Positions 1 to 64,000 of a stretch of DNA of 64,000 nt are shown here, piece by piece. The notes below the pieces were generated by a model. That model had not been told where the DNA came from. It was given only the letters and a program-made list of their open reading frames with translations, and did no database searches. The position numbers were made by a program, and so were the translations under genes. Every line of letters starts with the position of its first letter. The stretch's first letter is position 1. Source of the stretch: Desulfobacterales bacterium (GTDB taxonomy: Bacteria; Desulfobacterota; Desulfobacteria; Desulfobacterales; UBA2245); NCBI GenBank assembly GCA_040771865.1, contig JAXGZF010000006.1, positions 248,001-312,000 on the forward strand, read 5' to 3'.

Positions 1-374
1 TCGACGCCATGATCAGTTCAACGGATCATGAATTCATGATCGTACCCATCGTGGCCTGGTGCAAACCCTGCCGGGAAGAGCTTCCCATTTTGAACAAGCT
101 TTACGAAAAGTACGGGAAAAAAGGTCTGAACATGATCGGCATCAGCCTCGATCTGGAAGGCCCCGAGATCATACAGCCCATCGTGGATAAGGCGGGCGTG
201 AAATTTCCGGTTTACTGGGTGGGCGAAAAGGCCGTGGATCAGTATGAGATTTTCGCGTTGCCCATGATCTTTCTAGTCAAGGAAGGCAAAATTGCCGAAC
301 GCATCGTCGGCCCCCGCTCCAGGGAGTTCCTGGACCAGAAGATCCGCGAGTTTTTTTATCCAGGCCCCCAATAA
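1..374 (+). CDS. TlpA/ResA-family thiol-disulfide oxidoreductase (probably 5'-truncated by the window edge)
   Basis: WCKPC redox motif followed by ELP; thioredoxin-fold C-terminus with cis-Pro loop (ALPMIFLV). Confidence 0.85.
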   Translation, partial: DAMISSTDHEFMIVPIVAWCKPCREELPILNKLYEKYGKKGLNMIGISLDLEGPEIIQPIVDKAGVKFPVYWVGEKAVDQYEIFALPMIFLVKEGKIAERIVGPRSREFLDQKIREFFYPGPQ

Positions 375-558
375 TCGCGTAAGAATTTTGCGGCGGGTCA
401 ATAAGCGCGGTTTCAATGGATAAAGTGCAATCGTCATCTATATAGAGTTGTGTTATTTCGTAGCAGCATTGAACCGGCGGCTTCGGCTCAGTAGCCGATT
501 TGAGTCATAATCCGTTCACAATGCCCGAAACGTTGAAAATGATATGATTACATAATCC

Positions 559-2067
559 ATGCATACTCTTGACCATATTCGTAAATCGTTCAACGGCGCA
601 ACAAGTAGAGCTGACCGCTCCGAGATTGGCCAGTTTCTGACGCCTGTTGCAATAGCCAGGTTCATGTCGTCTATGTTCGAAACCGGTCCTCAACGAGTGA
701 GGATTTTGGACCCAGGGGCGGGGACAGGAGTGCTTTTTGCAGCCTGTGTGGAAACCCTTATTTCAAAATGTGAACTTCCCCGATCAATAGAGGTTGTTGC
801 CTACGAAACAGACAGCGCCATTTTACCGTATCTTGAAGATACACTGAGAACCTGCCAGTCCCTTTGCACATCCAAGGGCATCGAATTTCACGGAACCATA
901 AAGGCCGAAAATTTTATCTCTGCCGCACTTAGCGAAGTGAATGGATCTCTATTTGTCGCGCCGGGCATACGATTCACACATGCAATTCTTAACCCTCCAT
1001 ACAAAAAGATTAACAGCCAGACTGCCGTGAGCAGGAAGCTCTATTTGTCGGGCATAGGGGTAGCAAACCTGTATGCGGTATTTGTCTGGCTGTCTATGTT
1101 TTTGCTGGAACAAGGCGGTCAGATGGTCGCGATAACGCCTCGCAGCTTCTGCAACGGCCCGTATTTTAAGAGGTTTCGCGCTGCCTTCTTGCGCATGATG
1201 AGCTTGAAACGGATTCACATCTTCGAATCCCGTAAGAAGGCGTTCGGAGACGACAACGTACTGCAAGAAAATATAATCTATCACGCTGCGCGTGGACTTC
1301 AGAAACCGGAGTCTGTATTTATCTCGGTCTCAGAGGGCCTCGACTTCGACAGGGTAGTTACCTCGGCAGTCCCGTACAGTCAAGTTGTCCATCCCCGTGA
1401 TCGGGATATGTTTATTCGTCTTGATATCAAAGAGGCTGATATTGTCCCCTCGGAACAAGTGAAAAACTTTACCTCATCTCTCAGCAAGCTGGGGCTGAAT
1501 GTTTCCACCGGGCGCGTTGTCGATTTTAGAGCGCGAGAACACCTCAAACAGTTTCCCCAGCAAGGCGACGTTCCCCTGATTTATCCGTGTCATTTCGTCA
1601 ATGGTTTCATCAACTGGCCCGCGGAATCCGGCAAGAAACCGAATGCCATCTCGTCAAATGCGGAGACTTCGAACCTTCTTGTTGAAGCCGGATTCTATGT
1701 TCTTACGAAAAGGTTTTCATCTAAGGAACAACAGAGACGCATCATGGCGGCAGTTTACGACTCTGTACGCATCAACGCGTCCTATGTGGGCTTTGAGAAC
1801 CACCTGAACTACTATCATCAAAACGGAAGAGGTCTGCCAGCCGATTTGGCAAAGGGGCTTGCCTTATACCTCAATTCCACAATGGTTGACCAGTATTTCC
1901 GACTTTTCAGCGGACACACACAGGTGAATGCGACCGATCTTCGAAAGTTGCCGTATCCCACCCAAGAACAACTCACGCGCCTTGGTGCGTCAATTGGCGA
2001 GACCATGCCCGATCAAGAAACCATAGATTCCATCATAGAAAAGGAGTGTTCGAACCTTGACAAATGA
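559..2067 (+). CDS. Type II N6-adenine DNA methyltransferase, BsuBI/PstI (Eco57I-domain) family
   Basis: GQFLTP, motif I DPGAGTG, motif IV NPPY, C-terminal FENHLNY/SGHTQVNATDLR; overlaps the endonuclease gene. Confidence 0.92.
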   Translation: MHTLDHIRKSFNGATSRADRSEIGQFLTPVAIARFMSSMFETGPQRVRILDPGAGTGVLFAACVETLISKCELPRSIEVVAYETDSAILPYLEDTLRTCQSLCTSKGIEFHGTIKAENFISAALSEVNGSLFVAPGIRFTHAILNPPYKKINSQTAVSRKLYLSGIGVANLYAVFVWLSMFLLEQGGQMVAITPRSFCNGPYFKRFRAAFLRMMSLKRIHIFESRKKAFGDDNVLQENIIYHAARGLQKPESVFISVSEGLDFDRVVTSAVPYSQVVHPRDRDMFIRLDIKEADIVPSEQVKNFTSSLSKLGLNVSTGRVVDFRAREHLKQFPQQGDVPLIYPCHFVNGFINWPAESGKKPNAISSNAETSNLLVEAGFYVLTKRFSSKEQQRRIMAAVYDSVRINASYVGFENHLNYYHQNGRGLPADLAKGLALYLNSTMVDQYFRLFSGHTQVNATDLRKLPYPTQEQLTRLGASIGETMPDQETIDSIIEKECSNLDK

Positions 2068-3025
2068 GATTAGCGGAAAAAAGGCGGAGAAAAAGATCAA
2101 GGAGGCTCTCACCATCCTGAACGATCTCGGCCTTCCAAGGCAGCAACAAAACGAGCGCTCTGCTTTGACCCTGCTCTCCCTGCTGGGTCTCAAGCCTGCA
2201 GACAAATGGAAAGACGCATCTGATCCACTTATGGGCATTACTCCTATGATGGATTTTTTTCAGGAGCACTATGGGAAAAAGTACGCTCCAAACACCCGTG
2301 AAACGGTACGCCGCCAAACAGTCCATCAGTTTCTGCAGGCAGCCTTAATCGTCGCCAATCCAGACAAGCCCTCAAGACCGACCAACAGTCCCAAGGCAGT
2401 GTATCAGATCGAACCGTCTGTCCTCAAGCTGCTCCGAGGTTTTGGAAAACCTGGATGGAAAAGCGAATTGCTTCGGTTCCTTCGGACCGTGGATACATTG
2501 AAGAAGCTGTATGCGCGTGAAAGAGAAATGAGACGACTGCCTGTCAATCTTGCAAACGGCCAAGAAATAAAGCTTTCACCAGGCGGCCAGAATGTTCTGG
2601 TGAAGAAAATCATGGATGATTTCTGCCCATTGTTCACACCGGGAAGTTATGTCATTTACGTTGGGGACACCCAGATGAAATGGGCCTATTTCGATTCAGA
2701 TGCTTTATCGCGGCTGGGGGTCAGAATAGAAGAACACGGAAAAATGCCGGATGTTGTCGTATATTACGCAGAAAGGAACTGGCTGGTTCTTATTGAGGCT
2801 GTAACGAGCCACGGACCTGTGAACCCTAAACGAAGGCAGGAATTGAAGGCGTTGTTTTCCGGATCAACTGCCGGTCTTGTTTTTGTGACCACGTTCCTTG
2901 ATCGAAAGGCTATGGTGAAGTACTTGAGTGACATCTCCTGGGAAACCGAAGTCTGGATCGCCGAGTCTCCCACGCACCTCATACACTTCAACGGTGAACG
3001 TTTTCTCGGGCCTTATGAAGACTGA
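2057..3025 (+). CDS. BsuBI/PstI-family type II restriction endonuclease
   Basis: YAPNTRETVRRQTVHQF, RPTNSPK, HGKMPDVV...IEAVTSHGP, ISWETEVW...HLIHFNG family signatures. Confidence 0.92.
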   Translation: MTNEISGKKAEKKIKEALTILNDLGLPRQQQNERSALTLLSLLGLKPADKWKDASDPLMGITPMMDFFQEHYGKKYAPNTRETVRRQTVHQFLQAALIVANPDKPSRPTNSPKAVYQIEPSVLKLLRGFGKPGWKSELLRFLRTVDTLKKLYAREREMRRLPVNLANGQEIKLSPGGQNVLVKKIMDDFCPLFTPGSYVIYVGDTQMKWAYFDSDALSRLGVRIEEHGKMPDVVVYYAERNWLVLIEAVTSHGPVNPKRRQELKALFSGSTAGLVFVTTFLDRKAMVKYLSDISWETEVWIAESPTHLIHFNGERFLGPYED

Positions 3026-3027
3026 AT

Positions 3028-3095
3028 GACCAACGAGTGGTTCCAACGGAGCGTCGCGGAAAGGCGTTCGCCTCCCGGTGTACTTCATGTTATTT
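3028..3095 (+). other. Degenerate attC-like integron cassette recombination site
   Basis: GACCAAC-N5-GTTCCAAC...hairpin...GGTGTAC-N5-GTTATTT, starting 2 bp after the endonuclease stop. Confidence 0.45.
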
Positions 3096-3190
3096 CTCTG
3101 AGCAAAGCTCGGCGTATCTTACAGTATGGAGAACGTTGTCACATCTTGAAAAGTGAATAAAGGGTTTACCCATCCAAGAATTCCATGCAA

Positions 3191-3330
3191 TTTTAAAGGC
3201 ATGGGCGGAGCATGGCGAATAGAATATGCAGGCGGTCTGTATCGCACGTTGTCCCGTGGAAATGAAAGAAACGATATTTTCCGCGACGACCACGAGCGAC
3301 AGGCGTTTTTGGATGTGAACGGTGAAATGG
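3191..3330 (+). pseudogene. 5' remnant of REP-associated tyrosine (Y1, IS200-like) transposase, copy 1
   Basis: MGGAWRIEYAGGLYRTLSRGNERNDIFRDD matches the RAYT N-terminus (R-x-E-Y-x-G-x-x-Y-H-V-x-S-R-G-N); truncated before the HUH motif. Confidence 0.75.
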
Positions 3331-3383
3331 CCTCATTTGCATTCGAAGCCGGATGCGTCGATGATTTCAGGAATGCGGAGTAA

Positions 3384-3522
3384 GAAAACGACCGGGAATA
3401 CGCGCCGGAAGCCGCCAGAGTGAAAGGGCTGCTGACCCGGCATGGCGCTGTGTCAGAGGCGGATCTCCTTGTTCTGGCCTGCGGGACGGGAGGGCATATC
3501 CTTTACTTCAGGGACGATTACA
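3384..3522 (+). pseudogene. N-terminal fragment of class I SAM-dependent methyltransferase
   Basis: Manual translation ENDREYAPEAARVKGLLTRHG...DLLVLACGTGGHILYFRDDY includes SAM motif I; no start codon. Confidence 0.65.
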
Positions 3523-3548
3523 CTAAACGCCCTGGAATCGTTAAGCCC

Positions 3549-3592
3549 AAAATGATTATTGTCAAAAGACAACGTCGTCCATTATCATAATG
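3549..3592 (+). promoter_or_regulatory. Candidate Fur/PerR-type operator upstream of katG
   Basis: AATGATTATTGTCAA and the palindrome CATTAT-C-ATAATG (3580-3592). Confidence 0.3.
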
Positions 3593-3622
3593 CATAAGCC
3601 TTGCGCGGAAGCGAGTACAAAC

Positions 3623-3698
3623 GAGGAACCGGATGCGGGAAAACCGAACGTCCGGGTCTGTGCGGTGGATGTTGGGGAAACGGCGTTCCTACCGCGAG
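3623..3698 (+). ncRNA. Group II intron 3' remnant (domains V and VI)
   Basis: GAGGAACCGGATGCGGGAAAACCGAACGTCCGGGTCTGTGCGG (DV hairpin) followed by ...GGCGTTCCTACCGCGA (DVI); no RT ORF. Confidence 0.8.
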
Positions 3699-3720
3699 AG
3701 CTGTACAAACGTAAACCTGA

Positions 3721-5925
<2,205 letters not shown>

Positions 5926-5966
5926 TCGCAGTATAAATGTCTTCGAGAGTTTTCTGACAGGACGGC

Positions 5967-6230
5967 TGTCAATGGGAATGAAAAGCGTACCAGTTATGGG
6001 AAAATAAGAATGTACCATCGCGCTGTTTAGTTCTTTACCACCTCGGCATGAGCCGTCGGAGCCGGTTGATGGCCAAACTCGTTCTTTGAAAACCCGTGCT
6101 TCCTGAGCCTATAGCTGTGCCCTTTGATGTTGACCGCCCGGCAATGATGCAGCATCCTGTCGAGGATAGCTGTGGCGATGACCTGGTCGCCGAACAGCTC
6201 TTGCCAATCACCAAAGTTCTTGTTGGAGCG
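5967..6230 (-). mobile_element. istB: IS21-family remnant: right end plus istB C-terminal fragment
   Basis: SNKNFGDWQELFGDQVIATAILDRMLHH...IKGHSYR; terminus TGTCAATGGG at 5967 with tandem ATGGGAA..GTACCA subterminal repeats. Confidence 0.85.
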
Positions 6231-6290
6231 GAATCTTTCAATCCTGCCAAAGTGATCGCAGTTCATGAAGCCTCCTTGTAGCGCGTTTAA

Positions 6291-6433
6291 CAGGCTGTTG
6301 AAAAACCGCGTCTGAGGCCGCCATTCAGCGTTGCGCGGCTCTCGCCAATGCTCACATATGCTTAAATATGCTGCGCTTGTCGCATCGCCGCACGCCTTGT
6401 CTGACGGCCTGATTCTTGTTTTTCAACACCCTG
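6291..6433. mobile_element. 143-bp MITE, copy 1
   Basis: Terminal inverted repeats CAGGCTGTTGAAAAAC / GTTTTTCAACACCCTG with TTAA on both sides; near-identical to 47057 and 53588. Confidence 0.9.
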
Positions 6434-6777
6434 TTAAGGTTTTTATATAGGTGATAATAAATTTTAATTCCGTCATCCTTAGCGCTTTAACTTATTGCTA
6501 TGTTTATATATAATGAATGTTAACATGTTGATCAATTCTCCAGCTGGGTCGAAAAATTCACCGAAACTCCCTAAAAAAGCGGAAATTACCCAGGTTCCCT
6601 GCAGCGGGAATTCAGAATGATCACCTTTCTCGAGTCGGTATCGCTTCGAATCAGCCAGCCGATGACCCGTGTGAGACTGATTTTCGTTTACATGTTCCTG
6701 ATACCGGTTTGTTTCAGCCTGCAGCCAATTATGGCGTCACATCCTGAATCGTGAATGACCGGTTGAACCGTATCAGG

Positions 6778-6870
6778 TTTTAAAGGCATGGGCAGAGCAT
6801 GGTGAATAGAATATGAAGGCGGTCTTTATCACGTCCTGTCTCGTGGAAATGAAAGAAATGATATTTCCGC
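6778..6870 (+). pseudogene. 5' remnant of RAYT/Y1 transposase, copy 2 (in-frame TGA)
   Basis: MGRAW*IEYEGGLYHVLSRGNERND; direct repeat of 3191-3284. Confidence 0.75.
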
Positions 6871-6874
6871 AGAA

Positions 6875-7211
6875 CCTGAGAGCGGGTCGAATTGGATAGT
6901 ATCCGCAAAGGAGCACGGTGGAGGATTTCCAGGATCTGATCGTGGTCGATGCCTCCGACAAACCGGATTTGAAAATCGCCCGCATGGAACAGGTTCGCCT
7001 CAAGAAACCCAAAATTGTGGAAGTGACGTTTCACCATCTTATCGGGAAAAACAATGAGGTGGCCTACCATAAACAATCCATGGAAATCGGCCTTTTTTCG
7101 CGGGAAGAGTATGTATCCGCCATGACCGATGCCGGATTGGAAGTTGTGGAAGAATACACGGGAACCGATGTGCGCGGCGGCGCGTATATCGGCAAACGGG
7201 TTGCAGGGTAG
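6875..7211 (+). pseudogene. C-terminal fragment of class I SAM methyltransferase (TylM1/DesVI-like)
   Basis: ...FHHLIG...EIGLFSREEYVSAMTDAGLEV...RGGAYIGKR; lacks the SAM-binding N-terminus. Confidence 0.6.
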
Positions 7212-7408
7212 ATTTGCATAGGCCTTTTCGCCATGACCTGTTCGGCGGCAAGCCGCATTCCCGGCTCCATGCGAGTCAGAACGTCAAAAGAGCCTGATTT
7301 GCAGGGGAAATACAATCAAATTCATTTGCTATGCATAATTTGGCAAGGCGCTCGTCCGGCGCAAAAAAGCCGTTCGATGAATCAGCAGCGTTATGTGAAA
7401 GGAATATT

Positions 7409-8011
7409 ATGAAAAAATTCATTTTACTTATGCCTTTATATTTTATTTTGGCCGGATGCCTCAGCTGTCAGGAATATTCTTTTGAATTTAATTACGATAC
7501 CGGCAAAGTGGAAAAAACCTATCACGGACTGCGCTCACAAAAAAGTTCTGAGGACGAAAATTATAGTATCGAAGAGGACTGGAACACATTAAAAAAAATC
7601 TCAGCGGAAGAATTTGGGAAAGACCTTGATGCAGACGTCATAAAACCTGTTGAAGCCAAACTTTTTCAGGAAGATGAGGCATTGTCCGGAAAGGAGATAC
7701 TTCAAGTACAGCTGCCCAAAGCATTCCCGTCAAAAACAGCAATACTCGAAAGACTCCATAATGAAGGAGATTCAATTGCGGATCTAAAGTTTCAGATATT
7801 AAACGGAGAGATACTTTTATTTACCCATGCCAATAAGATCAAATCCGCCAATGGAAAAATAATAAGAACCGATAAGAATAATATAGTCGTCTGGCCAGAA
7901 GAACAGATTGAATTTAGATTTACTATCTATAGCAATAATCAGGGGGGAAAGTCTCTATTGCCTTTCTATCTCGAAGAAAAGAAGTTGGAAGAAAAAAATA
8001 AAAGCACATAA
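7409..8011 (+). CDS. Hypothetical lipoprotein, AT-rich, gene-cassette-like
   Basis: MKKFILLMPLYFILAGC lipobox; AAAGGA RBS. Confidence 0.75.
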   Translation: MKKFILLMPLYFILAGCLSCQEYSFEFNYDTGKVEKTYHGLRSQKSSEDENYSIEEDWNTLKKISAEEFGKDLDADVIKPVEAKLFQEDEALSGKEILQVQLPKAFPSKTAILERLHNEGDSIADLKFQILNGEILLFTHANKIKSANGKIIRTDKNNIVVWPEEQIEFRFTIYSNNQGGKSLLPFYLEEKKLEEKNKST

Positions 8012-8082
8012 TAATTCGTTTCTGCAGACGCTGTTTCGCAGCCTGATGATTTTGTTCTCAGTATTCGGAGGTAAACGCGGAG

Positions 8083-8595
8083 ATGAAAACATTATCGACT
8101 GTGTTGATTCTGTTCATAATGGGGTGTGCCGGAATACCGGAGAACGTAAGACCCGTTGATAATTTCAAATTGGAGAAATATCTGGGGAAGTGGTACGAAA
8201 TCGCGAGGCTGGATCATTCATTTGAACGGGGTTTGACCCGGGTTACGGCGGATTACAGTTTGCGGGATGACGACGGCGTCAGCGTGTTGAACCGCGGGTA
8301 TTCCGCTAGGGAAAATTCATGGAAAGAAGCCGAAGGAAAGGCTTATTTTGTCAAAGGATCGGACCTGGGTTACCTGAAAGTTTCTTTCTTTGGCCCTTTT
8401 TACGGTTCTTATATCGTGTTCGAACTTGACCATGAGCATTATCAATATGCACTCGTATGCGGTCCCAACAAATCTTATCTGTGGATTCTGGCCAGGGAAC
8501 CCGGAATCCAGGAAAATATAAAAGATATGCTCATTGCAAAAGCGGCAGCATCGGGTTTTGATACGGACAGATTGATATTTGTCGATCACGACTGA
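8083..8595 (+). CDS. blc: Outer membrane lipocalin
   Basis: Lipobox IMGC, YLGKWYEIAR, LKVSFFGPFY, YLWILAR. Confidence 0.95.
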   Translation: MKTLSTVLILFIMGCAGIPENVRPVDNFKLEKYLGKWYEIARLDHSFERGLTRVTADYSLRDDDGVSVLNRGYSARENSWKEAEGKAYFVKGSDLGYLKVSFFGPFYGSYIVFELDHEHYQYALVCGPNKSYLWILAREPGIQENIKDMLIAKAAASGFDTDRLIFVDHD

Positions 8596-8838
8596 CCAAA
8601 CGGGAATTTACACGAAGAAAAACCTTCTGGATTCTGGTTCGCGCGAAAAAGTTGTTTCTGCGGGAAATCGGCAGCGTGCAGAATTTTTCACGCCTTTGAT
8701 TTTGGCGTTTTCCCCCGAACCGGGGAGTGGGCAACCGCATCCACTCGGACCGGCAATTCCGCTCTTGTGAACGATGATATCCTGGATTTCAAATAACGGA
8801 ATTTGTGGTACAAGTGTAATCAGGAGCGTAAATGGCTT

Positions 8839-10164
8839 ATGGACGCTTATAATGTGCTGATTATCGGTTCCGGCCCCGCCGGTCTGTTTGCCGCTTTGCA
8901 GCTTGAGCGCCTGGGCGTGGACCGAATCGGCATCATCGACCGGTACCCGTATCCCGCCGGAGGATTGCTCAACGACGGCAAGCTGAATTTCGACTATCGA
9001 GTGGGAATCGATCTGGATGAACTCAAGCTGGATCGGAATTCGGCGCAACGTTTGATGGAAGAAATCAAACAGGTTTTCGCTCATTTTCCCAGGTGCCGAC
9101 AGGTAACCTTTGTCGATCGGAATGAAAAAATCAAGGCGCTCGAAAGCATTGCCGAAGAGCACGGCGCTCAATTCATCGCGCCGGAGCAGTGGCACTGGGG
9201 AACGGACAATGGCAAGGCCGTGGTGGATTATTTAAAAAATCTTCTGAAGAAAACGGAATTTCTGCTGGGAACCGCGGCAACCTCCATTGTGCGGCAAAAT
9301 GACGACACCTATCATGTTCTATGCAGCCGTCAGCGAAAAAAAGTCTGCCATGCCGCGAAGGTTGTTCTGGCCGCTCCGGGGCGCAGCGGCGCTTACTGGT
9401 TTCGCGATGTGGCCGAAAAATTGCGTATCCGTCATAATTTTGGTCCCATCGATGTGGGAATCCGCGTTGAACTGAGCAGGAAATTTTATGATGAGGTCAC
9501 CGATATCGTATACGATCCGAAATTCATTTTCCGCACGACGCGCCACGGAGACAGGGTCAGGACCTTCTGTACCAACCCGGGCGGACGGGTGCGGTCCGAA
9601 AACTACAACAACTTCAAACTGGTGAACGGCGACGCGCTTGCCGGACGGAAAACGGAAAACACGAATTTTGCCCTGATCAATACGGTCTCTTTGACTGCGC
9701 CCTATTCCGATACGACCGAATTCGGACACATGATCGCCCGGCAGTTCTTCCTGCTGGGGGGAGGGAGGCCGATTGTCCAGCGGGTCGGAGACTTCAGGGA
9801 AGGGAGAAGAAGCTCCATTTCGACCTTCAACAGCAAAACGCGTCATTTCGGGCTGTGCAGGGCGACTTATAACGCCACGCCGGGCGACATCACGCTGGGT
9901 TTGCCCGCCCGCATCATCGACAATCTCTGGGAGTCCTTAAAAAAGATGGATAAGATCGTGCCCGGAACCCTTCACCCGTCCACCCTGATGTATGCGCCGG
10001 AAATCAAGTTTTTCGATACGCACTTTATAACGGATGAAAATCTTGAAACGAATGCCAAGGGCATCTTTGTGGCGGGAGACGGTACCGGAAAGAGCCGCGG
10101 CATTGTTGGCGCCGGAATCTCAGGGATCATTGCGGCCACTGGAATTTCCAGGAAATACTTTTGA
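8839..10164 (+). CDS. FAD-dependent oxidoreductase (COG2509-like)
   Basis: GSGPAG dinucleotide fold, DGKL, RTFCTNPGG, YAPEIKF, AGDGTG. Confidence 0.85.
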   Translation: MDAYNVLIIGSGPAGLFAALQLERLGVDRIGIIDRYPYPAGGLLNDGKLNFDYRVGIDLDELKLDRNSAQRLMEEIKQVFAHFPRCRQVTFVDRNEKIKALESIAEEHGAQFIAPEQWHWGTDNGKAVVDYLKNLLKKTEFLLGTAATSIVRQNDDTYHVLCSRQRKKVCHAAKVVLAAPGRSGAYWFRDVAEKLRIRHNFGPIDVGIRVELSRKFYDEVTDIVYDPKFIFRTTRHGDRVRTFCTNPGGRVRSENYNNFKLVNGDALAGRKTENTNFALINTVSLTAPYSDTTEFGHMIARQFFLLGGGRPIVQRVGDFREGRRSSISTFNSKTRHFGLCRATYNATPGDITLGLPARIIDNLWESLKKMDKIVPGTLHPSTLMYAPEIKFFDTHFITDENLETNAKGIFVAGDGTGKSRGIVGAGISGIIAATGISRKYF

Positions 10165-10198
10165 TTTCTGCGCCCCGTTTTCAGCCATGTTCTTCAAT

Positions 10199-10232
10199 AA
10201 AAAAAGGGGCGCCTGAACGGCCAACCCCTTTT
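10199..10232. terminator. Bidirectional intrinsic terminator
   Basis: AAAAGGGG...CCCCTTTT between the convergent oxidoreductase and tRNA genes. Confidence 0.65.
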
Positions 10233-10240
10233 CATTTTCC

Positions 10241-10316
10241 TGGTGGAGCTGAGGGGGATCGAACCCCTGGCCTCATGACTGCCAGTCATGCGCTCTCCCA
10301 GCTGAGCTACAGCCCC
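10241..10316 (-). tRNA. tRNA-Ala(GGC)
   Basis: Reverse complement GGGGCTGTAGCTCAGCTGGGAGAGCGCATGACTGGCAGTCATGAGGCCAGGGGTTCGATCCCCCTCAGCTCCACCA; 76 nt with encoded CCA. Confidence 0.98.
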
Positions 10317-10470
10317 AAAACTGTGTGTTCCTTTAACCAAAGCGCATTTAAATGTCAATACCTTTTTCGGTCTTGGATTACAGTGAAAAAGCGGATACCG
10401 GAGATCTCCGACTCACTGATTCTGGTTTATCAAACCCTGTCAGGGGTCTTGAAAAATTCAAGAGCGGGGG

Positions 10471-11658
10471 TCAACTCGCGTAAACTTGCAGGCCTTTCAA
10501 ATACCGGGCTTCGGGAAAATTCAGGGCAACGGAATGATCGGGGGCCTGATTCAGGTCGGCGATGATAACAGCTTTCCGGCCGGCATCCAGAGCCGCATCG
10601 GCGACGATTTTCTGAAAAAGTTCGGCGGTTACAGCACCGGAGCAGGAAAAGGTGAACAGCATTCCGCCCGGGCGAAGAATCTGAAAAGCCAGATAGTTGA
10701 TATCCTTATACCCCCTCGCCGCACGCATCAGCTGGGCGCGGGAGTCGGCGAACTTGGGAGGATCCAGAATCACCAGATCGAACCGGCGGTTATGGTCTCG
10801 AAAATTCCGCAAAACTTCGAAAACATCCCCGTTTATGTGCTCAATTCCGGCCTTGCCCGGCGCGTTTATTTCGAAGTTTTTCCGGGAGATTTCCAGTGCC
10901 GATTCGGACGCATCAATGTTGATCAGATGGTGTGCGCCGGCCGAAACAGCCCGGACACCGAATCCGCCGGTATATGAAAAGCAGTTGAGAACCTCGGCAT
11001 TCCGGCTGAACTGCGCCACGAGCCGGCGGTTTTCCCGCTGGTCCAGATAAAAACCGGTCTTATGCCCTGTACGAACATCCACCAGAAAACGGGTGCCTTC
11101 CTCGATTATTTCCACAAACTCCGGGGGCTCTTGCCCGAACAGAATTCCCTTTTGAAGGGGAAGGCCTTCTTTTTTCCGCACCGGAACATCCGAACGCTCG
11201 TAAATCCCACGGCATCCGGTCAGCTGAGCCAGAGCCTCGACGATCGCCGGTTTCCACAATTCAACCCCGGTTGAAAGAAACTGGCAGACCAGAAATTCGC
11301 CATAACGATCCACAATCAGGCCCGGAAGCGCGTCAGATTCGGCGTTGACCAGCCTCACTCCGGCGGGTTCCGGCTGATCGAGGATCGACTTTCGCATGCA
11401 AAGAGCGCTTCTGAGGCGGTCCTTGAAAAAATCGAATGAGATGCGTTCCGCCTGCTCAAACGACCAGATGCGCACGGCGATCTGAGATTGCGGAGAATAC
11501 GCTCCGCGTGCCAGCCAGACGCCGTCGGCCGAGACAATTTCCACGGTTTCGCCTGGGCCGGCCGTTTCTTTTATCCGCGCAACCGCTCCGGAAAAAACCC
11601 AGGGATGGCGACGATGCAGGGATTTTTCCCTGCCCTGTTTTAAAAAGATTGTGGTCAT
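10471..11658 (-). CDS. rlmI: 23S rRNA m5C1962 methyltransferase
   Basis: PUA N-terminus RRHPWVF, GHKTGFYLDQR, DPPKF, TFSCS. Confidence 0.93.
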   Translation of the reverse strand: MTTIFLKQGREKSLHRRHPWVFSGAVARIKETAGPGETVEIVSADGVWLARGAYSPQSQIAVRIWSFEQAERISFDFFKDRLRSALCMRKSILDQPEPAGVRLVNAESDALPGLIVDRYGEFLVCQFLSTGVELWKPAIVEALAQLTGCRGIYERSDVPVRKKEGLPLQKGILFGQEPPEFVEIIEEGTRFLVDVRTGHKTGFYLDQRENRRLVAQFSRNAEVLNCFSYTGGFGVRAVSAGAHHLINIDASESALEISRKNFEINAPGKAGIEHINGDVFEVLRNFRDHNRRFDLVILDPPKFADSRAQLMRAARGYKDINYLAFQILRPGGMLFTFSCSGAVTAELFQKIVADAALDAGRKAVIIADLNQAPDHSVALNFPEARYLKGLQVYAS

Positions 11659-11717
11659 CGATTACCAGAAATTTAAAGGATCATGTCTGAGGCAACGGGG
11701 AAATGCCCATCATAATT

Positions 11718-12758
11718 TTACGAAGCCGTCACCGCTTTTTTTCGAGTTTTTCTGGCCTTGGCCGCGTAAAGTCGCTTATCGGCGGATTTAAGCAGCGCCG
11801 CCGAATCATCGATTCCCGATTCTTCGGTACATGCCACTCCAAAACTCAGGGATACGGGAATGCTCAGATCCGCCGCCTGCATGGGATTTTTCCTGCAGAA
11901 TTTCTGAATGCGCCGCATGAGTTTTTCGGCGCTTTTCTTGTCTGTCTGAGGCAGTGCCACGATAAATTCATCCCCGGCAAACCGGCCCACCACGTCGGTT
12001 TCCCGGCACAGTTCAACCAGGCTGTCGGCCACATGCCGGAGAAGGTCATCTCCACGATCGTGTCCGTAGCGGTCGTTGACCCCCTTGAAATCATCCAGAT
12101 CGATGAAAAACATCGACAGGGGGCCGTCATATCTTCGGGCCCGGGTGAATTCCCTTTTCAGGATTGCCTCAATGACCCGACGATTCAGCAGACCGGTCAA
12201 AGGATCATGAAACGCAAGAAAGCGAAGTTTTTCATGAGCCGTAACATTGGCGATACAAAGAGACACCTTGACGCCAAGGCGTTCCAGCAGGGTTGAATCC
12301 AGATCCGGCGCAAAACGGCCCGGAGCAAAATCCGCCAGATTCAGACTCCCTACCACCTGACCATAGAGCATGATGGGCACGATGGCCATTGAACGGATTA
12401 AAAAGGTCCGGCTCGGCGGAAGCAGGGCCGCGTAGTCCTTGATGTACCGATTGATCAGAATCGGGACTCCGCTTTCGCCTGCGAGTTTAACGAATGCATT
12501 CCGGGGAACCACGGTAAGGTGTTTGCGGAGCGTATGACAGGTTTCAATGGAGTCAATAAGGTTCGACACCTCGCTCTTGTCGATCATGCATATCCAGGCC
12601 AGAGGGATCTCGAATTTTTCCTGAATTTCCTGCAGCAGACAATGGAAGAAATCATCGAATTTTAAAATGGATAAAATCCGGGTTTCCACCTCATAAAATT
12701 TGCGCGCCGCATCTTCGTTCCGTCGAAATTGCCTGAAAATTTCATCGATATCGCTCAT
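11718..12758 (-). CDS. GAF-sensor diguanylate cyclase
   Basis: HDPLTGLLNRR, DLDDFKGVND, RETD I-site, AGDEF active site; start chosen at MSDIDE. Confidence 0.9.
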   Translation of the reverse strand: MSDIDEIFRQFRRNEDAARKFYEVETRILSILKFDDFFHCLLQEIQEKFEIPLAWICMIDKSEVSNLIDSIETCHTLRKHLTVVPRNAFVKLAGESGVPILINRYIKDYAALLPPSRTFLIRSMAIVPIMLYGQVVGSLNLADFAPGRFAPDLDSTLLERLGVKVSLCIANVTAHEKLRFLAFHDPLTGLLNRRVIEAILKREFTRARRYDGPLSMFFIDLDDFKGVNDRYGHDRGDDLLRHVADSLVELCRETDVVGRFAGDEFIVALPQTDKKSAEKLMRRIQKFCRKNPMQAADLSIPVSLSFGVACTEESGIDDSAALLKSADKRLYAAKARKTRKKAVTAS

Positions 12759-13349
12759 GATGCCGACCTTCGCCCGTTGACGGTGAAATTCGATATTTGA
12801 CTTAAACTCAATACAGTTGATTCCGCTTCCGCACAGATTTTCATGGCATAAAAAGTCCGATAAGACAAGCCGTGATCGCACTCGAAACCGAAGTTCGCCG
12901 CACAAATTCGATTCCCGCTGTTGCGGCAACGTGTTCTCTGTTTTTTCAGAATGCGGCCCAGGTTGTTCAGGCGTTTCTCGGCTTGACATGAGGATGCTGT
13001 TGTCTTAAGGAATCAGCCTTGGAAAAATGCAAAAACAAAGGTTTGGTTTTCCCGGGCGGAATGGCAGGGCGTGAAAAAATGGGCCTCTTGAGGAATTGCA
13101 AAACATCGATCGATCCATTTCAAAACTCTGTCAGGGAAATTTCCATGATTCAGCGCATCTTGTTTTCCATGTCCCCTTGAGCATTATCGGGCAGGCATAC
13201 CGGGATTGCTTGTATTTTAGCAGACTCTTTAGTATTGAATACAATAGACATCGGACAGGCAAGGATTCCCTTCGTGGGAGAAAAAGCCGTCATGCCAGCG
13301 GGGCATTTGAATATCCGGTTTCAACTAACGCCTTTGTGTGCTGAACTAC

Positions 13350-15383
13350 ATGAAAAAACAAAGCGAAATCAATAAAATACGAAACATTGGCATTATCGCC
13401 CATATAGATGCCGGCAAAACCACCGTCACCGAACGAATCCTGTTCTACACGGGGCGTTCTCATAAACTGGGAGAGGTCCATGACGGCGAAGCGGTGATGG
13501 ACTGGATGCCCGATGAGCAGGAACGCGGCATCACCATTACCTCCGCGGTAACGACCTGCCAGTGGAAGGGTTCGAAAATTCAAATTATCGACACGCCGGG
13601 GCATGTGGATTTTACAATCGAGGTGGAACGCTCCCTTCGTGTTCTGGACGGCGCCATCGGCGTTTTCTGCGCGGTCGGCGGAGTGGAACCCCAGTCGGAA
13701 ACCGTGTGGCGTCAGGCCGATAAGTACCGGGTTCCCAAGATAGCCTTTATCAACAAACTGGACCGGGTGGGCGCCGACTTTTTTGGAACCGTTGAAATGA
13801 TGAAGGATCGGCTGCACGCAAATCCGCTGATCCTTCAACTGCCGATCGGGCGGGAAGACAACTTTTCCGGCGTCATCGATCTGATTCACATGAAGCAGAT
13901 TCAGTGGGACGACGATACGCTTGGCGCTACTTATACGATTGATGATATCGCTTCGGAATATCAGGAGCAGGCAATTCAATATCGGGAAAAGCTGATTGAA
14001 TCGATTGCCGAGGTCGACGATCAGGTCATGGAATCCTATCTGGCGGAAGAACCGATTTCGGAGCAAACCCTCCTCGATGCCGTTCGAGGTGCCACGCTGA
14101 AACTGAAGATGGTTCCGGTATTTTGCGGGTCCGCTCTGAAAAACAAGGGGATTCAGCCCCTGCTGGACGCCATCACGCAGTTTCTTCCCAGCCCTGTCGA
14201 TGTGCCGCCCATCAAGGGAAACCACCCGGAAACTCAGAAGGAAATCGAATGTCTTCCAAGCGATACCGCGCCCCTTGCCGCGCTGATATTCAAGGTTTCC
14301 ATGGCGGAAGGGCGAAAACTTTCCTTTGTCCGAATTTACAGCGGAAGAATGCGCGCCGGAGAATCCGTTTACAATCCGGCACTGAAAAAATACGAAAAGC
14401 TCTCAAGGATCCTTCTCATGCATGCCAACAAGCGGGAGCGGGTCGACGAGGCCGAAGCCGGGGGCATCGTCGGCGTGATCGGCTTGAAGGATTCGTCCAC
14501 CGGGGATACCCTGTGCACTTCGGCCCATCCGGTTCTTCTGGAAAAAATGGAATTTTATGAGCCCGTGATCTCGGTGGCCATCGAGCCCAAAACCCATGCC
14601 GACCAGGAAAGACTCGAGGAGGTACTGGAAAAATTCATCGCGGAAGATCCGACCCTGAAGGTCCGAAAGGACGAGGATACCGGCCAGACGCTGCTGTCCG
14701 GAATGGGGGAGCTTCACATAGAGGTGATCATCAGCCGGATGCAACGGGAGTTCAACACCTTTGTCAATGTCGGGAAACCTCAGGTGGTTTACCGGGAATC
14801 GATCGAAAGGGACTTCGAGGCTTCAGCGGTTTTTGACAAGGAGGTTTCAGGCCAGAAGCACTTTGCGGAGGTTGCAATCCGCCTCAGACCCAGAGCCCGC
14901 GGAACCGGAAATCTGTTCCGGTCTGAAATCGATTCGGAAACCATACCCCAGAATTTTATTCCGGCTGTTGAACGCGGTGTGCTTGAAGCATTTCAGAGCG
15001 GCCCCGTGCTCGGATATCCGGTAGTGGATGTGGAAGCCGTCCTCACCGGCGGTTCATACCGGGAATCCCTGGGCTCGGACCTGGCTTATACGGTCAGTGC
15101 CTCGATGGCCTGTAAAAAGGCGCTGTCAAGCGCCGAGCCCTACCTGCTGGATCCCATTATGGATGTGGAGGTTTTTGTGCCCGAGGCATTCATGGGAGAA
15201 GTCATCGGGGACCTGAATGCCCGCAGCGGAAAAATCCAGGCCATCGGATCCAGAACCGGGGTCCAGGAAGTCAAGGCAACGGTTCCGCTGGCCAAAATGT
15301 TCGGCTACTCAACGGCGCTGCGGTCGGCGACTCAGGGAAGGGCAACCTTTACCATGCAGTTTTCCCACTTCGATCGAAGATAA
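13350..15383 (+). CDS. fusA: Elongation factor G (stand-alone copy)
   Basis: [33 protein letters not shown]; no rpsL/rpsG/tuf neighbours. Confidence 0.95.
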
Positions 15384-16836
15384 ATTTTTCGACGAGCGGC
15401 GGTTTTCGAATCACCGGTCCATCGGAACCCGGTTCCGAAGACCTTTTCAGTTTTTCAATTTCTCGAATCAGCTTTCCGGCCTCGGCCTTCTTTTCCGGAT
15501 CCTGAAGGTCTTCAGCGGCTTTTCTTAAATGAAACAGCGCCGTCTGATAAGATTTCTGCTGATGGTAATGCTGCCCCAGAAAAAAGTGGGATAGAGGCAT
15601 GTCCCCTTTCCGTCCGTAACTTTCCCCAAGAAAATAAAAGGCGCGATCATACCGAGGATGGGTCTGGACAAGGGTTTCAAAGGCATCTGCAGCCTGGTCA
15701 ATCTTTCCAAGCTCCAGACAGGTTCTTCCCAGATAAAACATCGTGTCCGGATCCTGAGAACCGATGCCGGCCGCTCCTTCAAGCAGGCCAAGCGCATCTT
15801 CGAACCGGCCGTTCAGAAAGTAAAGCTCACCCAGCCCCTGAAGCAGATAGGGATCAAAGGCCTTTCTTTCGAGACCCCGCTTCAAGGCATCGATTGCCTG
15901 AACATGTTCGCCGACTCTGGCCAGAACCAATCCATATCCGTACCAGAGCGCCGGATTGTCGGAATGAATTTGCAGTTCGTTCTCAAACCATTTCAGAGCC
16001 GTTGTCTCGTCGGTGTATCGCCCCAGTAACCGGGCGCGGGCTCTGTCAAAGACATAGGGCTCCGCAGGCCTCACGGAGAGGGGGTTCCTGTCCAGCCAGG
16101 TGCCCACATAAGCCATTCGGTCCTCTACTGCCGGGTGGGTCATCAAATAGGTTGGAATCTGCTGGGTGCCGAACCACTGCTTGCTTCGAATCTTACCCAG
16201 CACGCTCAGAAGACCTTCGCCCGTATAACCGGCCTTTCTCAGGCACTCCAAGCCGAGTTGATCGGCCTGCATCTCGTCCTCCCGGCTGAAAGCAAGCGCA
16301 ACGGACTGGCCGGCGGCCATTGATCCAACGCCAATGGCGCTGCCGGCGGACGAGGCTCCACCAGCACCCACCAGTACGCTGGCAATTAATCCGGCCAGGG
16401 TCGCGAAACCGATTTTCTTTGACCGTTCGATCCGCTGAGAAATATGCCGGCAAAGCACATGGGCGATTTCATGGGCCAGAATTCCGGCCAGTTCCTCTTC
16501 GTTTTCCATGGCCGCCAGCAATCCGCTGTTGACGAATATGTGTCCGGCCGGACTGGCAAAAGCATTATAGACATCTTGCTTGATAACGTAGAAATGATAG
16601 GAAAATACCTGAGAGGAAAGAGACGATACGATCCGGTTGCCCACTTGGTTGACATAGTCCTGCACCATGGGGTCTTCCACCAGTTTTACCTTGTCTAAGA
16701 CCGTCTTCAAGAATTCCTTGGCCATCTCTTCTTCCCGGGATATGGTAATGGCTTCGGCAAGCGGCGCCAATCCAACCTGGAAGCAAAAAACGCCAAAACA
16801 CAAAAAAATAACTGAAAATCGGCTGAATTTTTTCAT
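15349..16836 (-). CDS. M48 metalloprotease with TPR repeats (BepA/YfgC-like)
   Basis: Signal peptide, NAFA, HEIAH, E..AD, THP; C-terminal TPRs. Confidence 0.9.
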
Positions 16837-16959
16837 AAATATTTTAAAACCGGCCGAAGGTCGAAATGGTTTCCTTTTTGATTATATTCGAATTTTTTTG
16901 TATTTTGCCATGAACCGACGGCCTTTTCAAACACCGCTTTTTATGGTAGGTAGCTTTTT

Positions 16960-17718
16960 ATGTCAATTATTCTATGTATTGCGAACCAGAAAGGCGGCGT
17001 GGGAAAAACAACCACCGCCGTCAATCTATCAGCAGCTCTGGCCGTTTCCGGCAAACGGACCCTTCTCGTGGACTGCGATCCCCAGGGAAACGCCACCACC
17101 GGAATCGGTCTGGAAAAGTCGACGATTGAAAAGACCTTGTACCACGGCCTTATCGGCGGAGCAACCGCAAAGAGTTTGATATGCGGCACCTGTGTTGAAG
17201 AGCTTAAGATCATACCGTCTCGAATGGAACTGACCGGTTTCGAGGTGGAGATGGTTTCTCATCCCCAGCGCGAACTGGCTTTAAGAAATCTCCTGGCCGA
17301 TATCGAAAGCCTGTTTGATTACATCATTCTGGACTGCCCTCCCTCATTGAGCCTGCTGACAGTCAACGCCATGACCGCTGCGCATTTTGTCCTGATTCCG
17401 CTTCAGTGTGAATTTTACGCTCTGGAAGGTCTGGGCCAGCTGCTTCAGACGGTCAAGCGGATCAAGCGCAGTCTGAATCCTGATCTTAAAATCGCCGGCA
17501 TTCTGCTGACCATGTTTGACAAACGCACCAATCTTTCACACCAGGTTGCGGAAGATACTGAGAAGCATTTTAAAGACCGGGTATTTAAGACCATCATCCC
17601 CCGCAATGTCAAACTCGGAGAGGCGCCGAGTTACGGGATGCCGATCTTCATGTACGATTCAACATCGATGGGCGCCCGGAGTTATTTTGACCTGGCCGAA
17701 GAAATCATGCGGCACTGA
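16960..17718 (+). CDS. parA: Chromosome partitioning ATPase ParA/Soj
   Basis: NQKGGVGKTT, DPQGNAT, DCPPSL, EAPSYG. Confidence 0.96.
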   Translation: MSIILCIANQKGGVGKTTTAVNLSAALAVSGKRTLLVDCDPQGNATTGIGLEKSTIEKTLYHGLIGGATAKSLICGTCVEELKIIPSRMELTGFEVEMVSHPQRELALRNLLADIESLFDYIILDCPPSLSLLTVNAMTAAHFVLIPLQCEFYALEGLGQLLQTVKRIKRSLNPDLKIAGILLTMFDKRTNLSHQVAEDTEKHFKDRVFKTIIPRNVKLGEAPSYGMPIFMYDSTSMGARSYFDLAEEIMRH

Positions 17719-17757
17719 TCGAATAATCCCTCAACCTCCGTTAACTTAAGGCTGTCA

Positions 17758-18669
17758 ATGGACAAAGATTCAGCTTCAATTCCACAGGAACTGGAAACCG
17801 CGAAGAAAAAGAAAAGAGCCCTGGGAAGAGGGCTGGATGCGTTAATTCCGGATATCGGAGACTTGGAAGACAAAACCGCGGAGTATTTTCAGTGCAGCGT
17901 CGAGCTGATCCATCCCAACCGCTATCAGCCGCGCCGGCACTTTCCGGAAGAAGAACTGGCGGAACTGTGCCGGTCAATTCGGGAACAGGGCATCATTCAA
18001 CCGCTGATTGTCCGAAAAGACCACCGGGGATATGAGCTGGTCGCCGGAGAACGGCGCCTGCGGGCTGCTAAAATGGCCGGGCTGAATCAGGTTCCCGTTG
18101 TTGTGAAAAACGTCTCCGAAGCCCGCCTGCTGGAGCTGTCCATCATCGAAAACATTCAGCGGGAGGATCTCAACCCTCTGGAAACCGCGGAAGCCTATCA
18201 GCGTTTGATTTCTGAATTCAATCTGACCCAGGAGCAGGTCTCCGACAGAGTGGGGAAAAGTCGCTCGGCGGTTGCCAATTTTCTGCGATTGCGCCAGCTT
18301 CCCAATCCGATAAAGGAAAGCATCGTCAACCGTACGCTGAGCATGGGGCATGCCCGCGCCATACTGGGCGCCGAGACTGCGGCCCATCAGCTTGCCGCAT
18401 GGAGAACCGTCGTTTCCAAAGGTCTGTCCGTCAGGGAAACCGAGGCGTTGATCAAGCGGCTGAAAACAATCCCGACAGAACCGCAAGAACCGAAAAAAAC
18501 ATCGGAAGAAATATACCTGGAAAGCCTTGGTGAAGAACTGACCCGAAACTTCGGCACCCGTGTCCGAATTAAACGCAAAGGGAAAAAAGGCAGGGTGGAA
18601 ATTGAATTTTTCAGCAATGAGGACCTGGACCGCCTGATCAGCCTGCTGGTCAACATTCGCAACTTCTGA
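17758..18669 (+). CDS. parB: Chromosome partitioning protein ParB/Spo0J
   Basis: LGRGLDAL, QPR, GERRLRA, ENIQREDL, HTH. Confidence 0.96.
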   Translation: MDKDSASIPQELETAKKKKRALGRGLDALIPDIGDLEDKTAEYFQCSVELIHPNRYQPRRHFPEEELAELCRSIREQGIIQPLIVRKDHRGYELVAGERRLRAAKMAGLNQVPVVVKNVSEARLLELSIIENIQREDLNPLETAEAYQRLISEFNLTQEQVSDRVGKSRSAVANFLRLRQLPNPIKESIVNRTLSMGHARAILGAETAAHQLAAWRTVVSKGLSVRETEALIKRLKTIPTEPQEPKKTSEEIYLESLGEELTRNFGTRVRIKRKGKKGRVEIEFFSNEDLDRLISLLVNIRNF

Positions 18670-18705
18670 CTCCCTGAACCCAGGACTTTACCGCTTCAAA
18701 TCTTT

Positions 18706-19539
18706 ATGGAAATACTGCTCGCCAAAACCGCCGGATTCTGCATGGGAGTCAGCCGGGCCGTGGAACTGGCGCTGAATCTTCCCCGGCGTTTTAAGGGGCC
18801 GTTTTACACTTACGGGTCCTTGATTCACAATCCCCAGGTCTTGAGTCTGCTGGAAGAAAAAGGAATATCCGCGATCGACGAGATCCCTGAACGCGGTGAG
18901 GGCACCCTTTTAATCCGCGCCCATGGCATTCCGCCGCAGGCCAAAGCCCGCCTGGAGAAAGCCGGATTCAATGTTCTGGACGCCACCTGTCCCCGTGTGA
19001 TCAAGGTACAGACCATCATTTCGCATCATTCCCGCCAGGGGTACGCCTCCATCATCATCGGAGACCGGAATCATCCGGAGGTGATCGGCCTTCAGGGGTT
19101 TGCCGGAGAAAATGCCTATGTCGTAGACAACATCAAAGATCTAAGCAAACTGCCTGTGTTTCGAAACGCTATCATCGTTGCCCAGACCACCCAGAACACA
19201 CTGTTTTTTGAAAGCATAAAAAGCTGGGCCGAAGCATGCTTCCCGCATTACAAGATCTTTGATACGATCTGCGATTCAACCGCCAAACGGCAGGAAGAGG
19301 TCAAACAGCTGGCCTGTTCAGTGGATGCGGTGGTTGTAGTGGGGGGATACAACAGCGGGAATACGAAACGGCTTGCCGAAATTGTCCGTCAGCAGGGAAA
19401 GCCCGCTTTTCATATCGAAACGGAAAACGAATTGGATCTCAACGGGTTGAAATCGTTTCGGCGCATCGGTCTGACTGCTGGCGCGTCGACTCCGAACTGG
19501 ATCATCAAGGAAATTCGGCGGGCGATCGAAAATCTTTAA
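18706..19539 (+). CDS. ispH: HMBPP reductase
   Basis: GFCMGV, DATCP, TICDST, TAGASTP. Confidence 0.96.
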   Translation: MEILLAKTAGFCMGVSRAVELALNLPRRFKGPFYTYGSLIHNPQVLSLLEEKGISAIDEIPERGEGTLLIRAHGIPPQAKARLEKAGFNVLDATCPRVIKVQTIISHHSRQGYASIIIGDRNHPEVIGLQGFAGENAYVVDNIKDLSKLPVFRNAIIVAQTTQNTLFFESIKSWAEACFPHYKIFDTICDSTAKRQEEVKQLACSVDAVVVVGGYNSGNTKRLAEIVRQQGKPAFHIETENELDLNGLKSFRRIGLTAGASTPNWIIKEIRRAIENL

Positions 19540-19603
19540 CAAGACTATAGCTTGTTATTTTTTCATTCATCAATTCATCAAGGCAAGATCGCTTTCAATA
19601 AGT

Positions 19604-20242
19604 CTATCGAGCCTTTTTTTGCGGGAATCTGAATTCCGGCTCGACGCCGGCAATGATTCTCGTAATATTGTCCCTGTGGCGAATCCAGATGAACACTGCG
19701 GCAATCAGAGCCCATCCGGTTATGGCGAAAGACCGGTACACCATCCACGCGGCAAACGGCAAAACCGCCGAAGCGGCCAGTGAACTCACAGAAGCGCGCC
19801 GGAATACCACAACCGCGGTAATATAAACCACCGCAGCCAGGCCCAGTGCCTTTGGCGCGAGCGCCAAAAACCCACCGGCCGCCGTTGCGACACCCTTGCC
19901 GCCGAATTTGAATCCGCTGTAAACGGGAAACAGGTGACCGAAAAATGCAGCGGCGGCAATCGAAATCCCCCAGTATTGCCTGCCGATGTTTTCACTATCC
20001 GTCAGTGCGAAGAAAATCCATACCGGCAATGCCGCCTTGAGCATGTCAGCGGCCAGCGTCATGGCGCCAAGCTTTGCGCCGGCCGTCCGGGCGACATTGG
20101 CAGCTCCGATGTTTCGGCTGCCGCCCCGCCTCAAATCCACGGAACTCAGGCAACGGGTAAAGACGATTCCCCATGAGACGGATCCTATCAGATATGCCCC
20201 GAGCATCAATCCTGCGCCGACAAGAACTTCATTCACCAGCAT
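19604..20242 (-). CDS. plsY: Glycerol-3-phosphate acyltransferase
   Basis: GSRNIGAANV, GHLFP..GGKGVAT, RHRDNI. Confidence 0.94.
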   Translation of the reverse strand: MLVNEVLVGAGLMLGAYLIGSVSWGIVFTRCLSSVDLRRGGSRNIGAANVARTAGAKLGAMTLAADMLKAALPVWIFFALTDSENIGRQYWGISIAAAAFFGHLFPVYSGFKFGGKGVATAAGGFLALAPKALGLAAVVYITAVVVFRRASVSSLAASAVLPFAAWMVYRSFAITGWALIAAVFIWIRHRDNITRIIAGVEPEFRFPQKKAR

Positions 20243-20355
20243 ATCGTATTTCCTTTGAGCTTCGGGATGCATCGGCTTGACGAAAGCGCTCCCGGTTGGT
20301 ATTCAAATAAATATATGAAACGAAGTCGCTTATCAAGCACCAACAAATCATTCCC

Positions 20356-20655
20356 ATGCACCCTGTCACACAGGCGGCTGCTGTGAAGAACCTCATACGC
20401 ATTCCCATCGAAGACACGCTGGATCTTCATACATTTCAAGCCTCCGAGGTGCCGTCTCTTCTTGAGGATTATTTTTCCGAATGTGTTCGGGGAAAAATTT
20501 TTCAGGTTCGCATCATCCACGGAAAAGGAAGCGGAATGCTGAAACGGCGGGTCCATTCGGTCCTGAGTGCTTCAAAAATGGTTGAAGCGTTTTCTGATGC
20601 TCCGCCCGAGGCTGGCGGATGGGGAGCCACCCTCGTTACGCTCAAATGTCCGTAA
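20356..20655 (+). CDS. Smr/MutS2 C-terminal domain protein
   Basis: LDLH, IIHGKGSG, GGWGAT. Confidence 0.9.
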   Translation: MHPVTQAAAVKNLIRIPIEDTLDLHTFQASEVPSLLEDYFSECVRGKIFQVRIIHGKGSGMLKRRVHSVLSASKMVEAFSDAPPEAGGWGATLVTLKCP

Positions 20656-20677
20656 CCTCGAAGGAGGAAAAATCCTT

Positions 20678-21148
20678 ATGAAAATTTGGAAATACCTCTC
20701 TCCGGAAAACATTTTCCTGGATCTTGCGCTTTCCAGTAAAGACGGAATTTTGCGCTATGTGGCGGAAGCCTGCCAACATGCCGGTATTGTACAAAATTCC
20801 GGGCCCATTTATCAGGGACTGGTCTTACGGGAGAATTTGATGAGCACCGGAGTGGGCGGCGGCATCGGTCTTCCCCATACGACCTGCGACGATGTCGAAG
20901 ACGCCGCGGTTATGCTGATACGGCCGGCCAGGGCGGTCGATTTCGAAGCCATCGACAACGTTCCTGTCGATATCGTTCTGGCGCTGATCATTCCGGAAAG
21001 CAACCGCTCTCTTCATCTCAGAATTCTGGCGGGAATATCCAGACTTTGCAAAAATGTGGATTTCCTGAAAGCGGTACGGACCGAAACAGACGCAAAAAAG
21101 CTTCGAGATGCCATCGAAAATATCGAAAATCAGATGGCCTTTCATTGA
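20678..21148 (+). CDS. PTS IIA (Fru/Ntr-type) domain protein
   Basis: RENLMSTGVGGGIGLPH phospho-His motif, FEAIDNVPV; AAGGAGG RBS. Confidence 0.9.
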   Translation: MKIWKYLSPENIFLDLALSSKDGILRYVAEACQHAGIVQNSGPIYQGLVLRENLMSTGVGGGIGLPHTTCDDVEDAAVMLIRPARAVDFEAIDNVPVDIVLALIIPESNRSLHLRILAGISRLCKNVDFLKAVRTETDAKKLRDAIENIENQMAFH

Positions 21149-21166
21149 GAGGCCGAGGGTGCAACC

Positions 21167-21577
21167 GTGAATCTGCTGGTCGTGATAATCAATGAAGAAG
21201 AACTGCTCGACGAGCTGATCACCGGATGGCTGGACCTGGGCGTCACCGGCGCAACGGTGATTGAAAGCACGGACTCTCTCCAGTTCATCAGTCATCACGT
21301 TCCGATCTTTGCCGGATTCAGGGCACTGACCAGCGGCGGTATGCGGCACAACAAAACGATTTTTACCGTCATCGAAACGCCCCACATCCTCGATGAAGCC
21401 GTTGCCTTTCTGGAAGCGCTTTGCTGCAAGGCCGGGGCACCGCATCAGGGAGTCTATTTCGTTATGTCTCTGGATCGGTTCAACCGGCTGGGCCGGGAAA
21501 TCGATGACGGCGAACAACAGCGCCATGTGGAAAAAAAGATCGGCCGGCCCATAAAGGGAAAACACGAGCACACTTGA
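21167..21577 (+). CDS. PII-like (GlnB superfamily) protein
   Basis: LLVVIIN...GVTGATVIES...NKTIFTVI...G.YFV pattern of the PII-like fold. Confidence 0.7.
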   Translation: MNLLVVIINEEELLDELITGWLDLGVTGATVIESTDSLQFISHHVPIFAGFRALTSGGMRHNKTIFTVIETPHILDEAVAFLEALCCKAGAPHQGVYFVMSLDRFNRLGREIDDGEQQRHVEKKIGRPIKGKHEHT

Positions 21578-21601
21578 GCACCGTTTGCAGACGGATTGCC
21601 T

Positions 21602-22945
21602 CTACCGGGTTCCTGCCTCGTTGACACGTTCCAGGGCAATTTTGAACAGTATTGGACCAACGAGTTGATTCACAGCGATGGCCGCCAGAACCATCGTTGT
21701 CAGATAAATGCCTATTTCTGGAAACTGGCGTTGAGCCAGTTGGGCAAGGCCGATAGCAACTCCGGCCTGCGTCAGATAAGACATCCAGGCATTATGTAGA
21801 TGAGGCGAAGGATCGCGGTTGATTCTGCCCGCTGTCCAAGCGGCCCCCCAGATTCCCAGCCCTCTAATTGCCACCAAAAACAGTGCCATTGGCCAGCACG
21901 CTTTAAAGGCGTTCAAGTCCAGAGACGCGCCTGCCAGGGAAAAAAACAGCACAAAGACCGGCAGTGCCGCCCGATCAAGACTTTCCATGAATTGAAATCC
22001 GGCGTGTCCGAAATTCTGAACAACAAATCCCGCGCTCATGCAGATCAGCAGCGGCTCCAGATGCAGGGCCAGTTGAAAATTTGCCAGCATGAAACCGCCG
22101 AGCCACTGAGATATCTTGGTTACGGCGAACCCGGTCAACAGCAGAAACAAGGTCAGATCATGCCCAGCCCGTGAGATATAAAATGAAATTCCCAGGCCGA
22201 TTAATGCTCCAGTCACAAGAGAAACGAGAATTTCGCCGCACAGTGCAATCAGGGTGCTAAAATTTCCGGGTCCACCGTAAAAAAACATCTGAATCGCCGT
22301 CATGGCCAGAGTGAAGAGCACGATAATAATGACGTCGATAACGATCGTCACACCGAGAACGGTTTCGGTAAACGGTCCCGATGCCCGGCATTCGCTGATG
22401 ACGGCAATCGCCGAGGAGGGCGACCTCGCTATGGCGACCACGCCCAGAAGCACAGCCAAAGAAATTATGTGAAGCCGGCTCAGGTGAGCCGTAAACCCAA
22501 AACAGGAGCTACAGATCCAGACGGCGCCGAAAACCGATGAAAATACAATAACGGTTTGCAATATCACGTTGAGGAATATCGACCGGAAACGCTCTCCGAG
22601 AGCTTTAACATGAAGAGCGCCTCCTGCTGAAAGCGCAATAAAGCTCAACGCCAGATCATCGAACAGTTTCAGGTTTTCGGTCATTTCCCGGGTCAGGAAA
22701 CCACTGACAAATGGTCCGACCAGAATGCCGGCGACCACATAGCCGCTGATCAGCGGCATACGAAAAGTGTTGAACACTCGTCCGCTCATATAAGCGGCAA
22801 GCAACACAAAGCCCAGAGTGAAATCCGCCAAGCCCGCCCGTTGCCAGCTGGAATTCGGATCCATAGTTTTGATCCACAGGGCCGAAACAACCAGAAGGCA
22901 CATAATGACGCCGTTGAGAATAACATCTTTGACTTGTTTTCTCAT
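21602..22945 (-). CDS. Cation:proton antiporter (CPA2-like)
   Basis: About 13 TM helices; SPSSAIAVI, FFSLAGASL, QAGVAIGL, NQLVGP. Confidence 0.85.
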   Translation of the reverse strand: MRKQVKDVILNGVIMCLLVVSALWIKTMDPNSSWQRAGLADFTLGFVLLAAYMSGRVFNTFRMPLISGYVVAGILVGPFVSGFLTREMTENLKLFDDLALSFIALSAGGALHVKALGERFRSIFLNVILQTVIVFSSVFGAVWICSSCFGFTAHLSRLHIISLAVLLGVVAIARSPSSAIAVISECRASGPFTETVLGVTIVIDVIIIVLFTLAMTAIQMFFYGGPGNFSTLIALCGEILVSLVTGALIGLGISFYISRAGHDLTLFLLLTGFAVTKISQWLGGFMLANFQLALHLEPLLICMSAGFVVQNFGHAGFQFMESLDRAALPVFVLFFSLAGASLDLNAFKACWPMALFLVAIRGLGIWGAAWTAGRINRDPSPHLHNAWMSYLTQAGVAIGLAQLAQRQFPEIGIYLTTMVLAAIAVNQLVGPILFKIALERVNEAGTR

Positions 22946-24126
22946 GATCCGCCCCGCTGCAACAAAAAGCCTGCAAACAGGCCGCTCAGAGCCTCGTTGA
23001 TGACCAAGGCCATCAAGGCCACGCTGATAGCCTGGCCGGTCGCGATATCCGGAAATCCTCTTGAAAATTCAAGTAAAAAGGCGATGGGCAAACCACCCCA
23101 ATCCAGAAGTCCGAATCCGAAAAAATACGGGTGCATTCTGAACTCTGAATTGCTGCGGGTCAGCAGCCATCCGGCTGAAAACTTTCCACCGAACCGGAAC
23201 AGAAAGTATCCCACCGCTGCAAGAGGATACCAGATCAGGTCGAGGCGCCAGTTCAGGCCCAGAAACATCAGTATCAGCAGATAAACCGGTTTTTCCACCG
23301 AAACGAGCAAATTAAAGATCCGTTCTTTTTCGCGCGAAAAATTGACCAGGCAGCCACCGACAACGAAACTGATGATCAGGGATGAAAAGTTTGCCAGAGA
23401 CGCCATGCCGCTGGTCAGTATCGTCATGCCGACAACGATGAGAACCAGCTCTGCTCTTTCCGGACGCACTGTCGTAAGCAGCAGATAAAGCAGCAGAATT
23501 CCTCCACCAATTCCGGCAACCACGAAAAATTGTTCAATCGGTTGAATATTTTCCGTACCAGGATAAAAGAAAAATACCGCACCGAATGCAAGCAGCCCGA
23601 CCATTCCGTCGATTCCGGAAATATAGCGCAGGTGGATGATCATTTTCTGGCGGGGCGCTGTCCGGGAAGATGTCCACAGGGTCAGGCCTGCCTGTGCCGT
23701 ACAGGCGGCAGCGGCTGAAAGGGCGATACAGATCGCCATTTTGACGGGAAAAGATATCTGTGCAAAGAATGAAAGCGCACAATAGAGACAGCCGAACATC
23801 CAGAGCAGTGTGAACAGGCCTTCTGCAACCGCTGCATGAAGAAGCTCGACGGGAAATCGCCGAAGCTTTGCCAGTTCAAACTGAAATCCGTACAGAAGGC
23901 CGATCCATCCGAGCAGCAGCGATATCAGCGGTTCGAGGCCGTTCAAAGTGTTCTGGTCGATGATATTGAGAAATTCCGGACCGATCAAAAGGCCTAAAAC
24001 GAGAAACTCAACCCCGGTCAGATAAAACTTCCTTGCAACAAGAGGAAGCTTGAAATGCCGAAACGACAGATGATAGCCGCTGAAGGCAAGAAAAATGATC
24101 ATCAAAAGACAAAAAACGGTCTTCAT
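22942..24126 (-). CDS. Divergent cation:proton antiporter-like membrane protein
   Basis: LGLLIGP, GWIGLLYG, SGIDG, EKPVY; 4-bp overlap with the downstream antiporter. Confidence 0.7.
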   Translation of the reverse strand: MKTVFCLLMIIFLAFSGYHLSFRHFKLPLVARKFYLTGVEFLVLGLLIGPEFLNIIDQNTLNGLEPLISLLLGWIGLLYGFQFELAKLRRFPVELLHAAVAEGLFTLLWMFGCLYCALSFFAQISFPVKMAICIALSAAAACTAQAGLTLWTSSRTAPRQKMIIHLRYISGIDGMVGLLAFGAVFFFYPGTENIQPIEQFFVVAGIGGGILLLYLLLTTVRPERAELVLIVVGMTILTSGMASLANFSSLIISFVVGGCLVNFSREKERIFNLLVSVEKPVYLLILMFLGLNWRLDLIWYPLAAVGYFLFRFGGKFSAGWLLTRSNSEFRMHPYFFGFGLLDWGGLPIAFLLEFSRGFPDIATGQAISVALMALVINEALSGLFAGFLLQRGGS

Positions 24127-24386
24127 GATTAATCCGTATTCAGGCCGGATGCGCCCAAAAAAATCGTAGACCCGTCACAACGATTTTGTGCGGCGATTTT
24201 TCGCAACCGTAAAAGTGCCAAACTTCGCCTTGTGGCTGATTTTAAATTAATCAAAAAAATAAAGACAGGTTATTCGGTATTGATTTATTTCACAATAGTA
24301 TTTAAAAATAGAAAAACGTTCCCACGCCCCGGACCGGAAAATGCATCCGTCGGTCCAAGGCGACATTTATCGAAAGGAAAGGCGCC

Positions 24387-24866
24387 GTGAGTCAGAAGGA
24401 AGCACCGAAATCAATAAATGTATATGTGAACGAGGAAAACAAGGCAACGATCTGCTGCCCCTACTGTGGTTATACGGCTACCGTTTCCGCAGAAAAGTTT
24501 TCAACTGACAAGAAAATTCTTAAAACGCGATGCACGTGCGGAAAAGGTTTCCTTTGCTCCCTGGAATTCCGCAAGCATTATCGTAAAAAGGTCCGACTCG
24601 CCGGTTCGATGCGCAACCTGAGAACTCGAAAGGTTACAGATATCGTCGTTCGGGATATTTCCGGAGGGGGCATCGGCTTTACGATCTTGAGCCAGAACGC
24701 GCCCGAGGTCGGCGACGTATTGGACCTTGATTTCACGCTGGATAATGCCAACCGGTCTAAAATATCAGTTCAGGTTTCGGTAAGGACGGTAGAGGAGCGA
24801 TTTATCGGTTCCCAGTTCGTTATTCGGAATCTTCCGAGAGAACTGGGATTTTATCTGATGAAATAG
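24387..24866 (+). CDS. Zinc-ribbon + PilZ domain protein
   Basis: CPYC...CTC; RKHYR and DISGGG c-di-GMP motifs. Confidence 0.85.
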   Translation: MSQKEAPKSINVYVNEENKATICCPYCGYTATVSAEKFSTDKKILKTRCTCGKGFLCSLEFRKHYRKKVRLAGSMRNLRTRKVTDIVVRDISGGGIGFTILSQNAPEVGDVLDLDFTLDNANRSKISVQVSVRTVEERFIGSQFVIRNLPRELGFYLMK

Positions 24867-24887
24867 CGCAACTCAGCGCCGCCTCGG

Positions 24888-27800
24888 CTACCGGAGCGAG
24901 AACCGTACGCGGTTTTTCCCATTTTTTGATGTTTCCTGCTTGGCAATCGGCTCCGGCTCAAGAATGAACATTCGATTTTGTGTCACCTTTCCATTTTTCA
25001 TGATGTGGTTGCGAACCGCTTCGGCCCGCTGATACGCCAGCTGCCGAAGGTCGTTATCGGCAATCAGCGTGTGCGTAAACAGCAGCTTTTCCATCTCCTC
25101 TACAGGCAGTTTCTTGAACAGCCCCTCCGACCCTCTGGGCTTTGGAAACTGTCCGGCCTTATAGGCTTTTTCCACATAAAGCGGCCTTTCCTCCAATGAA
25201 ACGGCAATATCGCTCAGATCCAGATTCGGTTGTTTTTTGGCAACATCCTTGAGCTTTTCGGCCTTGATGCGTTCTTCAAATGCCAGCTGACGAAGCGCTT
25301 CCCGATCCTGATCCGGATCAACCTGGCCCTGAATTTCGAGTGACAGCGCGGGACGCTGGTACAAGGCATTTTCAAGATCCGCCAGCTTTTTCAAAGCCTC
25401 CGGGCCCGGCTCGCTGCTGCCGTAATCAAACTCGACATAACTCAAATCGGCTCCGCCGCCGAACATCGAGCCCAGAAGGGCAAACGGGGCAGTTACGGCC
25501 TTGGTGACCAGATTGACCAGCACGGCTATAACCACCTTGCCGATGCGGAATTTCGGGTCTTTCAGATCGCCCTGCACGGGCAGATCCAGGTCTATCACCC
25601 CGTTTCGATCCTTGAGCAGGGCGATGGCCAGCTTTACGGGAAGCGAGGTTGCGCTCGGACTCTTAACGCTGTCGCCCAGGGTGAGCTGGTCGATCCTCAC
25701 ACGGTTCTTGCCCCGAAGCTTGCCCTGATCGATCTTGTATTCCAGGGACAGATCCAGCTGGCCCTTCTGAAGCTGATAACCCAGATATTTTCCTGAATAG
25801 GGCGTAAATGGACTGAGCTGAATCTGTTTGAAGGAAAAAACAATATCGGCAAACAACTCTTCGGCCAGGGGATTGATTGTTCCGGTAATTTCCAGCGGGG
25901 CGTAGTTGCTCAGCCTTCCTTTCAGAAGCACATCGGCCCTGCGGTTTTCCTCCGACGCCAGACCGGATATTCTGCCTCCGATTTCAAGCAGGGTCGCGTC
26001 AAAGTTCGGCTCAACGTAATAGTCTGAAAATTTAATGGAACCTCCCTGCAGGGTGACCGTATCGATATGCACCGGAACAGGCGCGGCTTTTTCTTCGGTT
26101 TTCGGGGCGGCAGCTTCTTTTTCGGCCATCAGGGATTGCAGGTTGATCTTGCCGCTGGAATGCACGATCAGTCGCGAGAAGAAATCCGTCAGCGCCACAT
26201 CGCCGATGGAAACCTTCGTGGGATTATATCCGATCCGGGCTTTGGAAATGTAAAGAGAACCGCATTTAAAAAAATCCTGGGAAAATTCCCGGTCCACCGA
26301 GCTGAATTTATTCAGGAAAAGATCACCGTCATACTCGGCGGCCATATCCCTTGCCGCGTTCTGGGCAATTTTCAACCGGCCTTTGGCCCCGCACGTTCCG
26401 TCGGTGATGAGGATATTGACCTGATCGGAAAAATACGGCTGAACCGATCTTAGATCCAGGCCCTTGGCGTCAATGCCCAGATTCGCCTGAAGCGGTTTCA
26501 GACGAATCTCGCCCTTTACTCCGATCGATCCCGTACGGTTCCACAGTAAAGAAAGGTCTGCCTTGCCGGCATCCTCTACGGCGGTTCCCAGATTGCCGGC
26601 TTTCACAGCAATATCGGAAAGGTTGAGTTTAACCGGGTCATCGGGAGCCAGGTCTTCGAATTCAACTGACCAGCCGGAAAGATCCGCCTGATTCAGAAGA
26701 ACTTTCCAGGAAGGCGATTCCGTGGCTGCGGCTTTTTCGGGAATTGCCTTTTGGTCGGAGACAACCAGCCGCTGCCAGTTGATCGCGCCATCGGCGTTCC
26801 GTTGAAAGAATGCATTACCCCCGCGGGAAGCCACCATGCCCAGGACAACAGATCCATGCGTTGCATCAATTTGCGTGTCGCTTACGGAAAATTCGTCAAT
26901 CTTCAAAACCGTTCGTTTCTGCACCCTATCCTGAATGCTGAGCCCCTTGAGATCCAGTCCGACCCCGTCTAACGCCAGGGTTTCGGATGCGGATTCAAAC
27001 CTAAATCCTGCATGCGCGCCCGCCGTGCCGCCCGTGATCTCAAACCCCAGGCGGTCCTGGTAATACGGTGCATACCGTTTCAATACGAAATTCGCGAGAT
27101 CGGCGGCCCCTTGAGCGCTCAGCGGATCCAGGCAAAAACGTCCGGCCGATTCAACCGTTTCATTGGCATCAGTACGGGCCGAAAAAGCATACTCCGCATT
27201 CCGGTCTTTGCGGGTGCTGAAATTCTTAACCGAAACCTTCATGTCTTCCAGGCGCGTTTGAAAGGGCTCACTTGCGGCCGAATCGGAAAACGCAACGACC
27301 GCTCCGGAAATGCTGAAGTCATCCAGATCGACAACGGGCTCTGCGGTTTTCGAGTGATCCTTTTCAGATGCGGTAGTCTGCGCTTTTTCTCCGGCCAGTG
27401 AGGCAAGCTCCAGGTTTCCGGACTCATTCCGCCGGATATGAATCTCCGGACGATTGATTCGAAAATAATCAATATGATACGGCCCCTTAAGAAGATCGGA
27501 TTGATTCAGTTTTGCCTCCAGTTCCGGCACATAGAACAGGGGCTGGTTTTCAGAAAGCGTCACGCGCGCTTCGGACACCTCCAGCCATCCGGTGAGCGCG
27601 GTCAGAAAAAGCTGATCGTTCTGCCGGCTGAAATCCAGCGCAATCTTTGCGCTGGAAAAAGCGGATGGCACCTTCAGATTTTTGGGCAGGGCGACATACG
27701 GCAGACAGCGCAGCAGATCGAGTTTGCGAATATCGGCATAAATCCGGGTCCTGAGCGAAGGGTCAAAGAAAAGGCCCTGTGCGTTGAGCTTGATCGGACT

Positions 27801-28430
27801 TCCATTCAGGATCGCTTTCAGCCCAAGCGTTGCTTCGGTTCGAGCGTCCTGGGGCAGGGTGGATATGCCGGAAACCGTGATCGAAACGTCATCTGCCTGA
27901 TGATCCACGCCGGCATGACGGTCTGAAAATTGAACCGCTCCTTTCGTAAGAGATATCTTATCAACTGCCAGGCGAACCGTTTTCGAACCGTCCGCCGGTT
28001 TCTTCTCATCCTCCGGCGCATCGGCCGGAATCAGATCCGAAAAATTAAAGGTCGAGGCTCCCGTGCGGACGATGTGAATATCCGGCTTGGCCAGCCGGAC
28101 TTCCTTAAACACAATGGCCCGATTAAACGCCGAAGCAATCAGCTCGAAATCGACGAAAAGCTCATCAAAAGCGACAAAGGGGTTGGCATTCAGGTCCTCG
28201 AGTTTAAGCTCTCTGATGCCGATGGTCAGCGCGTATGGATTGACATCGACAGTTTCCACAAAAGCCCTGCGCTTTGTGAGGCTGGATATCTGCTCCACCA
28301 GCACCGAACGCAGAATCAGCGGCAGAATCACAAACCCGAACAGTGTATAGAGCACCAGAAGTCCCGCTACGGCGATCAGGACCCGTTTCATCCATTTCTT
28401 TTCTGTATGTGCGGAAATTTTTTCCATCAT
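24888..28430 (-). CDS. DUF748 / AsmA-like envelope protein
   Basis: N-terminal anchor, repeated beta-taco segments, PYSGKYLGY, LAIALLKD.NG.IDLDLPV.G, KAVTAPF. Confidence 0.88.
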   Translation of the reverse strand: MMEKISAHTEKKWMKRVLIAVAGLLVLYTLFGFVILPLILRSVLVEQISSLTKRRAFVETVDVNPYALTIGIRELKLEDLNANPFVAFDELFVDFELIASAFNRAIVFKEVRLAKPDIHIVRTGASTFNFSDLIPADAPEDEKKPADGSKTVRLAVDKISLTKGAVQFSDRHAGVDHQADDVSITVSGISTLPQDARTEATLGLKAILNGSPIKLNAQGLFFDPSLRTRIYADIRKLDLLRCLPYVALPKNLKVPSAFSSAKIALDFSRQNDQLFLTALTGWLEVSEARVTLSENQPLFYVPELEAKLNQSDLLKGPYHIDYFRINRPEIHIRRNESGNLELASLAGEKAQTTASEKDHSKTAEPVVDLDDFSISGAVVAFSDSAASEPFQTRLEDMKVSVKNFSTRKDRNAEYAFSARTDANETVESAGRFCLDPLSAQGAADLANFVLKRYAPYYQDRLGFEITGGTAGAHAGFRFESASETLALDGVGLDLKGLSIQDRVQKRTVLKIDEFSVSDTQIDATHGSVVLGMVASRGGNAFFQRNADGAINWQRLVVSDQKAIPEKAAATESPSWKVLLNQADLSGWSVEFEDLAPDDPVKLNLSDIAVKAGNLGTAVEDAGKADLSLLWNRTGSIGVKGEIRLKPLQANLGIDAKGLDLRSVQPYFSDQVNILITDGTCGAKGRLKIAQNAARDMAAEYDGDLFLNKFSSVDREFSQDFFKCGSLYISKARIGYNPTKVSIGDVALTDFFSRLIVHSSGKINLQSLMAEKEAAAPKTEEKAAPVPVHIDTVTLQGGSIKFSDYYVEPNFDATLLEIGGRISGLASEENRRADVLLKGRLSNYAPLEITGTINPLAEELFADIVFSFKQIQLSPFTPYSGKYLGYQLQKGQLDLSLEYKIDQGKLRGKNRVRIDQLTLGDSVKSPSATSLPVKLAIALLKDRNGVIDLDLPVQGDLKDPKFRIGKVVIAVLVNLVTKAVTAPFALLGSMFGGGADLSYVEFDYGSSEPGPEALKKLADLENALYQRPALSLEIQGQVDPDQDREALRQLAFEERIKAEKLKDVAKKQPNLDLSDIAVSLEERPLYVEKAYKAGQFPKPRGSEGLFKKLPVEEMEKLLFTHTLIADNDLRQLAYQRAEAVRNHIMKNGKVTQNRMFILEPEPIAKQETSKNGKNRVRFSLR

Positions 28431-28577
28431 TTTTTCCTCTTTTGATAAAAGCGGATCAATGGATTTCTCTTTTCCTATATTGCTATTTATATGACGGACC
28501 CACAAAGATGGTCAAGGAAATCTATGGAAAGGAAAAGAAACCCGGAGTGAGGTTGACCGGACTTGCGATCTGTGAAT

Positions 28578-30800
28578 CTATATCAGAGGGCCGCTTGCCT
28601 CGCAAAGCCGCTGCCGCAGGGTAGTGATCCGCCTGCCGCTGTCAATCCGGTTGACGGCGATTGCCAGGGCGCGACGGCTTCCCACGATTACCACGAGTTT
28701 TTTTCCGCGGGTGACCGCCGTATAGAGCAGATTGCGCTGAAGCAGCATATAATGCTGCACATGAAGAGGAAGGACCACAGCCGGATATTCGCTTCCCTGG
28801 CTTTTGTGCACGCTGATGGCATAGGCCGGACTCAGTTCGTCCAGTTCTCCGAAATCATACGAAATCAGCCTGTCGTCAAAGCGTACGCGCACCTCCCGAA
28901 ACTCTTCGTTGATTTCCACGATCTGGCCGATATCGCCGTTAAATACATCCTTGTCATAATTGTTGACGCCCTGAATCACCTTGTCGCGGCAGCGATAGCG
29001 CCAGCCGAAGCGCTCCAAGCCCGGCTCGCCGGGATTCAGGGCATCCTGAAGGCAGCGATTCAGGTTCTGGACGCCGAGCAGGCCCCGCTGCATGGGGCTG
29101 ATGACCTGAACATCCTGAACCGGGTTCAGCCCCATCCGCGCCGGAATCCGGTCCCGAATCAGCCGGAGGATCATGTCCACGCCGCGTTCGGGTTCCTCGC
29201 ATGAAACAAAGTAAAAATCGGCCATCTGATCCGATTTCTCCGGCGGCCGGCTGATCAGCGGCATTTTACCCTGATTGATCCGATGCGCATTGGTGATGAT
29301 CGTGCTCTGCGCCGCCTGGCGAAACACCTGATTCAGGCGGGCGACCGGCAGTACCTGAGAATCGATCAGATCGCGCAGCACGCAGCCGGGTCCGACCGAC
29401 GGCAGCTGGTCCACATCTCCGACGATTACCAGGGCCGCGTGTTCCGGAATCGACCGGATCAGGTGGTAGGCCAGCACCAGGTCCACCATGCTGAACTCAT
29501 CCACGACAAAGAAATCACCGGAAAGCGGCCGCTTCTGATCATGCTTGAAGGCGTTGACTCTGGGATCGAATTCCAGCAGCCGGTGGATGGTTCTGGACTC
29601 GAATCCCGTGCTTTCGCTCATGCGTTTGGCCGCCCGGCCCGTGGGCGCGCAGAGGACCGCAACCAGGCCCCTGGCCTGAAATATTTTTAATAAGGCATTG
29701 ATCAGGGTGGTTTTTCCGACGCCGGGTCCGCCGGTCACAATCAGCACCTTGGAGAGGATCGCCAGTTCGACGGCGCGTTTCTGCGCATCGGCCAGCTTCA
29801 GACCGGTCTTCTTCTGAACCCATTCCAGGGCCTGAGAGGCATCCATTTTCGGGCAGGGATGCGGCCCTTCATTGAGACGGCAAAGATACCGGGCCAGTTG
29901 GTGTTCGGAAAAGTCAAGGGCGCTGAGATACACCAGAGAATCGCTTCCCGTATCGTACTGGGCCAGGCGGCTCGAGGCAATCGCCTCATCCAGTGCCTTC
30001 TCAATGATTTGAATGTCAATTTCCAGAAGCTCCGCAGAGGCGGCGGCGAGCCTGTCTCTCGGGTAAGCGCAATGTCCGGACTCGGTTAGCTGTTGAAGGG
30101 CGTATTCGACGCCGGCCCGGGCGCGGATCGAGGAGTCTCCGGCAATGCCGAGGCTGGACGCGATCTGATCGGCGGTCTTGAATCCGATGCCCCAGATGTC
30201 ACGCGCGAGCCGGTAGGGATCTTCCCGAACCAGATCAATGGCCTGATCCCCGTATGTTTTGTAGATTCGAAAGGCCCGGCTGGCGCCCACGCCGTGGCTG
30301 TGCAGAAACACCATGATATCGCGCACCTGTTTCTGATCGGCCCAGGTGGCCACGATGATGTCACGCCGGTGCGGGCCGATGCCCTCTGCCTCGGTCAGCC
30401 GCTGCGGATACCGTTCAATCACCTCGAACACCTGAACTCCAAAGGCCTTGATCAGCCGTTGGGCCATGCCGGGACCAATGCCCTTGATCAATCCGGAGCC
30501 GAGGTACTTCTGCATGCCCTCGACCGTATTGGGAGCGGCGGTTTTGAGAAAACGCGCTTTAAACTGACGGCCGTGTCTGGGGTCGATGTCCCAGATTCCC
30601 CGGGCTTCCACCCACTCGCCGGCGCTGACCGAGGCAATGGTTCCCACCACCGGGACCAGTTCCCGCTGCCCCCTGACATGGACCCGAAGCACACAGAACC
30701 CGCTTTCTTCACTGTAAAAGCTCACGCGTTCAACGGTTCCGACCAGCGTTTCAAGATCCTGGTTCCGGTACTCAGAGATGTTTTCGGTCATTTGCGTCAT
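28578..30800 (-). CDS. recD2: ATP-dependent RecD-like helicase
   Basis: YLGSGLIKGIG HhH, GGPGVGKT, DEFSM, GDVDQLPSVG, HKSQGSEY. Confidence 0.95.
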   Translation of the reverse strand: MTQMTENISEYRNQDLETLVGTVERVSFYSEESGFCVLRVHVRGQRELVPVVGTIASVSAGEWVEARGIWDIDPRHGRQFKARFLKTAAPNTVEGMQKYLGSGLIKGIGPGMAQRLIKAFGVQVFEVIERYPQRLTEAEGIGPHRRDIIVATWADQKQVRDIMVFLHSHGVGASRAFRIYKTYGDQAIDLVREDPYRLARDIWGIGFKTADQIASSLGIAGDSSIRARAGVEYALQQLTESGHCAYPRDRLAAASAELLEIDIQIIEKALDEAIASSRLAQYDTGSDSLVYLSALDFSEHQLARYLCRLNEGPHPCPKMDASQALEWVQKKTGLKLADAQKRAVELAILSKVLIVTGGPGVGKTTLINALLKIFQARGLVAVLCAPTGRAAKRMSESTGFESRTIHRLLEFDPRVNAFKHDQKRPLSGDFFVVDEFSMVDLVLAYHLIRSIPEHAALVIVGDVDQLPSVGPGCVLRDLIDSQVLPVARLNQVFRQAAQSTIITNAHRINQGKMPLISRPPEKSDQMADFYFVSCEEPERGVDMILRLIRDRIPARMGLNPVQDVQVISPMQRGLLGVQNLNRCLQDALNPGEPGLERFGWRYRCRDKVIQGVNNYDKDVFNGDIGQIVEINEEFREVRVRFDDRLISYDFGELDELSPAYAISVHKSQGSEYPAVVLPLHVQHYMLLQRNLLYTAVTRGKKLVVIVGSRRALAIAVNRIDSGRRITTLRQRLCEASGPLI

Positions 30801-31134
30801 CCTGCCGACAATATCTACACGGAATTTCTGACGTAAAAACTGTTCAGAATCAACCGGTTTTGTCAATTTCTTTGATTTCATAAGGCAGACAAAGCGAATC
30901 CGCCTTTAAGAAATTGCTTGATGCCGGATAAATACATCCACTGCAGTCCGCTTGCATTATTGCGAAAGAATGCAAGCGGACTCGGAAATATTTTATTTAC
31001 GGAACCTTTCACGGGGCTGAGACATATTGTCTTGTCCTTTGCATTCGAAAAACCCGTGCTTATTTTTTATTTAAAATTGTTCCGGAAAATATCCGGGTTT
31101 TAAAACCGACTTTTTTCTGCAAAGGAGGGCGATT

Positions 31135-32178
31135 ATGCTGACTGATATTCTTATTACCGGTGTGATTCTATGTCTTTTCATGGTTCTTCCCGTCAGTCCG
31201 GCCTCGGGAACGCAGCTCGAGAAGGCGACTTTTGCCGGCGGCTGTTTCTGGTGCATGGAAAAACCGTTTGACGAGATGGAAGGCGTTCTGGAAGTCGTAT
31301 CGGGCTACACCGGCGGCTTCAAGGAAAATCCCACCTACCAGGAGGTTTCGGCCGGGAAAACCGGTCATCTGGAGGCGGTTCAGATCACCTATGATCCTTC
31401 GAGGATTTCTTATGAAAAGCTGCTGGATGTTTTCTGGCGCCAGATTGATCCCACCGATGCCGGGGGCCAGTTCGCGGACCGGGGCGAGCAGTACCGCACG
31501 GCAATCTTCTATCATTCGGATGAACAGCGCCGTATCGCCGAAGCATCCAGGGAAAAGCTTCAGTCTCTCGGCGTTTTCGACAAACCGGTTGCAACCGCGA
31601 TTCTCGAAGCCGGTCCTTTCTACCGGGCCGAAGCGTATCATCAGGATTATTACAAGAACCATCCGGTTCGCTACAACATGTACCGGAGCGGCTCGGGCCG
31701 GGAAGATTTTCTGAAAAAAACCTGGAAAAGCCCAAAGCCCGATCAGAAACCCGACCCGTCTGAATTGGAAAAAACCCTTACCCCGCTTCAGTATCACGTG
31801 ACCCAGGAGGGCGGCACGGAAAAGCCCTTTGACAACGCCTACTGGGATAACAAGGAAGAGGGAATCTACGTGGATGTGGTATCCGGCGAGGTATTGTTCA
31901 GCTCCAAAGACAAATTTGATTCCGGCACCGGATGGCCGAGCTTTACCCGGCCCATTCAATCTGAAGCCGTCGTCGAACACGAAGACCGCAGCTGGCTCAT
32001 GAAGCGCGTCGAGGTGAGAAGCAGGGAAGCCGGCTCTCATCTTGGCCACGTGTTTTCCGACGGTCCCAGACCCACCGGGTTGCGATACTGCATCAACTCG
32101 GCAGCCCTGCGCTTTATCCCGAGAGAGGACATGGAAAGGGAGGGTTATGGCGAATATCTGAAACTTTTTGAGCCATAA
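31135..32178 (+). CDS. msrAB: Exported bifunctional methionine sulfoxide reductase MsrA/MsrB
   Basis: Signal peptide; GGCFWC and YHQDYY (MsrA); GWPSF, HLGHVF, RYCINS (MsrB). Confidence 0.96.
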
Positions 32179-32181
32179 CGC

Positions 32182-33000
32182 TTACCGGAGAAGCGAGTTG
32201 ATGAAGCAGTTGTCCGAAAAATCAGAAGACCCGGATCCGGTATGCACGGTCAGAAAAAATTCTTCATTGGTGTATACCTTATGGATACCTACCCAGGGTT
32301 TGTTGTCGGCGTCGATGACATTTACGGCAATCACAAACTCGCTCAGGCCCACATGGTTGTACTGATCTCCCCAGTCATAGGTGTATCCCAGCCGGGTCCA
32401 AGGATAGGGGGCGGAGTCCGAATACTGGTTTGCCTTTGTATATTCGAACCAGTCCTTGTAGAATTGTTCGACCGTCGTACCCGCGCCGGACGGATAATCA
32501 AGTTCGGATTCGGAATCCGAAATTTCCGGGTCCGGAGACGGGCGGAACAGGTCGGCCGGATCAACCCACATTTCCACGAAACGGGTTTTGCCGGTCTCCG
32601 ACGGCAATCCCATGAGCTGTTCCACCCGTTCAACGGTCGGATGCAGGTTTCGGCTTTCGAACCACTGCTCCAGCTGTCCGGCCGGAACCACCCATACAGG
32701 ACCGTAGGTCAGCTGATAGTCCATTCCGTCAAATCCATCATAGTAGGGGCCGGTCCATGTCACCACCAGAACCCTGGAAGCGCCCGGCGTTCCCTCCCAG
32801 ATGATGTCGGGGTTGCTGGGGCTTATCGCCCAGAGGTCCTTTGAGATTTCGAAGGGCAATGCCTCTTTGGCGTCCTCGACCGCGGCCCGGTATTCGGGAA
32901 CGTTGTAATCGGCGGCCCACAGGGGAGAGACAAAAAGCATGAACAAACAAGCCCAGAAACACAAAAAATGCCGATGCAAAACAGACCGTCTTAAATTCAT
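32182..33000 (-). CDS. Secreted hypothetical protein with a CFI-type C-terminal tail
   Basis: Signal peptide ..PLWA-A, LFRP.PDPE, YPWTRLGYTYDW, terminal GSGSSDFSDNCFINSLLR. Confidence 0.75.
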   Translation of the reverse strand: MNLRRSVLHRHFLCFWACLFMLFVSPLWAADYNVPEYRAAVEDAKEALPFEISKDLWAISPSNPDIIWEGTPGASRVLVVTWTGPYYDGFDGMDYQLTYGPVWVVPAGQLEQWFESRNLHPTVERVEQLMGLPSETGKTRFVEMWVDPADLFRPSPDPEISDSESELDYPSGAGTTVEQFYKDWFEYTKANQYSDSAPYPWTRLGYTYDWGDQYNHVGLSEFVIAVNVIDADNKPWVGIHKVYTNEEFFLTVHTGSGSSDFSDNCFINSLLR

Positions 33001-33305
33001 ATTTTTTCTCCTTAACCCTGATTTGATTTTTTCCTAACATGGATTTGAATTCGAGGCCAGAATCAAGCGGAATGAAAAAGGGGTTCGAAAGACGGAATGG
33101 CGTCTTTCGGGGAATGTTTCTACTTGACAGTAAAACAGGAGAAGTTGTAAAAAAATTAGCATCATACGCGCGCACAGGATTCATCAATTTTTTCCATTGC
33201 AGTTCTCAAGACCCTTCTTCTGCGCTCTCCTGTAGGAATACCCGTTCAGGTGGCGTGCGATATCGCGGTTATCTGGAAAAATGCTTATGCTGAGGCATTG
33301 AAAAT

Positions 33306-34694
33306 ATGACAATTCGAAAGCAGCAAACAATTCCATCTGTTTCGAGTCCGACCGACGCTATTCTCGAGAGCATCTCCGATGGGGTGTTCACCGTGGACTT
33401 AAACTGGCGCATTACTTCTTTTAACAGGGCTGCTGAGCAGATAACCGGCGTATCGCGCAAAGAGGCGATCGGTCAGCTCTGCTCCGAGGTTTTCCGCTGC
33501 AGCATGTGCGAGACCGACTGCGCTTTGCGGAGCACTCTGAAAACCGGAAGGCCGGTGATCGGAAAATCCGGCTATATCATCAACGCTGAGGGTCAACGCA
33601 TTCCCATCAGCGTTTCCACCGCCGTGCTCCGGGATGATCAGGGACGGATCATCGGAGGTGCGGAAACCTTCAGGGATCTGAGCGAGATCGAGGTCTTGCG
33701 TCTGGAACTGGCGGGACGATTCCGCGTAGGCGACCTGGTGAGCCGAAGCCCTCTGATGCAGAAGATTTTTGCCATTCTGCCCGCCGTGGCCGCCAGCCCG
33801 AGTACGGCCCTGATTCTAGGGGAAACCGGAACCGGAAAGGAAATGATGGCTCGAACGATTCACGACCTGAGTCCCCGGCGCAAAAGACCTTTTGTCGCGG
33901 TCAACTGCGGCGCTCTGCCGGAAACCCTTCTGGAGTCCGAACTTTTTGGATACAAGAAAGGCGCCTTTACCGGCGCTGAAAGGGACAAGGCCGGGCGTTT
34001 TGCCATGGCAAAGGGAGGCACGCTTTTTCTGGATGAGATCGGTGAAATGAGTCCGGCCCTTCAGGTCCGGCTTTTGCGGGTCCTGCAGGATCAGACTTAT
34101 GAACCTCTGGGCGCAACGGTTTCGGAGAAGGCTGATGCGCGCATCGTTGTTGCTACCAACAAGGACCTGGCAGAGCAGATACGCAAAGGACTTTTCCGCG
34201 AGGACCTGTATTACCGCGTCAATGTGGTGCGCATCGAGCTGCCCCCTTTGCGTCGCCGCAAGGAGGATATTCCGATTCTGGTGGACAGTTTTATCAACCG
34301 TTTCAACCATCTCCAGAACAAAAAAATAAAAGGATTGACGGCCGATGCCATCGCATTGCTCATGGCGCATGATTGGCCCGGTAATGTTCGGGAACTGGAA
34401 AACGTGATCGAGCGGTCCTTTATACTCTGCTCCGAAGGTTTGATCGGCATCCAGCATCTGCCGGATGAACTGACCGCGCATGGCCTGTCTCAAAGATTCG
34501 ATTCCGGCATGAAAGTTTCCCGCGATCTTCTGGAAACCCAGTCCATTCGCAGCGCCCTTGAGAAAAACGCCTTCAATCGACTGGCTGCTGCAAAAGAACT
34601 CGGCATTCACAAGAGTACGCTTTTTCGAAAGATGAAGAAACTGGGAATTGCTTTTCCGAAACGAAACGGCCGTTCCCGGGATTTCAAGAAATAG
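33306..34694 (+). CDS. PAS-domain sigma-54 activator (OrpR-like)
   Basis: PAS with C-X8-C-X3-C, GETGTGKE, GAFTGA, WPGNVREL, Fis HTH. Confidence 0.9.
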   Translation: MTIRKQQTIPSVSSPTDAILESISDGVFTVDLNWRITSFNRAAEQITGVSRKEAIGQLCSEVFRCSMCETDCALRSTLKTGRPVIGKSGYIINAEGQRIPISVSTAVLRDDQGRIIGGAETFRDLSEIEVLRLELAGRFRVGDLVSRSPLMQKIFAILPAVAASPSTALILGETGTGKEMMARTIHDLSPRRKRPFVAVNCGALPETLLESELFGYKKGAFTGAERDKAGRFAMAKGGTLFLDEIGEMSPALQVRLLRVLQDQTYEPLGATVSEKADARIVVATNKDLAEQIRKGLFREDLYYRVNVVRIELPPLRRRKEDIPILVDSFINRFNHLQNKKIKGLTADAIALLMAHDWPGNVRELENVIERSFILCSEGLIGIQHLPDELTAHGLSQRFDSGMKVSRDLLETQSIRSALEKNAFNRLAAAKELGIHKSTLFRKMKKLGIAFPKRNGRSRDFKK

Positions 34695-34828
34695 ACGCGC
34701 TTGTGCGACCTTATATCGGAATAAGATTGCATAAGCGCGACTCATTAGTCTGAAACCGTCTTCGACATTATACATATTAAACTAGGCAAAACAGCATCTT
34801 GCCAATGAAGGCGCTGTTTTTTGCATAG

Positions 34829-34844
34829 TGGCACGACGTTTGCT
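34829..34844 (+). promoter_or_regulatory. Sigma-54 -24/-12 promoter
   Basis: TGGCAC-N5-TTGCT (TGGCACGACGTTTGCT) matches the consensus. Confidence 0.85.
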
Positions 34845-34886
34845 CTATGATCAACTATGATCAATCGTTATGCGGGAATTGAGTTG

Positions 34887-35465
34887 ATGAAAGCGGCTTT
34901 TACAGTGTGGAACAATCGAATTGCACCGGTCTTTGATGTGGCCCGGCAGATACGGATCGTGGAAGCCGAGCGCGGACGGGTTATCCGTGAAGACGAAGTG
35001 GTTCTCAAAGAAGTTGCCGCTGCGGGAAAAGCAGGGGAACTTTCCGGACTGGGCGTGAATGCTCTGGTCTGCGGGGCGATTTCCCGGACCCTGGCGAATC
35101 TGGTTGCAGCACGCGGGATACAGGTGATTCCTTTTGTGGCCGGCGATCTTCGGGAAGTAATTGATGCCTGGATTCGTGGAGGAATTACGGACGGCCTTTT
35201 TGCAATGCCGGGATGTCGCGGACGCCGCAGGTTGAGAGGATGGGGTGCATTTGAACAGGAGGGAAACGTTATGAAAGGGCGAAAAAAAGGCGGCGTAGGC
35301 CGGGGTCGCGGTGGACAGGGCGGTGGCGGCAAAGGTCGTGGTCAGGGCCGAGGCAGCCGGGGCGGTGGTCAAGGTCAGGGTGTAGGCCAAGGCAGCGGTC
35401 AGGACAGCAGCGGTAAAGGCGGGGGCCAAGGTCGTGGTCAGGGCGGAGGAGGCGGTCAGGGCTGA
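34887..35465 (+). CDS. NifB/NifX-family (Orp-like) protein with Gly-rich tail
   Basis: RIAPVFDVA, LVCGAIS, VIPFVAG, FAMPGC; C-terminal GQG repeats. Confidence 0.85.
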   Translation: MKAAFTVWNNRIAPVFDVARQIRIVEAERGRVIREDEVVLKEVAAAGKAGELSGLGVNALVCGAISRTLANLVAARGIQVIPFVAGDLREVIDAWIRGGITDGLFAMPGCRGRRRLRGWGAFEQEGNVMKGRKKGGVGRGRGGQGGGGKGRGQGRGSRGGGQGQGVGQGSGQDSSGKGGGQGRGQGGGGGQG

Positions 35466-35555
35466 GGCATTTTGCCTGGAACCAGATCGTATCCGAAAGC
35501 AGTTGAGCGGGGTCGATTCAAACACTGCTCAATACAAGGAACTGAAAGGGGCATC

Positions 35556-35822
35556 ATGCCGACATACGAATATGAATGCAAATCATGCGGTCAGCGTTTC
35601 GAACAACGTCAGACCATGAAGGAACCCCCTATCGCCGAATGCCCGAAATGCCGGGGAGAGGTTCATCGCATCATCAGCGGAGGTACGGGTTTTATTCTCA
35701 AGGGGGCGGCCAATTCCCGGGCTGGGCGTCTGAGCGGCGGATGTTCTCTGGAAAGCACCGGAAAGACCTGCTGCGGACGCGCGGAACGTTGCGGCGAGCC
35801 CCGTTGCGAAGGAGACAGATGA
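35556..35822 (+). CDS. FmdB-family zinc ribbon protein
   Basis: MPTYEYECKSCG..CPKC..RIISGG.GFILKG plus a Cys-rich tail. Confidence 0.9.
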   Translation: MPTYEYECKSCGQRFEQRQTMKEPPIAECPKCRGEVHRIISGGTGFILKGAANSRAGRLSGGCSLESTGKTCCGRAERCGEPRCEGDR

Positions 35823-35882
35823 CCGCTTCGAATTTCCAAACCATTTTTGGCCCGCCAAATCAAAGCAATTCAGGACAGATTC

Positions 35883-36719
35883 GTGGCCGTTGAAAATGCA
35901 AGTATAACCATTCTGGTCGACAACCAGGCCGCCCAGCGGCTGACGGCTGAACACGGATTGTCTCTGTGGATAGAGGCCGGTTCCCGTAGCATTCTGTTTG
36001 ACACGGGACAGGGTGCGGCGTTGCCCGTCAACGCCGCCAAGCTTGAAATCGGTCTGGATCAGGCGGATGTTCTGGTTCTGAGCCATGGGCACTACGATCA
36101 TGCCGGCGGCGTTTCTCATGTCCTGAGCGTCAACCCAAAGATTTCCGTCTATTGTCACCCAAAGGCGGTTCAGCTGCGCTGCAGTCTCAACGGCGGATTT
36201 GCCAGATTCATTCATATGCCGGAGAAGTCGATTTCCGCTTTATACAGGTTGCCGTTTTGCGACATGCACTGGATTGAGCGGCCGGTTATGATTTCGCCGG
36301 ATATCGGCGTCACCGGTCCGATTCCACGAAATACGAATTTCGAGGATGCCGGCGGCACGTTTTTTCTGGATCCGGAAGGTCGTATCGCCGATTCCATTGT
36401 CGATGATCAGGCCTTGTGGATCAATACCTTGCAGGGCCTGGTCGTGTGCGTGGGCTGCTGTCACTCCGGGCTGATCAACACGCTGGAACATGTGCGCCGC
36501 CTGAGCGGGGCTTCAACCATTCGGGCGGTGATCGGCGGCTTTCATCTGATAAGCGCCGATGAGAAACGAATGGAGCGGACCATTCTTTCGCTTTGGTCCA
36601 TGAATCCGGAAATGCTGGTTCCGTGCCACTGCACCGGAGAGAAAGCCGTACGGAAATTCGAAAAAGCTTTCGAAGGCCGGGTGCTTTCGGCGGAGGCCGG
36701 CCAGACGTTTCACTTCTGA
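35883..36719 (+). CDS. MBL-fold metallohydrolase (DHPS-like/MJ0301 subgroup)
   Basis: EHGLS, FDTG, SHGHYDH, GCCHSG, GGFH, HCTG. Confidence 0.88.
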   Translation: MAVENASITILVDNQAAQRLTAEHGLSLWIEAGSRSILFDTGQGAALPVNAAKLEIGLDQADVLVLSHGHYDHAGGVSHVLSVNPKISVYCHPKAVQLRCSLNGGFARFIHMPEKSISALYRLPFCDMHWIERPVMISPDIGVTGPIPRNTNFEDAGGTFFLDPEGRIADSIVDDQALWINTLQGLVVCVGCCHSGLINTLEHVRRLSGASTIRAVIGGFHLISADEKRMERTILSLWSMNPEMLVPCHCTGEKAVRKFEKAFEGRVLSAEAGQTFHF

Positions 36720-37397
36720 GTCGGTCAAAAATTCAGCTGATCCATCATGCAATTTTGGAATTGTCAAATCCCAGTGGCGGTCGTTGAGCGTCCGGGCGCA
36801 TAATATTTCTATTAATACTTGCACACGCATCTGCGAACATTCTGCCGGATCTTTTCTGTGCTCCAGCGTACGGCACTCAACGGCTTTCGATACATGTGCC
36901 CGTTTGTTGCCAGGCTTTTTTCTGTGTTTTCGACAACGGTTTTCAGAAGCTTCGAGCAAGCTGCATCGATTCTGCGAAACGGCCTGATCTGCCGATTTAT
37001 TGACCAACTTCCAATGTTTGAAAGATTCTTTCGCATTTGGTCAGAACAACATATCATGAATTGGAATATCAGGGACGGTTCCGGAATATCCTTTATTATA
37101 TCAACAGGCTGAACTGTTTTCCCGCATTTGATATTTGACTGAACCTGCCTGAAGCCCGAAATGACCGTTTTGAATACCGGGTATGCCATCGAAAGAGGAA
37201 AGCGCTCGCAAAACGTCACCGATGTCGTTTATTAAATAAATATATTCAGATAGTTAAGAGTATACGGCATTTCGGGCGGTCTGTGCGTTGAACCGGATTC
37301 CGACCGCCGCTTTCCTGCGGACAGGTTTTATTTGACGATGACTATCCGATGCGTTACATCGAATAAATAATCCCAGCTTGAGAGAAGGAGGCATCTC

Positions 37398-38699
37398 ATG
37401 CGACTTGATCCAAACTGGAAATCCAGAGCCGTCAGTGCCGAGGAGGCAGTCGCCCATATAAAAAATGGTATGAAGGTGTTTATCCACGGTGCAGCGGCAA
37501 CGCCAACTCCCTTGATCGATTCGCTGTGCAGGCGGCCGGACCTGGAAAATGTCACCCTCTATCACCTGCACCTTCTGGGAGACATTCCCTTTGCCAGCGC
37601 GAGCCAGCAGGGCCGCTTCTTTTCCGTCTCGCTCTTCACCGGGGCCGACCTGCGAAAACCGATTGAAGAGGGGCGTGCGGACTTCATGCCGATCTTTCTG
37701 GGCGACATTCCCAGGCTGTTTGCCTCCGGCACCATCAGGCTGGATGCGGCAATTGTGCAGTTGTCTGCGCCCGACCGTCACGGATTCTGCACGCTGGGAA
37801 CTTCGGTGGATGCAGCCAGGGCGGCCGCGGATTCGGCACGTATGGTCATTGCGGAAATCAACGACCAGATGCCGAGAACTCACGGCAATACGGCGGTTCG
37901 TTTCGACAGGATCACCGCATTTATCCATACCGACCGTCCGCTTCTCGAACACCCGACATCGCCTGAAACGAGTGTTGAGGCGCGTATGGGCGAACTCATC
38001 GCCGATCTTGTTGAAGACGGCGCTACGCTTCAGATCGGAATCGGAAACATTCCGGATGCCGTGCTGAGCAGGCTCCATGATAAGCACGAACTTGGCATTC
38101 ATACGGAAATGTTCTCCGACCGCGTGGTTGACCTGGTGGAAGCAGGCGTCATCACAAACCGCCTCAAAAAGGTTCACCCCAACCGAATTACCACCAGCTT
38201 TGTCAATGGTTCCAAGCGTCTATTTGACTTTGTCGATGACAACCCCACAGTGGAGTTTCATCCCTGCGACCGCACAAACGACACCGCCCTGATCCGGCAG
38301 AACGACAAGTTTGTGGCCATCAATGCCGCTTTGGAGATCGACCTGACAGGGCAGGTATGCGCGGATTCCCTGGGGCACAGAATTTACTCGGGCATCGGAG
38401 GGCAGATGGATTTTATTCACGGCGCCGCCCTGTCCAGGGGAGGTAAGCCGGTTATTGCCATTCCTTCCACCGCAGCCAGGGGAACCGTGTCAAGGATTGT
38501 TCCGGAGCTCAAACCCGGCGCCGGCGTGGTGACCACACGGGGGCATGTGCATTGGGTGGTGACCGAGTTCGGCGCGGTCAATCTGAACGGAAAGACGCTG
38601 CGGGAACGCGGAGAGGCTTTAATCAGCATTGCGCACCCCGACTTTCGCTCCGAACTCCGGAATTCCTTTGCGAGAATCAGACATTTTGTCCTGAGTTGA
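37398..38699 (+). CDS. Acetyl-CoA hydrolase/transferase (4-hydroxybutyrate CoA-transferase family)
   Basis: LQIGIG.IP, HTEM, GIGGQMDF, VTEFG, IAHPDFR. Confidence 0.93.
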   Translation: MRLDPNWKSRAVSAEEAVAHIKNGMKVFIHGAAATPTPLIDSLCRRPDLENVTLYHLHLLGDIPFASASQQGRFFSVSLFTGADLRKPIEEGRADFMPIFLGDIPRLFASGTIRLDAAIVQLSAPDRHGFCTLGTSVDAARAAADSARMVIAEINDQMPRTHGNTAVRFDRITAFIHTDRPLLEHPTSPETSVEARMGELIADLVEDGATLQIGIGNIPDAVLSRLHDKHELGIHTEMFSDRVVDLVEAGVITNRLKKVHPNRITTSFVNGSKRLFDFVDDNPTVEFHPCDRTNDTALIRQNDKFVAINAALEIDLTGQVCADSLGHRIYSGIGGQMDFIHGAALSRGGKPVIAIPSTAARGTVSRIVPELKPGAGVVTTRGHVHWVVTEFGAVNLNGKTLRERGEALISIAHPDFRSELRNSFARIRHFVLS

Positions 38700-38718
38700 A
38701 GTGCGAGCGGTTGCCCCG

Positions 38719-40020
38719 CTATCCTGCCCCCGAGTCTCCGGGTCGTTTCGGTTTGAATTCAGCATGCCGGCAGGGTTGCCTGCTGTGTGCGGCGCTTCGT
38801 CCGGCAAGCCAGCCGGTCGAGAAAGCCGCCTGCAGATTATATCCTCCTGTGTCGGCCTGAATATCGAGCAATTCTCCTGCAATGAAGAGTCCCCTGGTTT
38901 TCTTGGATTCCATGGTCCTGGGCTCTATCTCCCGGGTGTCTATTCCGCCGGCCGTGATAATCGCTTCGGCGAAAGGCCTGTATCCGGTGACCTCCAGCCG
39001 GAAATCCTTGAGCCAGATTCCCAGGCGCCTGCGTTCCTTTGCAGAGATGTTGCACACCGGTCGATCGGCAGGAATATTGATGGAATCCAGGCAGACCGGA
39101 ACCATTTCCCGGGGCGCCAGTCCCCGCAGAAGGCTGCCGACCTGCTCTTTGCCCCGCGAAGCAATCTCGCGCTGAAGACGTGCATCCAGTTTGTTTTCAT
39201 CAAGGGCGGGTTTGAGGTCAATAGAAAAGATCACCTTGCACCCGTTGCGCAGACTGTCCACTGCGTCGCCGCTCAGGGAAAGAACCGCTGGCCCGGTCAT
39301 TCCGAATTCGGCAAAGACAACCTCGCCGAATGCTTCTCTTTTTTTCTTGCCATTAACAAGCATGAGGACATTGACGTTGCGAAGATTGAGCCCGGCCATT
39401 CTTCTGGCTTCATCCCCGGAGGTTTCAAGCGGAACAAGCGCCTGGCGAACCGGAATTACCCTATGCCCGGCGGATTCGGCAAGGCGGTAGCCGTCTCCGG
39501 TCGAACCCGTAGCCGGATAGGAGGCACCGCCCGTGGCAAGGACAGCGGCATCGCAGGGGAATTCCTCGACCTGGGAAACAACGCCGGCAACGCGGCCATC
39601 CTGTATCCGTATTTGATCAACCGGCGCGGCATGTCTGATCCGGACCCCGGACCTTTTAATCCATTGCAGAAGCGCTCTGTGGACATCCGGCGCCCTGCCG
39701 CTTGCCGGAAAAACGCGGCCGCCTCTTTCAACGACCAGTTCCAGACCCAGCGCATTGAGAAACTCCATGAGATCGATATTGAAGAATCGGGCAAAGGCTT
39801 GCCGAAGAAAAGGGCCGGTTTTGCCGAAATGGGAAATAAAGGCAGATAGTTCGGCGATATTGGTGATGTTGCAGCGACCCTTTCCTGTAATGCAGAGCTT
39901 GAGTCCGGTCCGGTTCATTTTTTCAAGCAGAAGCGTTTCGGCGCCTGCTTCCGCTGCCTGTCCCGCGGCCATAAGCCCTGCCGGTCCTCCGCCGATGACA
40001 ATGACGCTTCGCTTCTTCAT
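38719..40020 (-). CDS. HI0933/BaiN-family flavoprotein
   Basis: GGGPAG, GKGRCNITN, ATGG.SYP.TGSTGDG, TGGYNLQ. Confidence 0.92.
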   Translation of the reverse strand: MKKRSVIVIGGGPAGLMAAGQAAEAGAETLLLEKMNRTGLKLCITGKGRCNITNIAELSAFISHFGKTGPFLRQAFARFFNIDLMEFLNALGLELVVERGGRVFPASGRAPDVHRALLQWIKRSGVRIRHAAPVDQIRIQDGRVAGVVSQVEEFPCDAAVLATGGASYPATGSTGDGYRLAESAGHRVIPVRQALVPLETSGDEARRMAGLNLRNVNVLMLVNGKKKREAFGEVVFAEFGMTGPAVLSLSGDAVDSLRNGCKVIFSIDLKPALDENKLDARLQREIASRGKEQVGSLLRGLAPREMVPVCLDSINIPADRPVCNISAKERRRLGIWLKDFRLEVTGYRPFAEAIITAGGIDTREIEPRTMESKKTRGLFIAGELLDIQADTGGYNLQAAFSTGWLAGRSAAHSRQPCRHAEFKPKRPGDSGAG

Positions 40021-40099
40021 ATGCTTCTTGGTTCTCTTGAATCCTCAGCCTGTTCTTGTGGAATTTATGAACTGGATAATCGTTGGAATGGAAGTGATA

Positions 40100-40768
40100 T
40101 CAAAGCAAACAACCCTGGGCGAGAATCCGGCGTTGAATCATCATCAGCTTTCTGTTGAGCTCGGTTTCTAAATGCCGATCGGGCAGAAATTCAACTGCGG
40201 CGATATGCGTCGGGTTTGCTGAAGCGTTTTTCCGAGCAGACGAGGTTCGGCGCACTCGGGCTTTGACAATAAAAGGTTTGGTATCGATATATAGAATCAG
40301 TTGAATCAGCGCGTTGAGCTTGACCGGTCGAGATCGGCTGTAGCTGAATTGAGCGCCTCCCAGGGAAAGGTCCAGCGGATCGGCCTTCTGCCCCTCAAAC
40401 TGGATCTCAATGCCGCTGTTCGACGAGATCTGAACCCGGTAGTTCATCCGCAGGTCGAAGTCTGCCAGATCCGATCTGCGTTCAAATACCAGCGCAACCA
40501 CCTTCTCGCCGGATCCGATCAGATAGTCGGTTCGAATTTCCAGCAATTCCACCATAAACCCGAACCGTTCGATCCGGTCCTTTTTTCGACCCAGAAAGGT
40601 AAGGGTCAGCTGTTCGTTGATACGGGATTTGTTTAAGGGGGGAAAGGTCTGGGAGACGATGATTCGTTCGTCATCGGCTTCGTAGATGGTTCCTTTGAAG
40701 GCAAGACTGCCGCTCTGGTACCCCTCCGAAGTCAGTATGACGCTAACGCCGGGCTTTAAAACGCTCAT
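40100..40768 (-). CDS. PilZ domain protein (YcgR/flagellar-brake-like)
   Basis: RMNYR and DLSLGG motifs. Confidence 0.8.
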   Translation of the reverse strand: MSVLKPGVSVILTSEGYQSGSLAFKGTIYEADDERIIVSQTFPPLNKSRINEQLTLTFLGRKKDRIERFGFMVELLEIRTDYLIGSGEKVVALVFERRSDLADFDLRMNYRVQISSNSGIEIQFEGQKADPLDLSLGGAQFSYSRSRPVKLNALIQLILYIDTKPFIVKARVRRTSSARKNASANPTHIAAVEFLPDRHLETELNRKLMMIQRRILAQGCLL

Positions 40769-41227
40769 CTCCTCCTGCTTTCAAGGCGCATATGGTTTTC
40801 GATTCTTTGCAACCTGCCGTATATTTTATATTTTTATTTTATAGATAAACCGCATCGCCGTGTCAAGCGGCAAGCGCATGGTTTCAGGACGATGAGAGAT
40901 CGATATTGAAATGAGACTTCCTATCATGCATGTATCTTGAAATCCACCTCTCCTTTAAACTCCTTGGCAAAACCGAATAATTTAATATGAAAATCAAAAA
41001 ATATATGATATTCAGTCAATAAAGATTTACAAAAACATTAATGGCGTCAAATATTTTTCTTGACATTCTATACGCATTTTAGGAAAGTTCAAAATGTAAA
41101 TACAATAAAGATATGGAGTGGCCGGATTGTAATAAAAATGGGAGGTGGTGGGGGAGAATCAAAAACTTCTGATCAACAATGGTTATCAAGAATCATTTAT
41201 TAACAGATCCCCGAAAGGAGGAAGGTG

Positions 41228-42301
41228 ATGGCAGCTAAGTCTTTGATCCGAAACGTAACATCTTTAAGCAGCGAACTCATCCAGAAAAAGGAACAGGCGA
41301 AGTTTGAATACTGGGGGGCGACGCCTGCCGAGGCAAGGCGGGCCGCAGTGGCAAAAAAGAAAGGTCTGCACGACAAACGTACCACCCTCAAGGAGGCTGT
41401 GGCCCGCTATGCCAAAGACGGCATGAATCTCGGTCTCGGCGGCTTTGTTAATACCCGGACTCCGGTCGCCATTGTTCATGAGATCATTCGCCATGGCGCC
41501 AGGGATTTAACGCTTTCCATGCAGTCCAACTCCATTTGCTGCGAGCTTTTGGCTGCTGCCATGATTATTAATCCGGACCATGTTTCCATCAAAAGGGTCG
41601 AACTGGCTTGGTGGGGCTACGAGGTCATCGGCATCGCGCCTTTGCTGCGGCATCTTGTACAAAATGGAATAATTGAGCTGGACGATTACACCAACTACGG
41701 CATGTCGGCCCGGTTCAAGGCCGGTGCCATGGGCATTCCTTTTATTCCAACGCGGGATCATGGCGGAAGCGATATGGAACTGGTCAACCGGGGCCGGATG
41801 ATTGAGTGCCCCTTTACCGGTGAAAATATATACCTGGTTCCGGCCTGTCATCCGGATCTGGGGATCGTTCATGTGCAGGCGGCGGATATGCACGGAAATG
41901 CGCGAATTTTTGGCGCGCTGTGCACCTGTCCCGAAATCGCACAGGCAGCCGTTCATACCATTATGACCTGCGATCAGATCATTCCCAACGCCAGTATTCG
42001 TCAACATCCGAATCTGACGGAAATTCCCTACGCGGTGGTCGATGCCGTGGTTGAGCAGCCTCTTGGGGCCTATCCGGGCGCCTGCTATGGTTACAACTGG
42101 TTCGATATGCCCGAATTCCTGGCATTCAGAGGCATGTGCGATGAATTCAGAAAAACCGGAAACAAAGACAAGCTCAAAGCCTGGTTCGATAAATACATCT
42201 TCGGCTGCGAGACCTTTGATGATTTTCTGGCAACCCGGCCCTACAAGACAATCAAGGAACTCAGGCAGCGCGATGGTGTTCAGCCCATCATTCTGGAGTA
42301 A
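41228..42301 (+). CDS. Family I CoA-transferase subunit A (glutaconate/3-oxoacid CoA-transferase-like)
   Basis: GLGGF...P.AIVHEIIR, AGAMGIPFIP, HVQAADMHGN, GAYPG. Confidence 0.9.
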   Translation: MAAKSLIRNVTSLSSELIQKKEQAKFEYWGATPAEARRAAVAKKKGLHDKRTTLKEAVARYAKDGMNLGLGGFVNTRTPVAIVHEIIRHGARDLTLSMQSNSICCELLAAAMIINPDHVSIKRVELAWWGYEVIGIAPLLRHLVQNGIIELDDYTNYGMSARFKAGAMGIPFIPTRDHGGSDMELVNRGRMIECPFTGENIYLVPACHPDLGIVHVQAADMHGNARIFGALCTCPEIAQAAVHTIMTCDQIIPNASIRQHPNLTEIPYAVVDAVVEQPLGAYPGACYGYNWFDMPEFLAFRGMCDEFRKTGNKDKLKAWFDKYIFGCETFDDFLATRPYKTIKELRQRDGVQPIILE

Positions 42302-42355
42302 CAGGGTTGCTTGCCAAAACAATTAAGAAATTCATAATACCGCAAGGAGGGAAAA

Positions 42356-43138
42356 ATGGCTGAATATGGTCCATTCGAAATGATCGCTTTTACGGGTTCC
42401 AGAGTATTGCAAGACGAATCAATCGTGTTTGTCGGAACGGGTCTACCCATTATCGGCGCCATGCATGCCCAGCTGACCCATGCGCCGAATCTGAACATGA
42501 TTTTTGAGGCCGGCTCGCTGGCGGCGATTCTTGAGCAGGGCATGCCCCTTTCCGTGGGCGATACCCGGGCTTTCCGCAAAGCGCTTTTTGCCAAAGGGCT
42601 TTGTGCGGTTTTTGAGCTGACCCAGAGGGGTTATGCGGATTACGCGTTTATCGGCGGTGCCCAGATCGATATGTTCGGGAATATCGGATCCACCATCGAG
42701 GGCGGGGACTATCTCCATCCGCAGGTAAGGTTCCCCGGAAGCGGCGGCGCGGGTGCCATGGCTGCCAACTGTGAAAAGACGATCGCCATCATGGCCCTTG
42801 AGACACGCCGTTTTGTTAACAAGGTCAATTTTATCACCAGTATCGGTTATGGCGACGGTTCCCCGGATTACCGAAAAAAAGCGGGTGTTATGGGGTCCGG
42901 TCCGTATCGCGTCATCACCAACCAGGCTCTGTTCGGCTATGATGAGAAGACCCGTCGGATGGTGCTGCTCGAGGTGCTGCCCGGAAAGACCGCCAAGGAT
43001 ATTCAGGATCTGGTCAGTTTCGAGCTTCTGATTTCTCCGGATCTGAAAGACATGGTTGAGCCCAGTGAAAACGATCTGAAGCTGCTTCGTGAAAAGTGCG
43101 ATCCTGACGGATACTTCCTTAAACGAAAAGTGAAGTAA
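42356..43138 (+). CDS. Family I CoA-transferase subunit B
   Basis: FVGTGLP, catalytic Glu in IFEAG, AQID.FGN, PGSGGA. Confidence 0.9.
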   Translation: MAEYGPFEMIAFTGSRVLQDESIVFVGTGLPIIGAMHAQLTHAPNLNMIFEAGSLAAILEQGMPLSVGDTRAFRKALFAKGLCAVFELTQRGYADYAFIGGAQIDMFGNIGSTIEGGDYLHPQVRFPGSGGAGAMAANCEKTIAIMALETRRFVNKVNFITSIGYGDGSPDYRKKAGVMGSGPYRVITNQALFGYDEKTRRMVLLEVLPGKTAKDIQDLVSFELLISPDLKDMVEPSENDLKLLREKCDPDGYFLKRKVK

Positions 43139-43163
43139 ATATAATCAATTCAGTATGTTGAGC

Positions 43164-43194
43164 CGGGCCGGAGACCGATCGTGTCTTCGGCCCG
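43164..43194 (+). terminator. Stem-loop downstream of the CoA-transferase operon
   Basis: CGGGCCGGAGAC...GTCTTCGGCCCG. Confidence 0.55.
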
Positions 43195-43201
43195 ATCTAT
43201 T

Positions 43202-43240
43202 AAGAAGGGTTCAGATACCGTTGCACGCGAATGAGGAATT
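43202..43240 (+). repeat. 39-bp direct repeat, copy 1
   Basis: 34/39 identical to 45875-45913. Confidence 0.85.
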
Positions 43241-44060
43241 CTCTAAAAAGAAATGTATTCTTTGAATAAAACCCCCGCACAACGCTCTGCATACATAACT
43301 ATTTCATAGTTGCGGAATGTGGCTGCACAGAGTATGAGAAGCATTCACGGGAAGTCTGCAACCTGATTGTGGCGGTCCAGCTTATGTTTGTCCGCTTTCT
43401 TGTATGAATAAAATAATAACGACCAACGTACTTGGTTTACAGGTGATATCATGGAGCGAAAGGCCATGGCTGCGCGCTGTGTGAAAATGGCGGTCAAAAT
43501 AAAATGGAGGAAAGATATCTGAAATACCGGCATTATTATGCGGGCATCGATATTTCCGGCTTCGGCGGGTATGGAAAAGCCGTCTATTCCAGCCTGTTGC
43601 CTTCCTTTGATCAATGGTATCAAAGGAAATCTCTAAATGATGTTCCCCCTAATATCTCCTTTCTGGAGCACAGATTATATCTGACCGATCACAAAGATTA
43701 CAGAAAGGAAAGGGGGAGCGCCTTTTCAGCTTTCACATAAAAGTGCTGGCCCTAAGCATGGTCGGTCTATCATGAGTTACCGCAAAGATTTAATTTCACG
43801 GCAATGGATGCAATATATCATTTCCGATGTTTCCCGGCATACCAAATCCTACGATTATTCCGAATGCGTGTGTTTTTCGATTACAGTCAGGATGTTTGTC
43901 GATATGCTCAAGCAAGAGTTTTTACCGGGAGTCAGGTGTCCGATCTGTCGATTTTGTTTTGCCAACGCGAGGAAACTTTAAAATCCAAAACCACCCCCAA
44001 TTATCAGTGTTCGTAGAAAACAGAAAAAGATATGGTAGGTCGCCACATGGAGGACCGGCT

Positions 44061-44690
44061 ATGTTTGTAAAACAAATGCAGGTCGGTCCTATGGCGGTAT
44101 TTGCTTATATTATCGGCGATCTGGAAAGCCGCGAAGGCCTGGTCATTGATCCCGCGGCAAATGTTGGCGGGATCATCGCTGAAGCATGCGCAAACAAGAT
44201 CAATATCCAATACATCGTGAACACCCATGGCCATGTGGATCACATGACAGGGAACGCTGAAATGAAAACCAGAACGGGGGCGCAGCTTGTTGTCCACAGG
44301 GATGATGCGGAACTCGTTATGTTCACACCGCTGCCTCTCTATAGGATGCATGGAGCTGAAAAGTCTCCCTATCCCGACATCATAGTACAGGACGGCGATG
44401 TCATCACGGTGGGAAATGTTTCCCTGAAGGTTATTCATACACCGGGGCATACTCTCGGTGGAATCTCTCTTTATGCAGAAGGCTATGTTTTTACTGGCGA
44501 TACCCTGTTTGTGGAGGCCGTCGGGAGAACTGATCTACCCGGAGGCTCGCGGCGGATGCTGATCCATTCGATAAAGGAAAAGCTCTTCGCCCTGCCGGAC
44601 GATACGATCGTGATGCCGGGGCACAATTACGGGAAACGGCCATCGTCGACCATAGGTCGCGAGAAAAAATTTAATCCATACCTGAAATAG
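44061..44690 (+). CDS. MBL-fold hydrolase (glyoxalase II/YcbL-like)
   Basis: THGHVDH, HTPGH, GDTLF, PGH; GGAGG RBS. Confidence 0.9.
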   Translation: MFVKQMQVGPMAVFAYIIGDLESREGLVIDPAANVGGIIAEACANKINIQYIVNTHGHVDHMTGNAEMKTRTGAQLVVHRDDAELVMFTPLPLYRMHGAEKSPYPDIIVQDGDVITVGNVSLKVIHTPGHTLGGISLYAEGYVFTGDTLFVEAVGRTDLPGGSRRMLIHSIKEKLFALPDDTIVMPGHNYGKRPSSTIGREKKFNPYLK

Positions 44691-44731
44691 AGTGTAATCA
44701 GAATATACCGCAACAGCTTGTCGGATAACCG

Positions 44732-45631
44732 CTACTCGAGGGGGATAACGTCCAGTCGTCCGCTTTCCCCATCCAGGTAACAAAGCTGATCAGCGTATGC
44801 GGAGTTTCTTCCCGAAAGAAGACGGATTGCTTCAAAAGCCGCAAGACCTCCGATAACCGCAGGAGCCGGCCCGAGAACGCCCATCAACTCATCCGGCTGC
44901 TGATCGTGTTCTTCCTCACTACCGTAAATGCTGTGCATATCCAGAAAGGACTCCGGGAGAAAGGTGCTGACTTGCCCCCACCATCCGGTTGCTGCGGCAT
45001 GGATGAAAGGTGCCTTCATGCGTCTGGCCGTGTCCGCTAGAAGAAAATGGCCGGCAAGATCATCCAGGGCGTCAATTACAAGATCCATTTCCTTGACAAA
45101 AGATTCGGCATTATTCTCGTCCATGAGAGCGGAAAACACCTCAACCTCTGTCAACGGGTTGATTGACCGGACGCGCCCACCGGCGACCTCTGCCTTGGGA
45201 CATGAGAGCGCCTGTGTATCGCACAACCACTGGCGGTTGAGATTGGAGGGAATGAAAACGCCTCCATCCACTAAACGCAGCGTACCCACTCCCGCACGCG
45301 CCAGAAGGTTGATGAGCACCCCGCCAAGTCCTCCGCAACCGCAGACAAGGACCCGACTCTCGCAGACCCGTCTCTGTTCGCCAAGAGTGAGGGAATGAAA
45401 GTTTTTGGCATAGCGAAGAGGAATGATTCTGCTTTGGATCGCCTCAATCTGGGCTTCTCGAGGCGAAATCCGGTTGCTTTGAGCCCATTCGAGCAGCGCA
45501 TCATCTTCTATCACGAGTTGCGAGTCTCCCAGGCAGTCTGTCGTGTAGGCCCGGTCCTCCAAGCAGACCATGGCGACAGGTTCTTGTCGATCCAGATCGC
45601 CATTCCCTTTTCCCTGTACAGTATTATCCAT
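44732..45631 (-). CDS. HesA/MoeB/ThiF-family adenylyltransferase
   Basis: GCGGLG, SNLNRQ, DALD. Confidence 0.88.
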   Translation of the reverse strand: MDNTVQGKGNGDLDRQEPVAMVCLEDRAYTTDCLGDSQLVIEDDALLEWAQSNRISPREAQIEAIQSRIIPLRYAKNFHSLTLGEQRRVCESRVLVCGCGGLGGVLINLLARAGVGTLRLVDGGVFIPSNLNRQWLCDTQALSCPKAEVAGGRVRSINPLTEVEVFSALMDENNAESFVKEMDLVIDALDDLAGHFLLADTARRMKAPFIHAAATGWWGQVSTFLPESFLDMHSIYGSEEEHDQQPDELMGVLGPAPAVIGGLAAFEAIRLLSGRNSAYADQLCYLDGESGRLDVIPLE

Positions 45632-45874
45632 TAGCACCTCTATATTTGATCAGAATTAGCGCATGTGGAAAAAATATACGAATGAAGGCCCTGCGTGTCA
45701 ATTAATTAATGGCCGTGATTTTTCATATATGCTCAACGACTTTTTAGCCTCATGGTATTTTGAAATCACCGCTTTACCTATACTTCCTCAATCGGAAAGT
45801 TCAGTAGAACATTATGACCCATTCAGTCTGTTGATTCGTGCTGGTGACCGATTGATATTTTGGCCCAACTTTTA

Positions 45875-45913
45875 AAGAAGGGTTCAGATGACGTTGCAGG
45901 CAAATGAGAAATT
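45875..45913 (+). repeat. 39-bp direct repeat, copy 2
   Basis: AAGAAGGGTTCAGATGACGTTGCAGGCAAATGAGAAATT. Confidence 0.85.
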
Positions 45914-45972
45914 TTTTGAATATCAGCAGGCCGAACAAAAAAGGGGGGATAAAAATGCATTCATTGATTAAG

Positions 45973-46000
45973 ACCCCCGCGCAAAGTTTTGTACGGGGGT
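45973..46000 (-). terminator. Stem-loop after satP
   Basis: ACCCCCG...CGGGGGT. Confidence 0.55.
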
Positions 46001-46008
46001 TTGTATAT

Positions 46009-46566
46009 TTACTTCATCCAGGGTTTGCCGACGGGAAGGTTGATTCCGAGATCGGCAAAAATCACATGCGCCATAATGTACCAGGCGCTTGCCGCGCAGA
46101 TGATCAGATCGATGGCCGCGATCTTGGTCATCGCCGGATAGCCGAAATGGGCCAGATCCAGGCCGATGAAGCCCAGCAGAAGCGTCAGAAAGGTAAATGC
46201 CAGCATGCCGTTGGTTCTCATCGAGCCGACAAACATGATGGCCGTGTAGATGGTCCACACAATGAGAAAACAACCCACTTCTACGGCGCCGGATTTGTAA
46301 ATGCCATAGTGGTTCAAAAGAAAAATAACGGCCAGGCAGATCCAGAACGCGCCGTAAGAAGTAAAGGCGCTGTATCCGAAATTATTTCCTGTTTTCTGTT
46401 CCTGCAGGCCCGCGATCATTTGGGCAAGTCCGCCGTAAAAAAGTCCGCAGGCCACAACCGGGCCGACACCGCACCAGCCCAGATTATGAAACTGCAAAAT
46501 CATGGTGGTTAACGCAAACCCGCCCAGGCCGACTGCCGCCGGGTTACCCAGTTTTACTTCTGCCAT
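46009..46566 (-). CDS. satP: Acetate uptake transporter (GPR1/FUN34/YaaH)
   Basis: NPAAVGLGGF, YGGLAQ, AFTSYGAFW. Confidence 0.93.
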   Translation of the reverse strand: MAEVKLGNPAAVGLGGFALTTMILQFHNLGWCGVGPVVACGLFYGGLAQMIAGLQEQKTGNNFGYSAFTSYGAFWICLAVIFLLNHYGIYKSGAVEVGCFLIVWTIYTAIMFVGSMRTNGMLAFTFLTLLLGFIGLDLAHFGYPAMTKIAAIDLIICAASAWYIMAHVIFADLGINLPVGKPWMK

Positions 46567-47056
46567 TTCATCCTCCTCGAATTTTAATGTTTAATATGTC
46601 TCTCCCCAAGAGAGCTTGTTTGGATATTCGATCGAACAAAAGCACCAGCATAAATATAACATTATGAAAATAAACAAAAAAAGTAATAAAAAATTGTTTA
46701 TATAATGAACGTTGTTCAGACTAAATAAAACATTTATGTTTGTCAAGGGCAATGTTGTGCATGGGGTATGATCTGGAAAGAATTTCCTGGTAATAAGGTC
46801 AACAACCTTATTTCCGGAATGGCCGCTCTTCATAAAGCGCTTCGGAAATTCTTGCAGGAGTTTTTGTATCCGGTGGATCTCTTACGTTGCGATTTGAAAC
46901 GGTTGCGGAATTATGTTCCGCAATCAGGGATGGTGAATTTTCAGGATTGATTGAATAGGCTCGATTCACTGGGTTGATCGTTGCCGAAGCGTGAGGCGTT
47001 GTTCGCAAAAACCCGATTCTGAGAAAGAGAAGACCGGCCGGTGCGAGCCGGTTTCT

Positions 47057-47199
47057 CAGGCAGTTGAAAAACTGTGTCTGAGGCCGCCATTCCGCGTTGC
47101 GCGGCTCTCGCCAATGCTCATATATGCTTGAATATGCTGCGCTTGTTGTATCGCCGCGCGCCTTATCTGACGGCCTAATTCTTGTTTTTCAACACCCTG
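47057..47199. mobile_element. 143-bp MITE, copy 2 (more diverged)
   Basis: CAGGCAGTTGAAAAAC...GTTTTTCAACACCCTG; abuts the ahbA stop codon. Confidence 0.9.
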
Positions 47200-47655
47200 T
47201 TATAAATCGAACTGGGCCCGTATTTTAAAGATCCGGGTGGCTGGCAGATTGAGGATTTTTTCGACTCCGGTTTCCCGGGAGATGGCGGCAAGGCTGGATT
47301 CGATCTCCTCCATCGAAGGCGCGATAAAGGTGAACCACACGTTGAAGTTTCCCTGGCGGACGTAATTGTGGGTCACGCCGGCATACCGATTGACGCATCG
47401 GGCGAATGCGTCGATGCCGTCTTCCGGCACTTCGGCGGCGCACAGGGTGCTGACAAAACCGAGCCTGGCAGGCGCAAGATTTGCCCCGATACGCCGAATG
47501 ATGCCATCCTGTTTCAGCCGTGTCACCCGTTCGAGAACCTCTTTTTCGCTGAGGCCCAGCTCTGTTGCCAATGCAAGATAGGGCCTGGATTCCATCGGAA
47601 AGTCCGACTGAATTCGGTTGAGTATTTTTTTATCTGCATCGTTCAACCGGGACAT
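47200..47655 (-). CDS. ahbA: Siroheme decarboxylase alpha subunit (Lrp/AsnC-like)
   Basis: IQSDFP..RPY, IIRRIG, STLCAA, GVTHNY.R, NVWFT. Confidence 0.88.
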   Translation of the reverse strand: MSRLNDADKKILNRIQSDFPMESRPYLALATELGLSEKEVLERVTRLKQDGIIRRIGANLAPARLGFVSTLCAAEVPEDGIDAFARCVNRYAGVTHNYVRQGNFNVWFTFIAPSMEEIESSLAAISRETGVEKILNLPATRIFKIRAQFDL

Positions 47656-47658
47656 GGT

Positions 47659-48063
47659 TCACTCCTTGAAGTCGGTCTGAAGAAAACGCATGTTGACCTT
47701 GCGGGTTCTCGGTCCGTCGAATTCGCAAAAAAATATGCCCTGCCAGGTTCCGAAGCACAGTTCGCCCTGTTCGACCGCGACCAGCACGGATGAACCGATC
47801 ATCGAGGCCTTGATGTGCGCCGGAGAGTTGCCCTCCATATGCTGGTAGGGCTCCTGAAGCGGAACCATCCGGTTCAAGGCCGTCACAATATCCAGAGCAA
47901 CGCAGGGGTCCGCGCTTTCATTGATGGTGATCGCCGCGGTCGTATGGGGAACGTAAAGAAAGCACAGGCCCGATACAAAGCCCGATGACTTTATCCATTT
48001 CCGCACTTGGCCGGTGATGTCGACCAGTTCGGTTTGAGATCGGGTTCTGACGGATAGAATCAT
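47659..48063 (-). CDS. YjbQ/UPF0047 protein
   Basis: PHTTAAITINE.AD, H.EGNSPAHIK, GTWQGI. Confidence 0.92.
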   Translation of the reverse strand: MILSVRTRSQTELVDITGQVRKWIKSSGFVSGLCFLYVPHTTAAITINESADPCVALDIVTALNRMVPLQEPYQHMEGNSPAHIKASMIGSSVLVAVEQGELCFGTWQGIFFCEFDGPRTRKVNMRFLQTDFKE

Positions 48064-48105
48064 AAAGGCATCCTCTTTTCGGTGGTTTTGATCGGCGGAA
48101 AGTGA

Positions 48106-48426
48106 TTATATGCAGCATCCGGTGGGCCTGGGAAGACCCGCCATTTTGCAGGCGCCCTTGCTGGGTCCTGTGGGAAAAAGCTCGTACAGATAATTCTGCG
48201 TAAAGCCGGTGACCTTGCACAGAATCCGGACCATGGGCGCAATGCCGTTTTTCTGGTAATAGTCCTGAATGACATGAATGACCTTCCAGTGATCGTCGGT
48301 CAGTGCTTCGATGCCCTCTTCCTTCTGAACCCATTGAACCCATTCAGGGCACCAGGATTCGAAGTGATCGAGAAATCCGTCTTCGCTGACCGTAAACTTC
48401 TTTCCCTGAAACTCGACTTCCGGCAT
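48106..48426 (-). CDS. dsrC: DsrC/TusE-family sulfur relay protein
   Basis: EDGFL, LTDDHW, YYQKNGIAPMVR, LFP.GP.KGACKMAGLP.PTGC. Confidence 0.9.
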   Translation of the reverse strand: MPEVEFQGKKFTVSEDGFLDHFESWCPEWVQWVQKEEGIEALTDDHWKVIHVIQDYYQKNGIAPMVRILCKVTGFTQNYLYELFPTGPSKGACKMAGLPRPTGCCI

Positions 48427-48666
48427 AGGTTCCTCCTTGTTTTGCTGCAAAAATATTAGATGTCTGACGCCCTGTCAACTCGAAAGCGTTTGCGAACTGA
48501 ATGACCCGCGATTTGATCTGAAACATATGTTATCACGAAAAGAAAAACAATTGAACGCAATCCGATAACGGGATATGGAATCCAATGAAAAAACATAATG
48601 TTCCGCAACCGTCTGAAATGATACTTTGGAAAGTAATGCTGAACCGATTCAACAGGTTGAAAATCC

Positions 48667-49629
48667 ATGCCGGCTGATTCCGCTTCGGATCAATCCAGGC
48701 ACAGGATTGTCGTCATCACCGGTCCCACGGCGGTGGGAAAGACCGATGCGGCCATTGAGCTGGCCCTGCGTTTCAACGGCGAGATTATCAGCGCGGATTC
48801 CATGCAGATCTACCGCCACATGGACATCGGTACGGCCAAACCCGATGCGGTTCAGCGATCCCGGGTCGTGCATCACATGATTGATATTGCGGATCCGGAT
48901 GCGCTGTTCGACGCCCAGCAGTTTTCGAGCCTGGCCCGAAAATTCATTGCAGATATTTGCGAACGCCGAAAGCTTCCGTTTGTGGTTGGAGGCACCGGCC
49001 TGTATATCAAGGCTCTGCTTCAAGGATTGTTTGAAGCGCTTCCGCGCGATTCCAACATCCGATCCCGCCTGAAGGCCGACGCGATGCGGATCGGTCCTTC
49101 AGGATTGCACGAAAGATTGAAATCTGTCGATCCCGATGCTGCTCAAAAAATTCATTCGAACGATGCATCCCGCATTATTCGAGCTCTTGAGATTTTTGAA
49201 CTCACCGGAAAGCCGATTTCCCGTCATCACCAGGAGCATCACTTCGGAAATTCGTTTTACCGGGCGTTGAAAATCGGCCTTAAGATGGATCGGGATTTGC
49301 TTTACCGGCGCATCGATGAGCGGGTGGACGCCATGGCGGCCGCAGGACTGCTCGAAGAGGCTCGAAGGCTGTTTGAAAAGGGGTACTCACCCGATTTGAA
49401 TTCCATGCAGTCGATCGGCTATCGGCACATGGCCGATTTTATTCAGGGGAAAATGGATTGGAAGCAGACCCTGGTTCTGCTCAAACGCGACACGCGGCGA
49501 TTCGCCAAGCGGCAGATGACCTGGTTCGGCGCGGACAGGGAAATCCGCTGGCTCGAAGCGGATCAATGGCCCAAAGCCGTTGAGTGGATCGAGTCGTTTC
49601 TGGCCGAAGATTTCTGTTCCGGATCATGA
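48667..49629 (+). CDS. miaA: tRNA dimethylallyltransferase
   Basis: GPTAVGKT, DSMQIY, DIGTAKP, VGGTGLY, AKRQMTW. Confidence 0.97.
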   Translation: MPADSASDQSRHRIVVITGPTAVGKTDAAIELALRFNGEIISADSMQIYRHMDIGTAKPDAVQRSRVVHHMIDIADPDALFDAQQFSSLARKFIADICERRKLPFVVGGTGLYIKALLQGLFEALPRDSNIRSRLKADAMRIGPSGLHERLKSVDPDAAQKIHSNDASRIIRALEIFELTGKPISRHHQEHHFGNSFYRALKIGLKMDRDLLYRRIDERVDAMAAAGLLEEARRLFEKGYSPDLNSMQSIGYRHMADFIQGKMDWKQTLVLLKRDTRRFAKRQMTWFGADREIRWLEADQWPKAVEWIESFLAEDFCSGS

Positions 49630-49635
49630 TCGCCT

Positions 49636-50934
49636 TTACCGCAACTTCTGCCTTTCAGCATTCTCCTTTGCGGTTTCTTCCGGTCCGACCAGCGCATCCG
49701 CCACCATGGAAGACAGCAATCGAATCTCGACTCCCATCTTATAATGGTTATTGAGATCGCTGAGCTGGGTATGGCAGTTTTCACAGGCGGTGACAACGGT
49801 TTTGGCGCCGGTGGCCAGAATCTGATCGACTTTGACCCTGGCGGATTTCATTCGAAACTCCAGGGTGTCCTCGCCCATGGCGACCAGGCCTCCGCCTCCG
49901 CCGCAGCACCAGTTGTATGCAGGATCCGGGGACATCTCCCGGAAGTCCCGGACAAGATGACGCAGAATCTCCCGAGGCTCGTCTATGATGCCCCCGTTTC
50001 GGGCGATCTGGCAGGGATCATGGTAGGTGATCGGTCCATTGCATCTGGACCGGTCCACGCGGATCAGCCCTTCTCGAAGGTATCGGGCCATCTCCTGAAC
50101 GATCGAAACCACCTCGAAGGGCTGCTTTCCGGAAAGCTGTTTCATCACCCGAAAGGCGGTGCCGCATTCGCAGGCAACGACTTTTTTCACCTTCAGACGT
50201 CCGGCCTCGTCGATGATGCGCTCCAGAATGAGCCGGGTCCGGACGGGATCTCCGACAAAGGCGCCAAAGTTGACCGCCTCAAAAAAACTCAGGGACCAGT
50301 TCCGTCCAGCGGCATTGAAAATCGCGGCAGCCGTAATGATCGAACGGGTGCCGGACAGGGGAACATAAAGAATGTCTGCCCCCTGAACATCCAAGGGAAT
50401 GGGAGTTTGCCCCGCCGGAGACTTCCATTTTTCAACAACCCGGTTCTCCAGGTTTTTAATGCCGGTTAGAAAATCCTCCTTGAAAAGCGCCAGGGATCTG
50501 CCTTTTTCGATCAGGGTGTCGGCAAGCAGGGACAGCATCTCAGGCTCTTTCCGGGCGCCGACGAGCAGCAGCTTGGCCATGGACATCAGCATTTCCGTGT
50601 CGATTCCATGCGGGCAGTAGACCATGCATCTTCTGCAGCCAGTGCATGAAAAGGCCGCCTCATAAAGTTCCTGCAGCGCTTCTTCATTGAGTTCTTTTGC
50701 TTCGCTGAGCTGCGGGAAAAACCTCCCTTGAACCTTGAAGTATTTCCGGTATATTTTTCGAACAATTTCCGCCCGGTACGCGGCGATGTATCTGAGTTGA
50801 GGCAAGGATGCATGAACATGGCAGGCCTGAACACACAGGCCGCAACGCGAACAGGTTTCCAGGTAAAGCCTCATTGTCTGGCTGAGGTTTTCTCGAAACA
50901 GTTTCAACAAATCATTCCGGATTTTCTGATCCAT
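49636..50934 (-). CDS. Fe-S/CCG-domain oxidoreductase (DsrK/TmcB/HdrD-like)
   Basis: Two CxxCxxCxxxC motifs, ECG, HDPC, CCGGGGG, CENC. Confidence 0.9.
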   Translation of the reverse strand: MDQKIRNDLLKLFRENLSQTMRLYLETCSRCGLCVQACHVHASLPQLRYIAAYRAEIVRKIYRKYFKVQGRFFPQLSEAKELNEEALQELYEAAFSCTGCRRCMVYCPHGIDTEMLMSMAKLLLVGARKEPEMLSLLADTLIEKGRSLALFKEDFLTGIKNLENRVVEKWKSPAGQTPIPLDVQGADILYVPLSGTRSIITAAAIFNAAGRNWSLSFFEAVNFGAFVGDPVRTRLILERIIDEAGRLKVKKVVACECGTAFRVMKQLSGKQPFEVVSIVQEMARYLREGLIRVDRSRCNGPITYHDPCQIARNGGIIDEPREILRHLVRDFREMSPDPAYNWCCGGGGGLVAMGEDTLEFRMKSARVKVDQILATGAKTVVTACENCHTQLSDLNNHYKMGVEIRLLSSMVADALVGPEETAKENAERQKLR

Positions 50935-50936
50935 GC

Positions 50937-51647
50937 CTATCCTCTTCGAAGTTTATTCAACGTCACCGTTGTAAAGGCATGCATCAGCCTGCTGAAAGGG
51001 AATATCATCAACAAAAGGTTTGCAAAAAAAACATGCAGAACCAGCATGAATGCGTGGCCCGAGTTCAGTACGGCAAAGTTCAGTTCGGGTTTTAAATAAA
51101 GCAGGCTGAGAAGATAAGCGCGGTAATTCTCTACCAGCAGGGCGTCGTATCCGTACCACTGCCTGGCCCAATGCATCTGGCTTCCGAAAAGCGCTGTCAG
51201 AAAGATCAGAATCAGCAGAAAATAATCTCCGGGCGTTGACAGTTCGCGGACTGGAGAGAAAAAACGTCTTCCCAGCAAAAACAGCAGGGACAGGCAGATA
51301 ATCAGGCCGACGAAACCTTTGCCCAGAAAGATTTCGTGCGGAATGATCTGAAAGATTCCGAATTCCCTGAAAAGCTCGATGTGGCCGATCACGATCAGGA
51401 AAAAACAGATATGAAAGAGCATTAAAAAAATCCATAAGATCGGATTGTGCTTTCGAATTGTCGGAAACAGGAAGGCATCATAAATGGCCCAGAGCCGACC
51501 GGAATGCTTTTCGGAAAAAACCTGAAGCGCGGCCGTATACTTCGGGGTTCTGTAGAGGGTGAACAGCCGCAGGCCGGTTCCGATGAAAAAGACCGCGAAG
51601 GCCAGGTAGGTCATGGGAACAAGAATCATGTAATAGAGTGTTTGCAC
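50937..51647 (-). CDS. NarI-like cytochrome b membrane subunit (DsrM/TmcC/HdrE-like)
   Basis: About 5 TM helices; His ligands FH..GH and LH..PFSRLMH. Confidence 0.85.
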   Translation of the reverse strand: MQTLYYMILVPMTYLAFAVFFIGTGLRLFTLYRTPKYTAALQVFSEKHSGRLWAIYDAFLFPTIRKHNPILWIFLMLFHICFFLIVIGHIELFREFGIFQIIPHEIFLGKGFVGLIICLSLLFLLGRRFFSPVRELSTPGDYFLLILIFLTALFGSQMHWARQWYGYDALLVENYRAYLLSLLYLKPELNFAVLNSGHAFMLVLHVFFANLLLMIFPFSRLMHAFTTVTLNKLRRG

Positions 51648-51706
51648 GTTTTGGATCCGTTGATTTGATAGCGATGCGCTTCACGGGCGAGAGGCGGTGC
51701 GGGCAT

Positions 51707-51949
51707 TTATTTTACGCGCCGTATGTAAAATTTAAAAACCTTGTCGCCCTTTTCGGTTTTCAGAATTTCATTTCCCGTGGTTCTGGCCCAGGCCGGAAAG
51801 TCCGTCAATGAGCCCGGATCCGTGGTATGGGCCTCGATTACCTGGCCGATTTGGACCTCCTTGATTCCCCTGCTGATTTTAACCACCGGCATGGGGCAGG
51901 GCAGGTTTTTGAGATCAAATACCTTGTCAACTTTGATTTCGTCGTTCAC
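51707..51949 (-). CDS. tusA: TusA-family sulfurtransferase
   Basis: LPCPMP, TDPGSLTDFPAW; GTG start after AAGGAG. Confidence 0.92.
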   Translation of the reverse strand: MNDEIKVDKVFDLKNLPCPMPVVKISRGIKEVQIGQVIEAHTTDPGSLTDFPAWARTTGNEILKTEKGDKVFKFYIRRVK

Positions 51950-52094
51950 CGTATTTCTCCTTATATATAACATTTGCGGTATCGACTTTATGTTGCGGAC
52001 ATGCCGTGTTGTCAATCTTAATTGATGGCCTCTCAACAAGTTTATGCGAAACGGGCTGAATTCTTCGAGTTTGCGGAACCGGAAAGATTTCATG

Positions 52095-53322
52095 TCAGAC
52101 CGGCGGCGTCCGGCTGGATTTCAACAGGAACGTCAGTAGGGAACCAGAGCCGATCAGAACGCCGGTCAGAACGACCGCTGCGGAGAAATGGCCGGCGTCG
52201 GCCATCATGCCCATGCCCGCAGGGATCGCTCCTCCGCCGATCAGAAATGCGCCAGGGATGGACAGGGAGATCGCGATATTTCGAAACCGCGGAGGGCCGA
52301 TCATCGAAAGGGCCGCAAAGCCTGCCGGGAAAAAACATACGGCCAGCATGGGCTGAAGAAAAACCGCCGCGATCATCCAGGTTCCGGATGTCATGCCGAT
52401 CAGAACGGTCAGCGCTCCGGTGATCAGCAGGATGCCGCCCATGGTCTGTCTGGCGGAGAAACGATCCGCGGCCCATCCGCCCAGAAACACCATGCCGATG
52501 GTTGATATCCGGGAAAGCGTCAGCAGGCTGTTGGCCCATGGCCGGCTGATGCCGTGCTCCGTGACCAGATAAAGGGGAAGCATGGTGTACAATCCCAGAG
52601 TGCTGCAGATGCCAAGGCTGAAAAGAGCCGTTATCAGCCAGAAAGAGGGCTTGGCGAAAAGACATTGAAACGACTTGATATCCGGCCTCTGTCCGGAAAA
52701 TTGTCCGCCTCTGCCCCAGCGGGCAAAGCACAGCCCCAGAACAATGGCGCAGGCGGCCACGAGCTTCATCACGCCCCGCCAGGAAAAAAATTCAAGCAGG
52801 ATTTCAGCGCCCAGCGGCGCCGCCACAAAAGCCAGATTGGGCGCGAGCTCATGCACGGCGATGGCTTTTCCCCAGTTGCGTGAGTCAATCCGGTCGGTCA
52901 GGGTGGCGATGGCCGAGGGAAGATAAAGGCCTGCCGCCGCCCCCATGATCAGCATGCCCGCCCGGAATCCGTTCAGATTGCCGGACATCGCGGTTCCCAG
53001 AACCGCAACTCCCAGCACGACGGACGAAAGCACAATGGCTGTTTTGTGGAAAATGCGCGACGCGATGAATCCGGAGCTGATCAGCGATACGAAATACCCG
53101 GCGGAAAGAATCAGAAAGATCGATCCTGCCTGGGCATGGGTGATGCCGAGTTCGGTTTCGATCATGGGCATCAGAGGGGCGGGAACGATTCGGGCGATGA
53201 AATTGAAGAAAAAAATTCCCGTCAGCACCAGCAGAAGCCAGAGGTGAGTTCCGGGAGAAGATTCCGGTTCCTGAAGGAACGCGGTTTTTGTTCCTTGCCG
53301 TCCATGGGCGTTGATTGATCCA
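52095..53322 (-). CDS. MFS transporter (start appears frameshifted)
   Basis: About 12 TM helices, GWAADRF; the RBS-linked ATGs lie in a different frame from the MFS body. Confidence 0.8.
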
Positions 53323-53587
53323 TATGCAGTTTCATCTCCTGGAGAACGGATTGTCGAATATCTTGCCTTAGCATAAATTCAGGAGAACTGAAATTTGAAA
53401 AGGGCATTTTATTTTTCAAAATGCATGGCGAAGCGTCGACGGACAGCTACTTTGAAAAACGGAATGTTGTCCTTTGATTTTGATGTGTTGCGAGCCGGAG
53501 CCTTTCCGGGTTTGCGATCGCCTGCGCGATAAATTCGCTTGAGGTGATTCGCCGATCATTTTGAGAATACGGCCGCAGGATTCTTAA

Positions 53588-53730
53588 CAGGCTGTTGAAA
53601 AACCGCGCCTGAAACCGCCATTCAGCGTTGCGCGGCTCTCGCCAATGCTCACATATGCTTGAATATGCTGCGCTTGTCGCATCGCCGCGCGCCTTGCCTG
53701 ACGGCCTGATTCTTGTTTTTCAACACCCTG
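53588..53730. mobile_element. 143-bp MITE, copy 3
   Basis: Same terminal inverted repeats; TTAA on both sides. Confidence 0.9.
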
Positions 53731-54288
53731 TTAAATAAGCGGAAGGCTTCAGGTGCGGCCATTGACGCTTCGGTAACTTCGGGGCTTTCGAGCAACGGAT
53801 CCCTTACGGATTAAAAAATTGACATAATATTAAGTTAATGATTGAAATTCAGGTATTTTTATAATAAATATTCCCAGAACAGGCTGCCGGCCGCCAGATG
53901 GTTGAGCTGAGTGAAGTGGTCTTTGACAAGTAAAATATTCCAAAAACGTTTTGAAATCCGGTTGTTGTCGTTATTCGATACTTTTATGCACATTATCTAG
54001 TGTATAGTATTATAAGCAAACCACTATATAATGGGGAGTTTAAAATTCAGAATGAATCACTATAAAAACTCTTGACTTGATTAAATATTAGCCAATATAC
54101 ATTAAAAAGCCTTTTTACGGACATAAAACGCAATCATTTTTTCGCACATAAGCGGGGAGGGTAAAAGATTACCGTTTGAAGTTATGAGCTATCGATCAGG
54201 CGGTTCCTTAAAATGATAAATTTTACGGAGCTTTGAATTCAGCGCAACTCAAAATAGCTAACGTTTAACCCTTGGCAAAGAGGCAATT

Positions 54289-55344
54289 ATGGCCCTTGTT
54301 AAAAAGACAAATCTTGTCGGTCTTGATATCGGTTCTAGGACGATTAAGGTAGCTGAAATTGCCGATACCCAAAAAAGACCCGTTCTCAAAAAAATCGGCT
54401 TCATCGACATCGCACCCGGCGCTATCGAAGATGGCGCAATCAAGGATCCTGAGTCCGTTGCGGATTCGATTCGAAAGTTGTTTAAAAACGTTGGAATCAA
54501 AAATGAAAATGTCGCGATTTCCATTGGTGGTTATTCAGTTATTGTGAAAAAGATCAATGTGCAGACCATGTCGGAAGAGCGGCTGCATGAGACCATTCAT
54601 TTCGAGGTAGAGCAATACATTCCCTTCGATATCAGCGATGTGAACATTGATTTTCAGATTCTTGGAACGAATGAGGCCAACACGAACCAGATGCAGGTTC
54701 TGCTGGTTGCCGCAAAAAAAGAGATGATCAATGATTACGTCAATCTGATTCAGACCGCGGGGCTAAATCCGTGTATCATCGATATCGACGCTTTTGCGCT
54801 TCAAAATGTGTTCGAGGCCAATTACGATGTGGGCGAAGAAAATGTGGCGTTAATCGATATCGGTGCCAGCAAGACTTCGCTGAATATCCTGAAAGCCGGT
54901 TCTTCGGTTTTCATGCGGGACGTTTCCCTGGGGTGCGGCCAGATCAATCAGCGGATTGCCGGGTTGGCCCAGTGTTCCCTGGCCGAGGCCGAGGCGCTGA
55001 AATTCGGTAAAATGCCGGATAAAATTTCTCAGGATGATTTAAAAGACATCATCGTGACCGTGGTTTCGGATTGGTGCTCCGAAATCAGGCGGGCGCTTGA
55101 CTTTTTTTATTCCACCTACCCTGAAGATCACATCAAGAAAGTATTTCTGAGCGGAGGCGGCGCCAACATCAAGGAGTTCAGGCAACTGCTTGCCGTTGAA
55201 ACCTCCGCAGAGGTTGAAACCATTAATCCCTTTGCAAAGTTGCGAGCGGAATCGGGCAGATACGATGCATCTTACCTTCAACGCATAGCCCCGCAAGCCG
55301 CTATATGTATGGGACTTGCCATGAGAAGGGTTGATGACAAATGA
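54289..55344 (+). CDS. pilM: Type IV pilus assembly protein PilM
   Basis: GLDIGS, DIGA, LSGGGA actin-like motifs. Confidence 0.95.
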   Translation: MALVKKTNLVGLDIGSRTIKVAEIADTQKRPVLKKIGFIDIAPGAIEDGAIKDPESVADSIRKLFKNVGIKNENVAISIGGYSVIVKKINVQTMSEERLHETIHFEVEQYIPFDISDVNIDFQILGTNEANTNQMQVLLVAAKKEMINDYVNLIQTAGLNPCIIDIDAFALQNVFEANYDVGEENVALIDIGASKTSLNILKAGSSVFMRDVSLGCGQINQRIAGLAQCSLAEAEALKFGKMPDKISQDDLKDIIVTVVSDWCSEIRRALDFFYSTYPEDHIKKVFLSGGGANIKEFRQLLAVETSAEVETINPFAKLRAESGRYDASYLQRIAPQAAICMGLAMRRVDDK

Positions 55345-55892
55345 TAAGAATCAATTTACTTCCGTTTCGAGCCGCCAGAAAAAAGGAATATATTCGCAAG
55401 CAGGTTTCCATTTACATTTTATCCATCATCCTGCTTACGTTGGGCCTTATTCTTTTCAACGTGAATCTCGGAAACAAAATTTCCACTTTGGAAACCAATA
55501 TTGATGAGTCAAAGAAACAGATTGCCGCATATGAAAAAATAACCAAGGAAATTGAAGAGATTAAGCAGAAGCTTGCTGTTTTCCGGAAAAAGATCGAGGT
55601 GGTTAAGAATCTGGACCAGAACCGCAAAGTGCCGGTTCAATTGCTGGATACGATGACCCGTATGGTGATTCCCAAACGGCTGTGGTTTACCAGTTTTGAA
55701 TCTACCGGCGGCAAGGTGAACATCACGGGTCTTGCTTTTGACAACAAGACGGTTGCGGATTTCATGACCAATCTGGAGGCCTCAAAACTGTTTAAGTCGG
55801 TCAATCTGATTTCCGTTAAACAGAGCACGGGTAAAGAGAGCACAGGCGGAACCGCCGGCTTGAAAACCTTTCAGGTATCATGTGTGAACTAG
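55341..55892 (+). CDS. pilN: Type IV pilus assembly protein PilN
   Basis: IRINLLP motif plus TM. Confidence 0.95.
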   Translation: MIRINLLPFRAARKKEYIRKQVSIYILSIILLTLGLILFNVNLGNKISTLETNIDESKKQIAAYEKITKEIEEIKQKLAVFRKKIEVVKNLDQNRKVPVQLLDTMTRMVIPKRLWFTSFESTGGKVNITGLAFDNKTVADFMTNLEASKLFKSVNLISVKQSTGKESTGGTAGLKTFQVSCVN

Positions 55893-55931
55893 AATTCTGA
55901 AATTTTACTCGTTCAAACGAGGGCGAAAATA

Positions 55932-56558
55932 ATGAAAAAGGGCAATTTATCTTCCAAGGCCGCACTCTTCTTCGATAAGATTGAGAAGCTTTCCGGTGCA
56001 CAGAGAATCCTGATATGCGTCTTGACTTTTGCGGTTATCATCGGATTTTTTGTATACTTTCTTTTTATGCCTAAGTTTGAGCGCGTCAATGCGCTTTCGG
56101 TGGAATACAAGGAGCTTCAGAACAAGCTTGCCAAGGTGAAGATGGAGGCCGGAAAGCTTCAGCAATACAAAAATGAGTTGAAGGATGTTGAGGCGGAATT
56201 CCGGGTCGTCATGCGGGCTCTCCCTGACAAGCAGGAAATTCCGGCGCTTTTGACCAGCATTTCCGAATCCGGTCAGGAGTCGGGGCTGCAATTTTTGCTG
56301 TTTCAGCCGGGCGCCGAATCTACGAAGGAATTTTATGCGGAAATACCGGTGTCCATCGTCGTAAACGGAAATTACCATAACGTGGCGATGTTTTACGACA
56401 AGGTTTCCCGACTGCCGCGGGTCGTGAATATGCGCGACATAAAAATGTCCATACCGGCCAAGAGTGAAAAATTGCAGACCGTCTGCACGGCGGTCACTTA
56501 TAAATTTGTCGAGACCCCCCCTGCGCCCGCAAAGAAAAAAGAGGGGAAAAAGAAATAA
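55932..56558 (+). CDS. pilO: Type IV pilus assembly protein PilO
   Basis: LPDKQEIP.LL, FYAEIP, G.YH, LPRVVN. Confidence 0.95.
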   Translation: MKKGNLSSKAALFFDKIEKLSGAQRILICVLTFAVIIGFFVYFLFMPKFERVNALSVEYKELQNKLAKVKMEAGKLQQYKNELKDVEAEFRVVMRALPDKQEIPALLTSISESGQESGLQFLLFQPGAESTKEFYAEIPVSIVVNGNYHNVAMFYDKVSRLPRVVNMRDIKMSIPAKSEKLQTVCTAVTYKFVETPPAPAKKKEGKKK

Positions 56559-56567
56559 TTCACCCAA

Positions 56568-57191
56568 TTGAAGAAACGATACGGCATGAATAAATTAATA
56601 GCTTTCATTGGATGGTCTGTCTGCGCGGTCTGCTTGACTGTTTCAGGTTGCGAAAAGGAAAGCCAGGCTCCAACAACGACAAAGATTGTAAAAAAGATCG
56701 TTCAGGAAGAAGCAGGAGCCGTAAAGCCGGTCGAAACCCAAAAACCGGTTGATGGAGCGTCCCCTGCGGCGCCGGCGCCTGAAAAAGAAATCGCTTCTTT
56801 GCCGAAAGAAGAGGTCGCTCCTCCTGTCTGGATATACAATCCGGAGGGGAAAATCGATCCGTTCGAGCCTGCCATGATTGCGGCCGAAGAGGCAGCCGCA
56901 GGCAAAAAGAAGCATTCGAGGCCATTGACGCCTCTGGAAAAATTTGATGTCGGTCAGCTCAAACTGTCCGGCGTCATTCAGGCGCCGAGCGGCAACAGGG
57001 CTCTGGTGGAGGAGGCTTCCGGAAAGGGATATATCGTGGGCCAGGGTGCCTATATCGGAATTTACTCAGGCCGGATTGTGCAGATATTCAATGACCGCAT
57101 AGTCATAGAGGAAGAATTGGAAGACGATCAGGGCAAGACATATGTTCGCCAACGTGAGATGAAACTTCAGAAACCTCCTGGAGAAGAATGA
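56568..57191 (+). CDS. pilP: Type IV pilus assembly lipoprotein PilP
   Basis: Lipobox VSGC, YNP.GK.DPF, PLEKFD..QLKL. Confidence 0.93.
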   Translation: MKKRYGMNKLIAFIGWSVCAVCLTVSGCEKESQAPTTTKIVKKIVQEEAGAVKPVETQKPVDGASPAAPAPEKEIASLPKEEVAPPVWIYNPEGKIDPFEPAMIAAEEAAAGKKKHSRPLTPLEKFDVGQLKLSGVIQAPSGNRALVEEASGKGYIVGQGAYIGIYSGRIVQIFNDRIVIEEELEDDQGKTYVRQREMKLQKPPGEE

Positions 57192-57192
57192 T

Positions 57193-59823
57193 ATGAGAAT
57201 CATGAAATTATCCGGAATTGCGGCGCGGGCAGTTGTCATAGCGGTTTTTGTCGCCATGATGGCAGGATGCACCCATACGGCGTCATCCCCGACAACATCT
57301 GAAATCCAGAAACCCCAATTAATTACAGGCATTGAAGTCGCGCAAACTTCAACCTCGGCGACGGTTCTGATTCAAGGCGATCAGACGCTGACTTACACTG
57401 CCGTCAAGCAACCGCTTCCGTTGGGAGTTGTTCTTTATTTCCCTAACGCTGAATTGTCGAACGCACATGCGCCGGCAACGCCTCAAGGCGCCATCATCAG
57501 CGAGGTGGACGCGGTCGAAATGACGGAAAAGGGGCGGTCGGTGAAGCTGGCGGTTCTGCTGAAGAAAGACCTGCCCTATGAGGTCGTCCGCAGCGCAACG
57601 GGCCTCGAAATTGTGATCAGAGACTCGGAGACCGCCGGAACCGGGCAAGCGGCAAGTCCTTCGATTGCCGCCGCCGGCGTCATACCGGCCAACCTGATGA
57701 CGGTTGAGGCAAGGCCCCTGGAAAACAGCGTGGAAATCAAGGTCAGATCCGATCAGCCGCTTCCGCGTTACGACTTTTTTACGGTGGAAAGTCCGCCGAG
57801 AATTGTCTGCGACATTTACGGCGTTAAAGGGGCAGACAAGGCCGGAGAAGTGATTTCGGTGGATTCCAGGTGGGTCAAGTCCGTCCGTTCTTTTGCCTAT
57901 CCGGACCGGCTGCGCCTGATGATCGATACGGAAACAGCATTTTTGAACGCCTATTCCGCAAGTCCGGTGAATGACGGTCTGGTGATTTCCGTGGGCGCTT
58001 CTTCAGCGGAAATGATTTCAAAAAATCCCCAAAGCCCTGCTCAGGCCCTTACTCCAGGCTCGGGAAAAACGGCGTGGATGAACCGCATCGACTTTGCCAG
58101 CGAAGCGGACGGGAAATCCACCATTATTATAGGTACGACCCTGCCGGTGGAATACGAAATGCGCAAGGTCGATCCAAAGCGCCTTGAATTGAAGCTGTTC
58201 AATACGGGCATTCAGGACTTCCGCAGAAGGCCGCTGATTACAACGCGGTTTGAGAGCGCGGTTGACCGGATTATACCGGTTCAGAACCCCTCGATGAAAA
58301 ACTACTCGATTATATCGATTGAATTGCGGGAGGCGGCGCCGTACTTCATCGAACAGCAGGACGATCTGCTGTTCGTGCATTTTGAACCCTCCTCCGTTCC
58401 GCCGAAGCCCTTGGACCAGGCCAGCCTGGCGCCTTGGGAACGAGTTGTTGCGGAGACCGGAACCAGAGGCCCTGCACGGGTGGAGACGGCCCGGGCGACC
58501 GATGAAGGCGCTGCCGAGGAAAACGTTTTTCAGGGCCGGACGCGAAAGTATACCGGCGAAAAGATCACGCTGGATTTTTACGAGACCGATATAAAAAATG
58601 TGTTCAGAATTCTTCGCGAGGTCAGCGGCAAAAACTTTGCGATTGACAAGGATGTAACCGGAAAGGTGACCCTGACATTTGAACAACCCGTTCCGTGGGA
58701 TCAGGTTCTGGATCTGATTCTGAAAATGAACCACCTGGGAGTGGTGCAGGAGGGAGACATCGTTCGCATCGCCACCCTGGTCACTCTGCAGAAGGAACAG
58801 CAGCTTCAGCAGGCCAAGCTGGAAGCCGAGAAGAAAGCCAAGGAACAGCAGGTTGCGGTTGAACCCCTGATCACCGAATACATTCCGATCAATTACTCGA
58901 ATGCGAAGGCCGACATTCTTCCGCATCTGGAAAAGATTAAAACAGCGGACCGCGGCAGCATCAGCGTGGATGATCGCACCAACATCATCATCATGACGGA
59001 TGTGGCGGCCAAAATAGTTCAGGCCAGAGAGATTGTACAAAAACTGGACCGCGTAACGCCGCAGGTCATTATTGAAGCCAGAATCGTAGAAGCCTCCGAC
59101 ACATTTTCCAGGGAAATCGGTACGGCTTGGAATGTGGACGCCGGCTATCAGGGCGACGAGGGTACCGAAGGATACGATTTTCTGGACGGAATTTCCGGAT
59201 ACAACGCGGGACTTAATTTTCCCGGCAACATTCCGGCCACCTCCTACGGTGCTCTGGGCTTTGATTTCAGAAGAATCGCCGGCTCCCCGTTTTACCTCAG
59301 CGCGGCGATTGCGGCCATGGAAGCCCGCGGCGAAGGCAAGCTGATTTCATCTCCGAAAATCGTCACCCTGGACAACAAAGAGGCATCCATCAAGCAGGGT
59401 GTCGAATACCCCTATCTGGAGCGCGATGAGGCCGGTCTGGCCACCCTCGAATGGAAGGAAATCAATCTGGAGCTCAAGGTGACGCCCCATGTGACCCTGG
59501 ACAACCGGATTTCAATGAAAATATTCATCGAGAAAAACGATCTGGGCAACATTATCAACAATCAGCAGTCCTTTACGACCAAGGGTGCCGAAACCGAGCT
59601 GCTGGTGGACGACGGCGATACGATCGTCATCGGCGGCATCATCAAGCTGACTCAGCACGACGACAAGAGCGGCATTCCTGGGCTGATGGATGTTCCGATT
59701 GTCGGATGGCTTTTCAAAACCAAGTACAAACAGGACAACAAGGAAGAGCTGTTGATTTTTATCACGCCAAAGATCGTTCAGCTTGAACAGCGGATGGCCA
59801 GTTCCGATATTTTGGTAAAATGA
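57193..59823 (+). CDS. pilQ: Type IV pilus secretin PilQ with AMIN domains
   Basis: YTGEKITLDF, VPWDQVLD, QVIIEARIVEA, ELLIFITP. Confidence 0.96.
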   Translation: MRIMKLSGIAARAVVIAVFVAMMAGCTHTASSPTTSEIQKPQLITGIEVAQTSTSATVLIQGDQTLTYTAVKQPLPLGVVLYFPNAELSNAHAPATPQGAIISEVDAVEMTEKGRSVKLAVLLKKDLPYEVVRSATGLEIVIRDSETAGTGQAASPSIAAAGVIPANLMTVEARPLENSVEIKVRSDQPLPRYDFFTVESPPRIVCDIYGVKGADKAGEVISVDSRWVKSVRSFAYPDRLRLMIDTETAFLNAYSASPVNDGLVISVGASSAEMISKNPQSPAQALTPGSGKTAWMNRIDFASEADGKSTIIIGTTLPVEYEMRKVDPKRLELKLFNTGIQDFRRRPLITTRFESAVDRIIPVQNPSMKNYSIISIELREAAPYFIEQQDDLLFVHFEPSSVPPKPLDQASLAPWERVVAETGTRGPARVETARATDEGAAEENVFQGRTRKYTGEKITLDFYETDIKNVFRILREVSGKNFAIDKDVTGKVTLTFEQPVPWDQVLDLILKMNHLGVVQEGDIVRIATLVTLQKEQQLQQAKLEAEKKAKEQQVAVEPLITEYIPINYSNAKADILPHLEKIKTADRGSISVDDRTNIIIMTDVAAKIVQAREIVQKLDRVTPQVIIEARIVEASDTFSREIGTAWNVDAGYQGDEGTEGYDFLDGISGYNAGLNFPGNIPATSYGALGFDFRRIAGSPFYLSAAIAAMEARGEGKLISSPKIVTLDNKEASIKQGVEYPYLERDEAGLATLEWKEINLELKVTPHVTLDNRISMKIFIEKNDLGNIINNQQSFTTKGAETELLVDDGDTIVIGGIIKLTQHDDKSGIPGLMDVPIVGWLFKTKYKQDNKEELLIFITPKIVQLEQRMASSDILVK

Positions 59824-59839
59824 TTGAAAGGAAACCCAA

Positions 59840-62545
59840 ATGAAATTCAGGCGTTCATTTCTCGCTTTATGCATGCTTCTGATCGCTCTATGCACGTTTC
59901 AGCTCGCCGGATGCAGTTCTGGGGGATCCAGCGGCGATGAAGAAACAACAACGACCACCACGACGATTCCGCCAGCGCTGATTGAACCAAGTCAGTCAAA
60001 TACAGTGATAAAAGCCAGCAGCAACAGCGTCAGGGCGGATGATATTGAAATCTCCACGATCACTTTAACCGTAATGGACGCCGATGGAAACAGAATGCCA
60101 AACGAGGCGGTTGCATTCGCAACCAGCCTTGGGACCTGGGTTTCCGCACCCCCGGTTTCGACGGATGCGAACGGCGTTGCCTCGGCGGATCTGAAAAGCG
60201 CCGTACCGGGTTCCGCCATTGTTACCGTAACGGTCGGTGAATTTACCAAAACCGTTAACGTGACGTTTACGGCGGTGCCGGACGTGTTTGCGCTGACCGC
60301 CTCGCAGATTTCCGTTAAAACCGACAATTCGGACAGCACCACGATCAAGGCGACCGTCCTTGATGTCAACCGGGTGCCGGTGAACGGCATCGTTGTCACA
60401 TTCAAAACCGTCGGAGAAGATGGGAATCCGGCCGGACAGATCAGCGCCGCATCGGCGGAGACCGACGCCAACGGTGAGGCAGGCATTGTATTCAGGTCCG
60501 GGACGGTCGAGAAGATCAACCAGGTTGTTGTTATTGAAGCCACTGTTGACGGCATCGAGGATTCAAAGTCATTGCCGATTCTGGTGACAGGCACCCACAT
60601 CACCCTGAGTACAAGCGGCAGCACCAATCTGGAGATCGGCGGGGATGCGACGGACACCCTGACCCTTGTTCTGAAGGATGCGGGCAACAACCCGATCAAC
60701 AATACGGCAATCAACGTAACCGCCGATCCGGATGGTAAGGTGACTCTGGCGCCTGCTGCCGGATACGCGGGTTATACAACGGATATCTCGGGCGTTTTGA
60801 AAATCGACATCACCGGCGTCGGCCCCGGCGTGACCACCGTTACGGCTCGTGCCCTCGGGGCGGTTTCCTCTCAGGCATACAGCGTCGGCGCCGTCGGCGC
60901 GGTGTTCGGCATCGAGACGCCAGGCGAGGATCTTATCGGTTCAAAGCGTCTGGATACGGTCGGCATAGCATCCGGCGCCATGACATTTGCCAATGCCGGA
61001 GACGCCGACACGATCACCGCTTCGGCCGGAGCCTTTGCCCTGTTTTTGGCGGGAGAGCGGATCATGGTGAATGGCACCCTTTCGAACAACGGGGTTTATA
61101 CCATCTCATCCATAGATGGAACCGGCGCTGTCCTGACCCTGTCCGCTGCCGATTCGCTGACCGATGAGGCCTCCGCTGCGGCGACGGTTACCAACGGCGT
61201 GATCATTAAGGTGGCCGCGCCCGCACAGAGCGGCGTGGTTTTTGCCACGACGCTGGGCACTTGGGACGGCGGCGCGGATGCCGTGGTCAACAGGCCGGTG
61301 GTCGACGGCTTTGCATCGGCGGTTTTCAGCGCCTCACTGGCCGGCCTGGCCACGATTCAAGTTTATGATGCAGTCAATCCTGATACTACGGACAGCGTGG
61401 AGGTGGCTATTTCGGCACCCAGTTCAGAGGCGGCCAAGATCGTCCTTCAGTCCAGCGCCTACGTGGTGCTGCCCAGCGTCGGCGTGACGCATACGGCTAC
61501 GCTGACGGCCAAGGTCACCACGGCCGCCGACCAGGCCGTCGGCGGAGCGCCGGTTCATTTTTACATTCTCGATCCGGTGGGCGGCAGTGAAAAAATATCT
61601 CCGGTGGTGGTATTTACCAACGCCAGCGGCTTTGCGACCGCCACCTTTACCTCCGGGTCCGTTCCGACCGGCGCGATGGGCATGACCCTGAGCGCCCGCG
61701 TTGTCGGTACTCCGAGTGTGGAACCGGACAGCATTGCAATCGTCATCGGCGGAACCGCCGGTTCTGTTTGGATCGGCCGCGGATCGGAAATCAAGGTTTT
61801 GAATGAAACCACATACGCCCTGCCCATGTCCGTTCTGGTTGCGGATTCCGCCGGCGTCGTCATGAAAGGCCAAGAGGTGTCGCTGACCGTATGGCCGGCC
61901 ACGTATTCAACCGGCGGATGGTACGATTCGAATCCAGATCCAGAGAAGATAAAATATCTGCCGTACATATCGGGCGCCTTTTTTCCCAATGAGGATATTA
62001 ATGAAAACCTCATTAAAGATGCCGGCGAGGATGTCAACGAGGACGGCGTACTGACCCCGCCGAATTCGGCCGGAGGCGGCATCAACGCGCTGGGCGGGCA
62101 GATCACCGTGGTCACCGGTGAAAACGGGGTTGCCGATTTCGATCTGGTTTACCTGAAAAATTCGGCTGTCTGGATTGCGGACCGGGTCCGGGCCAGCACC
62201 ATGGTTCAGGGCACGGAAATATCTACCTCTCAGACCTTTGTTCTGCCGTATGCAAGATCCGAAGGCGAAGCAGGGCTTCTGGATGACTCTGCCTGGCCGG
62301 TCACCCTGAAGACGGCGGCCGGCAGTTACGCTACCTACCCGTTGCCGGCGTTTGAAGGCGGTGTGACAAACTCATACAGAACTGCCTCACTTTATTCCAC
62401 GATTGACGCTTTAACGGGTGTTTACACGTTTGACGCCAGCAGCTTAGCGCCAGGCGTCTATTGGGATGACGTGACGATCTCCGATCCAACGTATTATTGG
62501 GATGCGGTTTATGTCACCGTGCCCATTCGCATCATTGTTCAATGA
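59840..62545 (+). CDS. Large Ig-like (Big_1/invasin-type) surface lipoprotein
   Basis: Lipobox LAGC, Ser/Thr linker, repeated TDANG.A segments, NEDINENL..GEDVNEDG loops. Confidence 0.8.
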   Translation: MKFRRSFLALCMLLIALCTFQLAGCSSGGSSGDEETTTTTTTIPPALIEPSQSNTVIKASSNSVRADDIEISTITLTVMDADGNRMPNEAVAFATSLGTWVSAPPVSTDANGVASADLKSAVPGSAIVTVTVGEFTKTVNVTFTAVPDVFALTASQISVKTDNSDSTTIKATVLDVNRVPVNGIVVTFKTVGEDGNPAGQISAASAETDANGEAGIVFRSGTVEKINQVVVIEATVDGIEDSKSLPILVTGTHITLSTSGSTNLEIGGDATDTLTLVLKDAGNNPINNTAINVTADPDGKVTLAPAAGYAGYTTDISGVLKIDITGVGPGVTTVTARALGAVSSQAYSVGAVGAVFGIETPGEDLIGSKRLDTVGIASGAMTFANAGDADTITASAGAFALFLAGERIMVNGTLSNNGVYTISSIDGTGAVLTLSAADSLTDEASAAATVTNGVIIKVAAPAQSGVVFATTLGTWDGGADAVVNRPVVDGFASAVFSASLAGLATIQVYDAVNPDTTDSVEVAISAPSSEAAKIVLQSSAYVVLPSVGVTHTATLTAKVTTAADQAVGGAPVHFYILDPVGGSEKISPVVVFTNASGFATATFTSGSVPTGAMGMTLSARVVGTPSVEPDSIAIVIGGTAGSVWIGRGSEIKVLNETTYALPMSVLVADSAGVVMKGQEVSLTVWPATYSTGGWYDSNPDPEKIKYLPYISGAFFPNEDINENLIKDAGEDVNEDGVLTPPNSAGGGINALGGQITVVTGENGVADFDLVYLKNSAVWIADRVRASTMVQGTEISTSQTFVLPYARSEGEAGLLDDSAWPVTLKTAAGSYATYPLPAFEGGVTNSYRTASLYSTIDALTGVYTFDASSLAPGVYWDDVTISDPTYYWDAVYVTVPIRIIVQ

Positions 62546-62564
62546 TTCAGGCTGTTCAATAACT

Positions 62565-62599
62565 AAAAAAGGCCGCGTCCGGTTGGGCGCGGCCTTTTT
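62565..62599 (+). terminator. Intrinsic terminator closing the pil operon
   Basis: AAAAAAGGCCGCG...CGCGGCCTTTTT. Confidence 0.8.
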
Positions 62600-62741
62600 C
62601 ATGTTGTAAACAAAGCCGATGAAAATTGAAAATCCTTGACTAATTTTGTTCAATTGGTCACCATGCCTTTTTAAATTGAGTTCGGCTCATTTCAAGCAAA
62701 ATGCACATCAATTTCATCAAAATTCACGCAGGGAAGAGATC

Positions 62742-64000
62742 ATGGAATTTGAACCGGTCATCGGGCTTGAGGTTCATGCGCAGCTGAAAACGCAAACCAA
62801 GATTTTCTGCGGATGTTCAACCGCCTTCGGAGCGCCGCCCAATACACATACCTGCCCGGTGTGCTTGGGCATGCCCGGCGTGCTGCCGGTGCTCAACCAG
62901 AGCGTGGTGGATTTCAGCCTTCGCATGGCGCTTGCCACGCATTGCGCCATTGCCGGGGAAAGCCGATGGGCCCGCAAAAACTATTTTTATCCGGATCTGC
63001 CCAAGGGGTATCAGATCTCCCAGTATGAGCTTCCCATTGCCGAAGGCGGGTACGTGGACATCGAGATTTCCGGCGAGCTCAAACGCATCGGAATCAACCG
63101 GATTCATATGGAGGAAGACGCGGGAAAACTGCTCCATGATTCAAACCGGCCGGTCTGCAGAGTGGATCTGAATCGTGCCGGAGTGCCGCTGATCGAGATC
63201 GTCAGCGAGCCGGACCTCGGTTCGCCGGAAGAGGCCGGGGCCTATCTCAGGCAGCTGCGGTCGATCCTCCGGTATCTGGATATCTGCGACGGCAACATGG
63301 AGGAGGGCAGCTTCCGGTGCGACGCCAATGTGTCGATACGGCCCAGGGGCGAGAAAAAACTGGGCACCCGCACGGAATTGAAAAATCTGAATTCCTTTCG
63401 GCATGTGGAAAGGGCCATCCAGTACGAGATTGACCGTCAGCGTGATGTGCTGCTCGAGGGCGGAAAGATTGTTCAGGAAACCCGGCTGTGGGATCCGGAT
63501 TCCCAGCGTACCCAGTCGATGAGAAGCAAGGAGGAAGCCCACGATTACCGGTACTTTCCGGATCCGGACCTGCTCCCCCTCGTGGTGGATGTAAACTGGA
63601 TCGAGGATGCCCGAAAAACGCTTCCCGAGCTTCCGGAGGAAAAGCGCAGGCGGTTTATCGATCAGTACGGCCTTTCTTTTCAGGACGCCGAATTTCTGAC
63701 GGCAGGCCGTCCACTGGCCGATTATTTTGAAGCCTGCGTTTCCCTGTTTCCCAATCCACGGCAGGTGAACAACTGGGTGACGGGAGAGCTGATGCGGGTT
63801 TTGAATTCGGCCGGAAAATCCGTTGAAGAGACCCCCGTTGCAGCGGAAAGTCTTGCCGAACTGCTCCGGTTGATGGAAGCCGGCGTGATCAGCGGCAAAA
63901 TCGCCAAAACCGTGTTTGATGAAATGGCCGATACCGGTCGAAGCGCATTCGAGATCGTTGAGAAAAAAGGCCTGAAGCAGGTGACGGATTCATCCGCCAT
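62742..64000 (+). CDS. gatB: Asp/Glu-tRNA amidotransferase subunit B (3'-truncated by the window edge)
   Basis: Manual translation [46 protein letters not shown]. Confidence 0.97.

Follow-up and report, generated by a model that had tools for sequence, protein, structure and literature searches.

Why should an orphan phosphotransferase EIIA protein, a small PII-like protein and two membrane proteins of the CPA fold be encoded side by side in a Desulfobacterales genome? CPA exchangers control the pH and the K+ and Na+ levels of the cytoplasm, and to our knowledge little is known of how those without RCK domains are regulated. We propose that the four genes (Table 1), which lie within the window analysed here, a stretch of 64,000 nucleotides, encode one regulated ion/proton exchanger, and we put the probability of this reading at roughly 0.55. 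The four genes form a conserved set in bacteria of many phyla that probably gives rise to a switchable ion exchanger, of a composition for which our searches found no description.

Table 1. Features of the four-gene locus, in positions of the window.
Feature	Position	Strand	Description
EIIA (PF00359, PTS_EIIA_2)	20678-21148	+	156 aa; internal ATG of ORF 20567-21148
PII-like gene	21167-21577	+	136 aa; GTG start, 18 nt past the EIIA stop
Spacer	21578-21601		24 bp between the PII-like and CPA_B stop codons, which converge
CPA_B	21602-22945	-	447 aa; CPA fold without cytoplasmic domain; PF00999
CPA_A	22942-24126	-	394 aa; divergent paralogue of CPA_B; encoded upstream of CPA_B
ATGA overlap	22942-22945	-	CPA_A stop / CPA_B start; translational coupling, read directly

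Re-reading of the sequence bore out the gene set and coordinates of the initial annotation, together with its 24-bp gap between convergent stop codons and its translational coupling of the CPA genes through a stop/start overlap. The EIIA start is placed at ATG 20678 because this agrees with 156-aa homologues and with their MKI...IFLD N-terminus. A terminator was looked for in the spacer and none was convincing. Because the EIIA/PII-like pair and the CPA pair are convergent in the window, they are expected to be separate transcripts.

The EIIA protein matches PF00359 at profile positions 2-143 of 144 (102.6 bits, cut-off 27 bits; E 2.4e-29) and carries His67 in the motif GVGGGIGLPH, a G-x-G-x-x-x-P-H loop. 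By analogy with EIIA(Ntr) and EIIA(Mtl), we take His67 to be the phospho-acceptor site; this residue, previously annotated as an intact phospho-His, is kept in 59 of 61 EIIA sequences (47/49 close and 12/12 distant homologues). With Smr, PlsY and IspH/LytB as flanking genes, and with no EIIC of family PF02378 found in a search across the genome, the description of this EIIA as an orphan holds. PtsN proper would be recognized by a score over the cut-off of the PtsN equivalog TIGR01419 (138.7 bits) and by a place in the rpoN-hpf-ptsN-rapZ cluster. The window EIIA is not PtsN proper, as it scores 68 bits and an rpoN-linked, PtsN-like paralogue (33% identity) lies elsewhere, on contig C3, where it scores 111 bits and is likewise below the cut-off. 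Another EIIA domain of this genome is fused to a P-type cation ATPase. A search of the window's assembly for HPr and EI genes found neither. The ptsI-ptsH genes are present in a sister genome, where the DNA flanking them can be aligned with bases 3-1976 of contig C3, so the corresponding genes here would sit just past the contig end; among 41 relatives, HPr is present in 38 and EI, above cut-off, in 36.

The PII-like protein gave no direct match in Pfam or NCBIfam, P-II (PF00543) included, or by sequence in the PDB. Its PII fold is nevertheless supported by an AlphaFold2 model (mean pLDDT 75.5), which predicts a beta-alpha-beta, long loop, beta-alpha-beta order (E2-8, H11-24, E30-33, loop 34-62, E63-69, H72-89, E95-101) with a confident core and a loop of pLDDT 53-59. 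The top Foldseek matches of this model in the PDB are PII, GlnK, GlnZ and SbtB chains (probability 1.00, E about 1e-4, TM (target) 0.76-0.81, rmsd 2.1-2.7), which agrees with the PII-like character originally assigned to the protein. Many members of its wider family match PF00543, several at more than 25 bits; the alignment of the protein (A4) matches that of the wider family (A2) at 100% (E 2.2e-42), and A2 matches the genome's own GlnB at 90.8% (E 1.2e-6). The best-conserved region is a T-loop-like insertion of 29 residues (34-62) between strands 2 and 3, which contains an invariant PIFAGFR motif, and the C-terminal helix is basic. In the T-loop region, at least 90% of close family members have His61, which the wider family does not conserve. 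Classical PII proteins are trimers that bind ATP or ADP in clefts between their subunits. In our reading of the alignment, the GDGKIF segment of GlnB, its glycine-rich B-loop, corresponds to PHQGVYF, and the B-loop would thus not be kept in the PII-like protein.

CPA_B matches PF00999 with 64 bits (cut-off 26.2 bits; E 1.5e-17) from profile position 7 to 368 of 375, and it matches nothing in NCBIfam. CPA_A matches neither Pfam nor NCBIfam, and PF00999 is matched by 12 among the 120 CPA_A homologues listed. Pairwise BLASTP between the two proteins gives only E 0.028; an hhalign comparison of the two families aligns 374 columns at 18% identity, with a probability of 98.6% (E 1.2e-15), and judged by these profiles CPA_A is a distant paralogue of CPA_B over its full length. 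The earlier view of a mutually divergent CPA-fold pair lacking KTN/RCK domains therefore stands, as TrkA_N, TrkA_C and CorC domains were searched for in both proteins and none was found, and the longest low-hydropathy stretch is 40-42 residues. Three further PF00999 genes are present in the genome, in longer frames of 685, 664 and 508 aa.

In CPA exchangers the ion-binding Asp lies on the helix after an unwound helix, in an ND motif in CPA1 and a DD motif in CPA2. The CPA_B profile matches MjNhaP1 (PDB 4czb) over the first half of the protein (E 0.0017), and in this alignment Asp204 of CPA_B pairs with Asp161 of the MjNhaP1 ND motif. Asp204 is kept in 52 of 52 sequences (37/37 close, 15/15 distant). 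CPA_B has RSP in place of the NhaP1 TDP, with Pro176 aligned with the Pro of TDP, and at the unwound helix Arg174 replaces the Thr131 of NhaP1, which suggests that the substrate may not be a simple cation. The residue preceding the key Asp is Ile or Met in the CPA_B family, neither Asn nor Asp, and it is Ile in both proteins of the window. The corresponding residue of CPA_A, Asp173, is present in the window and in 33 of 37 close sequences; across 14 distant sequences this column holds Asp in 6 and Asn-Asp in 5, and the residue is absent in 3. Altogether the aligned-column Asp is missing in 12 of 51 CPA_A sequences, three of them without a neighbouring Asp. CPA_B is strongly constrained, and CPA_A is less so. 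CPA_A precedes CPA_B in all 53 loci, and the two genes overlap by 1 or 4 nt in 32 of these when the most upstream start codon is used.

The initial annotation had held that its proposal would fail if the four genes did not co-occur in other genomes; they recur in relatives, in the phylum and in several phyla. Of 68 Desulfobacterales/Syntrophales loci with enough upstream DNA, 66 have EIIA immediately before the PII-like gene; carriers of the module include Desulfatibacillum alkenivorans and Desulfonema magnum. Both CPA genes adjoin this pair in 37 of the 57 close loci with at least 2.9 kb downstream, and in 15 of the 57 no CPA gene does; a lone CPA_B is adjacent in L064 and L085, and a lone CPA_A in L022, L066 and L086. 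At the CPA-less loci the neighbours vary (TrkH, KefB-type CPA, ClC, NfeD, histidine kinases), and L062 has a separate KefB-type gene with TrkA_N/TrkA_C domains. At the level of whole genomes, a strong PII-like match occurs in 9 of 41 genomes of the order, and all nine carry CPA_A and CPA_B, on other contigs in G010 and G024. The other 32 genomes give a match only in G039, where the pair is cut by a contig start, in G022, a partial CPA_A, and in G029, a CPA_B-like gene that is 35% identical. CPA_B is unlinked from CPA_A in G015.

Twenty loci were fetched from the phylum; the CPA pair is present in 15, and 10 of the 15 have the four genes on one strand. Outside the phylum, EIIA is adjacent in 37 of the best 80 loci and all four genes are present in 12, whose records are labelled Gemmatimonadales, Thermoanaerobaculales, Kofleriaceae, Methylomirabilota, Aminicenantes, Sulfomarinibacteraceae and, for some MAGs, Clostridia/Eubacteriales; one-strand four-gene operons are found in Gemmatimonadales, Aminicenantes, Kofleriaceae and Methylomirabilota. 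The EIIA and PII-like genes of L189 and L211 are followed by a single canonical PF00999 protein of 400 aa, a second and unrelated CPA type. Calditrichota and KSB1 loci have the EIIA/PII-like pair beside housekeeping genes, and Gemmatimonadaceae have the PII-like gene without EIIA. Fusions of CPA and EIIA, which had been proposed as a source of support, were searched for among the homologues and none was found; what appeared instead were fusions of EIIA to the PII-like domain, in P0243 (EIIA_2 at residues 6-152, PII-like domain at 171-298) and P0266 (EIIA_2 at 12-152, P-II at 181-278). P0243 is one sequence on one contig and may have arisen from an error in gene calling or sequencing. PilZ is another fusion partner of the PII-like domain, in P0322. 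These data support a conserved functional link among the four genes.

Other CPA exchangers are controlled through cytoplasmic RCK or CorC domains, and we propose that here the soluble EIIA/PII-like pair takes the role of these missing domains. Our best reading, drawn by analogy, has EIIA controlling a paired CPA exchanger by way of a PII-like adaptor, as a variant of the inhibition of YcgO by PtsN. EIIA, a paralogue of PtsN, would be phosphorylated on His67 by EI/NPr-type proteins and would thereby report PEP and the carbon/nitrogen state. It is expected to bind the PII-like protein, which would touch the exchanger via its long invariant T-loop and so open or close it. CPA_A and CPA_B, whose genes share one coupled message in a fixed order, would most likely form a mixed dimer in which CPA_B is the constrained transporting subunit and CPA_A a looser partner whose ion-binding Asp is gone in some lineages. 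All of the protein contacts are proposals of this model, as are the direction in which control runs, a ligand for the PII-like protein and the identity of the ion; exchange of K+ or Na+ against H+ would be the default expectation from PF00999. The initial annotation placed the antiporter under dual control by phosphorylation and a nucleotide-sensing PII-like trimer. We retain the involvement of both proteins, but favour a relay over two independent inputs because EIIA and the PII-like protein form a near-invariant and sometimes fused pair.

This model is favoured because of the linkage, the phyletic pattern, the deep relatives and the fusions, including that of EIIA to a P-type ATPase, and because of the conservation of the T-loop, His67 and Asp204, the invariant A-then-B order and the PtsN-YcgO precedent. 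Against it stand the convergent arrangement of the pairs, the CPA-less loci, the unlinking in G015, the failure of HPr and EI to appear in the assembly, the PII-like protein without direct Pfam or PDB match, Arg174 of CPA_B and the single-sequence nature of P0243, as well as the Calditrichota and KSB1 pairs beside housekeeping genes and the Gemmatimonadaceae PII-like gene without EIIA. A PII trimer upon a CPA dimer is also a symmetry mismatch, which counts against the model. It is possible, though we regard it as doubtful, that the full scheme applies, in which an EIIA ending the PTS(Ntr) is read by a PII-fold protein whose T-loop gates an obligate asymmetric CPA heterodimer of one catalytic and one degenerate subunit. 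We advance just as tentatively the idea that such a relay would be widespread and would join two classic carbon/nitrogen-status systems at one membrane target. In a bolder form, phosphorylated EIIA could hand its phosphoryl group to the T-loop region of the PII-like protein, at His61.

PtsN and GlnB act as general signalling proteins with several targets, and EIIA and the PII-like protein could likewise be a general pair with several or different targets, of which the CPA pair is one client or with which it is merely co-regulated. We consider this unlikely. It would fit the absence of any neighbouring CPA gene from 15 of the 57 close loci, the neighbours, which include TrkH, KefB-type CPA, ClC, MscL and atp genes, the fusion to PilZ and the best 80 wider loci, where EIIA is adjacent in 37 and the four genes occur in only 12; the presence of both CPA genes in 9/9 PII-like genomes of the order, the recurrence of one-strand four-gene operons in distant lineages and the second CPA type that follows the pair in L189 and L211 all count against it. 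That the association outlasts changes of order and strand, differing flanks and several phyla, and includes fusions, also makes it very improbable that the neighbourhood is inherited synteny of unrelated genes without functional meaning, despite the convergent orientation in the window and the unrelated housekeeping genes at its flanks.

The nature of the membrane pair allows two further readings. Somewhat improbable, in our view, is that no mixed dimer forms and that CPA_A and CPA_B are separate homodimers for different ions or pH ranges, or that CPA_A is a non-transporting chaperone or scaffold. Solved CPA exchangers are homodimeric, YcgO among them according to the accessible text of its report (10.64898/2026.08.14.744764); the CPA genes are unlinked in G015, only one of them is adjacent at five loci (CPA_B in L064 and L085; CPA_A in L022, L066 and L086), and some CPA_A clades have canonical ND or DD motifs. 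Against separate homodimers count the A-then-B order of 53/53 loci with its 1- or 4-nt overlap in 32, and the co-inheritance of the two families over a divergence as deep as 18% identity. The loss of the Asp from CPA_A in some lineages and its retention in 52/52 CPA_B sequences is the pattern expected of an asymmetric obligate pair. It is quite unlikely that the pair is not a cation/proton antiporter and instead moves another kind of solute, such as ammonium, an anion or an organic ion, or that it works as a sensor or in the manner of a channel. Neither protein stands close to characterised CPA members (CPA_B 64 bits, CPA_A no match, best PDB E 0.0017), and CPA_B has Arg-Ser-Pro for the Thr-Asp-Pro of NhaP1 and Ile/Met before its key Asp; yet the PF00999 match spans most of the profile (7-368 of 375), none of the CPA_B sequences lacks the key Asp, and the known EIIA(Ntr) targets, as given in the available part of PMC13104625, are K+ transport proteins.

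If the proposed regulated exchanger is correct, the EIIA and PII-like module would be a general tie of ion and pH homeostasis to metabolic state in several phyla and the first case of a PTS protein acting via a PII-fold protein. CPA_A and CPA_B would be the first asymmetric CPA dimer found in nature, and a means of probing the cooperation between the dimer interface and the two elevator domains. Because every component is small and expressible, the proposal lends itself to direct testing.

Several known systems share elements with this locus. MjNhaP1 (PDB 4czb) is the nearest solved structure by sequence profile and shares the CPA fold, but has Asn-Asp and Thr-Asp-Pro where CPA_B has Ile-Asp and Arg-Ser-Pro. 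KefC-KefF, KhtU-KhtT and the c-di-AMP-regulated CpaA are CPA2 exchangers under separate or fused cytoplasmic regulators; these regulators are flavodoxin-like or RCK/KTN proteins acting on one CPA, whereas the window combines EIIA and a PII fold with a pair of paralogues. The window proteins are not of the KefB/KefC type, as the C-terminal TrkA_N/TrkA_C domains are absent. GlnK plugs AmtB, and the PII-like SbtB gates the bicarbonate transporter SbtA; in both cases a small PII-fold protein is encoded beside a transporter, with the T-loop as contact element. Structures of SbtB-SbtA are known from titles cited in PMC10710835. The likely partner in the window is a CPA-fold pair rather than SbtA or Amt, and unlike SbtB and GlnK the PII-like protein has an invariant PIFAGFR motif in a T-loop of ~29 residues, is linked to EIIA and in some cases fused with it, and appears from its alignment not to keep the glycine-rich B-loop.

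Proteins of the EIIA(Ntr) type bind directly to their targets to regulate K+ homeostasis, PtsN with TrkA and KdpD being the examples in PMC13104625. TrkA is a KTN protein and KdpD a histidine kinase, and both differ from the CPA pair; we know of no PII-fold intermediary in their control, and 'PII' occurs 0 times in a 2026 review of PTS(Ntr). Our literature searches found no description of a system composed of EIIA, a PII-like protein and a CPA pair, in line with the earlier statement that no such system is characterised, but that statement overlooked the nearest precedent, PtsN-YcgO. As described in the accessible portions of its reports (PMC11808508; bioRxiv 10.64898/2026.08.14.744764), unphosphorylated PtsN of E. 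coli binds the CorC domain of the CPA1 K+/H+ antiporter YcgO (CvrA) and inhibits antiport, so that control depends on protein contact and on the phosphorylation state of a His, and passes via a small cytoplasmic module and not the membrane domain. A PF00359-type EIIA and a CPA-fold exchanger are thus common to both systems. The window pair is not of the YcgO/CvrA type, as no domain beyond PF00999 was found: YcgO is a single protein that forms homodimers and has RCK and CorC domains fused to it, whereas the window encodes two paralogues without a cytoplasmic domain, and its EIIA is an extra paralogue, unlike the rpoN-linked PtsN. In the arrangement that we propose, the place of the YcgO CorC domain would be taken by a separate PII-fold protein.

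The four genes of the module are arranged as two convergent pairs, EIIA with the PII-like gene and CPA_A with CPA_B, leaving 24 bp between the stop codons. An ATGA overlap joins the stop codon of CPA_A to the start codon of CPA_B, and the genes upstream of the module encode Smr, PlsY and IspH. Near-identical DNA is present in anaerobic-digester and wastewater metagenomes.

Features of the module, neighboring gene, dispersed repeat and EIIA–ATPase fusion
Feature	Position	Strand	Remarks
EIIA gene	20678-21148	+	156 aa
PII-like gene	21167-21577	+	136 aa; GTG start, 18 nt 3' of EIIA stop
CPA_B gene	21602-22945	-	447 aa
CPA_A gene	22942-24126	-	394 aa
PilZ-domain protein gene	24387-24866	+	beyond CPA_A, divergent from CPA_A; Cys-rich N-terminus
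~150-bp repeat copies	about 6285-6438, 47051-47202, 53584-53734		dozens more on contigs C3-C11 of the same genome
EIIA–P-type cation ATPase fusion	contig C8 of the same genome, ~164822-168373 (L095:1453-5004)		

The linkage of these four genes persists despite changes in gene order, strand, flanking genes and phylum. Our close-relative set comprises 71 loci, whose records are titled Desulfobacterales, Syntrophales or similar. By record title, carriers of the module include the cultured Desulfatibacillum alkenivorans DSM 16219 and Desulfonema magnum. Of the 68 loci whose upstream DNA reaches far enough, 66 have EIIA directly 5' of the PII-like gene, the exceptions being L029, which reads CPA_A-CPA_B-PII on one strand, and L036 (7396-7824; Desulfoferrobacter suflitae), in which the mechanosensitive-channel gene mscL takes EIIA's place directly upstream of the PII-like gene. 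The initial annotation had proposed the four genes as one candidate system, and their co-occurrence elsewhere supports a functional link between them: 37 of the 57 close loci with at least 2.9 kb of downstream DNA have both CPA genes adjacent, 5 have one and 15 have none. At loci that lack the two CPA genes the neighbors vary; among them are TrkH, a CPA of the KefB type and, together with another EIIA protein, a ClC channel.

At the level of the order, represented by 41 genomes, with a single genome for each family except that of the window, a strong PII-like match is found in nine, and all nine carry both CPA_A and CPA_B, on other contigs in two of them (G010 and G024). Among the remaining 32, CPA matches are confined to three: a CPA pair cut at a contig start (G039), a partial CPA_A (G022) and a CPA_B-like gene that is 35% identical (G029). 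The wider PII-like family occurs in 22 of 301 genomes of the phylum; the CPA pair is present in 15 of the 20 loci fetched, 10 of which carry the complete four-gene set on a single strand. Beyond the phylum, a relative is encoded by 339 of 366 candidate stretches. Of the best 80 loci there, 37 have EIIA adjacent; 12 contain the complete set of four, under record titles that include Gemmatimonadales, Thermoanaerobaculales, Kofleriaceae, Methylomirabilota and Aminicenantes, among others. Two outside-phylum loci have the EIIA–PII-like pair followed by a single canonical CPA gene of 400 aa. We report these counts without statistics because the kin compared are not independent.

Several arrangements depart from the common one. 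At loci from one family of the phylum (L121 and L123, with L122 and L128 assigned by gene spacing), a PII-like gene without EIIA sits just 5' of ATP-synthase genes; downstream of it, L123 has atpI and then atpB and atpE. At L122, L123 and L128 the CPA pair comes next. Four Gemmatimonadaceae loci (L150, L158, L165 and L181) also have a PII-like gene with no adjacent EIIA. Downstream of this gene, L150 and L165 have DUF948, and L150, L158 and L181 have a Zn-dependent phospholipase-C-like gene. In five Calditrichota-titled loci (L148, L149, L178, L182 and L213), a second EIIA gene lies divergently 5' of the EIIA–PII-like pair. L149 has a Ser/Thr protein kinase gene 3' of the pair, as does L198, where there is just one EIIA gene.

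Assignment of the PII-like protein depends on its relatives and its predicted fold. The protein itself has no direct match in Pfam or NCBIfam and none in the PDB by phmmer; the sole match in a PDB profile search is unrelated (E 1.2), and hhalign gives its close family a probability of 2.8% against GlnB. When 1.84 billion representatives were searched with a profile, 571 relatives were recovered with E values up to 0.001, and many of the distant ones match Pfam P-II, several over the cut-off. The close family aligns with this wider family at 100% probability, and the wider family aligns with GlnB of the same genome (90.8%, E 1.2e-6). The AlphaFold2 model (pLDDT 75.5) has the PII order of strands and helices, with a 29-residue loop separating strands 2 and 3, and its best fold matches in the PDB are PII, GlnK, GlnZ and SbtB chains. 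In the loop, P46, F48, A49 and G50 are invariant, and I47, F51 and R52 are nearly so.

The two membrane proteins appear to be unequal partners. CPA_B matches PF00999 with 64 bits, and CPA_A has no direct domain match in Pfam or NCBIfam. Compared as profiles, the two families align with 98.6% probability (E 1.2e-15, 18% identity), and on this sequence evidence CPA_A is a full-length paralogue of CPA_B. Domain search and hydropathy revealed no cytoplasmic domain in either protein. CPA_A precedes CPA_B in 53 of 53 loci, and in 32 of them the two genes share an overlap of 1 or 4 nt; three further PF00999 genes in the same genome are canonical. The CPA_B profile also finds MjNhaP1 (PDB 4czb; E 0.0017), aligning Asp204 of CPA_B with the ND-motif Asp and Arg174-Ser175-Pro176 with Thr-Asp-Pro. 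Asp204 is kept in all 37 close and all 15 distant sequences. For CPA_A, 33 of 37 close sequences retain Asp173; of the 14 distant ones, 6 have Asp here, 5 have Asn-Asp and 3 lack the Asp. With a mean column identity of 64% versus 55% for CPA_A, CPA_B is, as judged by alignment, the better conserved subunit of the putative pair.

EIIA matches PF00359 (E 2.4e-29) but stays under the PtsN and FruA model cut-offs. It shares 33% identity with another EIIA that the genome encodes within an rpoN-hpf-EIIA-rapZ-EIIA(Man) cluster. The module EIIA has His67 in a G-x-G-x-x-x-P-H loop, and 47 of 49 close homologues and 12 of 12 distant ones retain this residue. A third EIIA domain (PTS_EIIA_2, with the PH motif) stands at the N-terminal end of a type-II P-type cation ATPase of 1183 aa; the genome thus fuses an EIIA domain directly to a cation pump. 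An EIIC (PF02378) was not found in the genome.

Neither HPr nor EI was found in the assembly of this uncultured Desulfobacterales bacterium (2.98 Mb, 13 contigs, 98.3% complete). HPr is present in 38 of 41 relatives, and EI scores over its cut-off in 36 of 41. A real loss of both was considered and rejected: in a sister genome the DNA beside ptsI-ptsH aligns with contig C3 from base 3 to base 1976, at the very start of that contig. Because this flank falls within the first 2 kb of C3, the missing genes are most simply explained by an assembly gap there, and probably lie in it.

Two representative proteins, P0243 and P0266, are EIIA–PII-like fusions. P0243 is a single sequence from one contig, and a search for longer fused forms returned P0243 alone; a search for related loci with P0266 gave zero relatives. 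The CPA–IIA fusions that the initial annotation had named as support did not materialize: the 150 best representatives, 42 of them Pfam-scanned, include neither CPA–EIIA nor CPA–PII fusions. A third protein, P0322, fuses a PII-like domain to PilZ, and at L045 a cNMP-binding-PilZ gene lies 5' of EIIA; together these hint at a cyclic-di-GMP input. The PilZ gene beside CPA_A is conserved in the same genus only.

Scanning 20000-24900 against Rfam with E values up to 1 produced zero matches, and thus no riboswitch, and a promoter and terminator scan at the ends of the module genes found nothing convincing. By eye, and against the consensus, TGGCAC...TTGC 5' of CPA_A was considered as a sigma-54 promoter and rejected, as its spacing is 8 nt rather than 5. 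Metatranscriptome contigs from one study overlap 20614-20846, 23134-23351, 23994-24222 and 24328-24500, a sign of transcription that is weak at best, since the contigs come without strand or level and such libraries can hold DNA; the gaps between them carry no meaning. Comparison of a sister-genome stretch with the whole genome also uncovered a dispersed ~150-bp repeat whose copies are 85-96% alike and which may be a MITE- or REP-like element.

The best-supported reading is that the module works as a relay, for which we infer all contacts as well as the control sign, the ligand and the ion. We propose that EIIA would report the PTS phosphorylation state and bind the PII-like protein, whose T-loop would act on the RCK-less CPA pair. 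According to PMC11808508 and bioRxiv 10.64898/2026.08.14.744764, the CorC domain fused to E. coli YcgO is bound by unphosphorylated PtsN, which inhibits this CPA1 K+/H+ antiporter. Whereas CorC is part of that exchanger itself, here a separate, detachable PII-fold protein would take its place. Our full-text literature searches found no description of a system of EIIA, a PII-like protein and CPA, and a term look-up in a 2026 review of PTS(Ntr) returned zero occurrences of 'PII'. The module nevertheless resembles two known kinds of system, namely PtsN-regulated CPA exchange and the gating of transporters by PII-like proteins.
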